Source: Candidatus Latescibacterota bacterium
GTDB lineage: Bacteria > Latescibacterota > UBA2968 > SICM01
Assembly: GCA_965217865.1 (NCBI GenBank)
Contig: CBDCJO010000002.1
Location: 3,424,001 to 3,488,000 of the forward strand
DNA length: 64,000 nucleotides
Direction of reading: 5' to 3'
Both the position numbers and the translations under genes were made by a program. Positions 1 through 64,000 of the stretch are shown here, one piece after another (position 1 is the first letter of the stretch; every line of letters starts with the position of its first letter). The notes beneath the pieces were generated by a model. That model was not told where the DNA came from. It saw only the letters and a program-made list of their open reading frames with translations, and ran no database searches.

Positions 1-498
1 GGGTTATCCCGCATCCGTGAGCATCGGGGAACCGACACCCGTCGGGTGGGCGAGCGATTGAGACAGGAAGAGGGGTTCGATTTCTGGGTATACAAGTGGC
101 GCGATTCGCTGGAGGGAGAACACCGAGATGGCGAATCGGGTATGGTCCAATCGGAGATCGTCCCGGACCCAAATCAAACGGATCCCTCTGAAAACACCCT
201 TGGCGAGGACCGGTTCGTCGTTCACGTGGGGATTTTTTCAGATGTGAAGGCCGCCGACCGCCGGGCGGTCCGGCTTTTCCAGAAGGGTTATCCCGCATCC
301 GTAAACATCGGAGGACCGACCCGATGGGGCCGTTATGGCGTAACTGTGGGAGCGTATCAATCGATTCAGGAAACCCGTCGGGTGGGCGATAGATTGAGAC
401 AGGAAGAGGGGCTCAATTTCTGGATATACAAATGGCGGGGAAGGCAGAAACCGGGAGTGGGGGCCCGGGAGTCAGGCGATAATTCTTTCGGCACCTGA
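1..498 (+). pseudogene. SPOR-repeat protein, 5' truncated by window; first repeat internally deleted and frameshifted
   Basis: Nt 1-100 repeat nt ~285-437 (GYPASV..., RVG.RLRQEEG..FW.YKWR), but the first copy lacks ~50 nt and changes frame. Second copy has a SPOR-like pattern (VVHVGIF...YGVTVGAY). Confidence 0.55.
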
Positions 499-542
499 CA
501 ACCGAAACCTGTGATTTCGGAGGTTTTTCGGTGCGTTACGCG

Positions 543-1064
543 ATGTGGAACTCCCTCATCCTGGGGGTTCTCTGGATCCTGGTCGTCATCATCGGGTTTT
601 TGTATGAGCGTCACAGGTCCAAGTAACTCGTGCGTTTGAAGCATCAGGACCGGCAGACGACGGCCAAGTTGAGTGAAATTTCGGCCTATCTGGCGATTTA
701 TGACGGTGTGAAGGAGACGCTTGCCCGTCTCCAGGAGCGGTGGCAGAACCGCTCGAGGTTCCTCATGACCGAAGACAGTCCGGGACAAACCTTCAGTTAC
801 CTGAACGAAATCCTGGATTTTCCCGAGGCCTCGATCACGTTCGACTTCACCTTCCTGGGCCGAGTCGACTCGACGAAGTACAGCCAGAATTCTTACGCCC
901 TCACCGGCGAAGGTGATTTTCGAAACCTTTACAACTTCATATGGTACATCGAACAGGGCCAGCCTTTTTACGCGATCTCCGATTTGGAGATCCAGGGAGA
1001 CGCGGGGCTGCGGCCACCCGACGAGGGGGATTCCCGAAAAGATCGTGATGGATGTCCCACTTGA
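543..1064 (+). pseudogene. PilO-like type IV pilus assembly protein with premature stop
   Basis: ATG543 encodes a TM helix (MWNSLILGVLWILVVIIGFLY), then in-frame TAA at 624-626; ORF 630-1064 continues in frame with PilO-like YALTGEGDFRNLYNFIWYIE. Lies upstream of a secretin. Confidence 0.55.
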
Positions 1065-1292
1065 AGATCGGTGAAGGATGTAGGACGTCAGACGGCAAAA
1101 GGCAGTAGCAGGTGGCAGTGGCAGGCAAAACAAGGAAGGGGCCGGAGGTCGGAGGTCAGAAGTCAGGAGGAATTGAAGATTGAAGATTGACGAATGAAAA
1201 TTGAAAAGATCCATCAAGAAGCTCTTTATTTCTTCAAATCTTCAATTTCCCGATATTCAATATTCAATGAAGTTGGGATTCCCAGAGGTTCC

Positions 1293-2502
1293 ATGAATCT
1301 GATCGTCATGATCATAACGATCGGCCTTTCCCTGACGGCGTCCATCGCAGGGGCACAGCAGGTCCGGCCGACACAGGGGGGACCGGTGCGAGTGCCCCAG
1401 GACCTTATCACCATTACTAGCGATACCCCCTTTGACCAGGCCCTGATTCATGATTCAGCAGGCAAGCGGGCTGGTCATCGTCGATCCCAAGGAACGGAAA
1501 GACCCGATCGGCCTTGAGGTCGACCGGCTTCCCTGGCGTCTTGCCATGCAGTTGATTGCGAGCACTCACAATCTCGAGATCGTTAAGGGGCCGGGATATT
1601 ACATGCTCGAGGGGGATGGAGAATCGGCAGCCAGGCCGGGTGTCGCAGGAGAAGAGATCGGAGCCGAAAAGATCGATGCCGACACCAGAGAGGTGAATAT
1701 CGCGACGGTCTTTTTTGAGGCGGACCGCTCGACGCTTCGTGAGCTGGGCGTCAACTGGAGCAGTCTGAAGGCCGGCAGGGTGGACGTGAATGCCTCCGGC
1801 CGTGCAGCGGATCTTGTCTCATCCCCGCTGGTCACCATCCGGGCGACCGGCAACCTCTCTCGCAACCTGAGCGTGGACGCCCTTCTGAAGGCTTTGGAGT
1901 CGCGGAACGTCGGAGAGGTGATCGCGAACCCTCAGGTCAAGGTGATCGGGGGGAAGCAGGGTCGAATCCAGGTCGGACAGGATTTCACGGTATTCACGAG
2001 GGACTTCGCGGGAAATGCCCTGACGGATTTCATCAGCACGGGGACGATTCTGCAGGTTGTGCCCCGGATCGTCGTCCAGGATTCCGTCGAGTTCGTTCAC
2101 CTGACCGTGGAGGCCGAGCGGAGCACCCTGATCGATCCGGTGAACACGGTCATCAACAAGACCCAGGCGAGAACCGAAGCTTTACTCTACGACGGAGAAG
2201 AGACCGCGATCGCCGGGCTCTATGTCAACGAGGTTCTGAATGTCCGAAGCGGTGTTCCCGTGTTGAAAGAACTCCCGACGTGGTTTTTCGGCCTTCGATA
2301 CTTGTTCGGGTACGATCGGCGATTGATCAGCAAGAAGGAGCTTGTCGTGCTGTTGAAGGTCAACATCGTTCCGAGCATTCGGAGCCGTTTGAAGGAAAAG
2401 GCCGAACCCAAAAGGGGGATGGACCTGATCAAGGAGAAATCGCAGGCGTTCGAGGAGTTGATCCGGGTGCGGGAGGAGCTGGAGGAGAAGGCCCAGGAGT
2501 AA
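1293..2502 (+). pseudogene. PilQ/GspD-type secretin, frameshifted near 1445
   Basis: Signal peptide (MNLIVMIITIGLSLTASIAGAQ) in ORF 1194-1517; secretin domain (ALLKALES..GEVIANPQV...GVPVLKELP..LFG) in a different frame, ORF 1450-2502. Confidence 0.75.
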
Positions 2503-2523
2503 AGATCTTTAAAGGACGATTAA

Positions 2524-3378
2524 GTGCCAACCGAAGCTGAGATCCTGCTTAAAGGTTTCACCGAGGAAGAGCGGTCGGACTTCCTGGGGATGGGGACGGA
2601 TAAACCCTTCTCCGCGAACCAGGTCATCCTGGCCACGGGCCAGGATGAATCGACCATGGGGATCGTGAAGGCTGGGAGGGTCGTGGTCTGGGTGGACCGG
2701 ACCCGGCTGGCCGAGCTGGATTCGGGCAGCACCCTGGGGACGTCCTCCGTGATTGAGCCTCATATTTCGACTGTCGTCATCAGAACCGAGACCGACGGGG
2801 TTATGACGAAGTTCGAGCGACAGAAGGTACTGGACTTCTTCCGCCATCGCCCCGAGCGGCTGTTTCATCAGTTCTGTGTGAATATATACAGTATTTGGGT
2901 CGAGATCCTCGAGGGGCGGAACCGGCGCATCTTCGAGTTGCAGTCCGCCCTGACAGTCCCTGCGTCCAGACAGGATAAACCCAGGGTGCTGATCGTGGAC
3001 GACGAAGACTCCATTAGGGACGCATTTGGAGACCTCCTGGAGGACAGCTATACTATACTTAAGGCAGCATCCGGACAGGAGGCCATTCGGATGACTCACG
3101 AGGATCGTCCGGACATCCTCCTCCTCGACCTCCGTATGCCGGGCACAGACGGATTCCAGGTCCTCCAGCGTCTCAAGGGCGATCCGGTGACATCCCACAT
3201 CCCGATCATGGTGATTACGGCCCTTACGGAGACCTCGAATAAAGTCAAAGGCCTCCTGCACGGAGCGGATGATTACCTCACCAAACCCGTGGATTCGGAT
3301 GACCTGAGGGGGAAACTCGACCAGATTCTCAGGAAATTCCAGATCATCGTGCAGAGCGCCCCGGAGACACCACAGTGA
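2524..3378 (+). CDS. cNMP-binding domain + receiver domain regulator
   Basis: N-terminal cNMP-like fold; C-terminal REC (VLIVDDE, LLDLRMP, DDYLTKP). Confidence 0.8.
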   Translation: MPTEAEILLKGFTEEERSDFLGMGTDKPFSANQVILATGQDESTMGIVKAGRVVVWVDRTRLAELDSGSTLGTSSVIEPHISTVVIRTETDGVMTKFERQKVLDFFRHRPERLFHQFCVNIYSIWVEILEGRNRRIFELQSALTVPASRQDKPRVLIVDDEDSIRDAFGDLLEDSYTILKAASGQEAIRMTHEDRPDILLLDLRMPGTDGFQVLQRLKGDPVTSHIPIMVITALTETSNKVKGLLHGADDYLTKPVDSDDLRGKLDQILRKFQIIVQSAPETPQ

Positions 3379-4139
3379 AGTTATCGCGGGAACAGGTCCG
3401 ACAGTTTAAAGAAGACGGTGTGATCGTGGTAGAGGACCTGCTGGATCGGGATGAGGTGGAGCGCCTCAAAGCATATGCCGAGGGGGTCGCCCGCGGAGAG
3501 TCGGGGATCATCCCGAAGAAGCTTCTCCAGGTGGAGCCCCGCGTGGCACGGGGGGAAGCCCGGGCGGACTCCGATGCAAACTCCCTCCGCAAGATGGCTC
3601 ATCTCGCCTTCTACGATCCTGTCTTCCTCGACCACGCCCGAAGTCCGAAGATCCTGGACGTCGTCGAGTCCCTCATGGGGCCCGACATCAAGCTCTACCA
3701 GGATCAGCTTTTTATGAAGCCGCCGGGCGTTGGCTCCCGGAAGTCGTATCACCAGGACATGCCTTGTGGTTTCCACATAGATCCTCCTGAGATGGTCACC
3801 TGCTGGGCGGCCTTGGACGATTCGACGGTCCAGAACGGATGTGTTCGAATGATCCCGGGGTCCCATCGGAACGGGATTCTGGACACATCCATCTGGGAGG
3901 CATACGAGAAGAAGGCCCTGGAAGGCCCCTTTCCCGAGGAAAGAGCACTGGAGATGAGGAAGGGGAGCTGTAGTTTTCACCATGGGCTTATACTCCACAG
4001 CAGCCACCCGAACACCTCGGACAAACCGCGCCGCGGCTATGCCACACACTATGTGAGCGCCAGGTGCCTCTACACCGGACCGCAGGAGGAGAACGACACG
4101 CTTCTGATGCGGGGCCGGCCTCACCCGGGTTGTATTTAA
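3375..4139 (+). CDS. phytanoyl-CoA dioxygenase (PhyH) family protein
   Basis: HQD motif, CWAALDD, H..N.S...RR. Confidence 0.9.
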   Translation: MKLSREQVRQFKEDGVIVVEDLLDRDEVERLKAYAEGVARGESGIIPKKLLQVEPRVARGEARADSDANSLRKMAHLAFYDPVFLDHARSPKILDVVESLMGPDIKLYQDQLFMKPPGVGSRKSYHQDMPCGFHIDPPEMVTCWAALDDSTVQNGCVRMIPGSHRNGILDTSIWEAYEKKALEGPFPEERALEMRKGSCSFHHGLILHSSHPNTSDKPRRGYATHYVSARCLYTGPQEENDTLLMRGRPHPGCI

Positions 4140-4170
4140 TCAATCCCTTTTCCCAGACCATCCGATCGCT

Positions 4171-4953
4171 TTGAAGCCCCCTGCCCTTATCCTCAGGACT
4201 GCCGGAACAAACTGCGATTACGAGACGGGTTTCGCCTTCGAGTTGGCGGGCGCAGAGATCGATCTGGTCCACGTAAACGCGCTCAGGTCGGGTGATCGGA
4301 AATTGATGGATTATCGGATCCTCGCCTTGCCCGGGGGATTCAGTTACGGTGACGATGTGGCCGCGGGGCGGATTCTGGGGAACGAACTGAAGCATAAATT
4401 GATGGACCCGTTATGTCGATTCATCGAAGCCGGCCGGCCGGTGATCGGCATTTGCAACGGGTTTCAGGTGCTCGTAAACGCCGGACTTCTGCCGGGATTG
4501 GACGGACCCCCGAATGACCGGGCGGCCACGCTGACGAACAACGACTCCGGGAAATTTGAGGACCGCTGGACGATCCTGGGAGCCGATCCGCAAAGCCCCT
4601 GCGTATTCACGGAAGGGATTGATGAACCGATTACGCTCCCGGTGGCCCACGGCGAGGGAAAATTCGTGACGAAGGACCAGGAGACTCTGAATCGGATGCG
4701 GGCCAATGGGCAGGTGGCCTTGCGTTATCTGGTCCCCGAAGGCGAGCGGGATTATCCGTGGGATCCGAACGGATCAATGGATCATGTGGCGGGGATCTGT
4801 GACCCGAGCGGACAGGTTTTCGGCCTGATGCCCCATCCTGAGCGGCACTGCCTGCCCACCCAGCATCCACGCTGGACACGAGAGGGACTCAAATCCCGGG
4901 GGGACGGGCTGATGATCTTTGAAAATGGAGTGAGGTATGCCAGAGACGTGTGA
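4171..4953 (+). CDS. purQ: phosphoribosylformylglycinamidine synthase I
   Basis: GTNCD, PGGFSYGD, GICNGFQ, AHGEG, MPHPER. Confidence 0.95.
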   Translation: MKPPALILRTAGTNCDYETGFAFELAGAEIDLVHVNALRSGDRKLMDYRILALPGGFSYGDDVAAGRILGNELKHKLMDPLCRFIEAGRPVIGICNGFQVLVNAGLLPGLDGPPNDRAATLTNNDSGKFEDRWTILGADPQSPCVFTEGIDEPITLPVAHGEGKFVTKDQETLNRMRANGQVALRYLVPEGERDYPWDPNGSMDHVAGICDPSGQVFGLMPHPERHCLPTQHPRWTREGLKSRGDGLMIFENGVRYARDV

Positions 4954-5920
4954 GACATCCAGAAATCGGGAAACGGGGATCCTCGCCCTCGCGCTGGCCT
5001 GCCTTTTTTCCGTAACCCCCGCCTTCTCCGACAGCACCTCAACCCTTAAAAAATCACGAAGCCCACTTTTCCGTTTCGTCATGGCGTTTGGTAGTCCCGG
5101 GGTTGGTTCGGGGCAGTTGAACAATCCGTCAGGGATTGCAGTGGATCAGATGGGAAACATCTATGTCGCCGACACGGATAACGATCGAATTCAGAGGTTC
5201 AGCCCCCGGGGGATCTTTCTCGATCAGGTTGGGGGGTTCGGAAGGAGAGATGGCCAGTTCAATCGGCCGGTAGGCGTTGCGGCTGGGTTCGGCCTGGAAA
5301 TCTTCGTGGCGGACAGCCGAAATCGTCGCATCTCTTTGTTTACGAACAACCTGCGTTTTGCTGGAACCTTTGGCGGGGAGGATGCCGGGCCACCCGGACT
5401 TGAGTTCGGTTTTTTAGGCGGCGTGGCCGTTTCCCGGACAGGTCAAGTCTATGTGAGTGATGTGGAGAAAAGCGAAGTGGTCAGGATCACACACTTCGAC
5501 CGGGTCGACCGAGGTTTCGGAGGGATCGGGTACGGTGGAGGGGAGTTATCCAGACCCGCGGGGTTGGCGATTTCGGAGGATGGAAAGGTCTATGTCGCCG
5601 ATCAGGGAAACGACCGGATGGTGGCCTTCGATGCCTTCGGAGGGCTTGTCGCGACCTTCGGAGAAGCCGAATTGAAGTCCCCGTCCGGGGTGGCGGTCGG
5701 TCCGAACGGCACCGTGGTCGTGGCAGACACCGGGCACAACCGGATCGTCTTTTTCGGGCGGCGGCATTATCAGGTGATCGGTCAGATGGGCCGGTTTGGA
5801 GACGGTCCGATGGGATATGATGCCCCGATGGACGTGTCGGTCGACCTGGACGGTTTCCTGTATGTGCTCGACAGCAAGAATGCAAGGGTAAATAAGTTCC
5901 AGATGCGATGGCCGGAATAG
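4937..5920 (+). CDS. secreted NHL-repeat beta-propeller protein
   Basis: Signal-like N-terminus; repeated P.G.AV...G.IYVAD..N.RI. Confidence 0.85.
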   Translation: MPETCETSRNRETGILALALACLFSVTPAFSDSTSTLKKSRSPLFRFVMAFGSPGVGSGQLNNPSGIAVDQMGNIYVADTDNDRIQRFSPRGIFLDQVGGFGRRDGQFNRPVGVAAGFGLEIFVADSRNRRISLFTNNLRFAGTFGGEDAGPPGLEFGFLGGVAVSRTGQVYVSDVEKSEVVRITHFDRVDRGFGGIGYGGGELSRPAGLAISEDGKVYVADQGNDRMVAFDAFGGLVATFGEAELKSPSGVAVGPNGTVVVADTGHNRIVFFGRRHYQVIGQMGRFGDGPMGYDAPMDVSVDLDGFLYVLDSKNARVNKFQMRWPE

Positions 5921-5950
5921 CCGGGGTTGTCGTGTAAGGGCGAAGGCCAT

Positions 5951-8900
5951 ATGCTGTTAAAAGGGGAAAAAAGAAATTGCAGCCTGAAAAGCGAGGATTA
6001 TAGAACAGCCAACCGAAGGACTAGGTTTTTTTTAATTTTCACTTTTCATTTTGCGATTTTTATTTTGAGTTCGGTTCTCTTCCCGCTCAACCTGGATGCG
6101 CGAAAGACCTACACAATGTTCGATGCGGAGGTTGAGGTGATGGCCGATGGGAGCAGGGGTCCCTATCGGTTGGGGGGGCATCGGATCGTCAGCCGGAGTG
6201 AAAGGATCCGTGTGGACGGTCGAATCGCAGATAGAGAGGTAGACTATCGGATCGACTACGAGAGGGGAGAGGTCACCTTCGAACAGGGCGTTACACGCGG
6301 TAAGATGGTCCACGCCACCTATCGATACATCCCGATTTTTCTAAAGCCCGTCTATCGTCATCGCAAACCCGCGGCAGGGGATCGTTCAAAAGCCTATTCC
6401 ACGCCGGCCTACGCAGATCCAAAACCCAAGGTTTTCTCACATCTCCCCGGGAGGCCGCCCGACGAATCGGATCTCACGGTCGGGGGAAGCAAGATGTTTC
6501 GGCTGTCCGTCGGGTCCGATCAGGATGCCACCCTCAACCAGAGCCTGCGGCTCAATCTATCGGGAAGGATCGGAGAAGATGTCCAGATCACGGGTATCCT
6601 GTCGGACCGGAATCTTCCGATTCAGCCGGAAGGCAACACCCGGACACTCGCGGACCTGGATCAGATCCTGCTCCGCATTCAGGCCCCCAATCTTTCCGCA
6701 GGGCTCGGGGATATGGACGTGAGTCTCACCGAGACGGAGTTCGTTCGGTACGAACGTCGCATCAAGGGGGTTACCGGAGATGTCTCCCTTCCTTCCGGTC
6801 GGCTTATGGTCTTTGGTGCTTCGAGCCCGGGAACCTTTCTCACACGTGAAATTTCGGGGGCCGACGGGGTTCAGGGCCCTTATTTGGTGAACCCGGGAGA
6901 TCGCATCCTTGCGGGGTCTGAACGGGTTTTTCTGGACGGGGAGCGGCTGGTAAGGGGCTTTAGCCAGGACTTCGTGATGGACTACGACGCGGGGACCATT
7001 ACGTTCACGCCCCGCAGACCCATTAGCACAGATTCCCGGATCGTGATCGAAGCACAACGTGCGGACGGATCTTACGGAAGACGCATCGTGGGCGGCCGCG
7101 GGCGGGTTGCGCTTCTGGACGGCCGGTTATCCGTGGGCGCCACGGCGGTCCAGGAGAAGGACCTCCTGGATCCCGGTCCCACGACCCCGTATTCCCTTTC
7201 TAAACCACCGGCCGGGCCACTCGAGCCGGATTCGACAGCGGTTTCGCCTTCGCGTCACCGTGTGATCGGTCTGGACATTTCCACTGAACCCGTGCGTAAT
7301 TTGAGCCTGAGAAGCGAAATCGCCGTGAGTGAACTCGATCAGGATCTCTTATCTGACGGTGATCGGTTCGGGCAGGGGGTTGCATTCCTGTCCGATCTGG
7401 CGTTACAGCCGACCCGGGTCGGGCTGCGGGGTCATTGTTTGGGATCCGTCGGTTTTTCGATGAAGCTGCGCTCGGTATCGGATCGTTTTAGATCGTCGGG
7501 GAGAACGCGGGGGGTTGAGGAACACCGAAAGTGGGGAGTCGGACCCGGAGCCTCCGGTGAACGCTCGGGGGAGGTGGGTGGAATCTACCGGTTGACGGAA
7601 AAGTCCGGCATTCGTGTGAGCTACGGACGGGGTCGTTGGGGGGGAGAACGCGGCGTTCGGCACGGCTTTTCTCTGTTCAGTGCCCAGCCCAAACTTCCGG
7701 ATGCCGCCTATGACTTCGAATCGGTACGGCAGGCCTCATCGGGCGGGGAACCCGGCAGGCTGGTGCGACACACGGCAACGTTCGGCAAAGCCCTCCACGG
7801 GATCCGGCCGGCCATCCGGTTCGCGTCAGAGCAAGCGGAGGGAATTGCGGCTCGAAACCTGGCGGTGGGATCTGCCGCGTACCGGGCCCCCTTGGGGGAT
7901 CCTCTTCCATCGTTTCAATCCCTGAGTTCAGGCGTGATCCCTGCGGGATGGCGCTATCGAGAGGTGCGCGGCATCCTTTCGTCGGAACCAAAACCTGGGG
8001 GTCAGCGGATCCTTTCATGGTCCTCCGAATGGCGTCACCGGGCTACAGAACGGCGCCGGAACGGAGCGTGGGCGGACAGCGGATCGGTTTCATCGGAAAG
8101 GCTTCGGCTCACCCTTTCCAGGTGGAATGCCCTGTCACTGGTCGGCGATTACATCCACAGGTCCAGGCAGACCTTCGGGGCTGCACCCACGAGGTCCACG
8201 GATCACCTCACGGAAGGACGACTGGTCTACGCGCCGTTAGATGGGGCGATCTCGAAGGAGATCTTCTACCGGCTCTCGAGCACTCGTCTGGAGAATCGAA
8301 AACGAAACTTCGTACTGGTGGGCAGAGGACACGGAGCGTATACCTGGGTGGATCTGGACAATGACGGTTCCGAGGACGAGGAGGAGTTTGTTCCCGACCC
8401 GGATGGGGACTACAGCCTTTACGTCGAGCGGACGGGGATCGGTGATCCCGTAAGGGACGCCACGTTCAGCGCGCGGCTATCGGTGGATTTTGACGGGTGG
8501 AATAGGGGGTCGGGGGAGGAAAAGTCGAGGATCGCCCCGAAACTGATAGGTGCTTTTTCAACGGAGACGTCTCTGGACGCGGACCGGAGGGTGTTGCCGG
8601 GCGGTGTGGAAGGAGTGGCTCCCTGGCGACTCCGGTCTTTTTCTAGGGGGCCTGACGTCCTGTTCGGCCGGCGCAGCATTCGGCAGGATGCCTATCTTTT
8701 TCGGTATGGCCGGCGGTTCTCGCTCCGTTTTCGATATCGAATCGACGATTCCGTGAACCGCGAGTTTTCCTCGGGTGACTTTCGTTCATCGTCGGAGCGC
8801 TCTTTGCGGATCCGGACACGCATTCGACCCGATATCGACGTTGAGATGGAGGTCTTCAAGCGTGGGCGGAACAATCAGGGAGGGCCAAACCGCACTTATG

Positions 8901-9292
8901 ACACAGATTCGAGGGAGGTCCGCAGCCGGGCACACTGGCGGACAGGAGATCTCCAGACCATCCTGACCCTATCCGCGGGACAGGGACGAGACCGAATCAG
9001 CCGAACGGTCACGCGGTTCCATTCTGTTGGTCCGGAGCTCATCCGATCTTTTAGAGGGTTGGGACGCATCCGAGCGGGGGCGGGTTGGACTCGAACCACC
9101 GCGTCCGAAGGAATCCCCTTGATCGTCGCGCTTTCTCAGGGGCGGCGCCCGGGAGATACCGTCAATTGGGAAGCCAGAGCGGATTTCCGAGTGGGTCGGA
9201 TTGTGACGGCTTCCTGTTCATACTCCGGGCGCCGGGTTCCGGGGTTACCCACCATCCATCTCGGTCAATCGGAGGTCCAGGCCTCGTTCTGA
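5951..9292 (+). CDS. large outer-membrane protein with SprA-like N-terminal motifs, function unknown
   Basis: 1.1-kaa ORF, hydrophobic leader, SE.V.LDG...DY..DY..G.ITF motifs, terminal Phe. Start uncertain. Confidence 0.6.
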   Translation: MLLKGEKRNCSLKSEDYRTANRRTRFFLIFTFHFAIFILSSVLFPLNLDARKTYTMFDAEVEVMADGSRGPYRLGGHRIVSRSERIRVDGRIADREVDYRIDYERGEVTFEQGVTRGKMVHATYRYIPIFLKPVYRHRKPAAGDRSKAYSTPAYADPKPKVFSHLPGRPPDESDLTVGGSKMFRLSVGSDQDATLNQSLRLNLSGRIGEDVQITGILSDRNLPIQPEGNTRTLADLDQILLRIQAPNLSAGLGDMDVSLTETEFVRYERRIKGVTGDVSLPSGRLMVFGASSPGTFLTREISGADGVQGPYLVNPGDRILAGSERVFLDGERLVRGFSQDFVMDYDAGTITFTPRRPISTDSRIVIEAQRADGSYGRRIVGGRGRVALLDGRLSVGATAVQEKDLLDPGPTTPYSLSKPPAGPLEPDSTAVSPSRHRVIGLDISTEPVRNLSLRSEIAVSELDQDLLSDGDRFGQGVAFLSDLALQPTRVGLRGHCLGSVGFSMKLRSVSDRFRSSGRTRGVEEHRKWGVGPGASGERSGEVGGIYRLTEKSGIRVSYGRGRWGGERGVRHGFSLFSAQPKLPDAAYDFESVRQASSGGEPGRLVRHTATFGKALHGIRPAIRFASEQAEGIAARNLAVGSAAYRAPLGDPLPSFQSLSSGVIPAGWRYREVRGILSSEPKPGGQRILSWSSEWRHRATERRRNGAWADSGSVSSERLRLTLSRWNALSLVGDYIHRSRQTFGAAPTRSTDHLTEGRLVYAPLDGAISKEIFYRLSSTRLENRKRNFVLVGRGHGAYTWVDLDNDGSEDEEEFVPDPDGDYSLYVERTGIGDPVRDATFSARLSVDFDGWNRGSGEEKSRIAPKLIGAFSTETSLDADRRVLPGGVEGVAPWRLRSFSRGPDVLFGRRSIRQDAYLFRYGRRFSLRFRYRIDDSVNREFSSGDFRSSSERSLRIRTRIRPDIDVEMEVFKRGRNNQGGPNRTYDTDSREVRSRAHWRTGDLQTILTLSAGQGRDRISRTVTRFHSVGPELIRSFRGLGRIRAGAGWTRTTASEGIPLIVALSQGRRPGDTVNWEARADFRVGRIVTASCSYSGRRVPGLPTIHLGQSEVQASF

Positions 9293-9329
9293 AAAAAACA
9301 ACCCTTCCGAGTGCCCGAAACAAGGTCTG

Positions 9330-9358
9330 TTGACAAAACCCGGCATGAATCTTATATT
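9330..9358 (+). promoter_or_regulatory. sigma70 promoter for HU
   Basis: TTGACA-17-TATATT. Confidence 0.75.
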
Positions 9359-9394
9359 TGGTCGATCTTCTGCGGAGGGAGGTGATTCACGAAT

Positions 9395-9670
9395 ATGGCA
9401 AACAAGGCAGATCTGATCGAGTCGGTGGTCCAGGATACGTCGCTTTCCAGAAAGGATGTCGAACAGGTCCTAGACAGCGCGATAGACAAGATTGTCAAGA
9501 CGCTCAGGGGCGGGGACAAGCTTACGATTTCGGGATTCGGGACTTTTTCTGTCAGTTCTCGTGCCGCCCGAACCGGACGAAATCCGCAAACCGGCGAACC
9601 GATCCAGATAGCGGCGAGTAAAAGCCCCCATTTTAAAGCCGGCAAGGGTTTCAAGACCGGCATCCAATAG
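9395..9670 (+). CDS. hup: HU family DNA-binding protein
   Basis: GFGTF, ARTGRNPQTGE, F.AGK; GGAGG RBS. Confidence 0.95.
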   Translation: MANKADLIESVVQDTSLSRKDVEQVLDSAIDKIVKTLRGGDKLTISGFGTFSVSSRAARTGRNPQTGEPIQIAASKSPHFKAGKGFKTGIQ

Positions 9671-9893
9671 TATAAGGTCGGATCAGGATCCCCGGGGGGG
9701 ACTCCCGGGGCCGAACCGGATCCACCCTATTATTCCACTGATCCACACATTCCCGAACTGAAACGCATATCCATTCGGCCACGGAATCACACGGGGTTTA
9801 ACGGATTTCGGATGGAAATTCGATCTCCAGAATCCGAAATTGGGAAACCCAATCGTGTGTTTTCGTGGCTTTTAAATCTACCCAGGTAAGGCC

Positions 9894-11228
9894 GTGGACG
9901 AAGGCAGCCGAGAATACGTGTTGAACGCAGCAAAAGAGGGTCACGTCAAATTCATCCGGCTCTGGTTCACCGACATTCTCGGGTTGTTAAAGAGCGTCGC
10001 CATCACGGTGGAACAGCTCGAAGATGCCCTTGAAGAGGGGGTCGGTTTCGACGGATCCTCGGTGGAGGGATTTGCCCGGATCGATGAGAGCGATATGATC
10101 GCGATGCCCGATCCGAACACGTTCCAGCTCCTTCCGTGGCGGCCCCACGAGCGGGAGACCGTCGCGCGGATGTTCTGCGACATCCTTCAGCCGAACGGCA
10201 AGGCTTACGAAGGGGATCCCCGTTGGGTTCTCAAGAAGAATCTAAAGAGGGCCTCCGACCTGGGGTTTTCCTTTTATGTGAGTCCGGAGTTGGAATTTTT
10301 CTACTTCAAGGGGCCCTCACTTCCGCTCGAACCCCTGGATCAAGGGGGATATTTCGACCAGACTCCCCTCGACGTGGCAAGCGACCTTCGACGGGACACG
10401 GTGTTGTCACTGGAAAAATTGGGCATCGAGGTGGAGCACAGCCACCACGAAGGGGCCCCGAGCCAGCACGAGATCGATCTGACCTACACCGATGCTCTGA
10501 CCATGGCCGACAACGCGATGACCTATCGGATCGTGGTCAAGGAGGTTGCTCTCAAGCACGGAACCTACGCGACGTTCATGCCAAAGCCGATCTGGGGCAT
10601 CAACGGAAATGGAATGCACACCCACCAATCGCTCTTCCGCGGTGACCGAAACGCGTTTTTCGATCCCGAGGATCGATATCACCTGTCAAAGATCGCGCGG
10701 GGCTATATCGCTGGACTTCTCCGCCACGCCCCGGAAATCACCCTGATCACCAACCAGTGGGTAAATTCATACAAACGCCTGGTTCCGGGCTACGAGGCCC
10801 CCGTATACACCTCGTGGGCTGTTGTCAATCGGGCAGACCTCGTACGTGTCCCGGCCTACAAGCCGGGGAAGGAGAACACCACAAGAATCGAATACCGATC
10901 TCCGGATCCGGCGTGCAACCCGTATCTGGCCTTCGCGGTGATGCTGGCCGCGGGCCTGGATGGGATCGAGAAAGACTACGAGATCGGGCCTCCTTCGAAC
11001 CGTAACGTTTCCGAGATGACGGAGGAGGAACGCGCCGGCCTGGGGATTACGACCCTGCCGGAAGACCTTTTAGAGGCGATCAGACTTGCTGAGGGAAGCG
11101 ACCTGGTGAGGGAGGCGCTAGGGGATCACGTCTTCACGAAGTATATCGAGAACAAAAAGATCGAGTGGGAGAACTACCGGGCGCAGGTCACCTCATACGA
11201 GCTCGAAAAATACCTGTCGATTCTGTGA
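9894..11228 (+). CDS. glnA: glutamine synthetase type I
   Basis: FDGSS, HHE, TFMPKP, NG.GMH, NSYKRLVPGYEAP, RIEYRSPDP. Confidence 0.95.
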   Translation: MDEGSREYVLNAAKEGHVKFIRLWFTDILGLLKSVAITVEQLEDALEEGVGFDGSSVEGFARIDESDMIAMPDPNTFQLLPWRPHERETVARMFCDILQPNGKAYEGDPRWVLKKNLKRASDLGFSFYVSPELEFFYFKGPSLPLEPLDQGGYFDQTPLDVASDLRRDTVLSLEKLGIEVEHSHHEGAPSQHEIDLTYTDALTMADNAMTYRIVVKEVALKHGTYATFMPKPIWGINGNGMHTHQSLFRGDRNAFFDPEDRYHLSKIARGYIAGLLRHAPEITLITNQWVNSYKRLVPGYEAPVYTSWAVVNRADLVRVPAYKPGKENTTRIEYRSPDPACNPYLAFAVMLAAGLDGIEKDYEIGPPSNRNVSEMTEEERAGLGITTLPEDLLEAIRLAEGSDLVREALGDHVFTKYIENKKIEWENYRAQVTSYELEKYLSIL

Positions 11229-11246
11229 TGATCGGAAAGGGCGGGA

Positions 11247-12041
11247 TTAGAATGACTCGACGATTCCAACGGTGCAACCGGCCATGAGGAGGAGAAGGCC
11301 CAGGGCCATCAGAGGAAGGCGTCTGTCGTAACGCTCGTGGGTCCAGTTGGAGATTCGAAGGGGCAGGCAGGCGAGGGTGGTGAAGAGGATCCCGATCAGG
11401 TCGATCGAAAGGGAGACGACAAAGAGCCCCACCGCGAACGGAACGCCCATGAGCAGGACGATTGCTGGGACGGAGAGGAGCAAGCCGCGGTTGAAGATCC
11501 AAAAAGCGACCCCGAACAAATGGTCGATGCTTGTGGGGTAGGTTGAACGGCGGCGGTTAAAAAACCAGATGATCCCGGCCAGCGCCATCAGAGGAAGGTA
11601 TACGGCACCGACAAACGCCCAGAGATATACAAGCCCCTTCAGATAGATTCGAACGGGCCAGAGATTCGCATACAGGCTGGACGAATACGCAGGGACGAAA
11701 GTCAGGGCCGCCACCCCTACGATGAGGAAGATCTTTCGCCGCTTCCAGTAGATGTCCTGCATCGTCTCCACCACGTGAGCGGGGTTCCAGAGCCGAATAA
11801 AGAGATCGCCTCCCAGCCGTCTCAGAATCACCCCGAATCGCTCGGCTCGAGGGAGTCCGACTTGCTCCAGGATGATCAGCAGGATTCCGGCGATGCCCAA
11901 CCCCAGACCCGCACTCCACCCGTGAATCGGTTGAAACGGCACGAGCACCTCCGCAAGATTTGCCTCTCTTCTTCCTCTCTTCTTCCCATCTTTCCCTATC
12001 CCGTTTCTATACGATCGACTTTCCATCCGACGGATGACCAT
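11247..12041 (-). CDS. hypothetical multi-pass membrane protein (start uncertain)
   Basis: Several hydrophobic helices; same orientation as the upstream phosphodiesterase. Confidence 0.55.
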   Translation of the reverse strand: MVIRRMESRSYRNGIGKDGKKRGRREANLAEVLVPFQPIHGWSAGLGLGIAGILLIILEQVGLPRAERFGVILRRLGGDLFIRLWNPAHVVETMQDIYWKRRKIFLIVGVAALTFVPAYSSSLYANLWPVRIYLKGLVYLWAFVGAVYLPLMALAGIIWFFNRRRSTYPTSIDHLFGVAFWIFNRGLLLSVPAIVLLMGVPFAVGLFVVSLSIDLIGILFTTLACLPLRISNWTHERYDRRLPLMALGLLLLMAGCTVGIVESF

Positions 12042-13440
12042 TCCCCTTCCCCGTGAGGTGCAGGATCGTCGGGAAGACGTCCACGGTTCTAATATGCCCG
12101 GGTTTTACGGGGGCGTTGATGGCGAGTGGGACCAGCATGTGTTCTCGTTCAAGAGACCCGTGGGACGCGCGGTGTTCCGGATGTTCGTAATCGTTGGACC
12201 GGAGGTCGCAGCCCTTCCGGGCACTCAAGACAAGGTCTCCCGTCCGGCTGGCGTCGAAGATCTGGAGGACCTGCAAAAAGACATCGGGATAGGTCGAATC
12301 GAAAGTCAGATCGAGGGATTCATCCCGGGAGAAAGATGGGGGCATGTGAACAAATCCGAACGGATCTCCTCCCTCGATTCTGTAATGGATCCGCCCATCG
12401 GCGTCCTTTCGAATAAAGCCCTCCCCCCGACGGCTCACGACGCAAACCTCCCCATTTTTTCTCTGTCCGACGACGAGGTCGATCTCATCCCGCTCCAGTA
12501 AGGTCGCCACCAGGTCCTGCTTCCCCCCTCGAATGACATCGTAGCAATTTCGACCCCCGACCCATCCCTCCGGCCCGGCCAGGTAGACGTGACCCATTGC
12601 GTTGCCGGAGACCATGAATGCCGCCGTCGCCCGGTTCCTGGCGATGAGGGGATAGTGAAGCGTCTTGTATCCCACCTGATCTAGAAAATCGCCGGGGTCG
12701 AAGTGCGTATGCGTGGCCGAAAGGCCATGATCGCTCGAGAGGATAAGGAGAGTCTCTGAGAGTCGACCTTCGGTTTTCAAAAAATCACACGTCTCTCCGA
12801 TGGCCTGATCCAGCTTCCGATATGCCCCCAAGGTGGTCTCGGAGGAGGGGTCGGTCAGGTGGGCATACTCATCCACACCCGGGAAGACCACATATACGAA
12901 GTCAGGGTGACGGCGGAGGGCCGATCTCAACAGACGATGGGCGGCTTCATCTACGAGATCCCAGCGATCTGTGAAGTGGGCGTAAATCCAGAAGAGGCTC
13001 CTGAGCACCTTGGTGCGATTGCCGAGGAATGTAGCGCCCCGATTGATGGTGCTGAAGATGCTCGTCGGGCGGTCGAAGATTTCGTAGAGGGTCGGAGTGG
13101 CCAGATCCAGGTCTTTATTGATCAGATAACTGCCACCGCCCACGTAGCTCCGGCAACTTCCAACCCCCCACATCCCCCACCTCCGATATCCCTCCCGGTC
13201 GAACCACCGGATTCCCGGAAGGTTGCACGGGCCCGGAAATCGACCTGCAAGGAAGGGGAGATAGGCTGGACCGGTGGTTGATGGAAACGCGGTGGTCGCC
13301 CTTCGATAGCTCCCGGCCTCGACGATGGAGGATGCGATATTCGGCAGGTCTCCCCGCTTGAGGAGACCCTCAAGGACATCAGGCCGAGCGCCGTCCGCAA
13401 GGAAGAGGATACACGAATTGAACCTTTGGGGGGGGGTCAT
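12007..13440 (-). CDS. alkaline phosphatase superfamily / nucleotide pyrophosphatase-phosphodiesterase
   Basis: ADG, FPSTTGPAY, D..AH, SSDHG, ASHGS motifs. Confidence 0.85.
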   Translation of the reverse strand: MTPPQRFNSCILFLADGARPDVLEGLLKRGDLPNIASSIVEAGSYRRATTAFPSTTGPAYLPFLAGRFPGPCNLPGIRWFDREGYRRWGMWGVGSCRSYVGGGSYLINKDLDLATPTLYEIFDRPTSIFSTINRGATFLGNRTKVLRSLFWIYAHFTDRWDLVDEAAHRLLRSALRRHPDFVYVVFPGVDEYAHLTDPSSETTLGAYRKLDQAIGETCDFLKTEGRLSETLLILSSDHGLSATHTHFDPGDFLDQVGYKTLHYPLIARNRATAAFMVSGNAMGHVYLAGPEGWVGGRNCYDVIRGGKQDLVATLLERDEIDLVVGQRKNGEVCVVSRRGEGFIRKDADGRIHYRIEGGDPFGFVHMPPSFSRDESLDLTFDSTYPDVFLQVLQIFDASRTGDLVLSARKGCDLRSNDYEHPEHRASHGSLEREHMLVPLAINAPVKPGHIRTVDVFPTILHLTGKGNGHPSDGKSIV

Positions 13441-13526
13441 CAAAACTCCCAAAGCTACCCGTTTATTCCCCGTTATGTCAACTCTTTTCTTTTTTGTCCC
13501 CCTGAAACGATAATTTCAAAATTCAG

Positions 13527-13554
13527 TTGACAATGCCCGAATCCTTGATATATT
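13527..13554 (+). promoter_or_regulatory. probable sigma70 promoter of the Mo-hydroxylase operon
   Basis: TTGACA-16-TATATT. Confidence 0.55.
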
Positions 13555-13683
13555 GGGCGATGTTTACAGTAAGATCCAGTCGTGTTTGCGGCCAAAAAAA
13601 GGGATCTCTTTTTAAGGCCGGTAGGAGGTCATGAGTAAAGGCCCCTTCATGAAGGAAAATCTCCATTAGAAAGGAGAGACACC

Positions 13684-14568
13684 TTGCAAGATTTCGACTT
13701 CGTCTCAGCCAAAACCCTGAAAGAGGCGGTCTCCCTGCTGAACAGAAAGAGGGACCATACCTATCTCCTTGCGGGGGGGACGGATCTGATTGTCCTGCTG
13801 AGGGAGGGAAAGCGTAAGGCCAATCTCGTTGTGGACGTCAAGAATATCCCACAGCTCAATCGCCTGTCCTATAGTGCGAAACAGGGGCTTACGCTCGGTT
13901 CTTCCGTCCCGTGCTGTCAGATCTACGAGGATAAGGCAGTCGCGAAGGCCTATCCGGGCCTGATCGACGCGGTTTCCCTGATCGGCGGTATTCAGATCCA
14001 GGGAAGGGCGTCTGTGGGAGGAAACCTCTGCAACGCGTCGCCTGCTGCAGACACCATTCCGATCCTGATCGCGCTTGGCGCGGTCTGCAACATCGCGGGG
14101 CCGAAGGGAACGCGAAGGGTCCCTGTCGAGGACTTCTGCGTGGCCCCGGGGCGCACGGTGCTTAAGAAGGGTGAACTGCTTGTGTCGATGAATTTCCGGC
14201 CTCCGAAACCCCGTTCAGGCGCTTTCTACCTCAGATTCATCCCCCGAAACGAGATGGACATCGCGGTGGTGGGCGCCGGTGCGTCGGTGGTGCTCGACGC
14301 CCGGAAAAAGAATTTCGAATCCGTCCGAGTGGCCCTGGGTGCAGTTGCCCCCACGCCGCTGTTCGCCCGGGAAGCAGGAGAGGCCCTGAAGGGAAAGCCG
14401 GTTTCCGACGCGTCTATCGATCTGGCGGTTGAAGCAGCGAGGACGGCGGCCAGGCCGATCAGCGACATGAGGGGAACCGCGGCGTATCGACGACACTTGG
14501 TCGGGGTGCTGACGCGACGGGCACTGGAGGGAGCGATTCAACGAGCCAAGGGAGGCAAGAAACGATGA
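13684..14568 (+). CDS. xanthine dehydrogenase/CoxM-like FAD-binding subunit
   Basis: AGGTDL, GGNLCNASPAAD, PISDMRG. Confidence 0.9.
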   Translation: MQDFDFVSAKTLKEAVSLLNRKRDHTYLLAGGTDLIVLLREGKRKANLVVDVKNIPQLNRLSYSAKQGLTLGSSVPCCQIYEDKAVAKAYPGLIDAVSLIGGIQIQGRASVGGNLCNASPAADTIPILIALGAVCNIAGPKGTRRVPVEDFCVAPGRTVLKKGELLVSMNFRPPKPRSGAFYLRFIPRNEMDIAVVGAGASVVLDARKKNFESVRVALGAVAPTPLFAREAGEALKGKPVSDASIDLAVEAARTAARPISDMRGTAAYRRHLVGVLTRRALEGAIQRAKGGKKR

Positions 14569-15050
14569 GCAAGGTCCACATTCAGACAAAGATCAACGGA
14601 GACGACGTCGAGTTCCTGTGTAACCCCCGGCAAACCCTTCTGGAAGTGCTGCGGGACCACCTGGAGATGACGGGTACGAAGGAAGGTTGCAGCAACGGCA
14701 ACTGCGGGGCGTGCAGCGTGCAACTGGATGGTCGCCTGGTCGACTCCTGTCTGGTTCTGGCCGTCGAGGTCGACGGGAGGGAGGTCGAGACCATCGAGGG
14801 GATCGCGAGTCCTGAAGGCCTCCATCCCCTTCAGCAGAAATTCCTGGAACACGCCGCGCTCCAGTGCGGGGTTTGCACACCCGGTTTTCTCGTTGCATCC
14901 AAAGCCCTGCTGGAGAAGAACCCGCTTCCGACGGAACACCAGGTTCGATACTGGCTGGCCGGCAACCTCTGCCGTTGCACGGGCTACGACAAAATTATCC
15001 GGGCCGTCCTCGATGCGGCCAAGGTGAAAAAAGGCAAAGCGAAAAAATAA
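14565..15050 (+). CDS. CoxS-like (2Fe-2S) subunit
   Basis: GC..G.CGAC, QCG.CTPG, NLCRCTGY. Confidence 0.92.
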   Translation: MSKVHIQTKINGDDVEFLCNPRQTLLEVLRDHLEMTGTKEGCSNGNCGACSVQLDGRLVDSCLVLAVEVDGREVETIEGIASPEGLHPLQQKFLEHAALQCGVCTPGFLVASKALLEKNPLPTEHQVRYWLAGNLCRCTGYDKIIRAVLDAAKVKKGKAKK

Positions 15051-15101
15051 GGCCGCCACGGATGAGGCTTTGAACCTTACTCGAGTTGGAGGAGATACTT
15101 C

Positions 15102-17351
15102 ATGGCAGACGTGAGGGAATTTAAAGTCGTGGGAACCCGGCCCATCCGGCACGACGGGACGGACAAGGTGACCGGAAGGGCCCTCTACGGGGCTGACGTG
15201 AGTATGGCGGGTCTTCTGCACGGCAGGATACTCAGGAGCCCGCACGCCCACGCAATCATCAAATCGATTAACGTGAAGAAAGCTCTGGCCCTTCCCGGGG
15301 TGAAGGCGGTTGTGACCTCAGCGGACCTTCCTAAATTGCCACAGAAGGTTGCGGATGCGGGGGAAGGGATCTATGATCTGAATTGGCTGGGGCAAAATGT
15401 GCTGGCCGGAAAAAAAACCCTCTATAAGGGTCACGCGGTGGCCGGAGTGGCCGCTGTCGACGCCAACACAGCCGAAGAGGCGCTGTCCCTGATCAAGGTG
15501 AACTACGAGGTCCTTCAGCCCGTCCTGACTGTCCAGGAGGCGATGAAGAAGGGCGCGCCTCTCCTCCTGCCGGGTCTCAGGATGGAATCCCTGGGCAAGA
15601 AGACCAACAAGCCGAGCAACATCGCAAAGCACTTCCAGTTCAAGAAGGGTGACATAAAGAAGGGGTTCAAAGAGGCCGATGTGGTTGTGGAGCGGGAGTT
15701 CAACATGGCCACGGTCCATCAAGGCTACATCGAGACCCACAACGCCACGGCCCTCTGGAACCCGGACGGGCAGATCACGATCTGGACCAGCACACAGGGT
15801 TCGTTTGTGATTCGTGACCAGGTGGCGGACCTCCTCCAGGTTCCCGTGTCCAAAATCAAGGTCGTGCCGATGGAGATCGGTGGGGGCTTCGGGGGAAAGA
15901 TCCGGGTCTACCTTCAGCCGGTGGCCGCCCTGTTGTCGAAGAAGACGGGTCATCCGGTCAAGATCGTCATGAACCGGCAAGAGGTCCTGGAGGGGACAGG
16001 TCCCACTCCCGGCTGCAATGTCCGCGTGAAGATGGGCGCCACCAACCAGGGAAGGATCACCGCAGCCGAGGCGTATCTGGCATTCGAGTCCGGGGCCTTT
16101 CCCGGATCGCCGGTCGGGGCAGGGGCGATGTGCGTCTTTGCTGCCTACGATTTGGAAAACGCTCAGGTGGACGGTTACGACGTGGTGGTGAACAAACCCC
16201 AAAGTGCAGCCTATCGGGCACCGGGGGCCACCCAGGCGGCCATGGCCACAGAGACCGTTGTCGACGAGATCACGGAGAAGCTGGGGCTGGATCCAATCGA
16301 GTTCAGGTTGAAGAACGCCGCGAAGGAGGGCACCCGGCGGGTGGATGGCCCAATCTTCCCGAGGATCGGCTGCATCGAGACGCTGGAGGCGACGAAGAAC
16401 CATCCTCACTATTCGGCCCCCCTGAAGGGCAAGAACCGGGGGCGGGGCGTTGCAGTCGGCTTCTGGTTTAACGTGGGTCTGGCATCCAGCGCGACGGCCA
16501 GCGTGAATAACGACGGAACGATCAGCCTCGTCGAAGGGTCGACGGACATCGGCGGGACGCGGACCACGATGGCGATGCATGTGGCCGAGGAGCTGGGCAT
16601 CCGGGCGGAGGATGTGAAGCCGACGGTGGTGGACACCGATTCGATCGGTTTCACGCACGTGACCGGCGGGAGTCGGGTGACATTCGCCACGGGCTGGGCT
16701 TGCTACGAGGCCTCACAGGACATCAAACGGCAGCTCTGCGAGCGGGCGGCGAAGCTCTGGGAGATTTCATCGGATGACGTCGTGTATAAGGACGGCGCCT
16801 GTGTCTCCAGGTCGGCCCCGAGCAAACGGATCGGTTTCCAAGAGCTGGCCGGGAAACTGGATGTGACAGGGGGGCCGGTGGTGGGGCGCGCCACAGTCGA
16901 CCCCCAGGGGGTGGGCGGGGCGTTTTCCACGACCATTGTCGATGTGGAGGTGGACCCGGAGACAGGCAAAACGGAAATCCTGCGTTGTACCGTGGTCCAG
17001 GACGCGGGGAAGGCGATCCACCCGAGCTACGTCGAGGGGCAGATGCAGGGGGGGACGGTTCAGGGGATCGGCTGGGCCCTGAACGAAGAGTACTTCTACA
17101 ACGAAAAGGGGGAGATGGCCAACGCGAGCCTTCTCGACTACCGGATGCCGACCTCCCTCGACCTTCCGATGATCGACACGGTCATCGTCGAGGTGCCGAA
17201 CCCGGGCCATCCCTACGGTGTACGAGGCGTTGGAGAAGTATCGATCGGACCTCCGCCCGCGGCCATCGCCAACGCCATCTATCGGGCGGTTGGCGTTCGG
17301 ATGGACGTTCTCCCGATGACCCCCGGTGCCGTGATGTCGGAGATCCTGTAA
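15102..17351 (+). CDS. xanthine dehydrogenase family molybdopterin-binding subunit
   Basis: RSPHAHA, GGGFGGK, AYRAPG, VEGQ..GG..QG, GVGE. Confidence 0.92.
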   Translation: MADVREFKVVGTRPIRHDGTDKVTGRALYGADVSMAGLLHGRILRSPHAHAIIKSINVKKALALPGVKAVVTSADLPKLPQKVADAGEGIYDLNWLGQNVLAGKKTLYKGHAVAGVAAVDANTAEEALSLIKVNYEVLQPVLTVQEAMKKGAPLLLPGLRMESLGKKTNKPSNIAKHFQFKKGDIKKGFKEADVVVEREFNMATVHQGYIETHNATALWNPDGQITIWTSTQGSFVIRDQVADLLQVPVSKIKVVPMEIGGGFGGKIRVYLQPVAALLSKKTGHPVKIVMNRQEVLEGTGPTPGCNVRVKMGATNQGRITAAEAYLAFESGAFPGSPVGAGAMCVFAAYDLENAQVDGYDVVVNKPQSAAYRAPGATQAAMATETVVDEITEKLGLDPIEFRLKNAAKEGTRRVDGPIFPRIGCIETLEATKNHPHYSAPLKGKNRGRGVAVGFWFNVGLASSATASVNNDGTISLVEGSTDIGGTRTTMAMHVAEELGIRAEDVKPTVVDTDSIGFTHVTGGSRVTFATGWACYEASQDIKRQLCERAAKLWEISSDDVVYKDGACVSRSAPSKRIGFQELAGKLDVTGGPVVGRATVDPQGVGGAFSTTIVDVEVDPETGKTEILRCTVVQDAGKAIHPSYVEGQMQGGTVQGIGWALNEEYFYNEKGEMANASLLDYRMPTSLDLPMIDTVIVEVPNPGHPYGVRGVGEVSIGPPPAAIANAIYRAVGVRMDVLPMTPGAVMSEIL

Positions 17352-17367
17352 AAAGGAACTGATCTTT

Positions 17368-17634
17368 ATGGCGGTGGTCTACATCCCGTCGCTGATGCGG
17401 GATCTCACGGGCGGCGCCGATAAAGTAGAGGTGGCGGGAGAAACCCTTCGGCAGGTGGTGAACAACTTGGAGGCGGCATATCCAGGAGCGAAAGAACGTC
17501 TCTGCGAGGAGGATGGCATTCGGCCTGAGGTTGCCGTGGCTGTAGACGGAGAAGTGACCCGTATGGGGATGCTACAGACCGTGGGGCCAGAAAGCGAAGT
17601 CCATTTCCTGCCCGCTGTGAGCGGAGGATGTTGA
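17368..17634 (+). CDS. MoaD/ThiS family sulfur carrier
   Basis: Ubiquitin-like size, C-terminal PAVSGG(C). Confidence 0.85.
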   Translation: MAVVYIPSLMRDLTGGADKVEVAGETLRQVVNNLEAAYPGAKERLCEEDGIRPEVAVAVDGEVTRMGMLQTVGPESEVHFLPAVSGGC

Positions 17635-17750
17635 ATAGAAAAGGCGGACAACCGAAGGTTGAAGGATAAGAAAGTCAAAAGGCAAAGGGCAAACACCTGA
17701 GTCCCCCTTTGCCTTTTGACTTTTCACGATGGTCCTATGAAGGAGATTGT

Positions 17751-18471
17751 ATGGCTTCGTTCAAGAAGCCGGGAGATATCAAGGTGGGGGTGGTCGGGTA
17801 CGGCGGGGCTTTCAACACGGGCAAGCACCACCTGGAGGCGACGCGAAAGGCCGGCATGGAACCGGTTGCCGTGGCCGAAATCGATCCGGTTCGCCTGCGT
17901 CTGGCCACCGAGGAATTCCCGGGCATCCGGGGTTATGACTCGGTGGGTGGGATGTTAAAAAGGTCTGAGGTGGACCTGGTTGTCCTCGTAACCCCTCACA
18001 ACATGCACGCTAAACTGGGTCTGCAATGTCCCCGGGCTGGGCGGCCCGTGATCAGTGAAAAACCGTTGGCGATAACGACGGCCGAATGCGACGCTATGAT
18101 CAGGGAGGCGAAGAAACGGGGACTGGTCCTTTCGACCTACCACAATCGCCACTGGGATAACCCTGAGCATCTCAACGCTTGAAACGAATCCCAAGCCCGG
18201 CTGGCTGGAGGTCGCGGGTACGCATGGGAGCTACACCTTCGACCACAGCGGCTATCGGATGATACTGAAAAAGGGAAATCGGAAGTGGACGATCGAGCGG
18301 AAGAATCCCCGCAGCCGCGGGGAACGATACTATCGGAATCTCGTCGGCCACCTGGCCGGGGGGGAGAAATTGGTGATCACCCCGGAATGCTCCGGGCGCA
18401 CCATCCATATCCTGGATATGGCCGTGAAAAGCGCCCGGAAGGGGGCGGCGATCAAAACTCGATATCCATAA
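17751..18471 (+). pseudogene. Gfo/Idh/MocA oxidoreductase, internally deleted
   Basis: Intact N-domain (VGYGG, TPHN.H, EKP, HNRHWD) stops at 18182; C-terminal remnant in another frame to 18471. Confidence 0.75.
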
Positions 18472-18523
18472 GCCAAGAAAGCGAATTCCGGATGATCGGA
18501 AACCAAGCAGAAGGAGTGTTGAC

Positions 18524-19477
18524 ATGCCCCCGGACCTGAAGTCCCTGTCGATGCCGGCCGGCCTGGTTGCCGACGAAGAAGTCTCACCGGCTACGGTCGT
18601 TGCCTTCACCGAGGGACCTGCTGTGGATGCGGAAGGAAATGTCTTCTTTTCGGATATTCATAACAACCGGATCATGAAGTGGACGCCCGACGGATCGCTT
18701 TCCGTCTGGCGCACGGACAGCGGCCGGGCGAACGGGAACATGTTCGACGCAGAGGGCCGTCTGGTCACCTGCGAGGGGGCGGAGATGGGCCCGGGGGGGC
18801 GTCGCCGGATCACGCGGACCGATATGGGGACCGGGGCTGTGGAGGTGCTGGCCGATCGGTTCGAAGGAAAGCGCTACAACAGCCCGAACGATCTTGTTAT
18901 CGACAATGCCGGACGCATCATCTTTACGGATCCACGCTACGGGGATCGGGCCGACTTGGAGATGGCCGTCGAGGGGGTCTATCGGATCGAGCTAGACGGA
19001 ACGGTCGTACGTCTTTTGGGGCAGCCGGATGTCCAGAAACCGAACGGGGTGACGATCTCGCCCGACAACCGAACGCTCTACCTGGTGGACAGCAACGGGG
19101 CGCAGGGCGGAAACCGAAAAATCTGGGGGTTCGACATCGGAGAGGACGGTTCCCTCTCAGGACAGCGGGTGGTATACGACTTCGCCCCGGGTCGGGGCGG
19201 AGACGGGATCCGGACGGATGTCGAGGGAAACCTCTGGATCGCCGGGGGGATTCATTGTCCTCGAAAGAGCGAGACGACCCGCGTGCCGACGGGCGTTTTC
19301 GTGGTCACGCCGGATGGGGAGATTCTGGGGCGGATTCCGGTTCCTGAGGACCTCATCACAAACCTCGCCTTCGGGGGACCGGACCTCAAAACGCTGTATA
19401 TCGTCGCAGGGAAGACACTTTATTCAATCCGGGTCAATGTACCGGGACACCTTGTCTTTCCCAAGCCGCAGGCATAA
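18524..19477 (+). CDS. SMP-30/gluconolactonase family protein
   Basis: FTEGP, NSPND, KPNG, DG...D.EGNLW. Confidence 0.9.
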   Translation: MPPDLKSLSMPAGLVADEEVSPATVVAFTEGPAVDAEGNVFFSDIHNNRIMKWTPDGSLSVWRTDSGRANGNMFDAEGRLVTCEGAEMGPGGRRRITRTDMGTGAVEVLADRFEGKRYNSPNDLVIDNAGRIIFTDPRYGDRADLEMAVEGVYRIELDGTVVRLLGQPDVQKPNGVTISPDNRTLYLVDSNGAQGGNRKIWGFDIGEDGSLSGQRVVYDFAPGRGGDGIRTDVEGNLWIAGGIHCPRKSETTRVPTGVFVVTPDGEILGRIPVPEDLITNLAFGGPDLKTLYIVAGKTLYSIRVNVPGHLVFPKPQA

Positions 19478-19490
19478 GGAGATCCTTCCG

Positions 19491-20399
19491 ATGAAGATCG
19501 TCTACGCATTTCGCAGGGTCGCGGTTCATCCTCACACGGGGGGACTTGTCATTTCCGAAGGGAGCACGAGAGCGGACTTCCTAAAAAAGTCGAAGGAGAT
19601 CGGGTTTGACGGGTTGGAACTGGCCGAGGAAGGTGGGAGCGAGAAGGAGGTCCGCGACCTCAGGAAAACCCTCGTCTATGCCGGCCTCCCCTGTCTGGCG
19701 GTCCGGGGAGGGGGGGTTCATATCCACGCCAGGCACGCACGGGGGAACCGGGACCGAATGGAAAGGGCTCTGAAATATGCATCCTGGATCGGATCCCCGT
19801 TGGTCAACACCTCGATCGGCATGCCGCGACCTTATCCCGAAGGGCCGGGGAACTCCGTGGGAGAGCCCGTGTCACAGGGGTCCAGCCGTGATACGCGGGA
19901 GGAGGACTTCGAGCGGGCCGCCCGGGATCTGCTTGCTGTGGCGCCGATGGCCTCCGATCTGGGTCTCAAGATCTCGATCGAGGTCCATCAACACGGACTG
20001 GTCGATAACAGCTGGTCCGGGATACACCTGATGGAACTTGTGGACAATCCCGTTGTCGGACTCAATCCGGACCTGGGCAATATTTACTGGGTGTACGATG
20101 TTCCGGAGGAATCGGCCGAGGACGCGATCCAGGCAATGGCTCCCCGATCCTTTTACTGGCATTGCAAGAACCTGAGGCGTACCCATATCCCTGAATTAGA
20201 TAAGGCGATTTTCCACCAGCTTCCCCTTCCGGACGGGGATATCGATTACCGGTTCGCAATTACGGCCATGGTCCGGGCGGGGTACCCGGGGAATCTCGCG
20301 ATAGAGGGTATCCGGCAGGGGGATCCGTTCTATCGGGATGGGAAGAGTGTTGCCTATGTGAGGGAGATCTTAAAGGAACTGGAAAAGTCGGGGGAATGA
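19491..20399 (+). CDS. sugar phosphate isomerase/epimerase (xylose isomerase-like TIM barrel)
   Basis: GFDGLEL, IE.H, NPDLGN, HCKN, G.IDY; AAGGAG RBS. Confidence 0.8.
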   Translation: MKIVYAFRRVAVHPHTGGLVISEGSTRADFLKKSKEIGFDGLELAEEGGSEKEVRDLRKTLVYAGLPCLAVRGGGVHIHARHARGNRDRMERALKYASWIGSPLVNTSIGMPRPYPEGPGNSVGEPVSQGSSRDTREEDFERAARDLLAVAPMASDLGLKISIEVHQHGLVDNSWSGIHLMELVDNPVVGLNPDLGNIYWVYDVPEESAEDAIQAMAPRSFYWHCKNLRRTHIPELDKAIFHQLPLPDGDIDYRFAITAMVRAGYPGNLAIEGIRQGDPFYRDGKSVAYVREILKELEKSGE

Positions 20400-20577
20400 G
20401 GTCGGAGGTCAGAGGCCAGGGAAAAGCAGTAGCAGGTGCAGTGGCAGGAAGAGCAAAGGCAGGGGTCGGAGAAGTTGAATATTGAAGATTGAAGCGCGAG
20501 ATCCCAAAGAAAACAAAGAAAGTCCTGAGTTTCAGATATTCAATTTTCCGATATTCAATATTCAATGGGGTGCGGTC

Positions 20578-21441
20578 GTGATCAGGCTGGTGGCATTCGA
20601 CCTCGACGGGACGGTGCTGGACGGGACCGGGACTCCGTCCGACTCTTCTCTGAAGGCGATCCGGGAGATGCAATCGAAGGGGATCGCCCTTTCCACGATG
20701 AGCGGTCGGAACGTAGACCGGAGTCTTGCAGCGTTCCAGGGAGAAGCCGGCTTGACGGACGAAATGCATTGTGGGGCCTATAACGGATCCGTTGTGGTCG
20801 GGCCGTCGGAGGGGGGACGCCGAAATCTCTTGTTCGAACAACGGATCCCCGTGGCGGTGCTTCCGGATCTGGTGGGCTATATCCGGGACCAGTGGCTCAA
20901 TTTCATCTACTATCAATGTCTCCCCCACCCCACCCTCGGGGTGGAGGAACAGTATCTTTCGGACCGCCGATCGGAATCCACAGACATCCTTGTGAATCAG
21001 GTGGGCGCGGATTTCACCTTCGATCCTGCGCTGTCGGATCGCGTCCTGGATGGGGATCTGGGGCCGCCTCCGAAAATCGTGATCCTTCCCGGGGAGAATC
21101 GGCGAGATGACGAATTCCAGAGGGTTTCCGCTCGGTTCGGGGATCAACTTTACATCGCGAGGACCGACAGCGATCGGGTCGAATTCATGCACCCCCGGAT
21201 CAACAAGTGGACCGCGGTCGAAAGGATAGGGCGGTTGAGGGGGATTGACGAATCGGGTATTCTGGCCATCGGGGACGGGGAGAACGACATTCCCATGATC
21301 CAGAATGCGGGCATCGGGGTTGTTATGGGGAATGCGGAGGAAAACCTTAAGAAACTGGTGGACGGGGAACGCATTCATCTGGCCCCGGGGTTCGAGGAAG
21401 AGGGATTTTTCGCAGCGATGCGGAAATACGTTCTGGTCTAG
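20578..21441 (+). CDS. Cof-type HAD-IIB hydrolase
   Basis: DLDGT, SGR, IGDGENDIPM. Confidence 0.9.
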   Translation: MIRLVAFDLDGTVLDGTGTPSDSSLKAIREMQSKGIALSTMSGRNVDRSLAAFQGEAGLTDEMHCGAYNGSVVVGPSEGGRRNLLFEQRIPVAVLPDLVGYIRDQWLNFIYYQCLPHPTLGVEEQYLSDRRSESTDILVNQVGADFTFDPALSDRVLDGDLGPPPKIVILPGENRRDDEFQRVSARFGDQLYIARTDSDRVEFMHPRINKWTAVERIGRLRGIDESGILAIGDGENDIPMIQNAGIGVVMGNAEENLKKLVDGERIHLAPGFEEEGFFAAMRKYVLV

Positions 21442-21492
21442 GATCGGTTCCACGTTCACGCGGGGAAATTTTTCTACTTTTCGGAAGGTCAG

Positions 21493-22278
21493 ATGGGCAG
21501 ATTGAAGGTTGGCGTGATGGTCGAGTCCTTCAGGGTCGGGGTAAAGGGGGGGATAAGGATGGCCAGGGAAGTTGGTGCGGACGGGATCCAGGTCTATACC
21601 ACCCGGGGTGATATGGCACCGGAAAACCTCTCCCGGTCAGGTCGGCAGGGGTTTCTCCAATATGTCCAATCCCACGATTTGACGATCAGCGCGCTTTGTG
21701 GAGACTATGGTGGAGGGGGATTCGTCGATCCGGAGGGTCTGGATCAGCGGATCGAGGGGACGAAAAGGGTCTTTGACCTTGCTCGCGACCTGGATGTGTC
21801 GTTCGTGACGACGCATATCGGAGTCGTGCCCGATGAGAGGGATTCGAAACCGTGGAACGATCTGGTGGCAATCATTCGGGAGGTGGCCGAATACGGGGCG
21901 CGTCTGGGATGCTGCTTCGCTACGGAGACCGGACCTGAGGACGGGCCGCACCTTCGGGATTTTTTGAGGGCTGTGAACAGCGATGGGGCGCGCGTCAATT
22001 ATGATCCGGGGAACGTTGTGATGGCGGGGTTCGATGCCTCGCAGGGGGTGAAGGATCTGAAAGGTTTCATCGTCCATACACACGCAAAGGACGGCGTTCG
22101 AAACGAAGACGGGACGTACGAGGAGGTCCCGCTCGGAGAGGGACAGGTGCCCTGGGAAGAATACATCTCCGCCCTTGACGAATCCGACTACAACGGATTC
22201 TATACGGTGGAGCGCGAAGTGGGAATGGATCCTGCAATCGACATACGGCAGGCTGTTGATTTTTTAAGAAAATTTTGA
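21493..22278 (+). CDS. sugar phosphate isomerase/epimerase
   Basis: ETGPE, NYDPGN, HTHAKD, LGEG.V, ERE. Confidence 0.85.
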   Translation: MGRLKVGVMVESFRVGVKGGIRMAREVGADGIQVYTTRGDMAPENLSRSGRQGFLQYVQSHDLTISALCGDYGGGGFVDPEGLDQRIEGTKRVFDLARDLDVSFVTTHIGVVPDERDSKPWNDLVAIIREVAEYGARLGCCFATETGPEDGPHLRDFLRAVNSDGARVNYDPGNVVMAGFDASQGVKDLKGFIVHTHAKDGVRNEDGTYEEVPLGEGQVPWEEYISALDESDYNGFYTVEREVGMDPAIDIRQAVDFLRKF

Positions 22279-22364
22279 AACGTGTTTCAGTGAAAGGGGA
22301 CGTGAACCCGGAACGTGAAATTTGAGACGATTCGCGGGCGCTGCGCTGCGATCGGAGAATCCTT

Positions 22365-22988
22365 GTGATCCTTAAATCCTTGACCGTCGGGCCGATGGCG
22401 TCCAACTGCTATATCCTGGGTTGTGAAGCCAAGGGGGAGGGCCTTGTCATCGATCCAGGCGACGAGCCAAGGGAGGTCCTCGATGCAGTTGCGGAAGAGG
22501 GAATCGCGGTAAAGGAGATCGTCGCGACACACGGTCACTTCGACCATATCGGTTATGCGAAAGAGGTGCAGGATGCCCTCGGCGGGATCCCGTTTGCAAT
22601 CCACCAGGATGATCTTTTCCTGGTCGAGGGCCTGGTTGAGGCCGCCGGGCTTTTCGGCGCGAAGGTCGAACACCCCCCTGAGGTCAGCCGGTTCCTGAAG
22701 GAGGGGGACAGAATTTCCTTCGGGGAGGAGTCGCTGGATGTTCTGCATACTCCGGGTCATTCTCCCGGAGGGATCACCCTCATCCGAAGAGGGATTGCAA
22801 TTGTCGGCGATTGCCTGTTCGCAGGGTCGATCGGACGGACGGACCTGGCGGGCGGCGCATACGACGTTCTGATTGCCTCTATCCGGGATAAGCTCCTTAC
22901 ACTGGACGATTCAACGGAGGTCTATCCGGGTCACGGCCCTCCTACAACGATCGGGGAGGAACGCAACCATAACCCGTTTCTTAGATGA
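22365..22988 (+). CDS. MBL-fold metallo-hydrolase (glyoxalase II-like)
   Basis: THGHFDH, TPGHSPG, GRTDL, PGHG. Confidence 0.92.
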   Translation: MILKSLTVGPMASNCYILGCEAKGEGLVIDPGDEPREVLDAVAEEGIAVKEIVATHGHFDHIGYAKEVQDALGGIPFAIHQDDLFLVEGLVEAAGLFGAKVEHPPEVSRFLKEGDRISFGEESLDVLHTPGHSPGGITLIRRGIAIVGDCLFAGSIGRTDLAGGAYDVLIASIRDKLLTLDDSTEVYPGHGPPTTIGEERNHNPFLR

Positions 22989-23103
22989 GGGAGGGTCTGA
23001 TTTTTTTCGGGGATCTGGGTCGGCGCCCAACCTCCGATCCCCGGAAACCGATCCTTCATGTCAACCCTTAATCTTGAACCTTTATCAAAATAATGGAGAC
23101 GCC

Positions 23104-24609
23104 ATGGACGTTTCAGTCAAAATCGGGGACATTCTGCAAGACGATGCGGATGCCGTGGTCCTGAATCTATTCGAGGGTGCCGAGAAGCCCGCTGGCGCGA
23201 CAGGTGCCGTGGACCGGGCGCTCGGTGGGGCGATCTCAGACCTCATCTCAACGGGAGATTTCAAGGGAAAGGAGAAGGAGACCGCGCTTCTCTATCCGCG
23301 GAACGGCATCGCCGCGAAGCGTGTCATTCTCGTTGGCCTCGGAAAACAGGAGGGGTTTTCGCTGGACCGGGCACGTCAGGCCGCAGGTGTGGCGGCAAAA
23401 CGTGCCCGGAACCTCGGCGTCAAACGCCTGACCACCATCGCCCACGGGGCCGGGGCCGGGGGACTCGATCCGGCTCATGCGTCGCAGGCGGTCGTGGAGG
23501 GCAGCATCCTGGGAACCTATCAGTTCACTGCGTTCAAGACCTCGGATATAGATGAGATCAAGTCCCTGGACGCCCTCAGGATTATCGAGGCCGATCCGGA
23601 CCGGAGGGAGGCCGTGGAGGGGGGGGCAGAGGTGGGAAGGATCGTGGCTGAGGCGGTCTGTTCAGCACGTGACCTGGCCAACCGCCCAGGGAACGACCTC
23701 ACGCCTTCTGCACTGGCCGACCTTTCGAAGGAGATGGCCTCAGAGACGGGGTTGGCGTGTCAGGTTTTGGATGAAGAGGCCATGGCCAAAATCGGGATGC
23801 GGACAATCCTTGCCGTGTCCCAGGGGAGCGAACAGGGTGCAAGGTTCATCATTTTAGAGCACAAGGGAGAAAAGGCCGAGGAAAAACCGATCGTCTTCGT
23901 CGGGAAAGGGATCACATTCGACTCCGGAGGCATCTCCCTCAAACCGGGAGATGGGATGTGGGACATGAAGTTCGACATGTGCGGGGCGGCTGCGGTTGTG
24001 GGTGCCATGCAGGCCGTTGCCCGTCTGAAACTCCCGGTTCACGTCGTGGGCTTGATTGCGGCTACAGAGAATCTGCCGGGCGGAAGAGCGATCAAACCGG
24101 GTGATATCGTGACTTCTCTGTCGGGAAAGACGATCGAGATTGCGAACACCGACGCTGAGGGACGGCTCGTCCTGGCCGATGCCCTGGCCTACGCCAGCCG
24201 CTACGAGCCCGTTGCGGCCATCGACCTGGCGACACTCACAGGGGCCTGCATCGTTGCCCTTGGACACGAGGCCTCCGGATTGATCGCAAACGATCAGGGT
24301 CTAGCGGACGAAGTCCACAGCGTCGGGGATGAGGTGGGTGAGATCGTCTGGCAGTTTCCTGTCCTGGCGGGACATCGGGAGCAGATCAAGAGCGACTACG
24401 CGGATGTCCGGAACATCGGAGGTCGGGGGGCCGGGACGATAACGGGGGGGGCTTTTTTGAGCCATTTTTCAGAAGGCTATCCGTGGGTCCACCTCGATAT
24501 TGCTGGGGTGGCCTGGTCCGACAAGGACCGCCCTTACATCCCGAAAGGCGGTACGGGATTCGGCGTCCGCCTCCTCGTGGAATTTGCCCGGAGGAGATCG
24601 ACGGGATAA
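23104..24609 (+). CDS. pepA: leucyl aminopeptidase (M17)
   Basis: GKGITFDSGG, MKFDM, NTDAEGRLVLAD, HLDIAG. Confidence 0.95.
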   Translation: MDVSVKIGDILQDDADAVVLNLFEGAEKPAGATGAVDRALGGAISDLISTGDFKGKEKETALLYPRNGIAAKRVILVGLGKQEGFSLDRARQAAGVAAKRARNLGVKRLTTIAHGAGAGGLDPAHASQAVVEGSILGTYQFTAFKTSDIDEIKSLDALRIIEADPDRREAVEGGAEVGRIVAEAVCSARDLANRPGNDLTPSALADLSKEMASETGLACQVLDEEAMAKIGMRTILAVSQGSEQGARFIILEHKGEKAEEKPIVFVGKGITFDSGGISLKPGDGMWDMKFDMCGAAAVVGAMQAVARLKLPVHVVGLIAATENLPGGRAIKPGDIVTSLSGKTIEIANTDAEGRLVLADALAYASRYEPVAAIDLATLTGACIVALGHEASGLIANDQGLADEVHSVGDEVGEIVWQFPVLAGHREQIKSDYADVRNIGGRGAGTITGGAFLSHFSEGYPWVHLDIAGVAWSDKDRPYIPKGGTGFGVRLLVEFARRRSTG

Positions 24610-24615
24610 GCGGGT

Positions 24616-24644
24616 TTGACATCCCCGGATAATTTTTCTATCTT
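24616..24644 (+). promoter_or_regulatory. probable sigma70 promoter of the LytS-like operon
   Basis: TTGACA-17-TATCTT. Confidence 0.55.
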
Positions 24645-24710
24645 TATGTTTGACAATCAGTTTCGCAGGTACAAGACCCCTTTCGTTGTTCTTTCCCGGT
24701 TGAGGAACCC

Positions 24711-26063
24711 GTGGGCAAGGTACTCACCGAAGATCAGATTCTGCTCGTTACGATGTTGATCCAGGTGGGCGTGATGGCAGCGCTGGCCAGTATTCTCATC
24801 CGGTCGGGCAGGTTCGGCCGTATCCTGTTCAAGCCTATACGGACGCTTCGGGAACGGTTAATCATTGCGCTTCTCCTGGGTTCCCTGCTCGGTTTCGGAG
24901 TGATCGTTCGGCTCCTCCTGAACTACAACGCGGCCGATCTTAGCCTGTCCGGAACCATGCTTGCCGGACTTATGGCCGGACCTGTCACAGGGAGCATCGT
25001 TGGACTGATGGTGGGAATCCCCGCGTTCTTCGGGGGAGAGCTTCTCGCCCTCCCGATGGGGATCCTTTACGGGCTGGTGGGTGGGGGTATCCACCGGGCC
25101 TGTCCTTCCAAGGAGGAGATCTGGCGCTTTTCTCCGGTTCCGGTCCTGAATGCCTATCAGTTTATCAAGACCTGGATCCAGGAAAAAAAGATCATCGACT
25201 GGCGCACGGTGATCTTCGGGGTCTGCATCGGTCTGGAGTCTCTCCGGCTGGTGCTGAGTCGAAAATTCGGCCTCATATTCAGCTTCGACCCCGATAGCAG
25301 CATCGTGCTTCTCTGCATGTTCGTCACAACAATCTCCTGTCTGGGAGTCCCGCTGCGGATCTGGGGGAGCGCGCTCACGGAGCGGATGCTGAAGGAACAG
25401 GAGGCCCTTGTCCTGCGGGCGCGTTTTGAGGCCTTGCGAAATCAGATCAATCCCCACTTCCTGTTCAATACCCTCAACTCCATCGCATCGGCCATCCGGT
25501 CGGACCCTGACAAGGCACGGGAGATTATCGTGAAGCTCTCCCGGATTCTTCGCCGCCTCCTGAGCCGGGGCCAGGATTTCGTTCCCCTTCGGGAAGAGCT
25601 TGAATTCATCGACGCCTACCTGGCCATCGAAGTCATCCGATTTGGGAGAGAGAAGCTTCGAATCGAAAAGGCCATCGATCGCGCATCGCTCGACACGTTT
25701 ATCCCGGCCATGATTCTGCAACCCCTTGTCGAGAACGCCATTCGGCACGGGATCACGCCGAAAATGGAAGGGGGCAGGATCACGCTTCGCGCCACGCAAC
25801 GGGGAATCGGCACCCGGGTCGAGGTTGAGGATGACGGCGTCGGTATCCCGAACGGACGGGGGGAAGAGATGGCCGGAGGCGGGATCGGGATCAAAAACGT
25901 CAACGAACGATTGCAGGTCGCGTTCGGTCCTGAGGCGGGACTTCATATCGAGAGCCGTCCCGGATTGGGGACGAGGGTTTGGGCGGACATTCCCGAGAGG
26001 TACGCCATCCCCTTCCGCGAGGAGAGCGGAACCGATGAAGATCAGGACCGTCATCGCCGATGA
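24711..26063 (+). CDS. LytS/YehU-family sensor histidine kinase
   Basis: TM region; QINPHFLFNTLN, LQPLVENAI.HG, DDGVG. Confidence 0.92.
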   Translation: MGKVLTEDQILLVTMLIQVGVMAALASILIRSGRFGRILFKPIRTLRERLIIALLLGSLLGFGVIVRLLLNYNAADLSLSGTMLAGLMAGPVTGSIVGLMVGIPAFFGGELLALPMGILYGLVGGGIHRACPSKEEIWRFSPVPVLNAYQFIKTWIQEKKIIDWRTVIFGVCIGLESLRLVLSRKFGLIFSFDPDSSIVLLCMFVTTISCLGVPLRIWGSALTERMLKEQEALVLRARFEALRNQINPHFLFNTLNSIASAIRSDPDKAREIIVKLSRILRRLLSRGQDFVPLREELEFIDAYLAIEVIRFGREKLRIEKAIDRASLDTFIPAMILQPLVENAIRHGITPKMEGGRITLRATQRGIGTRVEVEDDGVGIPNGRGEEMAGGGIGIKNVNERLQVAFGPEAGLHIESRPGLGTRVWADIPERYAIPFREESGTDEDQDRHRR

Positions 26064-26802
26064 CGAACAACTCGCCCGAGACGAGATCTGTTTCCTCCTG
26101 GACGGGTTTCCGGAGATAGACGTCCTGGAGTGTGCATCGAATGGTGAGGAGGCGCTGGAGATGGTCGGCCGGCTCAATCCGGACCTGGCCATGCTCGACA
26201 TTCAGATGCCGGGGATTACCGGATTTCAGGTCGTGGAGCAGCTCCTGGGGCGCAAGAAATTCCCCCACATCATCTTTGTCACCGCTTATGATCAGTATGC
26301 CTTGAAGGCCTTCGAAGTGAATGCAACCGATTATCTTCTAAAACCGATCGAAAAGGGGCGACTCTCCACGGCCATTCAAAAGGTGAAAGAGAGGATGGAG
26401 TCGTCGGAGAGCATGCAGGATCGGATTGCCAGCCTGCTCGATGCGGTCGGCGGACAGCGAAAATTCCTCTCCCGCATCACGCTTCGCGACTCGGGAAAGG
26501 TCCTCCTGGTCGATGCCTCGGAGATGGTCTATGCAACGACCGAAGGGGGTGTGATCTACGTGGCAACGCCTTCCTCCCGAAAGTCGACCGCTTATCGAAC
26601 CCTCGAAGAGCTGGAGGCAGACCTGGATCCCGAGAAGTTCTGTCGAACCCACCGGAGCTTTCTGGTCAACATAGAACAGGTCTCAGAGATCATCCCGTGG
26701 TTCAGCGGGACCTATCACCTCAAGATGAAGGACGAGGGGGGGACCGAGGTCCCACTCAGCCGGACCCGGGTGAAAGAGTTGAGGAAGGTTTTGAAGTGGT
26801 AG
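26035..26802 (+). CDS. LytTR-family response regulator
   Basis: ADDE, LDIQMP, TAYD, DYLLKP; F.R.HRS..VN. Confidence 0.92.
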   Translation: MKIRTVIADDEQLARDEICFLLDGFPEIDVLECASNGEEALEMVGRLNPDLAMLDIQMPGITGFQVVEQLLGRKKFPHIIFVTAYDQYALKAFEVNATDYLLKPIEKGRLSTAIQKVKERMESSESMQDRIASLLDAVGGQRKFLSRITLRDSGKVLLVDASEMVYATTEGGVIYVATPSSRKSTAYRTLEELEADLDPEKFCRTHRSFLVNIEQVSEIIPWFSGTYHLKMKDEGGTEVPLSRTRVKELRKVLKW

Positions 26803-26874
26803 GGCATGACATTGAAGATTGAAGATTGAAAATTACTGCCACTGAAATCCGCAATCAAAAATCAGGAATCGAAA

Positions 26875-28002
26875 ATGTCTCTCGGCCTGTACATCCACAT
26901 TCCTTTTTGTGTCAGCAAGTGCCCTTATTGCGATTTTTCGACGGTCGTGGGGAGGGATCATCTCTCCAGCAGATACGTTGACGCACTCGTTCGGGAGGTC
27001 CGGGAAAGGATCCCCCAGTCGCATTCACATCCCGTCCGGTTCGATACGATTTACTTCGGGGGCGGTACGCCCACGAGCCTGTCCACCGCCGCGATCGGAC
27101 GCATTCTGGAGGCGGTGCGGACGGCCGGGGAGGTCTCCGAAGGTGTTGAGATCACGCTGGAGGCCAACCCGGAAAGTGCGGGCCCGGTGAAGTTCCGGGA
27201 ACTTCGGGATCTGGGTGTCAATCGGCTGAGCATAGGCCTGCAGTCGTTTGATGACGAAGATCTACGAATCCTGGGCAGAGCTCACTCATCCGAGGAGGCG
27301 ATCCGGACTTATCGCTCCGCAAGAGCGGCGGGGTTCAACGACGTGAACCTGGACCTCATCTTCGCGCTTCCCGGACAGACCGAATCGAGATGGGGTTCCC
27401 AGCTGAAAAGGCTTGTTTCCCTCGCTCCTGATCACGTCTCCGTCTATCAGCTGACGGTCGAGCCGGGAACGGAGTTCGGAAGGCTTCACCGGAACGGTGA
27501 GCTGCGCACCCTTTCCGAGGAGGCTCAGGCCGCGATGTACGGGGAAGCGGTCGACAGATTGACCGATGCCGGGTACGTCCATTATGAGATATCAAACTTT
27601 TGCCGGCCCGGATGCCAATCCCGACATAACCTGAATTATTGGGGCGGGTCGGATTACCTCGGCCTGGGGTTGTCGGCTCACTCGTTCGAAAAGGGGCGCC
27701 GGTCCTGGAACGTACGGGGGTTGACCGAGTATCTTGAGAGGATCGAAGAAGGAGGAACGGCGGTGGGAGGGCTAGAGTCCCTCTCGGACTCAGAGCGGCG
27801 CTCGGAGTCGATCCTTCTGGGACTGCGCAAGATTCGCGAGGGAACTCCGTGGGTTCCAGCGGAAAAGGATCCAGCCGAACGCCGGCGCGCCGAAGGAATG
27901 GTTGAAGCCGAACTCCTGGAAGCGGTCGACGGCCGTCTTCGTTTGACTCGCAAGGGCCTGATGGTGGCGGATGCAGTGGCGGTCGAACTCGTGAGGGAAT
28001 GA
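26875..28002 (+). CDS. hemW: radical SAM heme chaperone HemW (HemN-like)
   Basis: LYIHIPFC..KC.YCDF, GGGTP, YEISNF, HN..YW. Confidence 0.9.
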   Translation: MSLGLYIHIPFCVSKCPYCDFSTVVGRDHLSSRYVDALVREVRERIPQSHSHPVRFDTIYFGGGTPTSLSTAAIGRILEAVRTAGEVSEGVEITLEANPESAGPVKFRELRDLGVNRLSIGLQSFDDEDLRILGRAHSSEEAIRTYRSARAAGFNDVNLDLIFALPGQTESRWGSQLKRLVSLAPDHVSVYQLTVEPGTEFGRLHRNGELRTLSEEAQAAMYGEAVDRLTDAGYVHYEISNFCRPGCQSRHNLNYWGGSDYLGLGLSAHSFEKGRRSWNVRGLTEYLERIEEGGTAVGGLESLSDSERRSESILLGLRKIREGTPWVPAEKDPAERRRAEGMVEAELLEAVDGRLRLTRKGLMVADAVAVELVRE

Positions 28003-28907
28003 TGCCGAGGACCAGCCTCCGGATTCCAGCGACTACAGCAAACCTGGGTCCCGGCTTCGACACCTTCGGGCTTGCGCTGACCCTCTACAACCGGATCCGG
28101 GTGGAAACGACGGGGTCGGACGGCGGGATCTCCGTGTCGGTTCGGGGAGAGGGGGAAGGCCAAATCCCGAAGGACGAGCGCAACCTGATCTTCGTGTCCA
28201 TCAGGGCGTTCTTCGAGAGGATCGGACGGCCGATCCCCGGGCTTAAGATCGACGCCGAAAACAAAATTCCCCTTGCCCGGGGACTGGGCAGCAGCGCATC
28301 TGCTGTCGTGGGGGGTCTGGTCGCGGCGAACCTGCTCTCCGGCTCGCCGTTATCGGATGCGGACCTGATTCATCTGGCGACCCAAATCGAAGGACATCCG
28401 GACAATGCCGTGGCCTGCGTGCTTGGCGGGTTTACCGCGGCTGCCCAATCGGACGGAAAAGTGACCACCATCAGGACGAGCCTCGAAAAGAGGATTCGGG
28501 CGGTCGTCGCGATACCGACATTCGAACTGGAGACCCTCAAAGCCCGCAGTGCCCTTCCCGCGTCTGTCAGCATGCAGGATGCGGTTTACAATGTATCGCA
28601 TACCGCCCTGATGGCCATCGCGTTGGCGAAGGGCGACTTTGAGGTCGTTCGAGCGGCCATGAAGGATCGGCTCCACCAGCCCTACCGGGCTTCATTTATC
28701 CCGGGCATGACCCGGGTATTCGAGGGGGCTATGGGGGCCGGCGCCCTGGGCGTAGCGATCTCGGGGGCGGGTCCCGCTCTGATCGCCCTGGTCGAGGAGC
28801 AGGAAGCGCGGGTGGGCGAGGCCATGTGCAGGGCGTGGGAGGCCGAGGGGATATCCTCCCGGATCCTTACCCTTGACGTGGACACTGACGGAACGGTGGA
28901 GACGTGA
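27999..28907 (+). CDS. thrB: homoserine kinase
   Basis: PATTANLGPGFD, PLARGLGSSA, EGHPDN, SGAGP. Confidence 0.95.
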   Translation: MMPRTSLRIPATTANLGPGFDTFGLALTLYNRIRVETTGSDGGISVSVRGEGEGQIPKDERNLIFVSIRAFFERIGRPIPGLKIDAENKIPLARGLGSSASAVVGGLVAANLLSGSPLSDADLIHLATQIEGHPDNAVACVLGGFTAAAQSDGKVTTIRTSLEKRIRAVVAIPTFELETLKARSALPASVSMQDAVYNVSHTALMAIALAKGDFEVVRAAMKDRLHQPYRASFIPGMTRVFEGAMGAGALGVAISGAGPALIALVEEQEARVGEAMCRAWEAEGISSRILTLDVDTDGTVET

Positions 28908-28938
28908 TTAGACGCACCGATTCAATCGGAGGACCGAA

Positions 28939-30645
28939 TTGTACAGACGACTTCTGATTTTTTCTCTCTGTCTTTTGCTGGTTCTGTCCACGGATTCTTT
29001 CGCGAGGAAGCGAAATAAGGAGGGAGCGCGCAAAGAGGGCTCGGATAAAAAGAAACGCCCTGATTTCGATCTGTTCTCCGTTCCGGAGGAAGAGGAAGAA
29101 AAGGAGAAGAAGGATCTTCTAGAACTGAAGCGCATCGTTGTCGGCGATCGAGCCCTTCAGGAGGTGATCCGGTCTGGGCGTTATAAGGTCGGTCCCGGGG
29201 ATGAATTCATGGTGACTGTGGGGGGGGAGCTTAAGAAGACCTTCATCGTACTGGTGTCGGCCCAGGGACAGCTTGTCATCCCGGATATCGGGGCCACGGA
29301 CGTGGCCGGATTTGGGCTCAAAGAAGCCCTCCAGCGCGTCCGGGAGACCATCGAAAGCCGTTTCCGCCAGGTAGAGGTGATCGTCACCCTGGGCCAACCC
29401 CGCGCCTTCCCAGTGGACGTCCTGGGCTATGTGGAGTGGCCAAAGCAGTACCTGGCCACCGGAGTAGACCGTGTCTCGGAATTAATCCTGAGAGCAGGCG
29501 GGCTGGCTTCGATGCATCAACCCTCCATCCGGAACATCCAGATCCTTCGCCCGAGTCAAAAGGATGTGCTGGCTTCGAACATCTCAGTGGATCCGTTCAT
29601 CTCAGATCATGACGGTCCGGTCGAGCGGGCGGATCTTCTCCTCTGGCAGAGAACTGGTGACCCGATCTACAACCCATTTATAACGGATGGCGACGTGATC
29701 CTGGTACCTGTTCGCGGGGACTCGATCGGGATCTTCGGAGCTGTCAACATATCGGGTTATTATGAGTTTGCGGAAGGGGATCGCATATCGGATCTGATCC
29801 AGCTCGGCGGAAAGCTGACCGAAGGGGCGAACCGGAATTATGCCGAGTTGCTTCGACTGACGGGCGGGGGGGCCTCCACCGAACAGATAAAGATCGACCT
29901 GGAAACGGTGCTTGCCGGAAACCGACGGCACGACCTGTTGCTTCAGAAGGGAGACCGGCTCCACGTGCTTCTTGAACGGAAGCTTGTCACCGTGGAGGGT
30001 GAGGTGAAGTTTCCGGGGCCATATCCGATCGATGAGGGGGCGGATCGTCTCCGGGACATTCTCCAGCGGGCGGGTGGTGTGACGGAGGAGGCCTCTCTGG
30101 AACAGGCATCGATCGTGAGGTGGTCGGGGGAGGTCGAAGATCCGGAGTTCGAGCGGTTGCGGGCCTTTCCTCCCTCGCAATTGACCCGGGATCAGCAGGC
30201 TTTCATGAGGCTGAAGACCCGGGAGAAACCGGGCCAGATGGCTATCGATTTCGTCCGCCTTCTCCGTGAGGGGGATGAGTCGCAGAATGTCCTCCTCAGT
30301 CGTAACGACCGGATCATCGTCCCCCGGTCCTCCAAGACCGTGGCTGTCAGCGGTCAGGTCGCCAATCCGAGCACCTTTCTCTACAACTCCGAGTATGGGG
30401 TGGGGGACTATATCCGGCTTGCGGGAGGTCTTGCTAAATCGGCGCAGAAGAAACGCGTCCGGGTGATCAAAGGGAAGACGGGAAAATGGATCGATGCCGA
30501 TCAGGTCGAGCGGGTGGAGCCGGGAGATACGATCCTTGTCCCGGAGAAGCTCCCCCGCGACGGCTGGCGGATGTTCATGGAGGGGCTCGTTGTGGTAGCT
30601 AATATCGTGACAATCATCTCCCTCGCACGGGCCATCACAAAATAG
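28939..30645 (+). CDS. SLBB-domain polysaccharide export protein (Wza/KpsD-like)
   Basis: Y.VGPGD, repeated V.G.V..PG / AGG SLBB units. Confidence 0.85.
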   Translation: MYRRLLIFSLCLLLVLSTDSFARKRNKEGARKEGSDKKKRPDFDLFSVPEEEEEKEKKDLLELKRIVVGDRALQEVIRSGRYKVGPGDEFMVTVGGELKKTFIVLVSAQGQLVIPDIGATDVAGFGLKEALQRVRETIESRFRQVEVIVTLGQPRAFPVDVLGYVEWPKQYLATGVDRVSELILRAGGLASMHQPSIRNIQILRPSQKDVLASNISVDPFISDHDGPVERADLLLWQRTGDPIYNPFITDGDVILVPVRGDSIGIFGAVNISGYYEFAEGDRISDLIQLGGKLTEGANRNYAELLRLTGGGASTEQIKIDLETVLAGNRRHDLLLQKGDRLHVLLERKLVTVEGEVKFPGPYPIDEGADRLRDILQRAGGVTEEASLEQASIVRWSGEVEDPEFERLRAFPPSQLTRDQQAFMRLKTREKPGQMAIDFVRLLREGDESQNVLLSRNDRIIVPRSSKTVAVSGQVANPSTFLYNSEYGVGDYIRLAGGLAKSAQKKRVRVIKGKTGKWIDADQVERVEPGDTILVPEKLPRDGWRMFMEGLVVVANIVTIISLARAITK

Positions 30646-30692
30646 AATCGACAGCAAGCTTCAGATGTCGGGGAAATCACAGGTTTTAAGAC

Positions 30693-31865
30693 GTGGAATC
30701 TCAGAAAAACTTCATCGATCATCTCCAGGTTCTCGTCCGCTGGCGGCGGATGATCGCCGTGTCGGTCCTCTCCGTGACGATCGTTACGGTGATCGTCAGC
30801 CTGTTGATGACCGAGCGCTTTAAGGCGAAGGCCACCCTGTTTCCTCCGGAAGAGGAGGAGACGGACTTCGGGCTGTCCAGCGTGTTAACCAAGAGTCCGA
30901 TCAACCTGGGAAAATTCGGACTCGAGGGGCTCTCCGCTCAGGATTTCGTACCCATCGCAAAGAGCCGCTCCGTGGCCGAAGCCGTGATCGACAGCTTCGG
31001 TCTCGACAAGCTCTGGAACTCACAGAACCGGGAAGAAGCCCTCAAGACCTTTGGGGATCGTCTTGAGCTCAAACTCTCCCGAGAGGAGTTTCTTGACGTG
31101 GAATTTGAGGCCGAGTCTCCACGGCTGGCGGCCAATGTGACCAACGCCATCGTCATAGGGCTGGACCGGGCTTATCGCCGAAGCAAGTCGGACCGTGCGG
31201 GCCGGCTTCGGGAGCACCTGGGACGAGAGGTGAAAAGGGCCCGGGAGGAGCTCGAGATGGTGGGGGAAAGCTACAACGCTTTTCAGAAGGAACACCTCGC
31301 GGTCAATCTCGAAGAACAGACAAAGGCATCCATCGCGGGGGCCTCGAAACTGATAGAACAGATGGCCGAGCTGAAGGTAAAGATCGGCGCCGGACGGCAA
31401 TTCATGACACCGACGAACGAAAACCTGGTTCGGATGGAGGTCGAACTCCGGGAAACCGAAAAGATCCTGGACCGGATGATCTCCAATTCGAATGCGGATG
31501 AAACGGCAGACGAAGGGAAGATTTCAAAGTTATACATCCCGTTTGAGCAGGTCCCCGATCTGGGCATGGACCTCCTGAGGCTTACCCGGGATCTGAAGAT
31601 CCAGGAAGCGGTCTATGTCTTTCTAACGCAGAAATACGAGGAGGCCAAGTACGAAGAGGCCAAATCGACGCCAACGGTTCAGGTTCTCGATCCGGCGGTG
31701 GCGCCCCTGTTTCGAAGCCGGCCCAGGCGCACGCTGATGGTTGTGGTGGCCTTCGCGGCAAGCACCCTGATCTCCGTTTTCCTTGCCTTCCTTTTCGAGT
31801 CGATCGGGGAGATGCGCCCCGAGGACCGTGAAAAGCTATCCGGCCTGCTGAAGAGTCTGAGATGA
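30693..31865 (+). CDS. Wzz/GumC-type chain-length determinant
   Basis: Two terminal TM helices, coiled coil, VLDPA..P...S.PRR. Confidence 0.85.
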   Translation: MESQKNFIDHLQVLVRWRRMIAVSVLSVTIVTVIVSLLMTERFKAKATLFPPEEEETDFGLSSVLTKSPINLGKFGLEGLSAQDFVPIAKSRSVAEAVIDSFGLDKLWNSQNREEALKTFGDRLELKLSREEFLDVEFEAESPRLAANVTNAIVIGLDRAYRRSKSDRAGRLREHLGREVKRAREELEMVGESYNAFQKEHLAVNLEEQTKASIAGASKLIEQMAELKVKIGAGRQFMTPTNENLVRMEVELRETEKILDRMISNSNADETADEGKISKLYIPFEQVPDLGMDLLRLTRDLKIQEAVYVFLTQKYEEAKYEEAKSTPTVQVLDPAVAPLFRSRPRRTLMVVVAFAASTLISVFLAFLFESIGEMRPEDREKLSGLLKSLR

Positions 31866-31979
31866 AGGACCCTTCCGCCCATCCCCCCACCGGAATACAG
31901 AATACAGGATATAGAATACAGAAGTCAGAAAAAAACCTAAAATCAACTTAGTCGGCAGACGTGAAACCTGAGTGACTTC

Positions 31980-33215
31980 ATGGCCAGGCAGTTCGACATT
32001 CCGATTTTTTACAAGAGTCCGATCATCACAAGGGTCAAAAAGGCGCGGGAGATTTCGGATCCGCTCAAACGGGATCTTTTGCCTTCGACCCTCGATTTCG
32101 GGCCGGTCCGGTTTGTCCTCGCAAGACACTTCGGGTTCTGTTTCGGTGTGGAGAATGCGATCGAGATCGCTTATAAGACGCTGGAAGCGCATCCGGAGCG
32201 GCGAATTTTCTTCCTGAGCGAGATGATTCACAACCCGGTCGTGAACCGGGACCTTCAGGACCGGGGTGTCCGGTTCATCTTTGCGCCGTCCGGGGAACAA
32301 CTTGTACCCTGGGAGAAATTGGTGGCCGAGGATATCGTGGTTGTGCCTGCCTTCGGGACCACCCTGGAGATCCAGGAGGAACTGGAAAATCGGGGGATCG
32401 ATCCTTATACCTACAACACGACCTGTCCATTCGTCGAGAAGGTGTGGAAGCGGAGCATACAGCTGGGAGAGGCCGGCTATACCGTCGTGGTACACGGGAG
32501 GGCGAAGCACGAGGAGACCCGGGCAACCTTTTCGCACAGCAGCCGGAGTTCACCTACGGTTGTGGTACTGGACCAGAAGGAGGCACGTATTCTAGGGGAT
32601 GTCATTACGGGAACTCTGGGGGGGGGGGCTTTCCTCGAAAGCTTCGGGCAAAAGTGTTCCCCCGGTTTCGATCCGGATCGACACCTCAAGCGGATCGGTG
32701 TGGTCAACCAGACGACGATGCTGGCGTCCGAGACTCGAGAGATCTCGCAGGTTCTGAGGCGTGCGCTGGCCGATCGTTATGGTGAGGATCGAATCGGAGA
32801 ACACTATGCAGATACGTCCGATACGTTGTGTTATGCGACCAACGAGAATCAGAATGCGACGAACGAGCTGGTCCGGCAGGGGGCGGACCTCGCCCTGATT
32901 GTGGGGGGCTATAATTCTTCGAACACGACGCACATCGTGGAACTTTGCGAGGAGAGGATGCCGGCCTATTTCATCAAGGACGCGGGTGAAATCCTCTCCG
33001 CTTCCAGAATCCATCATTTCGTGCCGAAGAAAAGGAAGGTGGAGACCAGCGGGCCCTGGCTCCCCGAAAAACGTCCTGTCGATGTTGCGCTCTCAAGCGG
33101 CGCATCGTGTCCGGACGCCGTTATGGATGAAGTGCTGATTCGGGTCCTCTCTTTCTTCGAAAAAACCCAACCCCTCGACCGTGTTTTGCAACACTACCCG
33201 CAGATCGCGGCGTAG
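31980..33215 (+). CDS. ispH: 4-hydroxy-3-methylbut-2-enyl diphosphate reductase
   Basis: GFCFGV, IHNP, TCP.V, QTT, T.C.AT, SSNT, GAS.P. Confidence 0.93.
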   Translation: MARQFDIPIFYKSPIITRVKKAREISDPLKRDLLPSTLDFGPVRFVLARHFGFCFGVENAIEIAYKTLEAHPERRIFFLSEMIHNPVVNRDLQDRGVRFIFAPSGEQLVPWEKLVAEDIVVVPAFGTTLEIQEELENRGIDPYTYNTTCPFVEKVWKRSIQLGEAGYTVVVHGRAKHEETRATFSHSSRSSPTVVVLDQKEARILGDVITGTLGGGAFLESFGQKCSPGFDPDRHLKRIGVVNQTTMLASETREISQVLRRALADRYGEDRIGEHYADTSDTLCYATNENQNATNELVRQGADLALIVGGYNSSNTTHIVELCEERMPAYFIKDAGEILSASRIHHFVPKKRKVETSGPWLPEKRPVDVALSSGASCPDAVMDEVLIRVLSFFEKTQPLDRVLQHYPQIAA

Positions 33216-33368
33216 ATGGTGCCGATTGCGGATTGAACCCAAAATCCCCGATTATCCCTTTTCCTCTGAAACCGCACGTGGTGAAAATCTTCTTGGTTAC
33301 CATCCCGCCTCCCGACCCCGGATGGGTCTCCCCCTAGTCTGTTGAACAACATTCGATATTTTCGTATA

Positions 33369-34241
33369 TTAAGGGCTTCCGTCAGCCGTATCCGCCATCC
33401 CCGTGAGGGTTGAGCTTATCCGCCAAAGGCGTGTGGCGGCCTCTTCATCATAGGATTCGCCCGATGACGAAACGGCTCCGCGGTTCACGAAATACTCCCC
33501 GCTAACGCCTTCCACCTGGGGTGAAGATGCCAGGAAAAGGGATGTCCTTGCGCCCCTTTCCGGACTGGATCCCAGAAGCCGTGATGCAAATTGAAGCCCC
33601 CTGGGAAGGAAGTCTCCCAGGAGCCTGGTCCCGATCAGGCCGGGGTGGAGGCAGTTGGCCGTTACCTGCGTTCCCCGAAGCCTCCTGGACAGTTCGTAAG
33701 TGAAAAGCAGGTTTGCGAGTTTGGTCCGGGAGTAAACCTGGACAGGGCGGTAGTCGCGCTCCGAACCCAGGTCATCGAAGTCGATGACCGCGCGGCGGTG
33801 GGCCCTGGAAGAGACATTGATTATCCGGGCGGGGGCGCTCGCGATCAACAGGTCGAGCAGCAGGTTCGTAAGGAGGAAATAGGCCAGGTGATTGACCGCG
33901 AACTGAGTCTCGATCTTGTCCACGGTGACGGTCCGCTCTCTGGGAATAACCCCTGCGTTGTTGATCAGGACGTGCAGAGCCTGGAATTGGGATTCGATCT
34001 TCGAAGCCAAGTCTCGGATGGCGGTTTGCGATGAGAGATCCGAGACAACGAGTGAAACCTGAACGTTGCGGCCCTTCTCCCTGACCCAGGCCAGGGCGGC
34101 TTCCCCCCGATTCCGGTCGCGGCAAACCATAACCACGGTCGCCCCCATTTCCGCAAGCCCCAACGCCGTGGCCTTACCGATCCCCGCGTTGGCACCTGTG
34201 ACCAGACAGGTCTTGCCGGTCATGGGTTGGGTCGGTTTCAT
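33369..34241 (-). CDS. SDR family oxidoreductase (retinol dehydrogenase-like)
   Basis: TGANAGIG, NNAG, Y..TK, LHPG; GGAGG RBS. Confidence 0.9.
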   Translation of the reverse strand: MKPTQPMTGKTCLVTGANAGIGKATALGLAEMGATVVMVCRDRNRGEAALAWVREKGRNVQVSLVVSDLSSQTAIRDLASKIESQFQALHVLINNAGVIPRERTVTVDKIETQFAVNHLAYFLLTNLLLDLLIASAPARIINVSSRAHRRAVIDFDDLGSERDYRPVQVYSRTKLANLLFTYELSRRLRGTQVTANCLHPGLIGTRLLGDFLPRGLQFASRLLGSSPERGARTSLFLASSPQVEGVSGEYFVNRGAVSSSGESYDEEAATRLWRISSTLTGMADTADGSP

Positions 34242-34361
34242 AATTTTTACAAGCCTCCATCGGGTGAGGGAGTTAAAATACAACAGAAAAATCGTTCCAA
34301 CAACCGGAATTGAAGTCATCCGTTTCACCCGAAAGCCTCAGGATCCAATCCCAAAGGAGGG

Positions 34362-37300
34362 ATGAAATTTCCAATTATCCTGTCCAGGTCCCACGATTCC
34401 TCGCCCTGTGCATCCCCCTGGTCTTCTGGTCGATCGAAATTTCAGCCCAGGCCGCTGGTACGATCGGGACCTTTGCGGGAGGGGGTACCTCCGAAGCGGA
34501 TACCCTTGCGACGGCGTCCCGGCTTATTCTTCCCACAGGACTGGCGGTGGACGGGGAAGGCAATGTCTTTATTGCCGACCCGGGTGCGCACCTTGTGAGA
34601 CGGGTGGATGCGGAGAGCGGGATCATTACGACCGTCGCGGGCACCGGGGAACCGGGGTTTGACGGAGATGAGGGTCCTGCCGTTCAAGCACGGCTGAACC
34701 GTCCGATCGGGGTTGCGGTGGATGGGGATGGCAATCTGTTTATCGCCGATAGGGGGAACCGGAGGGTCCGGCGGGTCGACCGAACGAGCGGGATCGTTAC
34801 GACTTTCGCTGGGACCGGGGAACCGGGGTTTGACGGAGATGAGGGACCGGCTGCGGAGACCCAACTCTACGAGGTTGTGGGGCTCGCCGTCGATAGCGGA
34901 AACAATCTCCTGATCGTGGACGGGGGAACGGTCGTAGAGGACCCGTTCTTCGGGAGCCGCATCGTGGGGAATCACCGGATCCGCAGGGTGGATGCGAACA
35001 CGGGGATCATCTCCACGATCGCCGGGACCGGGGTCGCGGATTTCAGCGGGGACAACGGTCCCGCGATCTCGGCAGCCCTCTCGTTTCCCTCCCGTGTCGC
35101 GGTTGATGCATCAGGCAGGATTTTGATCTCCGATTCGGGAAATCACCGGGTGCGCGTGATTGACCCGGAAAACGGAATCATCTCGACCTTCGCGGGTGTG
35201 GGTGGAGATCCGTTTACCGGAGCGGGCGGCTTTTCCGGGGACGGGGGGTTGGCGACTCTTGCGGGTCTGGACAGTCCGGTCGGTCTCGCCTTTGACGATG
35301 AAGGCAACGTCTTTATCTCCGATCAGGGAAACAACAGGGTTCGATGGGTGGACACGAACGGTGTGATCTTCAGCGTGGCTGGGACTGGAAGGGGGGAATT
35401 CGGTGGGGATGGGGGTTTCAGCTTTCAAGCTGGACTCGATCTTCCTTCGGACGTCGACCTGCTTCCGAGGGGTGATCTGCTCGTGGCCGACTCGGGGAAC
35501 GGACGAATCCGGAGACTCTTCGGGCCCAGGACGCTCATTCCGCTCGGCGACGCTGTCCAGGAGGTCGATTTCGGAGGTGCCACCCTAGAGACCACGAGGG
35601 AGAGAACGGTCTCCGTGCGGAATGTGGGGAACGCCCCCCTCGGGATAAGGGAAATCCGAACCGATAACCCTTTGTTCGTGGTCCTCGACACAAGCCTGAC
35701 CCTCGCGGTCGGGGACAGCCTCGTGGTCTCCCTTAGTTTTACTCCGGAGACCCCCGTGAGAGTTGAGGGGATCCTCACGATCTTAACGAATGATCCGGTG
35801 GGCCGGCTCACGGTGACCCTTACCGGCCTTGGAACCATCCCCGATATCCTGCTTCTCGATCAGAGCATCAATTTCCTTCCTCTTGTGATCGGGTTGTCCG
35901 ACACGCTCGAGGTGACCCTGTTTAACCGTGGGATCGGTGATCTTTTTGTCCGGTCCGTGACCAGCTCAGATGCACAATTTATCTCCCCGGACACCCTGTT
36001 TTCGCTCAGCTCCGGCCAGAACATGCAACTGCGCGTCATCTTTTCACCCGCGTTGGTCGGAGAGCAGACGGGCACGCTCACGATCCAGAGCAACGACCCT
36101 GATGCGGGGGCAGTAACCCTCGATCTTCGCGGGGTCGGCAGGCCGGCAAAGCCCGGTGGGTTTACTGCGATCGGGGACAGTCTGGGCCTTGGAGGGACCG
36201 GGCGGGAGTTCGGGGTGGCCTGGGGGGACTATAACGGAGATGGGAGTCCGGACCTCTACATCGCGAGAAGCCTCCTTCCGGGTTCTCTCCATCGGAACAA
36301 TGGGGACATGACATTCACCGATATGGCTGTCGGGCTGAACGTCACCAACGATCGGGACGGCAGCGCGCCGTTGTGGGGGGATTACGACAATGACGGGGAT
36401 CTGGATCTTTTCGTGACAAATTTCAACGAGCCGAATCGGCTGTACCGGAATGACGGAACGGGATTCGTCGACGTCGCCGGGGCGGCCGGACTCGACGCTG
36501 CCACGGCGGGGATGGGCGGGGCCTGGGCGGACTACGACATCGACGGGGATCTCGATCTCTTCGTGGCCAACTTCGGTCCCGATCACCTCTATCGGAACGA
36601 CGGCGGGCTATTCGTGGATGTATCGCCCGGGCTTGGTCTCGTGGATTCCCTCGGAAGCAGCGTTCAGCCGGCCTGGGCGGATTACGACCAGGATGGCGAC
36701 CCGGACCTGTATGTGGCGGCCAGCGGGAGAGATCGGTTTTTCGAGAACGATAACGGTCTGTTTGAGGAGATCGGGGACTCTCTGATGGTGATCGATCACG
36801 CGCCCAGCTTCGGGGCAGCCTGGGGGGACTACGACAACGACGCGGACCTGGACTTGTTCGTCACAGGGTTCAACACCGTATCGCATCTGTATCGAAACGA
36901 TGGGGGGTCGTTCGAAGACGTGGAGGGGAGCCTTTTTTTTGAAGACGACGGTACCTGGAAGTCGCGGGGAGCCGTCTGGATAGATTATGACAACGACGGA
37001 GACCTGGATATCTATATCGTGCGGAGCAACCAGACGAACCTTCTCTACCGGAATGATGGGGGGGCCTTCACCGAGGTGGGCGAGGAGCTCGGGGTCGATT
37101 TGCTCGGGGATGGGCGGGGCGCCGCGATTTCCGACTTCGACGGCGATGGTGCACCCGACCTGTACGTGGCCAACCAGGACGGTCCGGGCCGCCTCTACTG
37201 GAATCGCGAAGCCCTTGGGGGCTGGCTTGCAGCCCAACTGGTCGGTAGTTTGAGCTCGACGGATGCGATCGGTACGCGTGTTCTGGCGGTATTCGATGGG

Positions 37301-39064
37301 CGGCCTCTCCTTCAGGAGGTCAGCGGAGGATCCTCACACCTCTCCCAGAGCGGGGCGGTCCTCCTGTTTGGAGCGGGACGGGCGGAGTTCGCGGATACGC
37401 TGACCGTCCGTTGGCCCAGCGGGATCGTCCAGGTGCTGAATGCCCTTCCGGAAGGCCGGCTCACCCGGATCGAGGAGACGCCACCCAGTCCCGCATCCCG
37501 GATCGAGTTGACGACTTCCGCGACGGAGTTGATCGCAAACGGCGCCTCGACGGCAAGGCTCATTGCCTCGGTCTTGGACGCGAGGGGAGAACGATCCTTG
37601 AGCAGCCGGGCAACGATCACCTTTGGAATCGATTCGGGGCAGGGGAGGCTCGAAGGACCGTTGACGGTCGAAGCCCGCGATGGGGTGGCATCGATCCTGT
37701 TCCGTTCGCCCGATCTGGTACCGGGACGGACCTCAATCTCAGCGCGTTCGCCCGGGTTAACGAGCGGGCGGGTCGAGATCGATCTTTTCCCCACACCTGC
37801 CGGAGGCGCGATCGCTGTGGCGGCGGGAAGCGGTCTGACCGGGCTGAGCGGAGACGGGGGCCCAGCTATAGAGGCGGGGCTCAGCCTTCCGGAAGGGGTT
37901 GCGGTCGCCGACACGCTGGGCACGATCTACATCGCCGACACGAACAACAGCGCCGTGAGGCGTGTGGACGGGGGGTCCGGGGTGATTTCGACCCTGGCCG
38001 GAAACGGGGTACGTGGAAGCACAGGGGACGGGGGGCCTGCTTCGGAAGCGCGCCTGAACACCCCATCGGATGTCCTGGTCACATCGGACAACCGGCTCCT
38101 GATCGTGGATACGGGAAACCACAGAATCAGGCAGATCCACCTGGACACCGGGATCATATCGACCCTTGTCGGGGTCGGGTTCCTCGGGAGTGAGGGGGAC
38201 GGGGGCCCCGGCGCAGAGGCAAACCTGTTCTTTCCGACATCGGCCGCGCTCGACTCCCTCGGCAATCTCTATATCGTGGACACAAACAACCATCGCATCC
38301 GCCGGGTGGATCGAGCGACGGACATCATCAGCACGGTCGCCGGAGACGGATCGGCCGGGTACTCCGGGGATGACGGTCCGGCTTTCCGGGCAAGCCTCAA
38401 CCAACCCCAGGGGATCGCTTTCGACCCCGAAGGCCGCCTCTACATCGCGGACACGGAAAACCATCGCATCCGCCGGGTGGACCTGGTCACAGGAACAATC
38501 ACCACTGTTGTCGGAGACGGCCAAAACATATTTGCAGGTGATGGGGGACCAGCCCGGGAGGCCAGTCTCAACGGGCCCAGGCGCCTGGCCATAGGCCCAG
38601 GGGATGACATCTACATCGCGGACACCGGAAACCATCGCCTGCGAAGGGTGGATGCCGGAACGGGTCTGATCACGACCGTGGCGGGGACGGGGGTCGTGGG
38701 GTTCAACGGGAGGGAAGGTGAGGATGCGAGGGAGATCCAATTGAACGAACCGGTGGGGATCTCCCTGGAAGGGACAGAGGGTTTGTTCCTGACGGACCGG
38801 GGAAACCATCTGGTTCGACGACTCACGATCAAAAAGCAGGATGTTCCGATTGATTCCGTGACCTCCGATTTCGACAGTGACGGGGAGGTGGGGCTCGAGG
38901 ATTTCTTTCTTTTCGTGGAGAAATTCGGAACAATGGAAGGAGAGCCAACGTTCGACGCCAGTTTCGACCTGGTGAAGGATGGAACCGTCGACTTCAACGA
39001 TTTTTTCGTTTTCGCGGGACAGTTCGGGAGACGGACTACCAAACCCGTTTTCTTTTCCCGTTGA
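34362..39064 (+). CDS. giant surface protein: NHL repeats, Ig-like, FG-GAP/CRTAC1-ASPIC, Big-1-like, NHL repeats, paired EF-hand/dockerin-like C-terminus (possible frameshift in signal peptide)
   Basis: ORF 34310-39064; GF.GDGGPA NHL units, WGDYDNDGD.DL repeats, C-terminal DFDSDGEVG..DFF.F...FG twice. The RBS-preceded ATG at 34362 is out of frame. Confidence 0.85.
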
Positions 39065-39165
39065 CAGGGAAATTTACTGATTTCGCAGAGATTCGCATTT
39101 TTCGAGAATTCGGATCTTCAAGGTTTTTTGATTGAAAGCGAGGTAGTGTGAGGCGACATATCAAC

Positions 39166-39825
39166 GGGGCAACTGCCCGTGATTCCTTGGCCCAGTCCAA
39201 CGGGCTGGGTTTGAATGTGGGCGAATCGAGCGGGCCAAAGGTCATCGATCCGGATCAATCCCACACATATCGTAGATGAATCATGATGCGTGACAGGGAT
39301 TGGGGGATGTGAAATTATCGCGCCCCTTCAGGCCGCACGACGCTATTGTATTTACGACCCAGGGCGTTGCCCTGGGTTGAGGAACAACGCGCCGTTGGCG
39401 CTGAAAGAAGGCCTTGACTTTAGTCTCGGCTTCTCGATTAGCCTGAAAGCCTGGGTTTGATGCTATGAATCACCGGGCGAGGTGGTGTCTCGTCCCTACT
39501 GGAAATGGGTGGGCCGATAAAGGGTAGACCTAACCCTCAAGCCATCGGGCCAACGGCCAGTGATTCCTTTGCCCAGTCCAACGGGCTGGGTTTGAATGTG
39601 GGCGAATCGAGCGGCCCAAAGGTCCGCGATCCGGATCAATTCCACACATACCGTAGATGAATCATGATGCGTGACAGGGATTGGGGGATGTAAAAATTAT
39701 CGCGTCCCTTCAGGCCGCACGACGCTATTGTATTTTACGACCCAGGGCGTTGCCCTGGGTTGAGGAACAACGCGCCGTTGGCGCTGAAAGAAGGCCCTGA
39801 TTTTAGTCTCGGCTTCTCGATTAGC
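39166..39825. repeat. two direct copies of a ~280-bp palindrome-rich REP/MITE-like unit (39166-39442, 39547-39825)
   Basis: Near-identical copies containing hairpins CCCAGTCCAACGGGCTGGG and CCCAGGGCGTTGCCCTGGG. Confidence 0.85.
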
Positions 39826-40340
39826 TCGAAGGTCGCGAAGACACGATCCCCTATATTCCACGGAGAACCCATTTTCCGAAAATTCTAATTGAAGGGATAG
39901 GAGATATGCGCAGACACACCCGGTTTCTCGTCGTCCAGCTGCTTTTCGCACTGTTCCTGTCGTGCATCTTTCCCATCTCCCTCCTTTCACAGGAGGACGC
40001 CGGGGGGACCGGGTCCCCCGGCTGGATGGAGCATTTGATCCTGAAACTGAATGAACACGTCGGGCACATCGTCAGTTATATGGCGGACATCCTTTTTGCG
40101 GATTTCAGGACGGGTGTCCCTCTGATCGTTGTGGTCCTGGTGGCCGGCGGGGTTTACTTCTCCTTCTTCTTCGGATGGATGTCAATCCGGGGATTTCGGC
40201 ACGCCATCCACTACATGCGGAAAGTCAAGAGCAAGGTTGACGATTTCGAGGTTGGATGAGATTTTTTATGCCGGTTTTCTCAGCGTCAAGGGGTGTAAAG
40301 TGGACATTCTTACTATGTTCGGAGCGCAGTTCGCCCTTAT

Positions 40341-40618
40341 GGTGCAGGACCGGTCTTTGAAGAGGGGCGAAGCTCCCGTGTGGGGGGTGGTGTCTTCCGA
40401 TACCAACTTACATCCGCGGCCGGCACTCTTGTTTGTGTGAGTAGGTGTGCCGGTCTTCGCGCATTTTCTAATCCGATCCAGGAAGACGGGGAGGCCTGCG
40501 GATCTGTTAGCCGAAGCGACTCCTATCGGAGCCCTCCTCTCAAGCCAGTTCTGCAGGCCGCCCCTGGCCGCCTTGGAAGGCGGCAGCTTGTGTAACCGGT
40601 CCGGCAGGAGACTGCACC
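40341..40618 (-). ncRNA. candidate bridge/seek RNA of the IS110 element
   Basis: Nested helices read from sequence: 40341-54 with 40595-618; 40392-98 with 40481-87; 40420-26 with 40447-53; 40493-502 with 40550-59. Loops carry short matches to element ends and target. Confidence 0.65.
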
Positions 40619-40669
40619 GGATGTGAATCGAGCAGCGATGTCAAAGAGCGAGTGTGACCGCGGCAGCGG

Positions 40670-42002
40670 TCAGGCGGCGGCGCGAGCGCGCCGTCGGGGA
40701 TGCTGCTTTTTCTTGTAGCGCTTCATGTAGCGCCTCTCGAGCGTTTTGAGGGATGCCGCGGGGTGGTCTCTCTCCTCGTAGAGACGATTTTCTCTGAGCA
40801 GGGCTACGATGAGCCGTAGGAGCTGGGACGAGGCGGCCACGATATTCTTGCGGTAGCACTTCTTCCTGAGCTCGCGTTCGAGGAAGCGGCGGCGGACCTG
40901 GGGCACGACCCGGGCGGTCTGTTCGGTCATCTGGGTAGATGATTCGCCGCAGCCGGGGATTGCCGATCTTGCTCATCCGCCTTTTGCCTTTGTACTTTCC
41001 GGAGTCGGCGATGCGCACGTTCGTGCCGGCGAGCTTCTCGATCTGTTTGAAGTGGGTGAAGCGGGTGGCCCCTCGCGTCTCCGCGGTAAATTGGGCAGCC
41101 AGGTTTTTGTTGATGTTGGGGATCGAGTCGACGATTTGGAAAGTCGGATCCTGCTGAGTGCGGGCGATCATCGCCTGCTCCACAGCTTTGAGTTGCGTCT
41201 CGGTCCGCCGGAGCGCCTCGATCCAGCCATTCAGGATGATGCGGAGGACATCTTCCTGGCCCTCGACCGGGATCCCGATGGAGGTCCGGGCCTCCTCCTT
41301 CAGCTTCTGCAGCGTCGCCACCCCGTAACTGCCTCTTGAGATCCGATGGATCTGGCGGCCCTCCTCTTCGATGTCAATTTCCTCGAAGTGGCGGGGCAAG
41401 AAATATCGCTCCAACAGGTAGCGGGAGGTCTTCGTACGAATGTTGACCGCGTGGAGGAACTCCGGGAAGACGCGTTCCATCAGAGACCGGGTGCGGAGCA
41501 GGGACTTTGTGAGGTCCTTCCGGAGCTTGTCGTAGGCGATTGAGAGCTGGTGCGCGGCCTCCATGTGAGGCTCGAACGTCCTGAAGAGATCATAGCTTCC
41601 CTTCTGTGCGCTGTCGGCCACCAGAAAGGCATCCCTGGGATCCGACTTGGAGAAATCGCGGTGCATCATCGGTCTTGCGTGATACGTCGTGAGGGGGCTC
41701 ACCAGCAGCACGCGATACCCCTTCCCCTGGAGGTAGTGGGCCAGGGTAACCCACAGATTGCAGGACGTCTCGATGGCCACCACCATCCGATCCGGCCCGC
41801 AATCTTTGATGCGTCGCTCCAGATGCTGCCAGAGGGTATGGTCATATCCCGCTCGCGTCACGGGGAATGAGAAGGCCCCGCCTTGCTGAAGTCCGGAGGG
41901 ATCGAGCACCGACCCGCTGTGTTTTTCCTTGCCCGGATCGATCCCGAGGACGAAATTCTGGGAGATGGCCTGTCGTTTAAGGTGGAAGATTTTCGACTTC
42001 AT
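40670..42002 (-). pseudogene. IS110 DEDD recombinase with +1 frameshift near 40935
   Basis: LGIDPGK, IETS, KSDPRDA (DEDD); DSGK serine loop, GNPRLR; true C-terminus continues in ORF 40670-40930. Confidence 0.85.
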
Positions 42003-43512
42003 CGTATACCTCCAGCGTTGAGGGTTGAGTTTGCTTGCGCTTGCCGAATCTTAAGACACCTTGCCTTGCAAGGGAAGATTCAGCCCCTCAACGCTGTTTT
42101 TTCCTCCTTTACTCAATATAGAAATCGTTATCCGGGGGCGCTATGACGACCCCAAGGACCCGGGTGAGATCTCCCATTTTCAGGCCCTCACCAGCGCGCT
42201 TTCCGCAACGATCGGCCTGGGCAACATCGCAGGTGTGGCCATCGCCGTGGGTCTGGGGGGGCCCGGCGCGGTCTTCTGGATGATCCTCACCGCCCTGTTC
42301 GGGATGTCTTCAAAACTCGCTTCCTGCACGCTGGCTGTCATGTACCGCAAGGTTCACCCGGACGGCCATATATCCGGAGGTCCGATGTACTATCTGGAGC
42401 AGGGGCTCCGGGAAAAGGGGCTGCGGCCGCTCGGCCGCACACTGGCCGTCCTCTTCGCTCTCCTCACCATCGGGGGTTCCCTGGGGGGAGGGAACATGTT
42501 CCAGGCCAACCAGACGGTGGAGATCTTCAGCACCATCTCCGAGGACTTCAGGACCTACAACTGGGTGCTTGGTCTCTGCTTCTCGGTCATGGTTGGCATC
42601 GTGATCATCGGCGGTATCCGCCGGATTGGCCGGGTCACGTCCCGTATCGTTCCGTTTATGTGCCTCACCTACGTGATCACGGCGATCCTGATCATCCTTT
42701 CCCATCTTTCCGATGTCCCGGAGATAATCGCAACGATCGTCCGTGAAGCCTTCACGGGACCCGCGGTTTATGGCGGTTTCATCGGAATTCTGGTCACGGG
42801 GGTGAAGCGAGCGGCTTTCTCGAACGAGGCCGGCCTCGGGTCCGCTGCATTTGCGCATTCGGCGGCAAAGACCAATGAGGCCGCGCGCGAAGGTATGGTC
42901 GCGATGATCGGCCCCTTTATTGACACGATCGTCATCTGTCTGATGACCGCATTGGTTTGTATGATTACGGGTGTTTATAACGACCCGCAGTTCCAGGGTC
43001 AGGGCGATTTCGTCGTGGGGGCCAGGATGACGGCCGCGGCCTTCGAGTCGTCCATACCCGGTTCCCGCTACGTCCTTTCGCTGGCCGTCATGCTCTTTGC
43101 TTACTCAACGATGATCTCCTGGTCCTACTACGGGGAACGGGCGTGGGAATATCTCTTTGGGGCCAAATCCATCCTTGTCTTTCGGATCATCTTTGTCTGC
43201 TTCGTCTTTATCGGATCGGTCACCACCTTGAGAAATGTGCTGGACTTTTCGGATATGATGATCCTCGGCATGGCCTTCCCGAATATTATCGGGGTCGTGA
43301 TACTGAGTCCGCAGGTCAAGGCGACTCTGAACGAGTACTGGGGGCGGCTGAAATCGGGACAGATGGTCCCATACCGGGAGGGGCATAAAGTCCAGGATTC
43401 CCGCGGCTCGATGGATGATCCGGGAAAAGCCCGGCCTTAAAATCAAGGGGATTCAGGATTTCCCGCCCTCGGAGCGGGGTAGTGTCCTAATTTGAGAAAT
43501 GCAGGTAGGTAA

Positions 43513-43830
43513 TCAGGTTGGGTTTTTCGATTCGCGGTAGTCTTTAAGGAGGGAAGCCCGCACAGCGTCTTGAGCAGATTTCACCGGAACTATATGGAGC
43601 ACGGCATAAAAACGGCGCCGATCTGAGTTCTGGACTGGTTCGCTCCAGGCATAGCAGACCGACGCTTCTTTATGGCCCTTCAAGTTAAAAACGTGCACAT
43701 CATCTTCCCATACGGTCTGGCCCTGAAAGGTTTCGTGGACGTGTTCGATATGACTGAAGATGGCTTTGCAGGAATGGAGGCCCTCTACGGTTTCTTTAAG
43801 TTCCTTCTGGCCCACTTTCTTCATCTTCAC
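43513..43830 (-). CDS. hypothetical passenger protein
   Basis: 105-aa ORF inside the TIRs (TVWE..V.VF.L.GH...CYAWS). Confidence 0.65.
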   Translation of the reverse strand: MKMKKVGQKELKETVEGLHSCKAIFSHIEHVHETFQGQTVWEDDVHVFNLKGHKEASVCYAWSEPVQNSDRRRFYAVLHIVPVKSAQDAVRASLLKDYRESKNPT

Positions 43831-43939
43831 CTTTCAACAAGTCATCATCCACAAGGAAGGTTTTCAATTGTTTCAAATGTTCCATTGCAGATTCCAATTT
43901 CCTCCACTCCTCTGAGGTCATCGGATTGGGTAAACGTAA

Positions 43940-44715
43940 GGAGATCTACAGAGCGTATAGTGGAAACTCACAGAGACACGATACTAAGGCTGATGTGCCG
44001 TGTTGGGGCTGGATGTGAGAAATTGATGGATTCTGAGATGCGGAATCTGTCTTGTGAGCGGATTCAGTTGGATGAAATTTGGGGCTTTGTTGGGAAAAAG
44101 CAACGACACCTAAAGGAAGGGGATGATGTGGCAAGCCTTGGGGATACGTGGACCTTCGTGGCCTTGGATGCGAAATCGAAGCTGGTGCCTACCTACAAGG
44201 TGGGAAACCGAGATTCGGCAACCGCTCAAGTCTTCTTGGATGATTTGGCTTCCAGGCTGACTGGCAGGATACAGTTATCGTCTGATGCCTTTAGCGTATA
44301 TTTTGAGACCGTTGACCGGGCGTTCGGCACAAATGTTGATTATGGACAAATCGTAAAGGTCTATGAAGCCGAACCTATTGGGGCTGGTAGGTATAGCCCG
44401 CCCAAAGTTACTGGGGCAAGGCGTCAAAGCCTATGGGGAAATCCCGATCCAGCACACATCTCAACCAGCCACGTTGAGAGACAGAATCTCACTATGAGAA
44501 TGAGCATGAGGCGGTTCACCAGATTAACCAATGCATTCTCAAAGAAGTTGGATAACCTCAAGGCAGCGGTGGCCCTTCACTTCGCATACTATAATTTCGT
44601 CAGGATTCATAAGACGCTGGGTATCACACCAGCGATGGAGGCAGGGGTTACAGGTAGGCTTTGGTCGCTTGGGAATCTTATGGATGCGGCAATGGATCAC
44701 AATCATGCAAAATAA
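43940..44715 (+). pseudogene. IS1-family DDE transposase, N-terminus deleted
   Basis: IQLDEIWGFVGKK, LSSDA..Y, STSHVERQNLTMRM..RRFTRLTNAFSKK; starts abruptly within the HTH region. Confidence 0.8.
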
Positions 44716-44819
44716 TCGGGTGACGCCCACTTAAAAGCCAAGATCGATCTTACTCCTGATCCGGTGTAGCCAGCAACGTGCCACGGTTGCAGCTTCACCG
44801 AGAAAGGAGGTGAGATCAT

Positions 44820-44939
44820 ATGGCCAAGCCAAAATTGAAGTGCCGCCCAGAGCGGACTTCAAAACCTGGGCCGAAGGACGTTCGTGTCTCTGAACACAGG
44901 CGGTCTTCGCCAAAACCTATACCAAAGCGGTGTAGGTAA
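44820..44939 (+). CDS. 39-aa basic small protein (MAKPKLKCRPERTSKPGPKDVRVSEHRRSSPKPIPKRCR)
   Basis: Strong RBS AAAGGAGGTGA; below ORF-track cutoff; flanked by 13-bp inverted repeats. Confidence 0.55.
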   Translation: MAKPKLKCRPERTSKPGPKDVRVSEHRRSSPKPIPKRCR

Positions 44940-45044
44940 AGGGTAAGGCGGTGGGCGTCACCCATTTTTAATATATGACCCATTAACAGAATAATCAATA
45001 CAATCCTGAATTCAAATTAGGACACTACCCGGAGCGGATGAAGG

Positions 45045-45073
45045 TTGACACCGGCCATCGCCGGTCTTATATT
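45045..45073 (+). promoter_or_regulatory. sigma70 promoter
   Basis: TTGACA-17-TATATT. Confidence 0.7.
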
Positions 45074-45147
45074 TGGGCGATCAAGGATCCCGAACAAAAA
45101 AGCGGCAACTTCGCCCGGCCACGATCCCCGACACCTTTGGGAGGTGC

Positions 45148-46338
45148 ATGATGACCAAACTCTACTTCGACGTGCGAGACCTTTTCAGCGCAGCCCGGCT
45201 CGGGTGGTCGTTGAGAAGGATCTGGATCGCGTTCTCCGGACTCCTCATCGGTTATGTCGTCTACGGTATCGGCGCCTACGGCGGTCTTTCCATATCGAGA
45301 GGGATTCCCTTTGCCGGCCTCTGGGATCAATATGGGTTTTTCCCGGAGTGCTCTCTGACGCCATTGTGCATCATAGGGTCTGTCCTGGGCTTCCTCATCT
45401 TGATGATCACTTCCTGTGCGATCTGTAAGATCACTTACCAACAGCTCAAGGGGGATGTCTTTTTCTCCTCCGGTGAGGCGTTGAAGTACATTGGTAGCTG
45501 CTGGCAGAGCGTCGTCCTCGGCCCGATTGCGGTCCTGGGTCTGCTGATCGTTTTCCTCGGGAGCGGGTGGCTGATCGGAGTCGTGGGCTGCTATATCCCT
45601 TATGTGGGGGAGATCGGGTTTGCCCTCATATTCATCCCTGTCTTTTTCGCGAGTATTTTCGCCATCTTCATCGCCTTCGCCTTCCTTGTCTCGCTCATCT
45701 TCGCCCCTGCAATCGTCGGCACAACCAAGGAGGATACCCTGGAGGTGGTCATCCAGTCGTTTTCCCTCCTTTGGAGCCAGCCGTGGCGTCTCCTGTTATA
45801 TTTGGGAGGGATTCTGATCACCGTCCGGATTGGAACCTTCGTCCTGGCGTGTCTCAGCTTCTATTCCCTCTACCTGATCAATTCGGTCAGCGGACTGGCG
45901 ATGGGTGAGAAACTATCGGGGATGATGAACGTCGGTCTTGCCTACGTTCCGGACAAACTGATCGCCTGTCTCTTCACGATGGAGGGATACCCACCTCCCG
46001 ATCTTCTCAAATACCTCCCCGGGTCGGGTACGCCCTCTGGGAGCGTCCTTTGGGCGGGAAGGCTCGTGGCCGTCTCGCTGCTCTTCATCGTAGGGTTCAT
46101 TCTATCCTACGCCCTTTCCGCCTTCAACGCAGGGACGACACTGATCTACCTCATTCTTCGGAAGAAGAAGGACGACGAGAACCTCCTCGAGCGGGAGGAC
46201 GAGGAGGAATCCGAACCGATTTCGGAGACGCCTGCGGAAACGGAATCGAGTGAATCGAAGGCAGAGGGAGACAGCGCATCGACGACCGAGCCCCCCAAGA
46301 GCGAAGAGGGGAATGAGCCGGATTCCGGATCCGCATAA
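45148..46338 (+). CDS. hypothetical multi-pass membrane protein with acidic tail
   Basis: GGAGG RBS, many TM helices. Confidence 0.75.
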   Translation: MMTKLYFDVRDLFSAARLGWSLRRIWIAFSGLLIGYVVYGIGAYGGLSISRGIPFAGLWDQYGFFPECSLTPLCIIGSVLGFLILMITSCAICKITYQQLKGDVFFSSGEALKYIGSCWQSVVLGPIAVLGLLIVFLGSGWLIGVVGCYIPYVGEIGFALIFIPVFFASIFAIFIAFAFLVSLIFAPAIVGTTKEDTLEVVIQSFSLLWSQPWRLLLYLGGILITVRIGTFVLACLSFYSLYLINSVSGLAMGEKLSGMMNVGLAYVPDKLIACLFTMEGYPPPDLLKYLPGSGTPSGSVLWAGRLVAVSLLFIVGFILSYALSAFNAGTTLIYLILRKKKDDENLLEREDEEESEPISETPAETESSESKAEGDSASTTEPPKSEEGNEPDSGSA

Positions 46339-47344
46339 GGCGGATCGGGGTTCGGAACTGCAGGCTCTCCTCTCCGAAGTTGCCTCTGCCACCTCCCTCA
46401 GGGAGGGAGAGGAGGGTGTCCGGGCCATCATGTCCGCAGTCGGCAAGGCCGGAGGCCTCCCGATCCGGGATCTTGCGCAGCGCATTCGGATACCTGTCCC
46501 GGTGGTGGCCGCTGTCCGCCGGGAACTGGAAAAGCGGGACTTGCTGGATCGGAAGGGAGGGCTTGCCCTCTCCGAAAAAGGACGGCTCCTCATCGGTGTA
46601 GAAGCGGATACCGCACCCGGACACCGCTGCCCCACCTGTGAGGGGGACGGTTTCATCCTTCCTGAAGAATTCCGGGACCTGGCGCCGCGCTTCGAATCCC
46701 TGGCCAGGGATCGGCCCCCCCCCGACAAGACCCTCGACCAATCCCATACTACAACGGACACTTCGATCAGGCGGGCCCTCTTCCTCCGGGAATACGGTGC
46801 GCTGGACCGGGATCTTCTGATCCTCGGGGACGACGATCTGACCTCTCTGGCCGTCGGTCTTCTTCGAAAGGCGGTCGGCGTGGAGGCCAAGCTCTCGGTG
46901 GTGGAGATCGACCAGAGGGTGGTCACCCATATCCGCACCGTCTCCGAGGCCGAGGGATTCGGGGTCGAAGTCCTGCCTCACGACCTGCGCAATCCCCTAC
47001 CCGAAACCCTTTCCGAGCAGTTCGATGTCTTCTTCACCGACCCTCCTTACACCCTGGAAGGGCTCGGCCTATTCGTGTCGCGCGGCATCTCGGGACTGCG
47101 AAAAGGGGGCGGTCGTCAGGCCTTTATCGCATTCGGCCACAAGGATCCTGAAGAACAGAGGGCGGTTGTTCAGACGATTTCCGATGCCGGCCTGAGCATC
47201 GGAGAGATGCGTCCGGGATTCAACCGGTATGAAGGCGCTCAGGTTCTGGCCGGTGTCAGTTCGATGATCCGTGCGGTCACAACGCCGCATTCAGCAGCTC
47301 CCGAAGGCCGTTATGACGGTCTCCTGTACACGGCGGACCGCTGA
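46313..47344 (+). CDS. bis-aminopropyl spermidine synthase (BpsA/DUF43) family protein
   Basis: RP......DQ, LGDDDLTSLA, EID.R, HDLR.PLP, FDVFFTDPPYT..G..LF.SR. Confidence 0.8.
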   Translation: MSRIPDPHKADRGSELQALLSEVASATSLREGEEGVRAIMSAVGKAGGLPIRDLAQRIRIPVPVVAAVRRELEKRDLLDRKGGLALSEKGRLLIGVEADTAPGHRCPTCEGDGFILPEEFRDLAPRFESLARDRPPPDKTLDQSHTTTDTSIRRALFLREYGALDRDLLILGDDDLTSLAVGLLRKAVGVEAKLSVVEIDQRVVTHIRTVSEAEGFGVEVLPHDLRNPLPETLSEQFDVFFTDPPYTLEGLGLFVSRGISGLRKGGGRQAFIAFGHKDPEEQRAVVQTISDAGLSIGEMRPGFNRYEGAQVLAGVSSMIRAVTTPHSAAPEGRYDGLLYTADR

Positions 47345-47432
47345 CGCATCCTAGTTTCTATCCCACCCGACCCCCTCACCCGTACCCCCTTGGCTTCATT
47401 CATCACGCCCCCCTTACAATCATTGGTAAGGT

Positions 47433-48338
47433 ATGCCGATCCTGTCCGTTGCTGATCTCCCCCGTTTCAAGTCGGCTTTCATCTCCCACGGAAAACGGGC
47501 ATGGTGTTACTACGTTCCGTTCCTGCTCTCCTTCAGCCTTCCTCCCGGTCGGCAGCTGAGCTGGGATCTTTATGAGGGGGGACTCTGCCTGTTTGTCCGG
47601 CGCATCAGAGGAAAGGGGGAACGCGTGGACCTGGTTATTCCCCCGCTCCCCTGTTCCTCAGCAGCTCTGAAAGCTTTTCGTGATGCGTTCCAGTCCCAGA
47701 ATCCGGACCGAAGCCTAAGCATTCTCTGGACCGATGCATCGGATGCGGCTGTCCTCAGGGATTCCGGTTTCGAGCTGACGTTCAAGGATGAGGGATATCT
47801 CTACGATCCATCCGGAGTTTCAGGGTTGGAAGGGCCTTCTTTCCGGGACCTTCGGAAGAGGGTTCGCCGGTTCGAGCGTGAGCACGCCCACGTTTTCCGG
47901 GAGATGGGTCCCTCGGATTTGGAGGCGTGTGAAAACCTTCTCCGGATCTGGCGGAAGGAACAACGAAGGCGACGATCGTTTCTTCTGGATTGGGGCTACA
48001 CGAAGGCTGGCCTCAGGCTTGTCGGCCGGCTGTGCCGGAATGATCTGTCGGGATGGGTGGTGGAGGTGGGAGGAGAGGTGAAGGCCTTTGCGCTGACCGG
48101 AGAGATGAATGATGATTTGGCTAACTTTTTCGTCGCGAAGAGCGACGTTCGCGTTCGGGGTCTTTCGGAATTCCTTCGATGGGGGGTGTGCCGGGAGATG
48201 AAACGTTTCTCACGGGTGAACGACGCGGGGGATTTGGGTTTACCCGGTCTGCGACAGCACAAACGCAAGTTTCGGCCCGTGGGATCGGAGCAGGTTTATT
48301 CTGCGCAGTCAGGGGGAATGAACGCTACCGACCATTGA
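47433..48338 (+). CDS. DUF2156 / lysyltransferase C-terminal-like GNAT protein
   Basis: Y.Y.....L.G..F...RK.V.RF; K.D....GLS; N....LG.PGLR..K..F.P. Confidence 0.7.
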   Translation: MPILSVADLPRFKSAFISHGKRAWCYYVPFLLSFSLPPGRQLSWDLYEGGLCLFVRRIRGKGERVDLVIPPLPCSSAALKAFRDAFQSQNPDRSLSILWTDASDAAVLRDSGFELTFKDEGYLYDPSGVSGLEGPSFRDLRKRVRRFEREHAHVFREMGPSDLEACENLLRIWRKEQRRRRSFLLDWGYTKAGLRLVGRLCRNDLSGWVVEVGGEVKAFALTGEMNDDLANFFVAKSDVRVRGLSEFLRWGVCREMKRFSRVNDAGDLGLPGLRQHKRKFRPVGSEQVYSAQSGGMNATDH

Positions 48339-48953
48339 TTCCAATTCAGCCAGGCCGACCTTTCCGGGTCGAATCAAGGCGGGTGGGCAGACTGACAGAT
48401 CCAACACGGTGGAGGGGATGTCGCCCGTCGAGGGTCCGCCGTCAACGATCAGGTCCAGGCGATTTTCGAAGATCGACGAGGCCTCTTCGGTCGATTTTGC
48501 GGAGGGCTGACCCGAACGGTTGGCGCTCGTCGAGGTGATGGGTCCCGCGACCAGGTCTGTCAGGATCTTTGCCACAGGGTGACTGGAGACGCGGACCGCG
48601 ATCGTGTTGCCGGCTCCGACGAGGGGGACAGGGATCTTTTTTGATGCCCTCAGGACCAGGGTCAGCGGGCCCGGCCAGAAGGCGTTTATCAGTTTATGGG
48701 CTTTCTCCGGGACCTCGTCCGTCAACAATGAGAGATCCGCCTCACCCCGGACGAGGAGGATCAGAGATTTCTCGACTGTGCGGCCCTTCAGATCGAAGAC
48801 TTTCTTCAAGGCATCGGGGTTGAAAGGATCGACCCCGAGACCGTAGACCGTTTCCGTCGGATAGGCGATGATCCCACCCTGACGGATGACTTCGGAAGCC
48901 GTCCTGAGTTGGTTCGGATCCGGATGCGTTGGATCGACGGGAAGGATGGTCAT
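48309..48953 (-). CDS. tsaC: threonylcarbamoyl-AMP synthase (Sua5/YrdC)
   Basis: YPTETVYGL, K.R...K, FWPGPLT, STSANRSG. Confidence 0.93.
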   Translation of the reverse strand: MTILPVDPTHPDPNQLRTASEVIRQGGIIAYPTETVYGLGVDPFNPDALKKVFDLKGRTVEKSLILLVRGEADLSLLTDEVPEKAHKLINAFWPGPLTLVLRASKKIPVPLVGAGNTIAVRVSSHPVAKILTDLVAGPITSTSANRSGQPSAKSTEEASSIFENRLDLIVDGGPSTGDIPSTVLDLSVCPPALIRPGKVGLAELESMVGSVHSP

Positions 48954-49115
48954 AGCGTAAGAGTAAATCTTCAAACAGGAAATGCAAAGTGAAAAATGTA
49001 AAAGGCAGGGGCCAGGGGGCGGAGGTCAGAAAAAAGTCAGACGTGAGACGTGAAAGGTGAGACGGTGGATGAATCACCGGACTTATCGAGAATCGGGTGG
49101 CCCGACAAAATTGGT

Positions 49116-49290
49116 GTAGGGGCGGCATGCCGTGCCCCTCCGAGGGAATTTATGAGAATGTTCGTGATGGACAAATTGAATTCGATTGAGTGTCAGACCT
49201 AGGCTCCTTCCCTAAACCTAACGATTCATATGGGCGGACCTGCGTGTCCGCCCATTTTGTTTGTAGGGTACGGGATTCCGTGCGGCCTCG
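49116..49290. repeat. cluster of GTAG-type REP-like palindromes
   Basis: GTAGGGGCGGCATGCCGTGCCCCT; TGGGCGGACCTGCGTGTCCGCCCA; degenerate GTAGGG unit. Confidence 0.6.
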
Positions 49291-49598
49291 CGGGCCGGGT
49301 TTATTCCCTATTCCAATCTTCAATCCCGTTCCTCTGACTCCTGGTTTTTCCCGACAAAGGTTAATTCTGCGCGCGCGCGCAGAATTGGTCGTGTCCTGGC
49401 GTTTTCCCGTTCCACTTATTATGTAAGACTCTGTAAGTATTTGTGATAACTGATTTGGCACGACTTACTACCCCATGGCATACTACCAAATGGTAATAAG
49501 TATAATTAAAGATAAGAAAACCTCTCAATTTTTTGCCTCTATTGATGAACCCATCCCACTGTCCATAGAGAAAAAATTGGTAATTAAAAGATAAAGGC

Positions 49599-49636
49599 TT
49601 GACAAGTGGACCCATATTGTGTATATTATATACACA
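49599..49636 (+). promoter_or_regulatory. sigma70 promoter with palindrome over the -10 box
   Basis: TTGACA-17-TATATT; TGTGTATAT-T-ATATACACA at 49618-36; AAGGAGG RBS downstream. Confidence 0.75.
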
Positions 49637-49652
49637 CTTAAGGAGGTTCACA

Positions 49653-50531
49653 ATGAACTTGTTTGATATTATGACCCGCTTTCCAGACCAGCAGTCATGC
49701 ATCGATCATCTTGAAAGGATCAGGTTTGGAAACGAGCCTTACTGCCCGCTTTGCGGGGATATGGACGTTGCTCGCAAGAAGGAACGAAACCTTGTGGGCC
49801 GTTGGAACTGCCACGGTTGCAATTCCAGCTTCAACGTATTGTCCAAGACCATCATGCAGAAAACGAAGGTGCCGCTTCAGAAGTGGTTCTGCGCAATCGG
49901 ATTGATCCTCAACGCCAAGAAAAGCCTGTCCAGTTGCCAACTTGCACGGGACCTGGATATGACACAACCCACGGCATGGTATGTGCAACAGCGCATCAGA
50001 GCGGCTATGGCCTCCAAACAACTTCCCCTGCTCAAGGGCATCATCGAAGCGGACGAAACCTATGTCGGCGGCAGACCCCGAAGGCGCAAGAATCGAAAGG
50101 ATGATGACCAAAAGAACAAGCGAGGCAGGGGAACGAAAAAGACGCCTGTCCTAGGCGCGGTGCAGCGTTCCGGGAACGTCACGGCCTGCGTCGCCGAAGA
50201 CACCACCGGACGAAGCATCATGAACTTTTTGAACAATACGGTCAACCCCCATGATTCGATCCTCATTTCAGACGAATATCAAGCCTATGACATCGTTAGA
50301 AGGTTCATGCCTCATTCCGTCATCAACCACAGCGTGAGCTACGCGGACGGCTCAACCCATACCAACACCATCGAAGGATTCTGGTCCCTGCTCAAGAGAG
50401 CCTGGTATGGTTCCCATCATCACTATCGGAAGCATTACATGCCCCTCTACGTGGCCGAAGCGTGCTACAAGTACAACAACCGAAAGAATAAGGACGTGTT
50501 CGGTTCGTTTCTTGAAGGGTGCTTTGCTTAG
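49653..50531 (+). CDS. IS1595 family transposase
   Basis: Zn ribbon CP.CG...C..C; EADETYVGG, SDE...Y, HTNTIEGFWSLLKR. Element ends not identified. Confidence 0.92.
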   Translation: MNLFDIMTRFPDQQSCIDHLERIRFGNEPYCPLCGDMDVARKKERNLVGRWNCHGCNSSFNVLSKTIMQKTKVPLQKWFCAIGLILNAKKSLSSCQLARDLDMTQPTAWYVQQRIRAAMASKQLPLLKGIIEADETYVGGRPRRRKNRKDDDQKNKRGRGTKKTPVLGAVQRSGNVTACVAEDTTGRSIMNFLNNTVNPHDSILISDEYQAYDIVRRFMPHSVINHSVSYADGSTHTNTIEGFWSLLKRAWYGSHHHYRKHYMPLYVAEACYKYNNRKNKDVFGSFLEGCFA

Positions 50532-50532
50532 G

Positions 50533-50799
50533 TTATAATAATCTCTTTATGGCAACCATTATGGCGACAACTATACCAACTGAAGTGAACAAACTCCACA
50601 AAACCCAAGCTTTTGTGGCGAGATGTTTGGCTTCCGTTTCAAGGACTAATACGCGGTTATGCAAATCGCTGGTAGTGCCTAAGCTTTGCTCAACCGATTC
50701 ACGAAGTTCAGTGATTGCCCGTTGGTCTCGTTTAGTCTGTTCGCGTTCACGATCTGCGACAATAGTTTTGGTCAAGACGTTGAACACTGTTTCATCCAT
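50533..50799 (-). CDS. hypothetical coiled-coil + C-terminal TM protein (candidate Panacea partner)
   Basis: Overlaps the 3' end of the Panacea gene by 8 nt. Confidence 0.6.
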   Translation of the reverse strand: MDETVFNVLTKTIVADREREQTKRDQRAITELRESVEQSLGTTSDLHNRVLVLETEAKHLATKAWVLWSLFTSVGIVVAIMVAIKRLL

Positions 50800-51259
50800 T
50801 CGTCTTCACCGTTTTCTTCGCTATATTACGATAGTAATTTTGTATAACCTCGTTTGGGATAATGCTGCCAATACCAGATGTTTGTCGCACAATATCCCAC
50901 GGACTACCTGACTCATGCGTTATACTGGACAATTCTAATGCAGTATAATCGCGATAGGCACGATTGATGAATTCGGTTATTCCTTTCTGGTCATCGTTAA
51001 AAGAAGAGGACATGTCAACCGGAACCACAGATATGGGCTCTCCCCTGAAAGACTTGTATTTTTGATACAAAATGGGCACGACAGGTCCATGGCGCCACGC
51101 CTCAACCGGTTCGTAAATCAGTGGTTCTTCACATATGCCCAGCATCCATCCATGAGCAAGATATGCCATTTTAAGTATATGCATGGGCGTAGTTTCAGCA
51201 TCTCTTCTCAACCAGAGTATCTGCGTGGCAACAATGGTAGCCGAGATACTACGTAACAT
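50792..51259 (-). CDS. Panacea (DUF4065/SocA-like) antitoxin domain protein
   Basis: LK..Y..HG, EAW.HGPV.P.LY, L...TH...SPW. Confidence 0.88.
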   Translation of the reverse strand: MLRSISATIVATQILWLRRDAETTPMHILKMAYLAHGWMLGICEEPLIYEPVEAWRHGPVVPILYQKYKSFRGEPISVVPVDMSSSFNDDQKGITEFINRAYRDYTALELSSITHESGSPWDIVRQTSGIGSIIPNEVIQNYYRNIAKKTVKTNG

Positions 51260-51416
51260 AAGACACTCCTTTGGGCTTGGTTTCAGTGTCCCGTTCTTTC
51301 ATGAAAGTATTTGAACTTGGATACCCCTTCCTTTGGAAGGGGAGGAAAAGTTTAGCTTGCTGAGGGTAAGCTAAAAGGCTGTTTTGTCCGTACCGTAGTC
51401 GTCCTGGGACACAACA

Positions 51417-52013
51417 CTAGGAGTTCAACAGCCTCCAATTCCTGTAATCGTTTCTATAGCTTAAAGGCCATCGGCTGACTGAGATGGCTTCCCAATTGCG
51501 GAGGATCATGAAGTCGCGGTTGCGGTGGCCGGTCAAGCTGGATGAGATGGAGTGCCGCACGATGCTAGCGGTAAGATTCCCAGGACCAGTCGTCGACTGT
51601 ATTTCAGGTCGGTCTGAGCAATGGAGAAGTATGTTAGTGGCTCGTTCGAGCGCGAGACCAATTATCGGATGATTGGGAGGAGATATTATCGGATTGTTGT
51701 TTATGTAGAAAATCCAATGTGCTGATGCTTGGCATTGTCTCATGAAGATATCGGAACTCACCATAGTAGCGGAAGCAGTATCGTAGCAAAGAGGCTGAAC
51801 TTTCAGCCTGCCATCGCAAAAGAGACCGCTGCAATCAGTACCTTGGTATACCTCATCGGCATCTACATAAAATCCACCGTTGATCAAGATGTAACACAGT
51901 CGGAAGTAGTCGCAACGCATCGCCGGATGGTAACAAAGGTCGAATGCCTTTAAGTAGCGATGGCTATATTTAGTCGAAATGAAATGTCGTGCCTGTAAAT
52001 CATCAAACAACAC
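51417..52013 (-). pseudogene. GT32-like DXD glycosyltransferase, 5' truncated
   Basis: DYFR..Y....GG.Y.DAD, TGPG; abuts an IS remnant. Confidence 0.7.
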
Positions 52014-52033
52014 CCTCCTAAAACCTTGACCCC

Positions 52034-52665
52034 TTAGATGGTTCCAGTCTGATGGGGAGGCAGATCGGCATAGGTCTCATCCCTTAAGAGGGCCGAGATT
52101 TGCTCTTTCTCCTCCCTCAGCAATCCGTGTGGGGCCTCATCAGGGGCGGGCCCGGGCTTCCCATCCAAAAGCGGGTCCGACACCCCATCCAGCTTCTCTT
52201 CTCGATCTCGCCGGCTCCAGGCACAATACCGCTGGAGGGGAAGCTGTAGGATCTCGCAAGAACGGGTGAGTTTCACCCCTTTCTCCTTGGCCCGATGGAC
52301 CATTAAGAGGATCTCGCGTTTGACCTCAGCTTGCACCCGGTGGCCCTTGATCGGGCCTGTCAGATCCCATTCACACTTTTTTTTAGCAGGGAAAGTTCCA
52401 CAGATTGCTCAATGATCGTTTGCTCCAGGCGTGCCCGCTCTTTGCGCAGCTGCTCCACCTCCTCAGCCGATACCATCGGCTTGCGGCTCCGGCGACCCTT
52501 GAACTCCTTGAGGGCCCCGGACTTGACCGACTCACGAATACGCTTTAGATCCGAGGAATGAATGCCCCATTTCCGCAGCACCTGTGCAATGGGAACATCT
52601 CCCCGGCTGGCTTCAAGGAAAATCTCATACTTCTGTTCCGGGGACAAGCTCCTACGCTTGACACA
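52034..52665 (-). mobile_element. IS3-like transposase remnant (OrfA 52360-52647 plus truncated OrfB)
   Basis: HTH-leucine-zipper OrfA ending LLKK; OrfB N-terminus without DDE core. Confidence 0.65.
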
Positions 52666-54211
52666 CTTCCGTCTGGCCGATGCGGTGAATCCGGCCGAAC
52701 CGTTGCTCCAATCTGTTGGGATTCCAGGGCAGATCGTAGTTCACCATCAGGTGGGCGCGCTGGAGGTTGATGCCTTCGCCGGCCGCATCCGTGGCGAGCA
52801 GCACCTGCACGTGCGGGTCGTGGCGGAAGGCTTCCTGGGCCTTGAGCCGGTCCTCGCGGCCCATGCCGCCGTGAATCCGAACAACCGACTCCTCACGTCC
52901 CAGCAAGGTCCGGATGCGCCTGTCGAGGTAACGCAGCGTATCCCGGTGCTCGGTGAAAATGACCAGCTTTTGCTTCGGAGACGGGGCCGGCCGGGGAATC
53001 TTGCCGGCACCGGGAACGTCCACCTCCGTGATTTGTCCGGCGAGCCCACCTGCTGTGAAGATTTCACCGAGCAGGCTGGCCAGCTCTCGCCATTTGGTAT
53101 CCGTGCCGCTTCGCCGCAGTTCAAGCGCAAGACCTTCCAGATTCTTGAGCGTCTCAATCTCAGCCCTCAGCTCGGCGATTGATCGCGCCGCCGTCGCCCG
53201 GTCGAGAATGTCCTCCTCGGCCGCCTCGACTTCATTTTCGGGGGCCTCGTCCAGATCCTCGACATCCTCCGGGTCGAGCTCCGATCCCACGGCGGCAAAT
53301 GCGATGGTGGCCTGCCCAACCCGCTGCAGCACCTCGAGCTCACGCAGCCGGCTCTCCAGACGCTCACGGCGGCGGCGCAACGACTGATAGATGGCCTCAG
53401 GCGAAGAGGCGAGCCGGCGCTGCAGAATCGTCAGGGCAAAGCCGATGGCGCCGGCCCGCTGGTCGTTCTCCAGCGCCTCCGCACGGCTGAATTCCTCGCG
53501 CACGTAGTCGGTGACAACCTTGTAGAGGCGGGCTTCCGCCTCCGAGAGGGTGTAGGGAACCGTGTGGGCAATGCGCTCAGGAAATAGCTGCGTGCCGTCG
53601 AACTTGAGCAGATTCTCTTTCACCATACGCCGCATCAGGTCCGAGACGTCGGCGGCATGCACGCCATCGCGAAAGCGCCCCTCGAACCGGTCCCCGTCGA
53701 TGAGGGCCATAAAGAGCTGAAAGTCTTCCTCTTTTCCGTTATGCGGCGTGGCCGTCATCAACAGGAAATGGCGGGTGAGACTCGACAGCAGTTGCCCCAG
53801 CCGGTAGCGCTTCGTGTACTTGACTTCACCACCGAATAACGTCGCCGACATCTTATGCGCCTCGTCGCACACGACGAGGTCCCAGCGGCAATCCGGAACC
53901 TGCAGCTTCTGCTGAACGTCTTCGTTGCGAGAGAGCTTATCCAGCCGGGCAATAACGAGATTGGATTCCAGGAACCAGTTCCCTGTGCGCGCGGCTTCGA
54001 GATTGTCGTTTGTCAGGATGTCGAAGGGCAGCTGGAACCGGCGGTAAAGCTCATCCTGCCATTGCTCTGCGAGACTGCCGGGACAGACGACCAGACACCG
54101 CTGCAGATCCCCGCGAGCGATCAACTCCTTGATGAGCAACCCCGCCATGATCGTCTTGCTGGCGCCCGGGTCATCGGCGAGAAGAAAGCGAAGGGGTTGA
54201 CGGGACAGCAT
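52652..54211 (-). pseudogene. SNF2-family helicase (DUF3883/RM-associated type), truncated at both ends
   Basis: RFLLADDPGASKT (altered Walker A), DEAH, TATPH, EQRFGRIHRIGQ cut at EVC by the IS. Confidence 0.85.
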
Positions 54212-55831
54212 GGGCCGCTTCAGATACCTATTGGAGTTGATGGTCGACTTTTCATAGTAGGTGCCAACGGCTCCGGAAAGTCGGCACTGATTCAGCATTT
54301 TGTTTCGACGAAACAAAACAAAAAAGCCAGACGTATTTCTGCTCATAGACAGACATGGTTTAGTTCCGGAAGCATTGACCTTACTCCGCAGGATCGTAGA
54401 CGGTTTGATCAACAATTCATGCTTAATGAACCGCACTTTGAATCGCGGTGGAAGGATGACCTAGCCAAGCAAAAGCAGTCGGCTGTCCTTTTCGACTTGG
54501 TTGCCAAGGAAAACGACAGAGCTCGGTCCATCGCTCGCTATATCGACGGTCAGGATTCACAAAGGGCCGTCGAATTTGCCTCAGAATCAGAGTCGCCCTT
54601 TGATCAGCTCAACGAACTACTTGCGCTCGGGACTCTGGTTGTTTCTCTCCAGAATTCCAAAGATGAAGAGATTCTTGCGTGGCACAAAAACGACGGCACG
54701 AGTTTCAGTATTGCGCAAATGTCGGATGGGGAGCGGAACGCCGCCATCATCGCGGCTACCGTGCTCACGGTTGAACCGGAAACCGTCTTGCTTATCGACG
54801 AACCGGAGCGCCACCTCCACCGATCCATCATTGAGCCGTTTCTGTCGGCACTGTTCGATCGACGCCAGGATTGTGCGTTTATCGTATCGACACACGAGAT
54901 CGCCTTGCCGGTTGCCAACCCGAAGGCGCGCGTCCTCATGGTCCGATCGTGTGAATGGGATGGTGACACCGCCAAAGCATGGGATATTGAAATCCTCGAA
55001 GAGAACGCGAAGCTGCCCGAGGAACTCAGGCGAGACATCCTAGGGGCCAGACAAAGAATCCTTTTCGTGGAAGGTACGACCAACAGTCTGGATACACCGC
55101 TCTATGATGCTTTATTTCCGGGTCTTTCGGTGATCCCGAAGGGAAGTTGTATCGATGTGCAGAGAGCAGTGAGCGGCCTGAGGGGGTCTCAGGAACTCCA
55201 TCATGTCGAGGCATTTGGCCTCATAGATAGAGATGATCGGCCCGATGAGGAAATCGACCAGCTTGCTGAGGACAGAGTCTTCGCCCTGGACGTATGCTCG
55301 GCAGAAGCTCTCTACTATTGTTCGGACGCCATTGCGGCCGTCGCACGCAGACAGGCAGAGTCCTTGGGGTGCAACGCCGACGAATTGATCAGGTCGGCGA
55401 CCCGGAAAGCACTAGATGTACTGATCCAGAACGGTCTCGCCAAGCAGATGGCCGCACGGCGGGGCGAACGCCGACTGCGCACCGCGATCTTATCGACAGT
55501 TCCAGGCTGGGAGGAGATCATGGCTACTGCAAGTCCGAAAATCTCCGCCTGCGTCGTGTCTCCTTACCTCAATGAATTGACCGAATTCAAAAAACTCGTT
55601 GCTGACGGAAAACTGGACGATCTTGTCGCTCGCTATCCACTCCGCAAAAGCAATACGTTAGACATCATTGCGAAAGCCCTTAAATGCCAAAATAGAAGGG
55701 ACTATGAGCAAATGGTTGTCTCCCGTATTCGCAAAGATGGCGACTTGGCCCAAAAACTCAAGGAACGTATCGCCGCCCTTTCATGTGCACTCGACGCTGA
55801 AACCATGGTGTCGAAGAATTCTGGATCGTAG
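54197..55831 (+). CDS. ABC-type ATPase fused to TOPRIM (DUF4435-like) domain; PARIS/OLD-like defence protein, 5' end clipped
   Basis: GANGSGKS, MSDGER, LLIDEPE.HLH, STH; FVEG..SLD, G.IDRD. Confidence 0.75.
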   Translation: MTGQHGPLQIPIGVDGRLFIVGANGSGKSALIQHFVSTKQNKKARRISAHRQTWFSSGSIDLTPQDRRRFDQQFMLNEPHFESRWKDDLAKQKQSAVLFDLVAKENDRARSIARYIDGQDSQRAVEFASESESPFDQLNELLALGTLVVSLQNSKDEEILAWHKNDGTSFSIAQMSDGERNAAIIAATVLTVEPETVLLIDEPERHLHRSIIEPFLSALFDRRQDCAFIVSTHEIALPVANPKARVLMVRSCEWDGDTAKAWDIEILEENAKLPEELRRDILGARQRILFVEGTTNSLDTPLYDALFPGLSVIPKGSCIDVQRAVSGLRGSQELHHVEAFGLIDRDDRPDEEIDQLAEDRVFALDVCSAEALYYCSDAIAAVARRQAESLGCNADELIRSATRKALDVLIQNGLAKQMAARRGERRLRTAILSTVPGWEEIMATASPKISACVVSPYLNELTEFKKLVADGKLDDLVARYPLRKSNTLDIIAKALKCQNRRDYEQMVVSRIRKDGDLAQKLKERIAALSCALDAETMVSKNSGS

Positions 55832-56000
55832 CGCCGCCTCAGGAAACGCCTGACTCGGTGGATGAGCGCGACGCAATAAACGTATTCATCAACCATCTGG
55901 GGCACCATAAAGGTTACCCGAACTTGAGGGTGGACCGATGACCAGAAGACGAAAATCACCAGAGCCCAGAAATTGACGCAATTGCCGGACCCTTCGGAGC

Positions 56001-56380
56001 TCTCGTCAAGAGGTGTGTAAAAAGGTCAGGCGGCCAGCTTCTTCCCCGAGTCGATAGTGATCTTGTTTTTGCGGTGGTGCTGTGCGTAGACATCCTTTAG
56101 CAGATGGGGTGCGTTGAGTCGTCGGAAGCGTTTTTCAGCGACCATCAGCGTGCGCCAGATCAGAGCGCTTGCCGCAACGATCTTTTTGTATCGCTTGGCC
56201 GCGTTGGTTCTCAGGCGGACGGAGGCAAAGGGGCTTTCGACGACATTGGTGGTTCTCAGGTGTCTCCAGTGTTTTGTCGGAAAGTCGAAGAAGGTGAGCA
56301 TTCGATCCCAGTCTCGATCAAGGGCTTTAACTGCCTTCGGGAACTGGCTTTGGTATCGTGCGATGAACTGCTTGCGGAGT
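56001..56380 (-). mobile_element. IS256 family remnant (transposase C-terminus plus terminal repeat)
   Basis: LTFFDFP..HW..LRTTN.VES.F; GTCAAGAGGTGTGTAA end motif. Confidence 0.8.
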
Positions 56381-56394
56381 TAATATCGCCAGAC

Positions 56395-56485
56395 TGGTTC
56401 CCCCGCACACGCGGGGTATAGACCCAGGTCCGCCTCCTGTTGCAGAAGCTCGGTCTCGGTTCCCCCGCACACGCGGGGATAGACC
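56395..56485 (+). CRISPR. orphan type I-E-like mini-array: 2 repeats, one 32-nt spacer
   Basis: CGGTTCCCCCGCACACGCGGGGATAGACC at 56457-85, variant copy at 56395-424, spacer 56425-56, partial repeat-like relic at ~56489-504. Confidence 0.85.
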
Positions 56486-56532
56486 ATGGCTGTCCCCGCA
56501 CGCAAGACGCAATTCGGAATTATCGTGAATAG

Positions 56533-57363
56533 GTGATTTCGATAAAACTACCGCTTGGTATGCAAGAATTCATCCGCTTTATGAATCAGGGTTGGGTTGG
56601 AACGATTATTGGAACGGCAAGCCTGGCGCTGGCACTGTTTTTGTACTGGCGTTCTCGGATTTCCGGAATCATTGCCTGTCAATCTCGCGATGTGCCAATG
56701 ATTGGCAGCAGCGATGCAGTATTTCCAGCCGGAGTCGAGGTTCGGTATCGGGAAACTCTGGTTCCAAGGCTCATTTCTAGCACTGTCTGGATTTGGAACG
56801 CAGGCAAGAAGACTGTAAGAGGAACGGACATTGCAAAGCACGACCCGTTGGGGTTTTGCTTTAGCGGTGAAGTCCTCAATGTCAGAATCAGAAAGATGAG
56901 CCGAGAAGCCGTTCGGATTACAGCGGATACCTCAGGAGAGAAAACGATCCGCTGCGAGTTTGAGTTCTTAGACCCAGGCGATGGCTGCGTATTGGAAGTG
57001 CTCCATACCGGCCCCAATGAAGCCCCGGAATGTACTGGAACCATCATTGGCCTTCCAGCGGGACCTCAGTATTGGGGGCACGCTTGGGGCTCTTCAGCTT
57101 CTTCCAGGCGGGAAAGAAGAGTTAATCGGTTTCTGTTTACCGTGCTGGTAATTGTTGGACTAGGAATGAGTGTATACGGAATCCTAGGAGAGCAGTACAT
57201 CGAAGAAGCTCTTCCCTTTCTCGCCGAACCACCAGAACTGCAAGCGCCCTCCTGGCTTAGTCGGGGATTTCTTGTACTGTTCGGGCCATTGGTATCTTTA
57301 TTTTCAGCGGTTGGTGTGAGGAACCTAGGACGTCGGTCCCCTTCATCGCTGGACGTGGACTGA
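56533..57363 (+). CDS. hypothetical membrane protein
   Basis: One N-terminal and two C-terminal TM helices around a soluble domain. Confidence 0.65.
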   Translation: MISIKLPLGMQEFIRFMNQGWVGTIIGTASLALALFLYWRSRISGIIACQSRDVPMIGSSDAVFPAGVEVRYRETLVPRLISSTVWIWNAGKKTVRGTDIAKHDPLGFCFSGEVLNVRIRKMSREAVRITADTSGEKTIRCEFEFLDPGDGCVLEVLHTGPNEAPECTGTIIGLPAGPQYWGHAWGSSASSRRERRVNRFLFTVLVIVGLGMSVYGILGEQYIEEALPFLAEPPELQAPSWLSRGFLVLFGPLVSLFSAVGVRNLGRRSPSSLDVD

Positions 57364-57398
57364 ACTGGGGGCCAAAGAGGCTCACGCGCTCATCTCGC

Positions 57399-58298
57399 AT
57401 GCTTCTTACATCGATCATCGCATCCACCGTCGGTGGAATTCTGGTGCTCTGTTCCATCTCCGGCGTGGCGGCCCAGAGCGGGGCCGAGGGGCCGCCGCGC
57501 TCCGGATGGTACGTCGGCGGGGGCATCGGATCGAATTGGGCGTCCGACTTGGACCAGGAGGGCTGGAATCGGGACCCGCTCTGCTATCCGACGGACCTTT
57601 GTTTCGATGCGCTCCCCTTTCCCGCAATCTCCGGATACCGGTGGCGTTACGATATCGACGCTGGAGCCGGAGCCGTGTTCGAGATCTCGGCCGGCCTCAT
57701 CGTCGATCGCGCACGTATGGAGCTATCGTTCGCGCAGCGGAAGAACGGCCTCGACCAGATGTTCCGCAGCATCACCGATTACGATGGGACATCCATGGTG
57801 CAGGAACGGCCCGGAGGTTCGGTCGTATCCAATGCCCGGGCCTCGATCGACCATCTCACCGTGCGCACCCTTTCGCTCAATGCGTACTACGCTTTTCCGG
57901 GTGCGTACCGCGGGATTTCTCCATACCTGGGTGGTGGGCTGGGTCCCGCATTCGTCGAGGTGTCCGGGGTGCGGTTTTCCACCGGTTACGAGGACACATC
58001 GGGTAATGCTCAAGCTTACAATCCTCCCCTGTCGTTCTACAACAGCCGCCAGGACGCTGACCTGTCCGACACGGTCTTGGCCGGGCACCTGCACGTCGGC
58101 GCCGACTACAACCTGAACGACAAGGTGTCGTTGGGACTGAAACTGACCTGCTCGATGATGGGCGACATCGAAGACAGCAGCGGATATTCGCTTCACCCGC
58201 TTCACGAGCGGGACCCGGACTTCCCCAACCACAATACGTTCACCGGTTCGCGTTACTGGACACTGACGTTTACAGTCAAACGCCTGTCCGGCAACTGA
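57399..58298 (+). CDS. outer-membrane beta-barrel protein (Opa/Msp2-like)
   Basis: Signal peptide, GWYVGGG.G, LS.NAYY.F, SPYLGGGLG. Confidence 0.7.
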   Translation: MLLTSIIASTVGGILVLCSISGVAAQSGAEGPPRSGWYVGGGIGSNWASDLDQEGWNRDPLCYPTDLCFDALPFPAISGYRWRYDIDAGAGAVFEISAGLIVDRARMELSFAQRKNGLDQMFRSITDYDGTSMVQERPGGSVVSNARASIDHLTVRTLSLNAYYAFPGAYRGISPYLGGGLGPAFVEVSGVRFSTGYEDTSGNAQAYNPPLSFYNSRQDADLSDTVLAGHLHVGADYNLNDKVSLGLKLTCSMMGDIEDSSGYSLHPLHERDPDFPNHNTFTGSRYWTLTFTVKRLSGN

Positions 58299-58316
58299 AC
58301 GGGTCCATCTGATCGA

Positions 58317-58415
58317 GCCGTTCCCGGGCTGGAACGTGAAGGACACTTCCAGGGGTCCGGGTCCGGCCCGGGTTGCATCGGATGCGCGACCGCTCATCGC
58401 ATGACCTCCTGTCCG
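58317..58415 (-). repeat. 99-bp inverted copy of 63200-63298
   Basis: Reverse complement matches with ~3 mismatches (RBS + MSGR.SDATRAGPGPLEVSFTFQPGNG). Confidence 0.9.
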
Positions 58416-58562
58416 GGCCTCGAGGGCCTGCGGGTCGGTAACGCCTCACCAGGGAGGTGTTGTTTCTTGTGAATCGACCCGGCAATGTGCCCAGCCACGC
58501 CCAGTCGATCTTTACATTCTCCTCCAAGTCGGCGCAGCAAGGCTTTATCACCCGCATCTGCA

Positions 58563-59318
58563 ATGCCCACGGCAAAGATAAAGAACCCGGGATACGAAAA
58601 TGTGTTTGTCGATTGTCCTCATTGTGATTGTGGGCAGGAACTCGTTCTAAATCGCGCGTCTGATCTTTGCACCTTTGAGCCGATATTCGGAAGATCCGTA
58701 TCGTGCGAGGAATGTAAACGACAATTCTGGATCAACAGCGACAGCATTAATGATAGACACGAAGCTCTCCTTTTTGACTGCCATGATCTCTTGAAGCGAA
58801 AGCAATATATGAATTGTGTTCTCAATGTATGCCAAGCATACGAGATGTTCTTCAGTTTGTATCTCCGAGTAAATTTACTCTACAGACCATTTGCAACCCA
58901 ATTCCGTGATATTCCGAATTCTATTGAGAAACTAAATCAATTGAGCGCTCGGCTGGAAAAAAAGACCAAGAGATTTGCTTTCGTTGATTTAAAGACCATA
59001 TGCTTACAGCATATAGTCGATTCCATTTCTCCCACGACTCTGGATGATGCCTGTAATGTGATAGAATCAATTTGCAAGCCAAAAATGCCAAGTGATGAGA
59101 ATATATCTTCTTTGCATCCAGAAAAACTTAAAAAACATCTGTTAGCGATAAAGAAAACAAAAGTCAACGTTGTGAGAAATAGTGTTGTGCACAAATCAGG
59201 CTATCGACCGACGCGCGAGAAGGCCAAGTTGGTACTTGAGGAAGCGAGATCAGTACTATTCCCGTTAACGTCGATTCTCGATCTTCATGACGATATAAAT
59301 TGGTACACGATGCGCTGA
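58563..59318 (+). CDS. hypothetical AT-rich cargo protein with Zn-ribbon-like N-terminus
   Basis: CPHC...CEEC; C-terminal RNSVVH (Rx4H, HEPN-like; inference). Confidence 0.6.
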   Translation: MPTAKIKNPGYENVFVDCPHCDCGQELVLNRASDLCTFEPIFGRSVSCEECKRQFWINSDSINDRHEALLFDCHDLLKRKQYMNCVLNVCQAYEMFFSLYLRVNLLYRPFATQFRDIPNSIEKLNQLSARLEKKTKRFAFVDLKTICLQHIVDSISPTTLDDACNVIESICKPKMPSDENISSLHPEKLKKHLLAIKKTKVNVVRNSVVHKSGYRPTREKAKLVLEEARSVLFPLTSILDLHDDINWYTMR

Positions 59319-59343
59319 ACGCAAACTGCTCCTACGGCGGAAA

Positions 59344-59580
59344 TCATCGTAGTTGAAGAGCATCCGCAATGATGCTGCCGACCTTCTCCGCCGCTTCGAC
59401 GAGGTGCGCATCGGCGAGATGCGCGTATCCCGCCGTGGTTCGGTGTCGCCGGTGTCCGAGCAATTTCCCGACCAAGGGCAAATTCTCGCCGGACATGACG
59501 GCCTGACTGGCCGCCGTATGGCGCAGGTCATGCAGGCGTAGCCGACCGAGTTTCGCGTCGGCGCAAACCGCCCGCCAGCA
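59344..59580 (-). pseudogene. tyrosine recombinase C-terminal fragment
   Basis: Manual translation: LRLHDLRHTAASQAVMSGENLPLVGKLLGHRRHRTTAGYAHL. Confidence 0.9.
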
Positions 59581-59813
59581 AGCTCCATACCGTCGGGCGC
59601 TTGGTACAACGGAGGGTAGGTCCCAGCGTCGATAGCTTTTGCTTTCGGGTTGTTAGAACGACCGCTCACAGCACCAACGCAATTGTTTGGGGATTTTCTG
59701 ATCTTTGCCGGCGACTTCGGCAAGGACGTGTCATAACTTGCGCTTCCCGGTGATTGGATACATCTAAAATTGTTCACTGTATGGGATACTTGAGACCTGT
59801 GTATGTTACACGC

Positions 59814-60373
59814 ATGAATCCATACCGCTTCGAAGTCTTGGCGATGTGGTCGCGAGCGGTTCCACAGTGTGCTCCGACAGCGGAATGCTCAGTATGGGAG
59901 ACGGATGACGAACGCCTCCTCGGCGTGGTGATCATGGACCTGACGGATCGGGACTACAATTTCGTCATTCTGGCCCGGGACAAGCATGGCCGCTTTCGTG
60001 CTGTGGATGTCGGTAAAACGTACTTCACACGGCGGATGGCGGAGGTTGCTCTGATTAAGCGCATGCCCGAGGTGCATGCCAAAGAAGATACAGCGTTCGA
60101 ACAAGGAGACGAGACCGAAAAGCACCTCGATTTCTTTACGCCACTGTCTAATGATCGGCTCAGAGGGTCACTCCACTCGACCACCGCTCCCCGGTCAAAC
60201 AATGCCTGAACGAAACGGGTTGCCCGGTTGCGCCGGGAATCAAAATAGAAACAGAACTGCGCCCGCGTGAAGACGCCGCTGTGGAGACAAACGAGCGCGA
60301 TCCATTCCGCCTCCCGGCCAGTCCAGCCGAGCGATTCCAGTGCTTGTTCCCAGCCCCGTAAGTGCTCAATCAT
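59814..60373. pseudogene. two convergent truncated hypothetical genes fused at ~60150
   Basis: + ORF 59754-60209 and - ORF 59954-60373 each run into the other's antisense strand. Confidence 0.45.
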
Positions 60374-60809
60374 GGCTCACCTGTCCGGACAGCGGAAGCG
60401 GCCATGCGCCCGGAGTCCGAAACCGTAGCCGGCGCAGCCCCCAGTCCCAGCCCGAGCGACGCCTTCTCCGGCGATTTTAGCAAGGCTTATCAAAGGCGCG
60501 CACGGTTCCCCCAAGGCGTTCGGGGAGATCCGGAAGGCCCGGTTCGTGGCCGCCTCTACGAGGGCTCTCCAGCATGGAATCCATACCTGGCGACCATGTT
60601 CAGGGACGAACGGCCGGGGAAACGATAGGAGGGGAACGCCATGCCGCAGAACCCAACGCTGGAGGAGTGGCGTCTGCTGACGTTGCGCCCGCTTGACCGG
60701 TTTCCGGCGTTTCGGTGTCACTCGTTCGGGTCTCCGTGACTCGTTCGCAAGGACAGTAGACGTTAATAAGCCTGATCCGGTTCCGGAAAGGTCGGCTTGG
60801 TAGGGATAT

Positions 60810-61139
60810 GTGAAGGTCTACGATCCCGCGTTCGAACTCGCAGAACGGGAAGCCGATGAAATGGACGATATCCGTTTCGTCCAGATCAACCACCTGCACC
60901 CCAACAACAAGCTCTACCTTTCCGAATATCGGATCAAACGTTTCGACGACCTGCCCGGTTGCATCCAGGCGGCCGGTTTCGACGTTTCGGAAGGTCCTCC
61001 GGCAAGTATCCCCTTGGAGCCTGACCCCCTTCCTGACTCGCTCGACGAGACTCTCCCGGCCCTCGCCTTGCTCCTGGCGCAGGGCTCCCCGCGTTTCCGG
61101 AACGGCGCCGTCTCCCCTGATTCCGGGAGCACCGAATAA
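60810..61139 (+). CDS. hypothetical protein or fragment
   Basis: Protein-like composition only. Confidence 0.3.
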   Translation: MKVYDPAFELAEREADEMDDIRFVQINHLHPNNKLYLSEYRIKRFDDLPGCIQAAGFDVSEGPPASIPLEPDPLPDSLDETLPALALLLAQGSPRFRNGAVSPDSGSTE

Positions 61140-61260
61140 CGAGTAGCCGTCCGAAGAATCCGGGACATTTGGGCAGAAACGACTTGACATGCCGGCCACA
61201 CAAGTCGTTCATAGTGAGAAGGTTAACGGCTTGATATCCCCAAGGGAAGGGAGGATTCGG

Positions 61261-61797
61261 ATGGAAGCCAGCACGGTTCAGCAGATCCAGGGACTCTCCC
61301 GGATGACGGTGGGTGAACTGCGGGAGAAGTACCTCGAGGTCTTCGGGGAGGAGACCCGCTCGTATCACAAGGCGTTCCTGTGCAAGCGGATCGCCTGGCG
61401 GCTTCAGGCTCTGGCCGAGGGTGACCTCTCGGAGCGGGCCCGGCGGCGCGCCGGGGAACTGGCCAACGATGCGGATCTGAGACTGCGCGCCCCCCGGGAC
61501 CGGAGCAGGCCGGGCTCGGCGGCGGAGCAGGCGCGGACGGCTGGTCGCCTGTCGACCTCACGGGACCGGCGGCTGCCCCTGCCGGGGACGCTGCTGGTGC
61601 GCGCCTTCCAGGGCCGCGACCTGGTGGTGCAGGTGCTCGATGACGGCTTCGCGTTCGAGGGACGCCGCTACCGGTCTCTCTCCGCCATCGCCCGGCAGGT
61701 CACCGGCAGCCAATGGAACGGCTTTGCCTTCTTCGGGCTTACCCGGGGAAAAAAGAGGCGGAACCACAACCGTGGATCCGGAAAGGGAAACGCATGA
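61261..61797 (+). CDS. DUF2924 domain protein
   Basis: ELRE.Y...FG, RIAWRLQ, PGT.LVR...G, Y.SLSAIAR.VTG..WNG..FFGL; GGAGG RBS. Confidence 0.92.
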   Translation: MEASTVQQIQGLSRMTVGELREKYLEVFGEETRSYHKAFLCKRIAWRLQALAEGDLSERARRRAGELANDADLRLRAPRDRSRPGSAAEQARTAGRLSTSRDRRLPLPGTLLVRAFQGRDLVVQVLDDGFAFEGRRYRSLSAIARQVTGSQWNGFAFFGLTRGKKRRNHNRGSGKGNA

Positions 61798-63221
61798 GCG
61801 GAAACGCTCCTCAGGCCATCCCGGCATCGTCCTCCAATGGAACCGGGACCCTTCGCTGCGCCATCTACACGCGCAAGTCCACCGGTGAGGGACTCGAGCA
61901 GACCTTCAACAGCCTGGACGCCCAACGGGAATCGGCCGAGGCCTGCACCGCCAGCCAACGGCAGGAGGGCTGGGTCTGCCTTGCCGGACGCTACGACGAC
62001 GGCGGCTTCACCGGCGGGAACATGGAGCGGCCCGCACTCGAACGGCTCCTGACCGGCGTCGAGGCCGGCGCGATCGACTGCGTGGTGGTCTACAAGGTGG
62101 ACCGGCTGAGCCGGTCGCTGCTGGACTTCGCCCGCATCATGGAGCGGTTCGACCGGCACGGGGTGAGCTTCGTCTCGGTCACACAGCAGTTCAACACGAC
62201 CAGCTCGATGGGGCGGCTCACCTTGAACATCCTGCTGTCGTTCGCCCAGTTCGAGCGGGAGATCATCTCCGAGCGCACCCGGGACAAAATGTCGGCGGCG
62301 CGGCGCAGGGGAAAGTGGGTCGGGGGTCTGCCGGTGCTGGGGTATGACGTGGCCCCTGGGGGTGGGCGGCTGATCGTCAACGCGGAGGAAGCGGCGCGGG
62401 TCCGGGCGATCTATCACCTCTACCTGGACCACAAGGCCTTGATCCCGGTCGTCCGGGAGATCGACCGCCGGGGATGGCGGACGAAACGCTGGACGACCAG
62501 GAAAGGCATCGAGCGAGGCGGCAACCCCTTCACGAAGAACAGCCTGCACCGGCTGCTGACCAACGTCATCTATGCGGGGAAGGTGAACTACAAAGGCTGC
62601 CTCTACGAGGGGGAACACGACGCCCTGGTTGACGCCGGCCTGTGGCAGCGGGTCCAGGACGCGCTCCGCACGAACGCCCGCACCGGAGGCAGGGAGGTGC
62701 GCAACAAATACGAAGCGTTGCTCAAGGGGTTGCTGTCCTGCACACCGTGCGGGACGGGCATGGCGCACGTCTGTACCGGCAGGAACGGAAAACGCTACCG
62801 TTATTACGTCTGCCGGAATGCCCGGCAGCGGGGCCGGTCGTCGTGTCCGGGCAGGTCCCTCAACGCCCACCAGATCGAAACCGCGGTGGTGGAGCACGTC
62901 CGCGGCATCGGGATGAACCAACAGGCCGTGGTGGCCACGGTGGCCAAAGCGCGGGAACAGCGGCTGACCGCTCTCCGGGAAGAGGCTCCCGCTCTTGAGC
63001 GGGAAGCCGTGGATGAAAGCGACCTGGCCCGGGCCCTGGAGATCTTCGACCCGGTCTGGGCGACGCTGGCCCCGCGGGAGCAGGCCCGGAGACTCCGGCT
63101 GCTCATCGAGCGGGTCGGCTACGACGGACGGCACGGCACGGTGACCGTCACCTTTCGCCCACCCGGCATCGAGGCGCTGTGCCGGAAGGCGGGTCTCGAC
63201 GGACAGGAGGTCATGCGATGA
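61794..63221 (+). CDS. large serine recombinase (coiled coil possibly shortened)
   Basis: CAIYTRKS, DDGGFTGG..ERP, YKVDRLSRS, FAQFERE, C..C...YY.C Zn ribbon. Confidence 0.92.
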   Translation: MSGNAPQAIPASSSNGTGTLRCAIYTRKSTGEGLEQTFNSLDAQRESAEACTASQRQEGWVCLAGRYDDGGFTGGNMERPALERLLTGVEAGAIDCVVVYKVDRLSRSLLDFARIMERFDRHGVSFVSVTQQFNTTSSMGRLTLNILLSFAQFEREIISERTRDKMSAARRRGKWVGGLPVLGYDVAPGGGRLIVNAEEAARVRAIYHLYLDHKALIPVVREIDRRGWRTKRWTTRKGIERGGNPFTKNSLHRLLTNVIYAGKVNYKGCLYEGEHDALVDAGLWQRVQDALRTNARTGGREVRNKYEALLKGLLSCTPCGTGMAHVCTGRNGKRYRYYVCRNARQRGRSSCPGRSLNAHQIETAVVEHVRGIGMNQQAVVATVAKAREQRLTALREEAPALEREAVDESDLARALEIFDPVWATLAPREQARRLRLLIERVGYDGRHGTVTVTFRPPGIEALCRKAGLDGQEVMR

Positions 63222-63616
63222 GCGGTCGCCCATCCGATGCAACCCGGGCCGGACCCGGACCCCTGGAAGTATCCTTCACGTTCCAGCCCGGAAACGGCCG
63301 GTCCACGACCGATCAGCTAGCCGACCTGCAGGATCGAATCCGCAGCCCGGAACAACTCGTAACCGCCATTCGGGAGGAGGTTATTGCGCTGGAACGGGAG
63401 GCCGTCGGCGAAGGCGAATTGTCCCAGGCCCTGGCCCACTTCGATCCGGTCTGGGAGTCGCTGTCGCCCCGCGAGCAGTCGCGCATCATCCGGGTACTGG
63501 TTGAGCGGATCGGCTACGACGGGCGTGACGGCACGGTGACCGTGGCTTTTCGCTTCCTGGGCATCAAGGCCCTCTGCACCGAGGCGGCCGTCACCGGCGC
63601 GGAGGACACGGCATGA
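63218..63616 (+). pseudogene. chimera: accessory-gene 5' end fused to a second serine-recombinase C-terminus
   Basis: C-terminal ~90 aa paralogous to the end of 61794-63221 (FDPVW..L.PREQ.R..R.L.ER.GYDGR.GTVTV.FR). Confidence 0.75.
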
Positions 63617-64000
63617 GAGACCTCGCATACGACGCCGCGACCACGAGGCCGAGTCCGCTGGAAGTCTCCTTCACCTTCCAGCCCGCCAACGACCGCAGCA
63701 ACGGCAAGCACCCGGACCCAAAGCGTCGAACCGGGGAACGTGCCGCGCATCTCGAGGCTCATGGCTCTGGCCATCCGTTTCGACGGTCTGGTCCGGCGCG
63801 GCGAAGTGCGGGACTACGCGGACCTGGCGCGCCTCGGCTACGTGACGCGGGCCCGGATCACGCAGATCATGAACCTGCTCAACCTCGCGCCCAACATTCA
63901 GGAGGCGTTGCTCTTCCTGCCTCACACACTAATGGGACGCGATCCCATCCGGGAGAAAGACGTCCGTCCCATCACTCGTGTCCCGCACTGGAGCCGCCAG
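63613..64000 (+). pseudogene. recombinase-associated accessory HTH protein, frameshifted near 63700, runs off the window
   Basis: VPRISRLMALAIRFD...DYADLARLG.VTRAR.TQIMNLLNLAP.IQE lies in frame +1 relative to ATG63613. Confidence 0.7.

Follow-up and report, generated by a model that had tools for sequence, protein, structure and literature searches.

An IS110-family insertion element in a Candidatus Latescibacterota genome probably encodes a bridge RNA that guides insertion of its clade into integron attC sites, at the inner edge of R', and that reads the duplex target as two boxes with an unpaired spacer of variable length between them. The element lies in a window of 64,000 nucleotides, the whole stretch of DNA that was analysed, and had been singled out in an earlier note as a programmable RNA-guided recombinase. 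Comparison of homologous sequences documents the conserved fold of the RNA and its four guide segments, as well as a core of 1 bp, a handshake base and flanks that resemble attC. It also reveals a second target guide, which keeps step with the L' box. The main features of the locus are as follows.

40212..42126, minus strand: IS110-family element of 1915 bp, counting a single copy of the 1-bp core; ends placed by flank divergence among genomic copies
40670..42002, minus strand: DEDD recombinase gene (PF01548 and PF02371), frameshifted in the window copy by an extra G at 40933
39906..43440, plus strand: alanine:cation symporter gene (alsT/agcS; PF01235, TIGR00835), split by the element
42127..42133, plus strand: target half-site GTTATCC inside alsT, resembling the R' box of attC, with no attC hairpin

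The host genome holds seven near-full copies of the element and several fragments. The 443-aa protein is intact in four of the seven aligned copies; the window copy and one other share the extra G, and a third copy is disrupted elsewhere. When the copies are compared on the plus strand of the window (a slash marks the element end), the end at 40212 reads AC/TACATG in all 11 genomic junctions, and the end at 42126 reads AGAAATC/GTTA in 10 of 11. The core is a single base pair, one C common to both junctions, whose second copy is the C at 40211, outside the element span. Removal of the element with one C left behind gives alsT the same codon count as two paralogues and six relatives, one of the relatives reading CAC GTT ATC at the insertion codons, and together with the 11 junctions this restored frame upholds the one-base core proposed in the earlier note. 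The junctions, the alsT frame and the empty sites agree with the shared core, the scarless excision and the lack of a target duplication that characterize IS110 elements. We rejected wider ends that would place GT and TAAC within the element at the cost of target bases, as the flanks follow the guide, empty bottom-strand attC-like sites read TAAC-G in eight of nine cases, and the alsT frame needs one shared base. No transposase-free mini-elements were found among nine partial copies whose break points were inspected. One copy (G000:C2:3759592-3761495), its gene intact, is 12 nt short at the tip of its left end and is joined at a different C straight to GTTAGGC, possibly through an aberrant crossover on the donor. 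At another position (G000:C2:2467576-2468210), a 355-bp right-end fragment that carries the RNA core adjoins five 29-nt repeats spaced 61-62 nt apart, presumably a CRISPR-like array.

The recombinase combines a RuvC-like DEDD domain with a Tnp domain bearing the catalytic serine, the architecture of IS110-family bridge recombinases, and residues D22, E78, D121, D124 and S334 are invariant in 43 homologues. A structure model of the protein (pLDDT 90) matches ISCro4 with a Foldseek E value of 5e-13, at an identity of ~20% to ISCro4 and IS621; the frameshifted ORF of the window scores 133.5 against NF033542, whose cut-off is 140. Homologues were collected from 135 loci at 33-90% identity. Parsing was limited to the 101 that had a complete 3' frame and identifiable anchors, and the rest were dropped as truncated or unparsed. 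Together with the window, the parsed set forms 58 clusters at 80% identity, after which four frameshifted copies belonging to a single element were combined; on visual inspection, seven of the parser's picks were corrected or blanked. Among the named hosts are Bacteroidota, Ignavibacteriota, Nitrospirota, Calditrichota and Acidobacteriota, and a close homologue is present in just one of 40 related genomes. The closest plasmid proteins are Firmicutes IS110 proteins of 390-400 aa with 24-28% identity, and a plasmid search with another IS110-type protein of the genome returned no IS1111-attC name among the 40 listed of 116 matches. A second IS110-family gene, encoding 347 aa (L001:5573-6616, minus strand), lies ~1.1 kb from one element copy.

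The non-coding end of the element contains the putative bridge RNA, which is composed of the following parts.

40364..40564, minus strand: conserved bridge-RNA core, defined by the top covarying pairs and by pair counts
40564-59/40369-64, minus strand: closing helix of the core, from covariation
40493-88/40378-73, minus strand: helix of the core, from covariation
40341..40618, minus strand: 5' hairpin (40567-84) and outer helices that surround the core, from sequence and predicted fold; lineage-variable

The region 40335-40625 folds with a z score of -4.0, none of 200 shuffles folding as well, and the whole 459-nt element end reaches only -1.75. In an alignment of 49 non-redundant homologues, the column pairs with the strongest covariation are mostly canonical base pairs. 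A 32-pair model, whose helices were picked after viewing this same alignment and its top covarying pairs, is paired in 87.6% of cells as compared to 39-51% in slid controls; 30 of its 32 pairs change on both sides, and compensatory changes that include G-U pairs occur in all helices. The homologous sequences support a functional bridge RNA, and the element end, like that of other IS110 elements, carries a structured RNA with two internal loops, as judged from the predicted and covarying structure. Its conserved core is a three-way junction with a target-binding domain and a donor-binding domain, which correspond to the two stem-loop-stem modules described in the earlier note. The hairpin at 40567-84 is likewise present in the sequence and in the predicted fold, as is an outer helix pairing 40595-618 with 40341-54. 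However, this helix (7+8 bp) varies between lineages, its own partner being the best one in 11 of 49 homologues, and the closure conserved across the clade is the three-way junction rather than the enclosing helix that had been proposed. Rfam at gathering thresholds gives no matches across the window. In RNA runs X15, X18, X19 and X22 (one study, contigs only, share 0.10-0.18), three contigs cover the RNA region at a depth of 2.9-5.1; pieces of the gene are covered like the RNA region, at low depth, and the contigs give no sign of a discrete RNA, its strand or its ends. A conserved CAGG...CGCCC motif lies 3' of the RNA core (window 40320-40338, alignment A2 columns 505-523) and a TCTTTGA motif lies just past the stop codon in many homologues; both possibly relate to RNA ends or processing.

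Three of the loop strands could be assigned by their match to the element ends and a target flank.

40502..40510, minus strand: target loop 3' strand, with guide CUAAC (40510-06), free base 40505, core-pairing G 40504 and handshake AU (40503-02)
40463..40469, minus strand: donor loop 5' guide, AGA, bulge at 40466, AAU, complementary to the left end at 42120-25
40405..40413, minus strand: donor loop 3' strand, with guide AUGUA (40413-09), free base 40408, core G 40407 and handshake U 40406

The 3' strands of both loops follow one pattern, C-G-n, a five-base guide, a base X, a G and the handshake. Covariation between guides and DNA was counted with one row per 80%-identity cluster and compared with permutation. 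The matches reported previously are present, namely GTTAGCCG at 40506-13 with GTTATCCG at 42127-34 (7/8), TTTCTA at 40465-70 with TAGAAA at 42119-24, and TACAT at both 40409-13 and 40212-16. The target guide tracks the flank, as its last base agrees with flank position -1 in 45 of 45 clusters (permuted mean 37.5); these matches include TAAT, TAAA and TACA variants (two T, two A), and the sole TACA target is paired with a CUACA guide. However, the eight-base length was overstated: position -6 does not covary (11 of 45 clusters, 7.8 expected), and the working seed is therefore approximately CUAAC. At the right end, the donor guide agrees with positions -5 to -2 in 44 of 44 clusters (permuted means are 19.7 at -2 and 36.7 at -4). 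The donor 5' guide does pair with the left end as had been suggested, but not in the contiguous register then assumed, which was rejected because 25 of 46 clusters is the chance level; with a one-base bulge, left-end position +3 agrees in 42 of 46 (permuted 19.7). These counts are the loop covariation with target and donor that the earlier note had advised looking for in homologues, and together with the covarying fold they support its picture of an RNA-guided IS110 recombinase whose RNA has distinct loops for target and donor and additional enclosing helices.

The bases that follow the guides are informative about the core and the exchange of strands. The donor-loop handshake base agrees with target position +1 in 28 of 43 clusters, where 12.8 are expected, and in this genome the U at 40406 predicts the T seen at target +1 in 11 of 11 copies as compared to 5 of 9 empty sites. 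The target-loop AU matches the left end in 47 of 47 and 44 of 47 clusters and is invariant, hence uninformative. The base X varies freely without covariation; it occupies the place of A79 in IS621, between the target-binding bases and G80, which would account for the one-base core. As in IS110 bridge RNAs, covariation of the loops extends to target and donor and involves both strands. Guide states change 4-11 times on the protein tree, and in the tree test of the left end 6.2 of 7 independent pairs change the same way and none the opposite way (median p 0.03); the other four of the five tree-independent tests have too few pairs for significance, and pairs that change oppositely are rare and confined to the handshake. 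Partner swapping by duplex energy was discarded as a guide test, as it was dominated by G+C content. Elements L111, L142, L145, L040, L044 and L119 are naturally reprogrammed, with TACA, TAAA or TAAT targets in place of TAAC, and L142 has a repeated right flank. The 'programmable' of the earlier description holds in the sense of these natural guide changes only.

Most of the genomic copies lie between a hairpin-forming stretch that ends in RAC and a GTTRRRY-like box. Six of the 11 sites that are occupied in this genome score as attC-like, as compared to 31 of 857 empty TAACGT sites (p 2e-6), a roughly 15-fold enrichment that exceeds what the short guides explain, and a same-strand ORF ends 86-165 nt before the insertion point in 5 of 10 sites. 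Right flanks of 120 nt or more are available for 64 distinct homologous sites; 30 of these are attC-like as compared to 5 of 1920 shuffles, and the remaining 34 fall below the attC threshold. Sites were scored by arm alignment, which superseded a first scoring that penalised long terminal loops (10 of 66 against 26 of 330). On these sequences, the programmed target of the family is likely an integron attC, entered at the inner edge of R', a point that we take to be one base from the integrase cut. Where the hairpins contain extra bases, these are confined to the far arm (19 of 19 sites). According to the accessible text of PMC5027507, the extrahelical bases of the bottom strand face the AAC of R', and by this geometry the element lies antisense, at the R' inner edge. 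No integron integrase above the TIGR02249 cut-off was found in this genome, the best match being split over two frames. An integron-integrase-like gene in two frames is located at G000:C2:1657178-1657994, and a 93%-identical fragment (4999294-4999473) lies ~4 kb from one copy of the element. The attC-like sites of this genome may be orphan arrays.

The earlier note found no convincing guide for the left target flank because it took the alsT site, likely an off-target, as its reference in place of an integron attC. A second target guide is located on the 5' strand of the target loop.

40544..40549, minus strand: target loop 5' guide, RNA ACUGGC; its predicted partner is the L' box of attC on the element-sense strand, at a distance of 5-9 nt to the core

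Held to a single register, this guide performs poorly (9 of 71 sites at offset 0). Allowing offsets 0-4, at least five of its six bases match at 43 of 71 sites as compared to 9.3 when guides are swapped between clusters, or, counted by cluster, 24 of 43 as compared to 5.2 with swapped guides (maximum null 13). The R''-L'' spacer of attC was assumed to be 5 nt long, and with this value the start of L' was set from the attC fold alone. The unique best register of the guide coincides with this structure-defined start in 20 of 23 sites, at positions ranging from +5 to +9 (chance 5.4, maximum 15), and the guide spells the L box without the extrahelical base (11 vs 3). Guide strands of 14 nt with the same sequence occupy two neighbouring registers in four of seven groups, and strands of equal length span all five offsets 0-4; the shift within one guide sequence is one base only. 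Bases +1 to +4 agree with the RNA at the chance level (28 vs 29.3). In the sister elements L142 and L145, guide and flank change together, at offset -1. Taken with the fold of attC, these sequence matches indicate that the target loop appears to read its site as two separate boxes at a variable distance of 5 to 9 bases. Within this genome the L-guide matches in at least four of six bases at 4 of 11 sites, the alsT site not among them (background 8.9%, p 0.012), and tracking of L' is not universal, because the hairpin sites of this element match at +5/+6 and the fold puts L' near +8. The near arm of these hairpins beats the far arm in fixed register at four of six sites, read by eye. Where the arms of attC differ among homologues, the guide sides with each equally (2 vs 2), a fair count that replaced a first one of 41 vs 11, in which the near arm had been free to pick one of five registers and wrong far boxes had been used.

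The alsT insertion differs from this pattern, as its hairpin score is at most 3 and its L-guide match at most 3/6, and it is likely an off-target event. Half-match insertions are described for IS621 in the available text of 10.64898/2026.08.31.748434, and the alsT site, which lacks a hairpin, fits an insertion of that type. The 3' part of alsT (window 42127-43390) is identical to G000:C2:703592-704856 over ~1.26 kb bar one junction base, and its 5' part is just 91-92% identical to either paralogue; recent gene conversion or assembly collapse may account for the 3' identity. Just downstream of alsT is an IS1-like transposase ORF (window 43672-44715), beside which a small ORF (43513-43830) has no Pfam match, and upstream is a 1584-aa ORF (34310-39064) that is repeat-rich and secreted-looking.

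The element ends carry two halves of a predicted promoter.

40223..40228, minus strand: -35 box TTGACT of the predicted circle-junction promoter, from sequence
42115..42120, minus strand: -10 box TATATT of the predicted circle-junction promoter, from sequence and homologue left ends

On paper, joining the ends through one core base yields TTGACT-17-TATATT. A TAT..T hexamer is found at the -10 offset in 80 of 80 parsed left ends, largely by construction, as the parser demanded most of its letters, and the spacer length in homologues is also by construction, because their right ends were set by the -35 rule. A promoter scan of the linear element gave two weak sites only. We infer a circular intermediate with a junction promoter, as in IS621 (accessible text of PMC11208158), and draw RNA processing, the order of the strands, the handshake exchange and the placement of recombinase dimers on the loops from the same analogy. 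In this scheme, the ends would join into a circle, which creates the promoter, and the transcript that starts there would be processed to the 3' RNA. Recombinase dimers would bind the target and donor loops, and the 3' strand of each loop would pair with the strand that is cut first, namely the top strand of attC at GTTRRR and the equivalent strand of the donor, with X, at the place where IS621 pairs its second core base, left without a DNA partner. Following strand transfer, the handshake bases would pair with the other partner, and the 5' strand of the target loop would pair with L', leaving 4-8 DNA bases between core and L' unpaired. Insertion would place 1.9 kb between R' and L', disabling the attC, and the alsT insertion would represent a half-match event on the TAAC-G-T seed only.

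We prefer this duplex reading, and think it probable, because sites that do not fold are used and because this element's own sites fit the near arm. The same RNA and guides could also act on the folded top strand of attC, as a single-stranded hairpin or a cruciform arm, with the 3' guide on R' and the 5' guide on L'' of the other arm; the R''-L'' distance would then be fixed at 5 nt, the extrahelical base flipped out and one strand transferred, and no stretch would be needed. Such docking is feasible given that IS110 elements are reported to transfer the top strand only, in the available portions of 10.1101/2025.10.25.684509 and 10.64898/2026.08.31.748434. It would account for the base register of the RNA, which equals the 5-nt spacer, and for the attC-like enrichment among occupied TAACGT sites, and the far arm in a fixed register does about as well as the near arm in a shifted one (0.66/0.69/0.84; 0.62/0.75 without the extra base). 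However, it does not explain insertions at non-folding sites (the window and C2:3759594) or the better fit of this element's hairpin sites to the near arm, and the far-arm spacer bases are unmatched (32 vs 27.3, p 0.16). Several sites with shifted matches of 5-6/6 also have no detectable far arm within 420 nt, although decay after insertion could explain their absence. We regard this form of recognition as possible, yet doubtful.

The RNA might instead read only the TAAC seed and the handshake, the preference for attC arising from the protein, from melting of the palindrome or from the survival of harmless insertions, with the L-box likeness as a relic. The weak L-guide matches in this genome and the half-match insertion documented for IS621 (available text of 10.64898/2026.08.31.748434) would agree with this, but it is unlikely given that guides fit their own flanks far better than those of other clusters and that L142 and L145 change guide and flank jointly. 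That the loop matches arise by chance, or are DNA-level repeats with no role in an RNA, is very improbable: the matches are 5-8 nt long, the window has no Rfam family match and the contigs of the four RNA runs from one study show no RNA enrichment, but the helices all carry compensatory changes with G-U pairs among them, and the bases of the loops vary together with DNA ends and flanks that lie far from them, in registers that contain a bulge. Irrespective of whether the bases between the boxes are looped out from a duplex, as we prefer, or bypassed on a folded strand, we lean slightly towards the view that this cross-phylum clade reads structure-defined addresses, the R and L boxes being encoded separately and any natural spacer accommodated by a 4-8-base loop-out or by folded-strand docking of the kind that integron integrases use, with a one-base core and a placeholder base.

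If this is correct, the clade would make it possible to test directly whether folded single-stranded DNA can be used by RNA-guided recombinases, and its natural one-base-core, split-guide scaffold bears on the retargeting range and the half-matched sites of bridge recombinases. A widespread element apart from the IS1111-attC group would also freeze cassettes in environmental arrays by cutting R' off attC. Literature searches turned up no description of such an element: one for IS110 with attC and bridge RNA returned only Durrant 2024, and those for bridge recombinases with integrons and for a one-base core returned nothing; subscription papers, the original IS1111-attC papers among them, lay outside these searches.

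By its sequence features the element belongs to the IS110 family and would work like a bridge recombinase. The available text on IS621 and ISCro4/IS622 (PMC11208160, PMC11208158, 10.1101/2025.05.14.653916; PDB 8wt6 and 9t56) describes the same DEDD plus serine recombinase fold, two loops with a guide on each strand, a G that pairs the core C followed by an AU handshake in the target loop, and a circle-junction promoter, which is predicted here. According to the same sources, those proteins have 328-341 aa, as compared to 443 here at ~20% identity. In addition, the RNA lies downstream of the gene here and the guide order is reversed relative to the element; the IS621 core is CT rather than 1 bp, and its A79 pairs T9, whereas the equivalent base is unpaired here; IS621 reads a continuous 14-nt window, whereas here the second target guide is detached by a variable spacer; and the three-way junction scaffold is unlike theirs. 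The left-end RNA and CT core of IS621-like elements are not found in the clade, in which the left end has a median length of 124 nt and the right end 427 nt (68 elements).

The IS1111-attC group (ISKpn4, ISPst6, ISPa21 and ISPa25), as portrayed in the accessible parts of PMC11187229 and PMC3001079, resembles the present element in its 3' non-coding RNA, in a top-strand match 5' of the bottom-strand match, and in a fixed attC insertion point antisense to the cassette array. We rejected identity with this group, as its sub-terminal inverted repeats of 11-13 bp are absent here, where the longest is 7 nt, and its transposase has 330-350 aa (PMC11187229) rather than 443. A search for sub-terminal repeats reached 12 in one of 68 elements, with a distribution like that of shuffles. 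The hosts also differ, being here Bacteroidota, Ignavibacteriota, Nitrospirota and others, and the element sits at R', the 3' end of attC, probably at another point than ISPa21 and ISPst6, which the available text of PMC3001079 puts 'near the 5'-end'. Elements of the IS110 subgroup with proteins of 395-455 aa, the nearest named match being the ISBth13 family at 25.6% identity, are alike in length class and in having no sub-terminal repeats; in the ISBth13 copy inspected, ~436 bp precede the gene and 122 bp follow it, the usual 5' layout, unlike here, and some IS110-type elements with a 3' region are mentioned in the accessible text of PMC11187229. ISPpu9 of Pseudomonas putida (PMC12288879, available text) is an IS110-group element with palindromic repeat targets and circles with a junction promoter, but it has an AG dinucleotide core, a REP target and a bridge RNA in the 5' transcript. 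Group IIC-attC introns, as covered in the accessible text of PMC3001079, are also RNA-based mobile elements inserted antisense in attC, but with retroelement chemistry and an unrelated protein. If our reading is right, the element would represent a separate origin of RNA-guided parasitism of integrons, and its bridge RNA would be the first whose target is split, distance-tolerant or a hairpin. What sets the element apart is the one-base core with its placeholder base, combined with a distance-tolerant guide for the L box.
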